From positions 1 through 12,370 of the forward strand of contig JBBRDV010000040.1 in assembly GCA_038203565.1 (NCBI GenBank): a stretch of 12,370 nucleotides of DNA, given 5' to 3'. The position numbers and the translations under genes were made by a program. The notes under the pieces are model-generated. The model was not told where the DNA came from and did not search any database. It was given only the letters and a program-made list of their open reading frames with translations. Below, piece after piece: positions 1 through 12,370 of this stretch (position 1 is the stretch's first letter; every line of letters starts with the position of its first letter). Source of the stretch: Atribacterota bacterium. GTDB lineage: Bacteria > Atribacterota > Phoenicimicrobiia > Phoenicimicrobiales > Phoenicimicrobiaceae.

Positions 1-1
1 A

Positions 2-46
2 GAAATATCTAAAAGGTTAGGCTATAATAAATTTATTGAAAAATGA
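2..46 (+). CDS. 3' end (partial) of a probable IclR-family transcriptional regulator
   Basis: Frame from nt 2 reads EISKRLGYNKFIEK-stop (TGA 44-46). The ...EISxxLGY ending is the typical C-terminal helix of IclR-family effector domains. Only 14 codons are visible. Confidence 0.55.
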   Translation, partial: EISKRLGYNKFIEK

Positions 47-75
47 ATTGGTATAATTAAATTGATATAATTAAA
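46..75 (+). promoter_or_regulatory. Tandem 14-bp direct repeat AATTG(G/A)TATAATTA, each copy containing a perfect extended -10 (TGnTATAAT); candidate promoter/operator
   Basis: 46-59 AATTGGTATAATTA and 60-73 AATTGATATAATTA. TGGTATAAT lies at 49-57 and TGATATAAT at 63-71, upstream of the RBS AGGAGG (114-119) of the carbamate kinase gene. Confidence 0.55.
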
Positions 76-132
76 GGGAACTTTGTTTAATTTAAAATAT
101 ATATTTGTAAATTAGGAGGAAGAAAACAAAAG

Positions 133-1104
133 ATGGCAAAAGTAATTTTAATAGCCTTAGGTGGAAATGCGATAAAACAATCCAATGAAAAAGGATCTTC
201 GGAGGAACAGTTCAAGAATTGCTGGAAAACCACAAAACATATCTCAGAAATTATCAAAAACCTTGACCAGGAAGATCGGCTAGTCATTACCCATGGGAAT
301 GGTCCGCAAGTTGGTAATTTAATGGTACAACAAAAGTCGGCTCAAGATGTTGTCCCGGCTCATTCTATGGATGTAGTAGGTGCAATGACTCAAGGGCAAA
401 TTGGCTATATGTTGCAACAAACCTTAATAAATCATCTTAAAAAAATGGATCTTGATGTACCGGTTTGTGCGATAATAAATCAGGTTTTAGTAGATAAAAA
501 TGACCCAGAATTTTTTGGTGATAAAGCTTCCAAGCCGGTAGGTAATTTTCTAACCGCAGAAGAAGCTAAAGAAATGAAGGAGAATAACCCTCAATATATA
601 ATAAAACAGGTTAAGCCAAACGGAGAGCGCTGCTGGAGGAGAACCGTTCCTTCACCAGATCCCATAGCTAATTTAGAAGCCGAGGTTATTAAAAAGCTAG
701 TTGCTGCAGGAGTAATTGTTATTGCTTCCGGTGGCGGAGGTATACCGGTATTAGAAGATGAAGAGGGAAATTACCAAGGGATTGAGGCGGTAATAGATAA
801 AGATCTTGCTGGAGAAAGATTAGCAGAAATAGTAGGTGCTGATATTTTTTTAATTCTTACCGATGTAGGAGAAGCTAAAATTAATTATGGTAAAGCTAAC
901 GAGAAAGGTTTAGGTAAAATAACTTTCGAGGAAGCTAAACAATATTTTAAGGAAGGACATTTTCTGGCGGGAAGCATGGGGCCAAAGGTTAAAGCTTGTT
1001 TGAGATTTTTAGAAAATGGAGGGAAGAAAGCTATCATTACCTCTTTGGATAAGGCTTTAGAGGCTTTAAAGGAACAAAGCGGAACAATTATAGAAAAAGA
1101 TTAG
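133..1104 (+). CDS. arcC: Carbamate kinase
   Basis: ALGGNA, THGNGPQVG, GAMTQGQIGY, RRTVPSP, ASGGGGIPV, EAVIDKD, ILTDV and GSMGPKV motifs; 323 aa; RBS AGGAGG at 114-119. Confidence 0.96.
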   Translation: MAKVILIALGGNAIKQSNEKGSSEEQFKNCWKTTKHISEIIKNLDQEDRLVITHGNGPQVGNLMVQQKSAQDVVPAHSMDVVGAMTQGQIGYMLQQTLINHLKKMDLDVPVCAIINQVLVDKNDPEFFGDKASKPVGNFLTAEEAKEMKENNPQYIIKQVKPNGERCWRRTVPSPDPIANLEAEVIKKLVAAGVIVIASGGGGIPVLEDEEGNYQGIEAVIDKDLAGERLAEIVGADIFLILTDVGEAKINYGKANEKGLGKITFEEAKQYFKEGHFLAGSMGPKVKACLRFLENGGKKAIITSLDKALEALKEQSGTIIEKD

Positions 1105-1144
1105 GTAGTAAATCATAAAACTAAATTGAAAGGAATTGGTCGAA

Positions 1145-2068
1145 ATGTTAAAAGGGAAAGATATTTTAAATACTGCTCAGTTTTCGCCTCAAGAATTAAA
1201 TTTGATTATGAATACCGCTGCAAATTTTGAAAAACAAGTCAAAGATGGAAATATTATCAGAAATATGGAAGGTAAAATAGTAGCAACTTTATTTTTTGAA
1301 CCAAGTACCAGAACCCGTCTTTCTTTTGAAACTGCTGCCAATAGGTTGGGTGCTCGAGTAATTTCAGTAGCCAGTGCAGACAGTTCTTCTGCAGCTAAGG
1401 GAGAATCTTTGGCTGATACTATTAGGACAGTGGATGGTTATGCAGATGTTATTGTTATGCGTCATCCTATGAATGGCTCTGCCCAGATTGCAGCTGATAA
1501 TGCCAAACATCCTTTTATTAATGCCGGCGACGGAAGCGGACAACATCCCACGCAAGCTCTTTTAGATATATATACCATTCGTAAGGAAAAAGGGGCTTTA
1601 GGGGGGCAGACAGTTACTTTTGTGGGAGATTTAAAATATGGGCGGACCGTACATTCATTAAGTTATTTTATGACTCTCTATGGCAATAAAATGTTTTTTG
1701 TCTCTCCCAAATCTCTACAAATGCCATCAGAGATAACTGCTGATCTAAGAAGTCGGGGAGCAGATATTGAAGAGACTGAGGATCTAAAAAAAGCCTTATC
1801 GGTTAGTGATATTGTTTATGTTACCAGAATACAGAAAGAACGATTTGAAGACCTGACAGAATATGAAAAAGTCAAAGGTTCGTATATCATAAATATTTCT
1901 ATTATTAATCAAGCTAAAAAAGGAATTACCATTCTTCATCCCCTTCCCAGAGTAGATGAAATCTCCACTGATATTGATGATTATGAAGGAGCAGCTTACT
2001 TTAGACAAGCTCATAATGGAGTTTATATTAGGATGGCTCTTTTGGCTTTAGTAAGTGGTAAGGAATAG
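1145..2068 (+). CDS. pyrB: Aspartate carbamoyltransferase catalytic subunit
   Basis: FFEPSTRTRLSF (carbamoyl-phosphate binding), KGESL, MRH, NAGDG..HPTQ, GDLKYGRTVHS, TRIQKER and HPLP. The aspartate-specific Lys/Arg residues are present. ATG 1145 is preferred over TTG 1136 because AAGGA (1130-1134) is spaced correctly for it. Confidence 0.95.
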   Translation: MLKGKDILNTAQFSPQELNLIMNTAANFEKQVKDGNIIRNMEGKIVATLFFEPSTRTRLSFETAANRLGARVISVASADSSSAAKGESLADTIRTVDGYADVIVMRHPMNGSAQIAADNAKHPFINAGDGSGQHPTQALLDIYTIRKEKGALGGQTVTFVGDLKYGRTVHSLSYFMTLYGNKMFFVSPKSLQMPSEITADLRSRGADIEETEDLKKALSVSDIVYVTRIQKERFEDLTEYEKVKGSYIINISIINQAKKGITILHPLPRVDEISTDIDDYEGAAYFRQAHNGVYIRMALLALVSGKE

Positions 2069-2129
2069 AATAAATTTTAAAATTAGAACAATTTTAATGA
2101 TAATAAATATTTTATAAATAGAGAAATAA

Positions 2130-2930
2130 ATGAAAATAGAAAATATTAATATTCCCTTAATGATAAGTGGTAATTTAATTGAAAATATTAATTTAAATGA
2201 TAATTATTATAGAATGAGGATCGAAGCTCCTCAAATTGCCAGGAAAGCCAAACCAGGACAGTTTGTAATGTTATCTATGTGGAAAAATAAAGATCCTTTC
2301 CTAAAAAGGCCATTTAGTTTTTATGGAATTGAATCAGATAGTGGTACTTTTGATATTCTTTATAAGGAAATAGGTAAAGGTACACAAATAATGGCTAAAT
2401 CTAAAGTAGGTGATCTGGTAGAACTAATTGGGCCCCTTGGTAATGGTTTTATGATTCCAGAAAATACAAATAATATAGCTGTAGTTGCACGTGGTATAGG
2501 AATTGCTACCTTGATGCCCTTAATATTAGAAAGCAAGAAAAGAGGAATTGCAATTTATGCTTTCCTGTCTGCCCAGACAGGTAGTTTACTTTTATGTAGT
2601 AATGAGATTAATTCTATTTCTGAAAAAGTATTTTATACTACTGATGATGGTTCTAAAGGAGCGAAAGGGATAGTCACTAATTTTCTGGAGAATGTTTTAA
2701 AAGAAGAAGTCATTGATGTGGTTTACGTTTGTGGATCAAAAAGACTTACTAAACATATAAGAAATTTACAAAGAAAATATAATTTTTTAGCCTTTGTAAG
2801 CTTAGAGGAACATATGGCTTGCGGTATAGGTGCTTGTAAAGGTTGTGTTCATAAAACCAAAGATGGATATAAAAGAGTTTGTAAGGAAGGACCTGTTTTT
2901 CCAGTGGAAGAGGTGATTTTTGATGACTAA
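2130..2930 (+). CDS. pyrK: Dihydroorotate dehydrogenase electron transfer subunit (FAD, [2Fe-2S])
   Basis: KPGQFVML, RPFS (FAD), GPLGNGF, EEHMACGIGACKGC...RVCKEGPVF ([2Fe-2S]); overlaps pyrD. The NAD-binding motif is atypical (ARGIGIAT, CGSK). The RBS is weak, so the start is uncertain. Confidence 0.9.
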   Translation: MKIENINIPLMISGNLIENINLNDNYYRMRIEAPQIARKAKPGQFVMLSMWKNKDPFLKRPFSFYGIESDSGTFDILYKEIGKGTQIMAKSKVGDLVELIGPLGNGFMIPENTNNIAVVARGIGIATLMPLILESKKRGIAIYAFLSAQTGSLLLCSNEINSISEKVFYTTDDGSKGAKGIVTNFLENVLKEEVIDVVYVCGSKRLTKHIRNLQRKYNFLAFVSLEEHMACGIGACKGCVHKTKDGYKRVCKEGPVFPVEEVIFDD

Positions 2931-3840
2931 AGAAGTGAGCTTAGAGGTTGATTTGGGTCCTTTACATTTAAAAAATCCAGTTATGCCTGCCTCAGGCACT
3001 TTTGATATAAGATGTACTTTATTAAACGAAAAAGAGCTTAATAGATTAGGAGCAATACTTCCCAAGAGTATTGCTTTCCAAGAAAGAGAAGGAAATCCCG
3101 GGCCGAGGATTTGTGAAACTGATTGCGGATTATTAAATGCAGTCGGTGTGCCTTCTAAAGGTGTAGAATATTTTATAAAAGAAGAATTACCTCTATTAAA
3201 AAAAGCAAATAACATTATCATTGTTAGCCTGATGGGAAATTCTATTGAGGATTTTTGTAATTTAGCCGGATATCTTAATAACATTGAAGAGATTTCGGCA
3301 TTAGAAATAAATCTTTCTTGCCCAAATTTAAATAATGGCATTCCTTTTGGTGTTAACCAAGATAAATTATACGAATTAATCTTTAATATAAGGAAAAACA
3401 CTTCAAAACCCATTATTGCTAAATTATCACCAAATGTTTCCGATATAAAAGAAATGGCTTTAACTGCAAAAAATGCGGGAGCACAGATAATAACTGTTGC
3501 TAATACTTTAATGGGCATGGCCATAGATGTTGACAAGCAAGTCTTTCGATTAGGAAACACTATGGGAGGATTGTCTGGCCCAGCGATAAGACCTATCATA
3601 GTTAGAATGATCTGGGAGATTGCCCAATCCGTTGACATACCGATTATTGGGGTGGGAGGGGTTTATTGTGCTGAAAATGCCATTGAAATGCTTCTTGCCG
3701 GAGCGAGTGCGGTACAAATTGGCTCGGCTAATTTTTTTAATCCCTATGTAATGTTAGAGGTGATTGAAGGGATTGAAAAATATCTAATTAAAAAGAAATA
3801 TAATTCTATTCAAGATATAAGTGGCTTGGTGAAAAATTAA
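2923..3840 (+). CDS. pyrD: Dihydroorotate dehydrogenase family 1B catalytic subunit (FMN)
   Basis: LKNPVMPASGTF, GNPGPRICET, LNAVG, EINLSCPN (catalytic Cys), KLSPN, ANT, GGLSGPAIRP, IIGVGG and GASAVQIG. ATG 2923 follows RBS GAGGTG (2910-2915) and overlaps the pyrK stop. Confidence 0.94.
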   Translation: MTKEVSLEVDLGPLHLKNPVMPASGTFDIRCTLLNEKELNRLGAILPKSIAFQEREGNPGPRICETDCGLLNAVGVPSKGVEYFIKEELPLLKKANNIIIVSLMGNSIEDFCNLAGYLNNIEEISALEINLSCPNLNNGIPFGVNQDKLYELIFNIRKNTSKPIIAKLSPNVSDIKEMALTAKNAGAQIITVANTLMGMAIDVDKQVFRLGNTMGGLSGPAIRPIIVRMIWEIAQSVDIPIIGVGGVYCAENAIEMLLAGASAVQIGSANFFNPYVMLEVIEGIEKYLIKKKYNSIQDISGLVKN

Positions 3841-3859
3841 TATTTTATTTTAAATATAT

Positions 3860-3911
3860 TTTGATTTTATCAAAGTTAAACATCTTTGTTTTTTATTTGA
3901 TTTATAAATCA
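3860..3911. promoter_or_regulatory. Two palindromes upstream of the ABC transporter genes; candidate operator sites
   Basis: TTTGAT-TTT-ATCAAA (3860-3874) and the perfect 14-bp palindrome TGATTTATAAATCA (3898-3911), both in the pyrD-livH spacer. Confidence 0.35.
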
Positions 3912-3952
3912 TAGATTACAAATTTTAAAAAGGAGAAAGGAGAAATATTTGT

Positions 3953-4816
3953 ATGAGCTTACAGATGTTAATAAACGCAATCCTGCTGGGAGGATTGTAT
4001 GCCTTGATGGGTATAGGTTTTTCCTTACAATGGGGTATTAGCGGGATTATTAATTTATCCTATGGAGCAATGGTTATTTTAGGTTCTTATATTTCCCTGG
4101 AATTTTTTAATTTATTTCACCTAGACCCTTTTATTAGTATGATAATATCTGGCGCCATTCTTTTTGTAATAGGAGCAGCAATATATCGCACACTTTTACA
4201 ACCCTTTCTGAAAGGTGGAATTGTTTTTACCATTATTTTAACTTTTGCTGTTAGATTAATAGTAGAAAATATTATATTGAAAGTGTGGTCTGCTGACTAT
4301 CGTACTATACGCCTTACTTATGCTGGCAGTAATTTTCAATTTGGTGATGCCTATATTCCTTTAATAAAATTTTTAGCTTTTTTGGTAGCTGCAGTATTAA
4401 TTTATTTAACCTATCTTTTTATGATGAAAACGAAAATCGGAAAAGGAATTCAAGCGGTAGCTTTAGATAAAGAAGGTGCACAGGCAGTAGGGATGGATGT
4501 GGAAAAAATGTATCTAATTAATTTTGCTTTGGGAACCGCTTTAGCAGGATTAACCGGTTCGCTTTGGGCGAGCATCTATAGTTTTTCTCCTCACCTTTTA
4601 GGTCCCATTGTAGGAAAGGTATTTATTATTGCCATACTTGGGGGTTTAGGAAATATCTGGGGCGCAGCTGCCGGAGGTTTGCTTTTAGGGATTGCAGAAA
4701 CTGCGGGAGCAGTATTTCTTGGTTCAGAGTGGCAAGAGGCCATCGGTATGGTCATTATGGTAAGTGTATTGCTTTGGAGACCTTATGGACTTATGGGGAA
4801 AAAGTTTTTTGGTTAA
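3953..4816 (+). CDS. livH: HAAT (branched-chain amino acid-type) ABC transporter permease, LivH-like
   Basis: GGLYALMGIGFSLQWGISGIINLSYG, KTKIGKGIQAVA..A.AVGMD and ILGGLGNIWGA motifs; highly hydrophobic; RBS AGGAG at 3938-3942. The symbol is family-level and the substrate is unknown. Confidence 0.92.
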   Translation: MSLQMLINAILLGGLYALMGIGFSLQWGISGIINLSYGAMVILGSYISLEFFNLFHLDPFISMIISGAILFVIGAAIYRTLLQPFLKGGIVFTIILTFAVRLIVENIILKVWSADYRTIRLTYAGSNFQFGDAYIPLIKFLAFLVAAVLIYLTYLFMMKTKIGKGIQAVALDKEGAQAVGMDVEKMYLINFALGTALAGLTGSLWASIYSFSPHLLGPIVGKVFIIAILGGLGNIWGAAAGGLLLGIAETAGAVFLGSEWQEAIGMVIMVSVLLWRPYGLMGKKFFG

Positions 4817-4848
4817 TTTAGGAATTATTTGAGAGAGGAGGAGCGAAG

Positions 4849-5814
4849 TTGGTGTTAAATAATAAAAAAGTAAATATTTTCCTATTAATAATAGGAATAA
4901 TTTTATTTATCTTTTTGCCGCGCTTTATATCAGGTTATTGGGTTAGAGTCATTACTACTATCTTTATGTATGCGGTAATTTCTCAAGGAATTAATCTTAT
5001 GTCCGGTTATATGGGTTATCTTCCTTTTGGTAATGCCATGTTTTTTGGGATAGGAGCTTATGTTACTGCCATCGGTATGAGTAAGGGGCTGCCTTTTTTA
5101 GTCGTTGTTCCTTTAGCTGCTATTACTGCAATCTTGTTTAGTATTATATTTGGACTCCCGGTGCTTAGACTTCGGGGTCATTATTTTGCTATTGCTACTA
5201 TTGGTATAAGTGGAGCACTTTTATCAGTAGTGCAAAATGCTACTGAGATAACCGGTGGAGCTATGGGAACTACCTTACCCATTATTGATAAGTCACCAGA
5301 AATAACCTATAATTACTTCTATTTGGCTATGTTGGCTTTGATGGTAATTACTACTCTAACCATATATTTGGTAATCAAATCAAAATTTGGTTTTGGAATA
5401 CGAAGTATAAAGGCTAATGAAGAGGCAGCAAATTCTATGGGAATTAATACTACTTATCATAAAGTAACAGCCTGGGCAATAAGTGCTTTATTTACCAGCA
5501 TAGCGGGTGCTCTTTATGCCTATTGGATGTCTTTTATTGGTCCTGAAGAAGTGTTTGATGTCATGATCGCAGTAAATACTATTGTTATTATGCTTATTGG
5601 AGGAGCGGGCAGTATTTTAGGCCCCATAATTGGTGCATTTGTAATTGAACTGTTTTCCGAGGTGGTTTGGAGTAGTTTTCTTGAATATCATCTTGCTGTG
5701 TTGGGAATTACTATTATTATTATTGTATTCTTTGTTCCCAAAGGAATTACTGGTACTATTGCTGATTTTGTAAAAAAAAGAGAATTAAGACTAAGAAAGA
5801 AGGTGAGTGTATAA
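4849..5814 (+). CDS. livM: HAAT ABC transporter permease, LivM-like
   Basis: NLMSGYMG...G.AMFFGIGAY, LRLRGHYFAIAT, SKFG..IRSIKANEEAA.SMGIN and IGG.GSILGPIIGA; TTG start with RBS GGAGG at 4837-4841. Confidence 0.92.
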   Translation: MVLNNKKVNIFLLIIGIILFIFLPRFISGYWVRVITTIFMYAVISQGINLMSGYMGYLPFGNAMFFGIGAYVTAIGMSKGLPFLVVVPLAAITAILFSIIFGLPVLRLRGHYFAIATIGISGALLSVVQNATEITGGAMGTTLPIIDKSPEITYNYFYLAMLALMVITTLTIYLVIKSKFGFGIRSIKANEEAANSMGINTTYHKVTAWAISALFTSIAGALYAYWMSFIGPEEVFDVMIAVNTIVIMLIGGAGSILGPIIGAFVIELFSEVVWSSFLEYHLAVLGITIIIIVFFVPKGITGTIADFVKKRELRLRKKVSV

Positions 5815-6583
5815 GGTGGGAGAAAATAATATAATCTTAAAAATAAAGACTTTAAGTAAACATTTTGGAGCTTTAAAGGCAGTAGATGAGGTTAGCTTTG
5901 AAGTAAAAAAGGGTGAAATAGTGGGATTAATTGGTCCTAATGGTGCTGGGAAGACCACCCTTACTAATCTTGTTACCGGTGCTTCCCCTAAAACGGCGGG
6001 TAAAGTAATTTTTAAAGATTTAGACATAAGTAATTTAAAACCTTATCAGATAGCCCGGAATGGATTAACCCGTACCTTTCAAGTAGTGAAACCTTTAATA
6101 GGAATGACGGTAGAGGAAAATGTATTAGTCGGTTCTCTTTTTGGGAGAGATAAGAGAAATACTGATATGAAAAATGCATCTAAAAGAGCCAGAGAAATAA
6201 TAAAATTAGTAGGCTTGGAGAGCAAAAAAGATTCTTCAGTAAGTGATATCACTTTACCTGATCTAAAAAAAATGGAATTTGCTCGAGTTTTAGCTATGGA
6301 ACCTGAAGTATTATTTTTAGATGAAGTTATGGCCGGTTTGAACCCGGCAGAAGTGGAAGAAGCAAGTATTTTAGTAAAAAGAGTCAGGAGAGAAAAAGAA
6401 TTAACTATAGTATATATTGAACATATTATGAAAGCGGTAATGGGAATTTCAGATAGAATTGTAGTTTTACATCACGGCAGAAAGATAGTAGAAGGCACCC
6501 CTCAAGAAGTAGTAAATAATTCAGCAGTTATTGAAGCTTATTTGGGGAAAAGGTATACTAAGGAGGTAAACAATGAAGGATAA
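5807..6583 (+). CDS. livG: HAAT ABC transporter ATP-binding protein, LivG-like
   Basis: HFGALKAV, Walker A GPNGAGKT, RTFQ, LFLDE.MAGLN, IEH and C-terminal VIEAYLG. The true start may be the in-frame GTG at 5816. Confidence 0.93.
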   Translation: MYKVGENNIILKIKTLSKHFGALKAVDEVSFEVKKGEIVGLIGPNGAGKTTLTNLVTGASPKTAGKVIFKDLDISNLKPYQIARNGLTRTFQVVKPLIGMTVEENVLVGSLFGRDKRNTDMKNASKRAREIIKLVGLESKKDSSVSDITLPDLKKMEFARVLAMEPEVLFLDEVMAGLNPAEVEEASILVKRVRREKELTIVYIEHIMKAVMGISDRIVVLHHGRKIVEGTPQEVVNNSAVIEAYLGKRYTKEVNNEG

Positions 6584-7298
6584 TCTATTATTGAAAGTTT
6601 CCAATCTTGATGCAGGTTATGGTGGAATTCAAGTTCTGTGGGGTATAAGCTTGGAAGTAAAACAAAAAGAGGTGGTGTGTGTAATCGGGGCAAATGGAGC
6701 GGGGAAGAGTACGCTATTAAAGAGTATTGTAGGAATGATTCCCTCTACTAAAGGTGAAATATTTTATTCAGGAAACAATATCACTAAAATGGCTTCTCCA
6801 GAAAGAATAAAAATGGGACTCGGTTTTGCTCCCGAGGGAAGACATTTATTTTTTGGATTAACCGTAGAAGACAATCTTTTGATGGGTGCTTTTCAAAGAA
6901 AGTATAATCAAAGTGTAAAAGAAGATTTAGATTTTGTCTATGCCCTCTTTAAACCGTTAAAAGGATATAGCAGAAAACTTGCCGGGAATTTATCCGGAGG
7001 CGAACAGCAGATGTGTGCTATAGGAAGAGCTTTAATGTCCCATCCCACCTTACTTATCATCGATGAACTTTCTTTAGGATTGGCTCCGGTGGTGGTAGAT
7101 GATTTAATCGATATAATAGCTAAATTAAGGAAGGAAAGAGGGATTGGCATATTATTGGTTGAACAAGATGTAAAAGTTGCTTTAGATATAGCAGATAGAG
7201 GGTATGTGTTAGAGGCAGGAGTGGTATCTATTCATGATAAGGCTGATAAGTTAGCTAAGAATGAACATATAAAAGCCGCTTATTTAGGAGTAGCCTAA
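6573..7298 (+). CDS. livF: HAAT ABC transporter ATP-binding protein, LivF-like
   Basis: GANGAGKST, PEGRHLF, signature LSGGEQQM, DELSLGLAP, LLVEQ and AYLG; RBS AGGAGG at 6561-6566; overlaps the livG stop. Confidence 0.94.
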   Translation: MKDNLLLKVSNLDAGYGGIQVLWGISLEVKQKEVVCVIGANGAGKSTLLKSIVGMIPSTKGEIFYSGNNITKMASPERIKMGLGFAPEGRHLFFGLTVEDNLLMGAFQRKYNQSVKEDLDFVYALFKPLKGYSRKLAGNLSGGEQQMCAIGRALMSHPTLLIIDELSLGLAPVVVDDLIDIIAKLRKERGIGILLVEQDVKVALDIADRGYVLEAGVVSIHDKADKLAKNEHIKAAYLGVA

Positions 7299-7452
7299 TA
7301 ATTAAATACAGTTCGAATACTTGGAAAAGTGATTCTTGCAGGTGAAATAAAAAAAAGAAAAAGAGGGTGGTAGATGAAAAAAATAAGGAAGTATAGAGGA
7401 ATAGAAAGCTAATTAAAAATTTGTCTAATCAAATAAAATGGAGGATAAAAAA

Positions 7453-8673
7453 GTGAAAAAAGTAATAATTATTGTCATGTTAATCAGTATTTTATTGCTT
7501 GGCTTAACCGGAATAGTGTCTGCTCAGGAAAATATAATAAAAATTGGGGTCGCAGTTTCTTTAACTGGTAAAATAGCTTATGAGGGAAGATTGGTTAAGG
7601 ATGGATATGAGGTATGGGAAGATTGGGTCAATAGTCATGGAGGTATCACTGCCGGAGGGATAAATTATAAAGTAAAGATGGTTTATTATGATGATGAAAG
7701 TACTCCAGTGAGAGGTGCAAAACTTACTGAAATGTTGATAACTCAGAATAAAGTAGATTTTCTATTTGGTCCATTCTCTAGTGCTATTACCTTTGCCACT
7801 ACTGCTATCGCAGAAAAATACAATATAATTACTATAGCTCCGGAAGCAAATGCTACTAACGTGTATGAAAGAGGATATAAAAACGTATTTTCCATTCTTC
7901 CGCCAGCTCCAATGTTAATGGTACCTATTGCTTATATGGCAGAAAATTTAATCCCCAAACCAAAAACAGTAGCTATTATTGCAGCCAATGATCTGTTCCC
8001 ATTAAGCTGTGCTGAGGGAGCTAGAGATAAATTTGCAGAATTGGGATTTGACGTCGTTCTTTTTGAAAAATACCCTGCGGGTGCGACCGATCTATCTGCT
8101 TTACTTACCAAAGTTAAAAATTTGAATCCTGATATTTTAATAGATGCTGGTTATACAGCAGATAGCTTGATGGTCATTAGGCAATGTAAGGAATTAAATA
8201 TTAATCCGAAAATTTATGCTTTCGCAGTAGGAGTAATGATTCCCAGTTTTGTACAAGAATTGGGTGCTGATGCTGAATATGTTTTTGAAGGTGAATGGTG
8301 GCTTCCGGGTATGAAGCTTAGTGATAAAGTATTCGGAACTACCGCAGATTACGTACAAGCATGTAAGGATAAATTTGGAAAAGATTATATGCCAGAATAC
8401 CATGTATCCAGTGCCAGTGCTGCAGGAACCTTACTGCAATTAGCTATAGAGAAAGCAGATTCTATAGAAACCGATAAAGTGCGAGAAGCTCTTTCAAGTT
8501 TAGATGTAGAGTTAACCACTTGGCCGGCAATTGCCTTTAATGAAAAAGGACAAAATATTAAATGGCCGCATCCTATAATACAAGTCCAGAATGGTAAGTA
8601 TGTCATTGTATATCCTGAATCTTCTCAGGAAAATGCTCCAATTTATCCAGCTCCGGAATGGAAGGATAGATAA
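7453..8673 (+). CDS. HAAT ABC transporter substrate-binding protein (LivJ/K-like type I periplasmic binding fold)
   Basis: Signal peptide MKKVIIIVMLISILLLGLTGIVSA|QE with no lipobox Cys; IKIGVAVSLTG, N..GGI, YYDDES, VDFLFGPFSS. GTG 7453 is preferred because GGAGG at 7440-7444 precedes it and overlaps the ORF-track ATG at 7438. Confidence 0.9.
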   Translation: MKKVIIIVMLISILLLGLTGIVSAQENIIKIGVAVSLTGKIAYEGRLVKDGYEVWEDWVNSHGGITAGGINYKVKMVYYDDESTPVRGAKLTEMLITQNKVDFLFGPFSSAITFATTAIAEKYNIITIAPEANATNVYERGYKNVFSILPPAPMLMVPIAYMAENLIPKPKTVAIIAANDLFPLSCAEGARDKFAELGFDVVLFEKYPAGATDLSALLTKVKNLNPDILIDAGYTADSLMVIRQCKELNINPKIYAFAVGVMIPSFVQELGADAEYVFEGEWWLPGMKLSDKVFGTTADYVQACKDKFGKDYMPEYHVSSASAAGTLLQLAIEKADSIETDKVREALSSLDVELTTWPAIAFNEKGQNIKWPHPIIQVQNGKYVIVYPESSQENAPIYPAPEWKDR

Positions 8674-8684
8674 TATACAATCAT

Positions 8685-8728
8685 GTGAAATAGGGGTTGT
8701 AATAAATTTACAACCCCTATTTCACTTT
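8685..8728 (+). terminator. Perfect 18-bp inverted repeat; intrinsic terminator or mRNA-stabilising stem-loop
   Basis: GTGAAATAGGGGTTGTAA (8685-8702), loop TAAAT, TTACAACCCCTATTTCAC (8708-8725), then TTT; 11 nt after the binding-protein stop. Confidence 0.75.
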
Positions 8729-8835
8729 AAAAAATATCAACGGATATGAAGATGATATATGGAATTATAATTTATTATTAGCAATATTAATATTATAATA
8801 TATTAAGCTGTTATTTTATTATAAAAGGGAATATT

Positions 8836-9090
8836 ATGAAGATTATTAGGAATGATAATTTATGTTACGCCTGCAAAACCTGTCAATTAATCTGTTCCTT
8901 TCACCATACTAATACCTTCTGGCCTGAACGAAGCAGTATCATCGTTTCTCGCAATCCTCAAGATGGCACCATAAAATGGTTCAAGAATGCTTCCTGTGAT
9001 CAATGTATCAATGAAAAAGAGCCTTTATGCGTCAAATACTGTATTTATGGAGCACTTCAATTAGTAAAAGAGGTAAAAGAATATGATTGA
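8836..9090 (+). CDS. Small 2[4Fe-4S] ferredoxin-like protein, probable electron-transfer partner of the AOR-family enzyme
   Basis: CYACKTCQLIC (CxxCxxCxxxC) and CDQC-x7-CVKYC..GAL; 84 aa; the stop overlaps the start of the next gene. Confidence 0.85.
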   Translation: MKIIRNDNLCYACKTCQLICSFHHTNTFWPERSSIIVSRNPQDGTIKWFKNASCDQCINEKEPLCVKYCIYGALQLVKEVKEYD

Positions 9091-11014
9091 AAGAAGAGAT
9101 ATCAAAGGTTGTCTTGCGGGTAAAATTTTACGGGTAGATTTATCCAATAAAAAGATATGGGCTGAAGATACGGAAAAATACGCAAAGAAAACATTGGGTG
9201 GCAGAGGGATTAATTCTCTTATTATGATCAATGAGATAGCTCCACAGGTAAAATGGTATGATCCGGAAAATCTTCTTTGTTTTGGGGTAGGGTCTCTTGT
9301 GGGTACAATGGCTCCCGGTGCCTGCAGAGTAGATGTTTCTACTATAAATGTATTTAGCGGGGGGAAAGGTTCAGCTAATGTGGGAGGTTTCTGGGGGGCA
9401 GAATTAAAATATGCTGGATACGATAATATAATTATTATCGGTAAATCGGAAAAAGCAGTTTATTTATATATAAATGACAACCATATTGAGATTAGAGAAG
9501 CTAATTTTATATGGGGTAAAACTATTTTTGAAACAGAAAAAATATTACAGCAAAAACTTGGAGATAATGACATAAAAATTGCCTCCATCGGACCAGCGGG
9601 AGAAAATCGGGTTAGAGGTTCAGCAATAATTATAGATACCGCGAGAGCTGCTGGCGGTTCAGGAGTAGGTTGTGTCATGGGAGATAAAAGACTTAAAGCT
9701 ATTGTAGTTAGAGGACATGGAAAAATTGAAGTTGCTGAACCAGAAAGATTTATGAAAGCAGTAGAGAAATGCTATCGGCAGTGCAAGAATGAGCCTAATA
9801 CAAAAATGATGCATAAAGCCCCATTGAATCTTTATTCCGATCCTGAATGGGAAGGATGGAATACGAATATTGTGGTTAAAAATGGACAAGATGATCAATG
9901 GGAGAAGGTAAATAGAATCAGATTAATGAATTTTAAAACAGGTGTCCCTAACCTGCAAAAAGGAGTACGTGCCTGTTATTCTTGTCCTACGGGATGCATG
10001 CCATATATGGAAATAAATAAAGGAAAATATAAAGGTAATAAAGGTGAGGGTTTTTGGATTAATACCATTATGGGGCATGCCTGCCGCTTTAATATTTCAG
10101 ATCCTGAATCTGTGGTAGAGTCCTGGTTGCTTACCAATGAGCTAGGATTAGATGGTGATTATGTGGCCGCTGGATTATCCTGGATTTTTGAATTATATGA
10201 AAAAGGAATGATTAATCAGAAAGATACCGATGGTTTAGAATTAACCTGGGGCAATGGTGATGCCTTAAATAAACTAATTAAAAAGCTTGCTTACCGAGAA
10301 GGGTTTGGGGATTTTTTGGCTGATGGCATGGCAGAAGTGGCGAAAAAAATCGGTCAGAATTCAGAATATTATCTTATTCAAGTAAAAGGACAGCCTTCAA
10401 TTGAGCCTTTTCGTATTCCCAAGGGCTGGGCGTTGGCTGTATCTACCTCACCCGTAGCGGGGAGGCATTTAAGAGGGGCAACTATGGGAAGCAATAAATA
10501 TGGTCCTAAACCGAGACCGGGTAATTTTGGTGTAACTGATTACCAAAATCAGGCCAAGGGTGTGGTATGGCAGGGGAAGACTAAAGAATTAGAAGATAAC
10601 CTGGGCATCTGTAATTATGTAGGGACCTGGTCTGGAGCCAATTTTCTTACCATAGCAGATTTTACAGAGCTTATTAACGCTGGAATGGGTCTTGATTTGA
10701 CTGAAGAAGACTTGATGAACCATTATGCAGTTATAGGCAGAAATCTTGAAAAAGCATTTAATACCTTGCACACTGGTATGTCTCGCAAAGATGATCTTCC
10801 TCCGAAGAGATTTCAAGAGGAGGAAGTAAAATCCGGACCTTATAAAGGTTATAAAATAGAGGAAAATAAATACAATAAAATGCTTGATGAATTTTATGAG
10901 CTTTGGGGATGGGATAAAAAAACCGGGATGCAGACCAGGACAGGTTTAGAAAATCTCGGATTAATAGATATTGCGGAAAAGATAGAAAAACAGGGTAAGT
11001 TAATCGATAAATAA
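9083..11014 (+). CDS. aor: Aldehyde:ferredoxin oxidoreductase family (tungstopterin, AOR/WOR) protein, divergent active site
   Basis: GKILRVDLS, LGGRG, GG.WGAELKYAGYD, SIGPAGEN, VMG.K.LKAI, CYSCPTGC plus LGIC ([4Fe-4S]), ELGLD, REGFGDFLADG, DDLPPKRF and EFYELWGWD; 643 aa. Confidence 0.92.
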   Translation: MIERRDIKGCLAGKILRVDLSNKKIWAEDTEKYAKKTLGGRGINSLIMINEIAPQVKWYDPENLLCFGVGSLVGTMAPGACRVDVSTINVFSGGKGSANVGGFWGAELKYAGYDNIIIIGKSEKAVYLYINDNHIEIREANFIWGKTIFETEKILQQKLGDNDIKIASIGPAGENRVRGSAIIIDTARAAGGSGVGCVMGDKRLKAIVVRGHGKIEVAEPERFMKAVEKCYRQCKNEPNTKMMHKAPLNLYSDPEWEGWNTNIVVKNGQDDQWEKVNRIRLMNFKTGVPNLQKGVRACYSCPTGCMPYMEINKGKYKGNKGEGFWINTIMGHACRFNISDPESVVESWLLTNELGLDGDYVAAGLSWIFELYEKGMINQKDTDGLELTWGNGDALNKLIKKLAYREGFGDFLADGMAEVAKKIGQNSEYYLIQVKGQPSIEPFRIPKGWALAVSTSPVAGRHLRGATMGSNKYGPKPRPGNFGVTDYQNQAKGVVWQGKTKELEDNLGICNYVGTWSGANFLTIADFTELINAGMGLDLTEEDLMNHYAVIGRNLEKAFNTLHTGMSRKDDLPPKRFQEEEVKSGPYKGYKIEENKYNKMLDEFYELWGWDKKTGMQTRTGLENLGLIDIAEKIEKQGKLIDK

Positions 11015-11046
11015 TTAATAGTATATTTCTTCACAGGAGGTTTATT

Positions 11047-11718
11047 TTGAAAATATTGTGTATAAATCCTAATAGCTCATCTGAGGTAACCGAGGGTATT
11101 GAAAAAATTTGCAAAGAGTACGCTTTGCCAGGTACAGAAGTAGAAATTAAATTAATTAAAGAAGCTCCTTCAGGCATAGAAAGTTATCACGATGCAGCCA
11201 TTTCTGAAAAATATTTATTAGAAAGATTTAAAGGATGGAAAGAGAAGTATGATGGGTTTATTATTGCCTGCCATAGTGATATAGGAGTGGACTTGCTTAG
11301 AGAATTAACTGATAAACCAGTAATAGGTATCGGAGAAGCTTCCATGCTTTTTGCTTTGCCTTTGGGGCATAAATTTAGTATACTTTCTTTAAAAAGAAAA
11401 AAAATTCCTCAAAAGGAAGATTTAGTAAAAAAATATGGTCTTGAGAATAGGTGTGCATCTATTCGAGCTACCGGATTGGGAGTAGTTGCTCATTATAAAG
11501 AGAAAAGAGAAAAGCTTATTCAAGAAGGAGAAAAGGCAGTAAAAGAGGATAGAGCAGAAGTTCTTATTCTGGGGTGCGCAGGGATGGCTGGACTTGATAA
11601 AGAAATTGAAAAAATAGTCGGTGTTCCGGTGATTGATGGAGTAGTTAGTGCATTGATGTTAATGGAATCACTTATTAGATACGGAGCATCAACAAGCAAA
11701 GTGGGTAAATATTTATAA
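11047..11718 (+). CDS. Asp/Glu/hydantoin racemase family protein (allantoin/hydantoin racemase-like)
   Basis: INPNSS, IIACHSD (Cys75), LRE...PVIGIGEA, LGCAGM (Cys177) and VPVIDGV, the two-cysteine racemase pattern; TTG start with RBS AGGAGG at 11035-11040. Confidence 0.9.
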   Translation: MKILCINPNSSSEVTEGIEKICKEYALPGTEVEIKLIKEAPSGIESYHDAAISEKYLLERFKGWKEKYDGFIIACHSDIGVDLLRELTDKPVIGIGEASMLFALPLGHKFSILSLKRKKIPQKEDLVKKYGLENRCASIRATGLGVVAHYKEKREKLIQEGEKAVKEDRAEVLILGCAGMAGLDKEIEKIVGVPVIDGVVSALMLMESLIRYGASTSKVGKYL

Positions 11719-11868
11719 TAAACTTAATTATTTTACTTAAATTTCAAATAAAAATATTTCATACTTGATATTATCCTAATATTTATGTTTTTTATCGTGT
11801 AATATATTGTTAATTAGAATAGAATCTATTAGCAAGAGATTAGGAAAAAACCACCCGGAGGATAAGTT

Positions 11869-12370
11869 ATGAAAAATTTTGATCTTGTAATTAAATCAGA
11901 CAAGATATTTATAGATGGCAGACTGACGGATTGTTGTATTGGGGTAAAGGATGGAATAATTTCCACCATAAGCAAAGAAAAACTAACCGCAGAAAAAGTC
12001 ATTGATGCACAAGGTAAAATTGTTTTACCAGGCACAATAGATCCCCATGTGCATATTCGAGCTCCTGGACATGATGAAAGAGAGACTTTTGAAAGCGGCA
12101 CAAAAGATGCTGCTTTAGGCGGGGTTACTACAGTAATTGAAATGCCCATTTCTACTCCTCCACCCCATTCTCCGGAAATAGTAGAAAGAAGAATGAATGT
12201 AGCTAAAAAGGAGGCGGTAGTCGATATTGCATTTTTTGGTGCGGCAGGAACGGACTGTCTGGAGGATATTATTCCTTGTGCTAAATCTGGTATTGTTGCT
12301 TTTAAAACCTTTTTGCATGAGGCTCCTCCGGGAAGAAAAGAGGAGTTTATCGGGCTTACTGCACCAAATA
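11869..12370 (+). CDS. Dihydroorotase/allantoinase-family cyclic amidohydrolase, 5' part (runs off the window; absent from the ORF track)
   Basis: RBS GGAGG at 11857-11861 and ATG 11869, open to the end of the window. Manual translation: MKNFDLVIKSDKIFIDG...VIDAQGKIVLPGTIDPHVHIRAPGHDERETFESGTKDAALGGVTTVIEMP...GIVAFKTFLHE. Confidence 0.92.
   Translation, partial: MKNFDLVIKSDKIFIDGRLTDCCIGVKDGIISTISKEKLTAEKVIDAQGKIVLPGTIDPHVHIRAPGHDERETFESGTKDAALGGVTTVIEMPISTPPPHSPEIVERRMNVAKKEAVVDIAFFGAAGTDCLEDIIPCAKSGIVAFKTFLHEAPPGRKEEFIGLTAPN

Follow-up and report, generated by a model that had tools for sequence, protein, structure and literature searches.

The window, by which we mean the whole 12,370-nucleotide stretch analysed here, is the entire contig C40 of G000, an uncultured Caldatribacteriota (JS1) bacterium, and its 13 open reading frames are co-oriented on the + strand, each one being present by profile search and sequence. 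It opens with the last 14 codons of an IclR-family regulator gene (2..46), whose 14 C-terminal residues exactly match the C-terminus of the IclR protein of G002, an orthologue that matches IclR-family HMMs; the full gene lies on contig C18, which shares 141 bases with the window start, bearing out the sequence-only reading's probable IclR gene ahead of the cluster. There follow arcC, encoding carbamate kinase (133..1104; TIGR00746, 366 bits against a cut-off of 358), pyrB, encoding the catalytic chain of aspartate carbamoyltransferase, or ATCase (1136..2068; TIGR00670, 376 against 237), and second copies of pyrK, the electron-transfer subunit (2130..2930; PF10418, with NF000798 at 210.5, slightly below its cut-off of 219), and class 1B pyrD (2920..3840; NF005574, 358 against 269). 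The HMM-assigned genes of a HAAT/liv-type ABC importer (livH, livM, livG, livF and a binding protein; 3953..8673) precede a ferredoxin-like small Fe-S frame (8836..9090), a putative oxidoreductase partner that had no HMM hit and owes its name to a Cys motif and to a paralogue adjoining a second AOR-family gene on contig C46. Last come an AOR-family, tungsten-type oxidoreductase (9083..11014; PF02730 and PF01314), a member of the hydantoin/allantoin racemase family (11047..11718; PF01177) and an L-hydantoinase-like cyclic amidohydrolase (11869..12369) that bears an HxHxR motif and of which the contig end leaves only the 5' part; contig C118 holds its 3' part, then PEPCK. The gene order described previously is confirmed, as is the lack of carAB, pyrI, pyrE, pyrF and pyrR within the window.

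By its sequence, PyrB is a canonical ATCase without a PyrI partner. The STRT, HPTQ, RxQ and HPLP motifs are all intact, the best solved match is an aspartate transcarbamoylase (1ml4), and by Table 1 of Barba 2013 the protein's motifs are those of a genuine ATCase rather than of a pseudo-ATCase, hence its product should be aspartate. In a quick tree, PyrB belongs to a group of 31 rows without PyrI (pyrI in 0/31), which has an SH-aLRT of only 83, against 100 for the core clade of JS1 and Clostridia. Within this group arcC lies no more than 1.5 kb away in 16 rows, and a gene removing aspartate or another C4 compound no more than 10 kb away in 15; the remaining 76 rows have neither. Such genes have been recruited in several lineages, as aspA, PEPCK, aspartate aminotransferase or oxaloacetate decarboxylase: aspA or PEPCK is found within 6 kb of the amidohydrolase at 14 of 16 JS1 loci read, and in gut metagenomes there are loci with oxaloacetate decarboxylase, aspartate aminotransferase and the amidohydrolase divergent from arcC-pyrB. 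We consider it quite probable that the ATCase and carbamate kinase act catabolically.

The neighbourhoods of the module span four phyla, although related genomes are not independent of one another, and many of the gut loci nearly duplicate each other. Five of the 351 genomes of G043's phylum, Desulfobacterota, were selected blind by an orthologue of the large subunit of a xanthine dehydrogenase-family (Xdh) hydroxylase, and all five have argF-amidohydrolase-pyrB-arcC, with IclR seen in four. These genes share a single operon with the Xdh pair in G974 and G1008, are spread with it over three contigs with compatible split genes in G043, and occupy a locus apart from Xdh in G1057 and G1174. As to the synteny that the sequence-only reading proposed to check, amidohydrolase-pyrB-arcC recurs in other phyla, and the cluster-type pyrD is found in only 15 of the 29 JS1 genomes with this pyrB. 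A point against a catabolic reading is that AspA, PEPCK and aspartate aminotransferase can each run in either direction.

The nearest structure to a full-length orthologue of the amidohydrolase is an L-hydantoinase (1gkr), and its best-scoring model is hydantoin-5-propionate amidohydrolase, though under that model's cut-off; the earlier label of a dihydroorotase-like enzyme was therefore loose. The enzyme is predicted to open hydantoin-5-acetate, and probably dihydroorotate as well. The racemase has both catalytic cysteines when aligned to 3qvj and 5lfd. The AOR-family enzyme, whose best solved match is 1aor, presumably uses tungsten, and its predicted role is to convert imidazole- or hydantoin-acetaldehyde into the corresponding acid; a relative with 55% identity lies near the Xdh gene in G1174. 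Among the loci checked, it is G1057 and G1174 that have the importer's nearest non-JS1 relatives (binding protein 39-51% over the segments that match), and there they flank amidohydrolase-pyrB-arcC.

Beyond the window, a HisC-family transaminase, indolepyruvate-type oxidoreductase (IOR), ADP-forming acyl-CoA synthetase and two Xdh-family hydroxylases recur in association with the module. In G003 and G016, a block of IOR, acyl-CoA synthetase and Xdh genes shares its contig and strand with pyrB and lies 15-16 kb upstream of it; in the Anaerolineae genome G883, pyrB-Xdh-amidohydrolase is followed by IorAB and acyl-CoA synthetase; at gut loci L174 and L178, IorAB, acyl-CoA synthetase and a racemase adjoin arcC-pyrB; and at the JS1-type locus L217, IorAB and acyl-CoA synthetase stand directly ahead of the amidohydrolase. 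The transaminase gene is directly 5' of iorA in four of six JS1 genomes read (G000, G019, G028 and G029). That of G000 scores below the hisC cut-off (263 against 277 bits), and G019 holds a separate hisC among its his genes. Urocanase was found in one of 41 genomes.

We therefore propose, at what we regard as an even chance, that the cluster is the lower half of an anaerobic route taking a five-membered cyclic ureide, most likely hydantoin-5-acetate from histidine, through N-carbamoyl-L-aspartate to aspartate and carbamoyl phosphate (CP). Hydantoin-5-acetate, named as an alternative substrate in the sequence-only reading, is the best fit; that histidine or imidazole-acetate is the main feed seems to us evenly balanced. 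In the upper half, encoded on other G000 contigs, a polar-amino-acid ABC importer would bring in histidine, the HisC-family transaminase would convert it to imidazole-pyruvate, IorAB would yield imidazole-acetyl-CoA, the acyl-CoA synthetase would release imidazole-4-acetate with ATP, and the two Xdh-family enzymes would add two water-derived hydroxyls, giving racemic hydantoin-5-acetate. In the window, the AOR-family enzyme would rescue the aldehyde form, the racemase would funnel the D to the L form, which would account for its presence, the amidohydrolase would open the ring to N-carbamoyl-L-aspartate, PyrB would phosphorolyse this to aspartate and CP, and ArcC would turn surplus CP into ATP. 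Aspartate would be drained by AspA, fumarase and malic enzyme, or by PEPCK, in JS1, and elsewhere by aspartate aminotransferase, which a sodium-pumping oxaloacetate decarboxylase sometimes accompanies. Histidine appears to be the only standard amino acid that could give carbamoyl-aspartate once its chain has lost one carbon and its ring has been hydroxylated twice and opened. Against this route, no more than 18 of the 29 carriers yielded an Xdh orthologue, in G000 its gene does not adjoin the window, and no Xdh gene is in view at the gut loci with IOR and racemase.

Parts of this route have known counterparts, although no anaerobic histidine-to-aspartate route via ATCase was found in the literature searched. 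The Arthrobacter hyu hydantoin cascade consists of a racemase, an L-hydantoinase and an L-carbamoylase. It likewise places a racemase beside an L-hydantoinase-like amidohydrolase, but here ATCase and carbamate kinase replace the hydrolytic carbamoylase, and the predicted substrate is carboxylated. The ArcABC arginine deiminase, agmatine deiminase, Escherichia coli AllFGH-AllK and Rubrobacter UGTCase systems similarly split a ureido compound with phosphate and form ATP by carbamate kinase from adjacent genes (PMC6022934, PMC4016543); the enzyme here differs in being a canonical ATCase, rather than an OTCase, PTCase or pseudo-ATCase, and usually the cell's only one, and no deiminase is present; the ureide would instead derive from a hydantoin or dihydropyrimidine ring. 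Thermococcus kodakarensis converts histidine to imidazole-acetate using a transaminase (TK0548) and an ADP-forming imidazole-acetyl-CoA synthetase (PMC9986279, which cites Awano 2014), families that, with 2-oxoacid:ferredoxin oxidoreductase, are also linked to this module; the part of that report available describes no step beyond imidazole-acetate, whereas here, on predicted specificity, two Xdh-family enzymes and the window genes would continue to aspartate. The Pseudomonas Hin pathway, from histamine through imidazole-4-acetate to aspartate, shares an intermediate and the end product, but uses HinFLHG in aerobic growth, and the available text mentions no ATCase, carbamate kinase or hydantoin racemase (PMC8231116).

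The alternative that survives best, though we think it unlikely, is that of the sequence-only reading, in which the cluster would chiefly import orotate, the second PyrKD would reduce it, and the dihydroorotate would be opened to give ATP through ATCase and carbamate kinase. Clostridium (Zymobacterium) oroticum reportedly reduces and degrades orotate with a class 1B orotate reductase. The cluster resembles it in combining class 1B PyrD, its active-site loop aligned to solved enzymes, with PyrK and a ring-opening amidohydrolase, but here carbamoyl-aspartate would be phosphorolysed rather than hydrolysed, and PyrKD is optional. All 16 JS1 genomes with the cluster pyrD hold another, and 13 of 14 second-pyrD loci read are housekeeping pyrKD without pyrB or pyrC; G000 itself has a pyrR-pyrK-pyrD-pyrF operon, and the housekeeping pyrK, on contig C169, is 36% identical to that of the window. 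Moreover, gut loci L183 and L191 run arcC-pyrB-pyrK-pyrD and then a dicarboxylate symporter, and their amidohydrolase group keeps the dihydroorotase Arg/Asn/His triad. However, the JS1 amidohydrolase retains only the Arg of this triad, and pyrKD is missing from about half of JS1 carriers and from all Chloroflexota and Desulfobacterota-phylum operons read. Neither a racemase nor an aldehyde oxidoreductase is needed to reduce orotate stereospecifically, and these, with the links to Xdh and IOR, would be left unexplained. Hence orotate is probably not the main feed, and the cluster PyrKD is likely an optional orotate-reducing feeder, which might also serve as an electron sink.

Biosynthesis presents a different challenge, since a housekeeping second set, sought in G000 as the sequence-only reading had suggested, exists for pyrK and pyrD but not for pyrB: that of the window is the sole ATCase found, contrary to a purely fermentative enzyme with a separate housekeeping copy. 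This type is the only ATCase found in all 29 JS1 carriers and in nine of ten other genomes checked by NF002032, making a biosynthetic duty likely; G799, with this cluster and a separate pyrC-pyrB-pyrF operon, is a point for the catabolic role. We consider it improbable that, where carAB-pyrBI-pyrC has been lost, carbamate kinase simply acts as carbamoyl phosphate synthetase (CPS) and starts de novo pyrimidine synthesis together with PyrB and the amidohydrolase. In keeping with this replacement, cluster pyrB and canonical pyrB-pyrI-pyrC are mutually exclusive (29 and 4 of 41 genomes, together in none), the amidohydrolase accompanies 27 of the 29 and none of the four, and it survives with pyrB where other cluster genes are deleted (G003, G009 and G015). 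In G000 (99% complete), which has argF and hypF and a single carbamate kinase match, arcC, neither carB or another CPS nor arginine deiminase was found, and carB is absent from 26 of 29 JS1 carriers and 5/5 genomes of another set. A carbamate kinase-like CPS has also been proposed for Pyrococcus (PMC6022934). Yet arcC-pyrB coexists with carB in G019, G036, G041 and all five Desulfobacterota-phylum genomes selected by another gene (carB being split in G1174), hence carbamate kinase is not required in those five as a CP source, while carbamate kinase and carB both went undetected in two genomes with pyrB, G003 (98% complete) and G013 (96%). In T. kodakarensis, deleting arcC changed little, and carbamate kinase was unable to supply CP (PMC13260591); the genome lacks CPS, and a catabolic carbamoyltransferase of the arginine synthetase pathway provides the CP for HypF and for biosynthesis. 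Here the donor would instead be carbamoyl-aspartate, itself a pyrimidine precursor. Nor does biosynthesis need an importer, IclR regulator or racemase. With a single ATCase and carB not found, the module is probably dual-use: because most JS1 genomes lack carAB, pyrBI and pyrC, the same PyrB and amidohydrolase probably also provide the housekeeping PyrKD-F-E operon with dihydroorotate, and ArgF and HypF with CP, as a hub that would be reversible.

Gene context backs phosphorolysis after ring opening with ATP formation by ArcC, as first suggested, though not a purely fermentative role. By a calculation that uses standard energies of the citrulline analogue, the reaction would run catabolically only with aspartate kept at 0.004-0.8 of carbamoyl-aspartate, and high ammonium works against it. 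As ABC import costs roughly what carbamate kinase gives back, any net gain must arise at other steps and would be small, such that "ATP-yielding" was an overstatement.

Slightly less probable than such an anabolic replacement is that another heterocycle, such as a pyrimidine acid that the Xdh pair would hydroxylate, feeds a catabolic ATCase and carbamate kinase, the transaminase, IOR and synthetase block independently serving aromatic amino acids, as it could, given that HisC-family transaminases and IOR also act on Phe, Tyr and Trp. No characterised protein is closely related to the Xdh subunits (4-hydroxybenzoyl-CoA reductase being the best solved match, and the best plasmid hit 39%), some clusters have deaminase-like genes, and a UbiD-family gene, two pyrKD pairs, Xdh and pyrB occur together at gut loci such as L220. 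Against this, three lineages show linkage of IOR and acyl-CoA synthetase with the ATCase module, and no common pyrimidine would seem to yield carbamoyl-aspartate by hydroxylation alone. Finally, Bird et al. (2019), who report no CPS but allantoinase-carbamoyltransferase operons in 15 Atribacteria single-cell genomes (PMC6469976), read such genes as allantoin catabolism by racemase, allantoinase, a carbamoyltransferase for allantoate, and carbamate kinase. This is very unlikely here, for although the racemase's closest solved relatives are allantoin racemases, the amidohydrolase, labelled allantoinase by NCBI/JGI, falls only 3 bits short of that cut-off (354.8 against 357.85), and a ureidoglycine carbamoyltransferase route is known (PMC4016543), PyrB has RxQ and HPLP rather than UGTCase-type motifs, the amidohydrolase has a carboxylate-binding Arg absent from G000's other, allantoinase-scoring group, and the recruited downstream genes act on aspartate, not glyoxylate.

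The module formed by aspartate transcarbamylase (ATCase, PyrB) and carbamate kinase (CK, ArcC) is real, conserved and undescribed, and is probably dual-use. It belongs among the catabolic carbamoyltransferase routes, as a variant, and it is most likely fed by histidine, not mainly by orotate. The gene list drawn up in the sequence-only reading is borne out, with all 13 plus-strand genes matching, and its probable IclR gene is confirmed: the window opens with the last 14 codons of this gene, which is complete on contig C18 across an overlap of 141 bases. At the other end, the amidohydrolase gene runs on into contig C118, where GTP-PEPCK is next. That reading had proposed an orotate and carbamoyl-aspartate fermentation, in which PyrDK, the amidohydrolase, ATCase and ArcC would yield ATP, operating beside a second, housekeeping set of pyrimidine genes. 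Such a set exists in part in the source genome G000 (1.97 Mb, 99.25% complete), of which the window is the entire contig C40: contig C169 holds a second pyrR-pyrK-pyrD-pyrF block, without pyrB or pyrC inside, meaning the window pyrD is not the only copy and pyrF is not just outside the window. By contrast with this part of the set, no second pyrB, no canonical pyrC or pyrI and no carB were found in G000, and pyrB, like arcC, is single-copy, as the same reading had recognised would tell against it. The query used did not find pyrE in G000, which is read as an assembly break, since C169 stops within pyrF, the gene that pyrE comes after in relatives. The further carbamoyltransferases of G000 are ArgF (29%) and an enzyme of the purine cluster (21%). 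The genome also has hypF and arginine-synthesis genes, all of which require carbamoyl phosphate (CP). Scans of the window for promoters (56 against 46.6 +/- 6.6) and terminators (10 against 8.4) stayed at chance level, and 18 RNA runs cover small shares of the region (0.06-0.16), with no bearing either way on expression or habitat.

The motifs S[TR]RT, HP[ST]Q, HP[LG]P and RxQ, which distinguish genuine ATCases from the pseudo-ATCases listed in the available text of Barba et al. 2013 (PMC4016543), are all four present in the window PyrB, in 13 aligned JS1 orthologues, and in the proteins of two genomes from another phylum, G974 and G1008. Identity as a pseudo-ATCase or UGTCase is ruled out by these motifs. 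In a quick tree of 107 PyrB-type proteins, the window protein falls in a 23-row clade of JS1 and Clostridia (SH-aLRT 100), nested in a weaker 31-row group with Chloroflexota, Syntrophaceae and Coprothermobacterota (SH-aLRT 83). Within this group arcC is nearby in 16 rows and an aspartate/C4 gene in 15, with neither found for any of the other 76 tree rows; pyrI, which adjoins pyrB in biosynthetic holoenzymes of the E. coli/archaeal type, was found within 1.5 kb in 0 of the 31. The ATCase module is rare outside JS1: PyrB of the window type occurs in G041 alone among the 301 genomes of its order, in two of 399 scored genomes in its class, where two more were unscored, and in two of the 151 genomes from the order to which G042 belongs.

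The JS1 sample comprised 41 genomes including G000, 60-100% complete, whose tallies are patterns rather than statistics because kin genomes are not independent. Cluster-type pyrB is found in 29 of these (the carriers, four of them partial), the canonical pyrB-pyrI-pyrC in four, and both together in none, with the cluster amidohydrolase in 27 of the 29 carriers and in none of the four canonical-pyr genomes. These patterns indicate that in JS1 the canonical pair has given way to the cluster PyrB and amidohydrolase, which probably have a biosynthetic role too. The surroundings of the cluster look catabolic: of 16 JS1 loci read, 14 have aspA or PEPCK no more than 6 kb from the amidohydrolase, and fumarase and malic enzyme are added nearby in two genomes (G025 and G029). 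The cluster pyrD occurs in 16 of the 41 genomes, always with another pyrD; 13 of the 14 second-pyrD loci read were housekeeping loci without pyrB and pyrC, the other (in G008) being a cluster fragment. One canonical pyr locus, L140 (G029:C3), is worn down to pyrK-pyrD, and its flanks enclose pyrB-pyrI-pyrC-pyrF-pyrK-pyrD-pyrE in G031, G034 and G039.

The best explanation is that the cluster encodes the lower half of an anaerobic histidine route. Histidine would pass through imidazole-pyruvate and imidazole-acetyl-CoA to imidazole-4-acetate, forming ATP, as the available part of PMC9986279 describes for T. kodakarensis; two hydroxylations would then produce hydantoin-5-acetate, which ring opening would convert to N-carbamoyl-aspartate, and ATCase would split this into aspartate and CP. 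The racemase is explained because the chiral centre of hydantoin-5-acetate would form by tautomerisation. The CP would be drawn on by CK, ArgF and HypF, and aspartate removed by AspA, PEPCK or an aminotransferase/decarboxylase, and the second PyrKD would most plausibly serve as an optional side branch for orotate. Phosphorolysis by PyrB coupled to ATP formation by CK is a prediction from gene context. With the energies of the citrulline analogue, the lower half would lie near equilibrium, such that aspartate must stay low; as ABC import roughly cancels the CK gain, the benefit of the route would come from CP, nitrogen, reducing power and the ATP made in the upper half. Pseudomonas also obtains aspartate from imidazole-4-acetate, but by a different, aerobic route, according to the accessible portion of PMC8231116. 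The complete scheme would be an undescribed anaerobic oxidative pathway, in which histidine gives imidazole-acetate and ATP, molybdoenzymes perform the double hydroxylation, and hydantoin-5-acetate is racemised and opened to carbamoyl-aspartate for a catabolic ATCase phosphorolysis that yields a second ATP. It would also feed pyrimidine, arginine and hydrogenase synthesis, letting an abundant subsurface lineage discard carbamoyl-phosphate synthetase (CPS, carAB) and build UMP rings, in effect, from histidine; we advance it tentatively, as somewhat more likely to fail than to hold in full.

Genes suited to the upper half occur in JS1. The large subunit of a Chloroflexota Xdh-family hydroxylase (Xdh) has 52-55% orthologues in 20 of the 41 JS1 genomes (18/29 carriers, 0/4 canonical), in a block containing a polar-amino-acid ABC importer, a HisC-family transaminase, IorAB (IOR), an ADP-forming acyl-CoA synthetase, two Xdh enzymes and maturation genes. 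In G003 and G016 this block shares contig and strand with pyrB and lies 15-16 kb 5' of it; in G000 most of its genes are on C140, C127, C195, C218, C46 and C182, together with an AOR paralogue, and the maturation genes are on C18, immediately upstream of the window. The G000 assembly yielded no second Xdh large subunit, and a plasmid search with the Xdh subunit returned nothing above 39% identity. At the family level, the transaminase, IOR and ADP-forming acyl-CoA synthetase of the Thermococcus-type route are present and linked: the transaminase precedes iorA in four of the six JS1 genomes that were read, and in G019 a further hisC lies with the his genes (gene names from motifs). Unlike the Hut (urocanate) pathway, G000 has no detected urocanase gene, hutU being found in one of the 41 JS1 genomes. 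Several considerations count against the histidine route. Firstly, members of the transaminase and IOR families act on aromatic amino acids as well, and the specificity of these enzymes and the synthetase for histidine and imidazole-acetate is predicted. Secondly, 11 of the 29 carriers yielded no Xdh gene, nor is one in view in the gut IOR/racemase loci. Thirdly, PyrB is nearly always the sole ATCase. Some loci have other entry genes, namely an MttB-family methyltransferase (L056:7610-9061), a LarA-family 2-hydroxyacid racemase before iorA (L317:2745-4004) and an Ldh_2-family dehydrogenase (L061:248-1390), which, speculatively, would suit entry from methyl-histidine/hercynine or imidazole-lactate.

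The same associations recur in other phyla. When metagenomes were scanned with a PyrB from Clostridiales, 80 loci were returned, many of them near-duplicates, and arcC and pyrB calls in GC-rich loci were made by tblastn. Gut loci place oxaloacetate decarboxylase, aspartate aminotransferase and the amidohydrolase divergently from arcC-pyrB, a run that extends into pyrK-pyrD and a dicarboxylate symporter in L183 and L191, and into the racemase, IorAB, acyl-CoA synthetase and an aminotransferase in L174 and L178. Five Chloroflexota loci combine IclR, pyrB and two Xdh-family enzymes, most adding an aspartate-aminotransferase-like gene, and the amidohydrolase where in view; that of G883 additionally has IorAB and acyl-CoA synthetase. 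Genome G799 has the cluster and a separate pyrC-pyrB-pyrF operon. An independent search of 351 genomes of the phylum of G043, using the Xdh subunit rather than pyrB as the query, matched five, including G043, and all five carry argF-amidohydrolase-pyrB-arcC. This set and the Xdh pair form a single operon in G974 and G1008, and are spread over three contigs that fit together in G043; in G1057 and G1174 the set is at a separate locus, beside a window-type ABC importer, and G1174 has a 55% relative of the window AOR enzyme near its Xdh gene. Each of the five has carB and only one ATCase over the cut-off. The position of argF, inserted within the Xdh/amidohydrolase/pyrB/arcC operon (L346-L349, L372 and L373, in these five genomes), is a direct hint of module CP passing to ornithine carbamoyltransferase. 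A second ATCase-like gene follows arcC in G1057 and G1174.

Of the competing readings, the proposal of orotate as substrate survives in part: the conserved ATCase-CK module and its catabolic context stand, and the window PyrD is of class 1B by family, adjoining PyrK and catalytic Cys loop, but pyrB is the only copy and orotate is probably not the main feed. The available text of Bird et al. (PMC6469976) assigns allantoinase-carbamoyltransferase operons of Atribacteria to allantoin catabolism, and both the racemase, which retains its two catalytic cysteines in alignment to 3qvj and is nearest to allantoin racemases, and the amidohydrolase resemble allantoin enzymes. Two orthologues of the latter score 354.8 and 342 bits against the allantoinase model TIGR03178 (cut-off 357.85), which the purine-cluster paralogue exceeds at 400.7 bits. 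The top-scoring model for this amidohydrolase is NF058539, the hydantoin-5-propionate amidohydrolase ErtD (366 bits, below the cut-off of 650), and its nearest structure is the L-hydantoinase 1gkr. The JS1 enzyme is over the broad TIGR00857 cut-off, yet under every dihydroorotase equivalog, and retains only Arg of the Arg/Asn/His triad that we take to be the carboxylate site of type I dihydroorotase, with canonical JS1 pyrC rows as the control. As a search query, it returned JS1 copies and relatives without gene context. The window oxidoreductase is of the AOR family, and the window binding protein, compared with solved structures and the protein atlas, gave generic HAAT-family matches only, as that of the upstream polar-amino-acid importer gave generic Gln/Arg/His-type matches only. 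A separate purine/ureide-type cluster (G000:C78; L051, G011:C3; L052, G020:C21; L151; L152) encodes an amidohydrolase that scores as an allantoinase, along with one or two carbamoyltransferases, of which one is ATCase-like with HSLP and without RxQ, and some copies have a second CK type (42-44%) or Xdh and SsnA-like genes; it may be the operon of Bird et al.

An older proposal, summarised in the consulted part of PMC6022934, has CK acting anabolically as the CPS. Canonical CPS was not found in G000 and 26 of the 29 carriers (carB being found in 7/41 JS1 genomes, including 3/29 carriers and 3/4 canonical-pyr genomes), and is present in G019, G036, G041 and five Desulfobacterota-phylum genomes. 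However, Michimori et al., in the portion available (PMC13260591), report that CK is not a source of CP in T. kodakarensis. The cluster arcC is found in 18 of the 29 carriers, and neither CK nor carB was found in five, including G003 (98%) and G013 (96%). CK directly beside the transferase, the arrangement of catabolic pathways, is found in 14 of the 29 carriers, where arcC is immediately 5' of pyrB, in G041, which also has carB, and in all five Desulfobacterota-phylum genomes; in CPS-containing cells, this adjacency is hard to read as biosynthetic. The arginine deiminase pathway and the hyu hydantoin cascade both differ from the cluster, as the deiminase gene (PF02274) was not found in G000, nor an N-carbamoylase among the window ORFs. 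As read in a JS1 carrier (L287, G036:C41), carAB heads the arginine operon, which comes after pyrE in carAB-less genomes. In G003 (98% complete), locus L035 (G003:C34) retains pyrB-amidohydrolase-PEPCK along with an OTCase-like gene, but neither CK nor carB was found.

Textbook accounts present ATCase as the committed, irreversible entry into pyrimidine synthesis. In the published literature, with subscription journals and older papers mostly outside the search, neither a catabolic ATCase-CK route nor a route from imidazole-acetate to hydantoin-acetate was found described. A clade running ATCase backwards with CK would, if true, be the missing aspartate member of the catabolic carbamoyltransferases. 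If the histidine link holds, imidazole-acetate would have an anaerobic fate and histidine a urocanate-independent route, spanning JS1, Chloroflexota, Desulfobacterota-phylum and gut Clostridia-like genomes; orphan Xdh- and AOR-family enzymes would gain substrates, and the CP source of CPS-less JS1 bacteria, which Bird et al. 2019 (PMC6469976, as far as available) attributed to allantoin, would be accounted for.

Related gene arrangements accompany other contexts. In the human gut, locus L220 and some 30 others nearly identical to it (L219-L248) have a UbiD-family gene, pyrK-pyrD, an Xdh set, a TRAP transporter, pyrB, a second pyrK-pyrD, MATE and aspartate aminotransferase, with arcC and the amidohydrolase absent within 10 kb, possibly representing a carboxylation route into orotate. 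L192 / L282 (G574:C8) reads amidohydrolase-pyrR-pyrF-pyrE-IclR-arcC-pyrB-deaminase-TRAP-deaminase-PucR, a single stretch that mixes pyrimidine genes for synthesis with those for breakdown; no carB was found in this genome. L324 (G034:C5) is a classic hydrolytic hydantoin cascade of NCS1 permease, racemase, hydantoinase-like enzyme and N-carbamoylase, in a genome with a canonical pyr operon and no CK. L323 (G040:C31) has a TRAP transporter, arcC, a different carbamoyltransferase and an amidohydrolase that is 51% identical to the JS1 enzyme and over the allantoinase cut-off.
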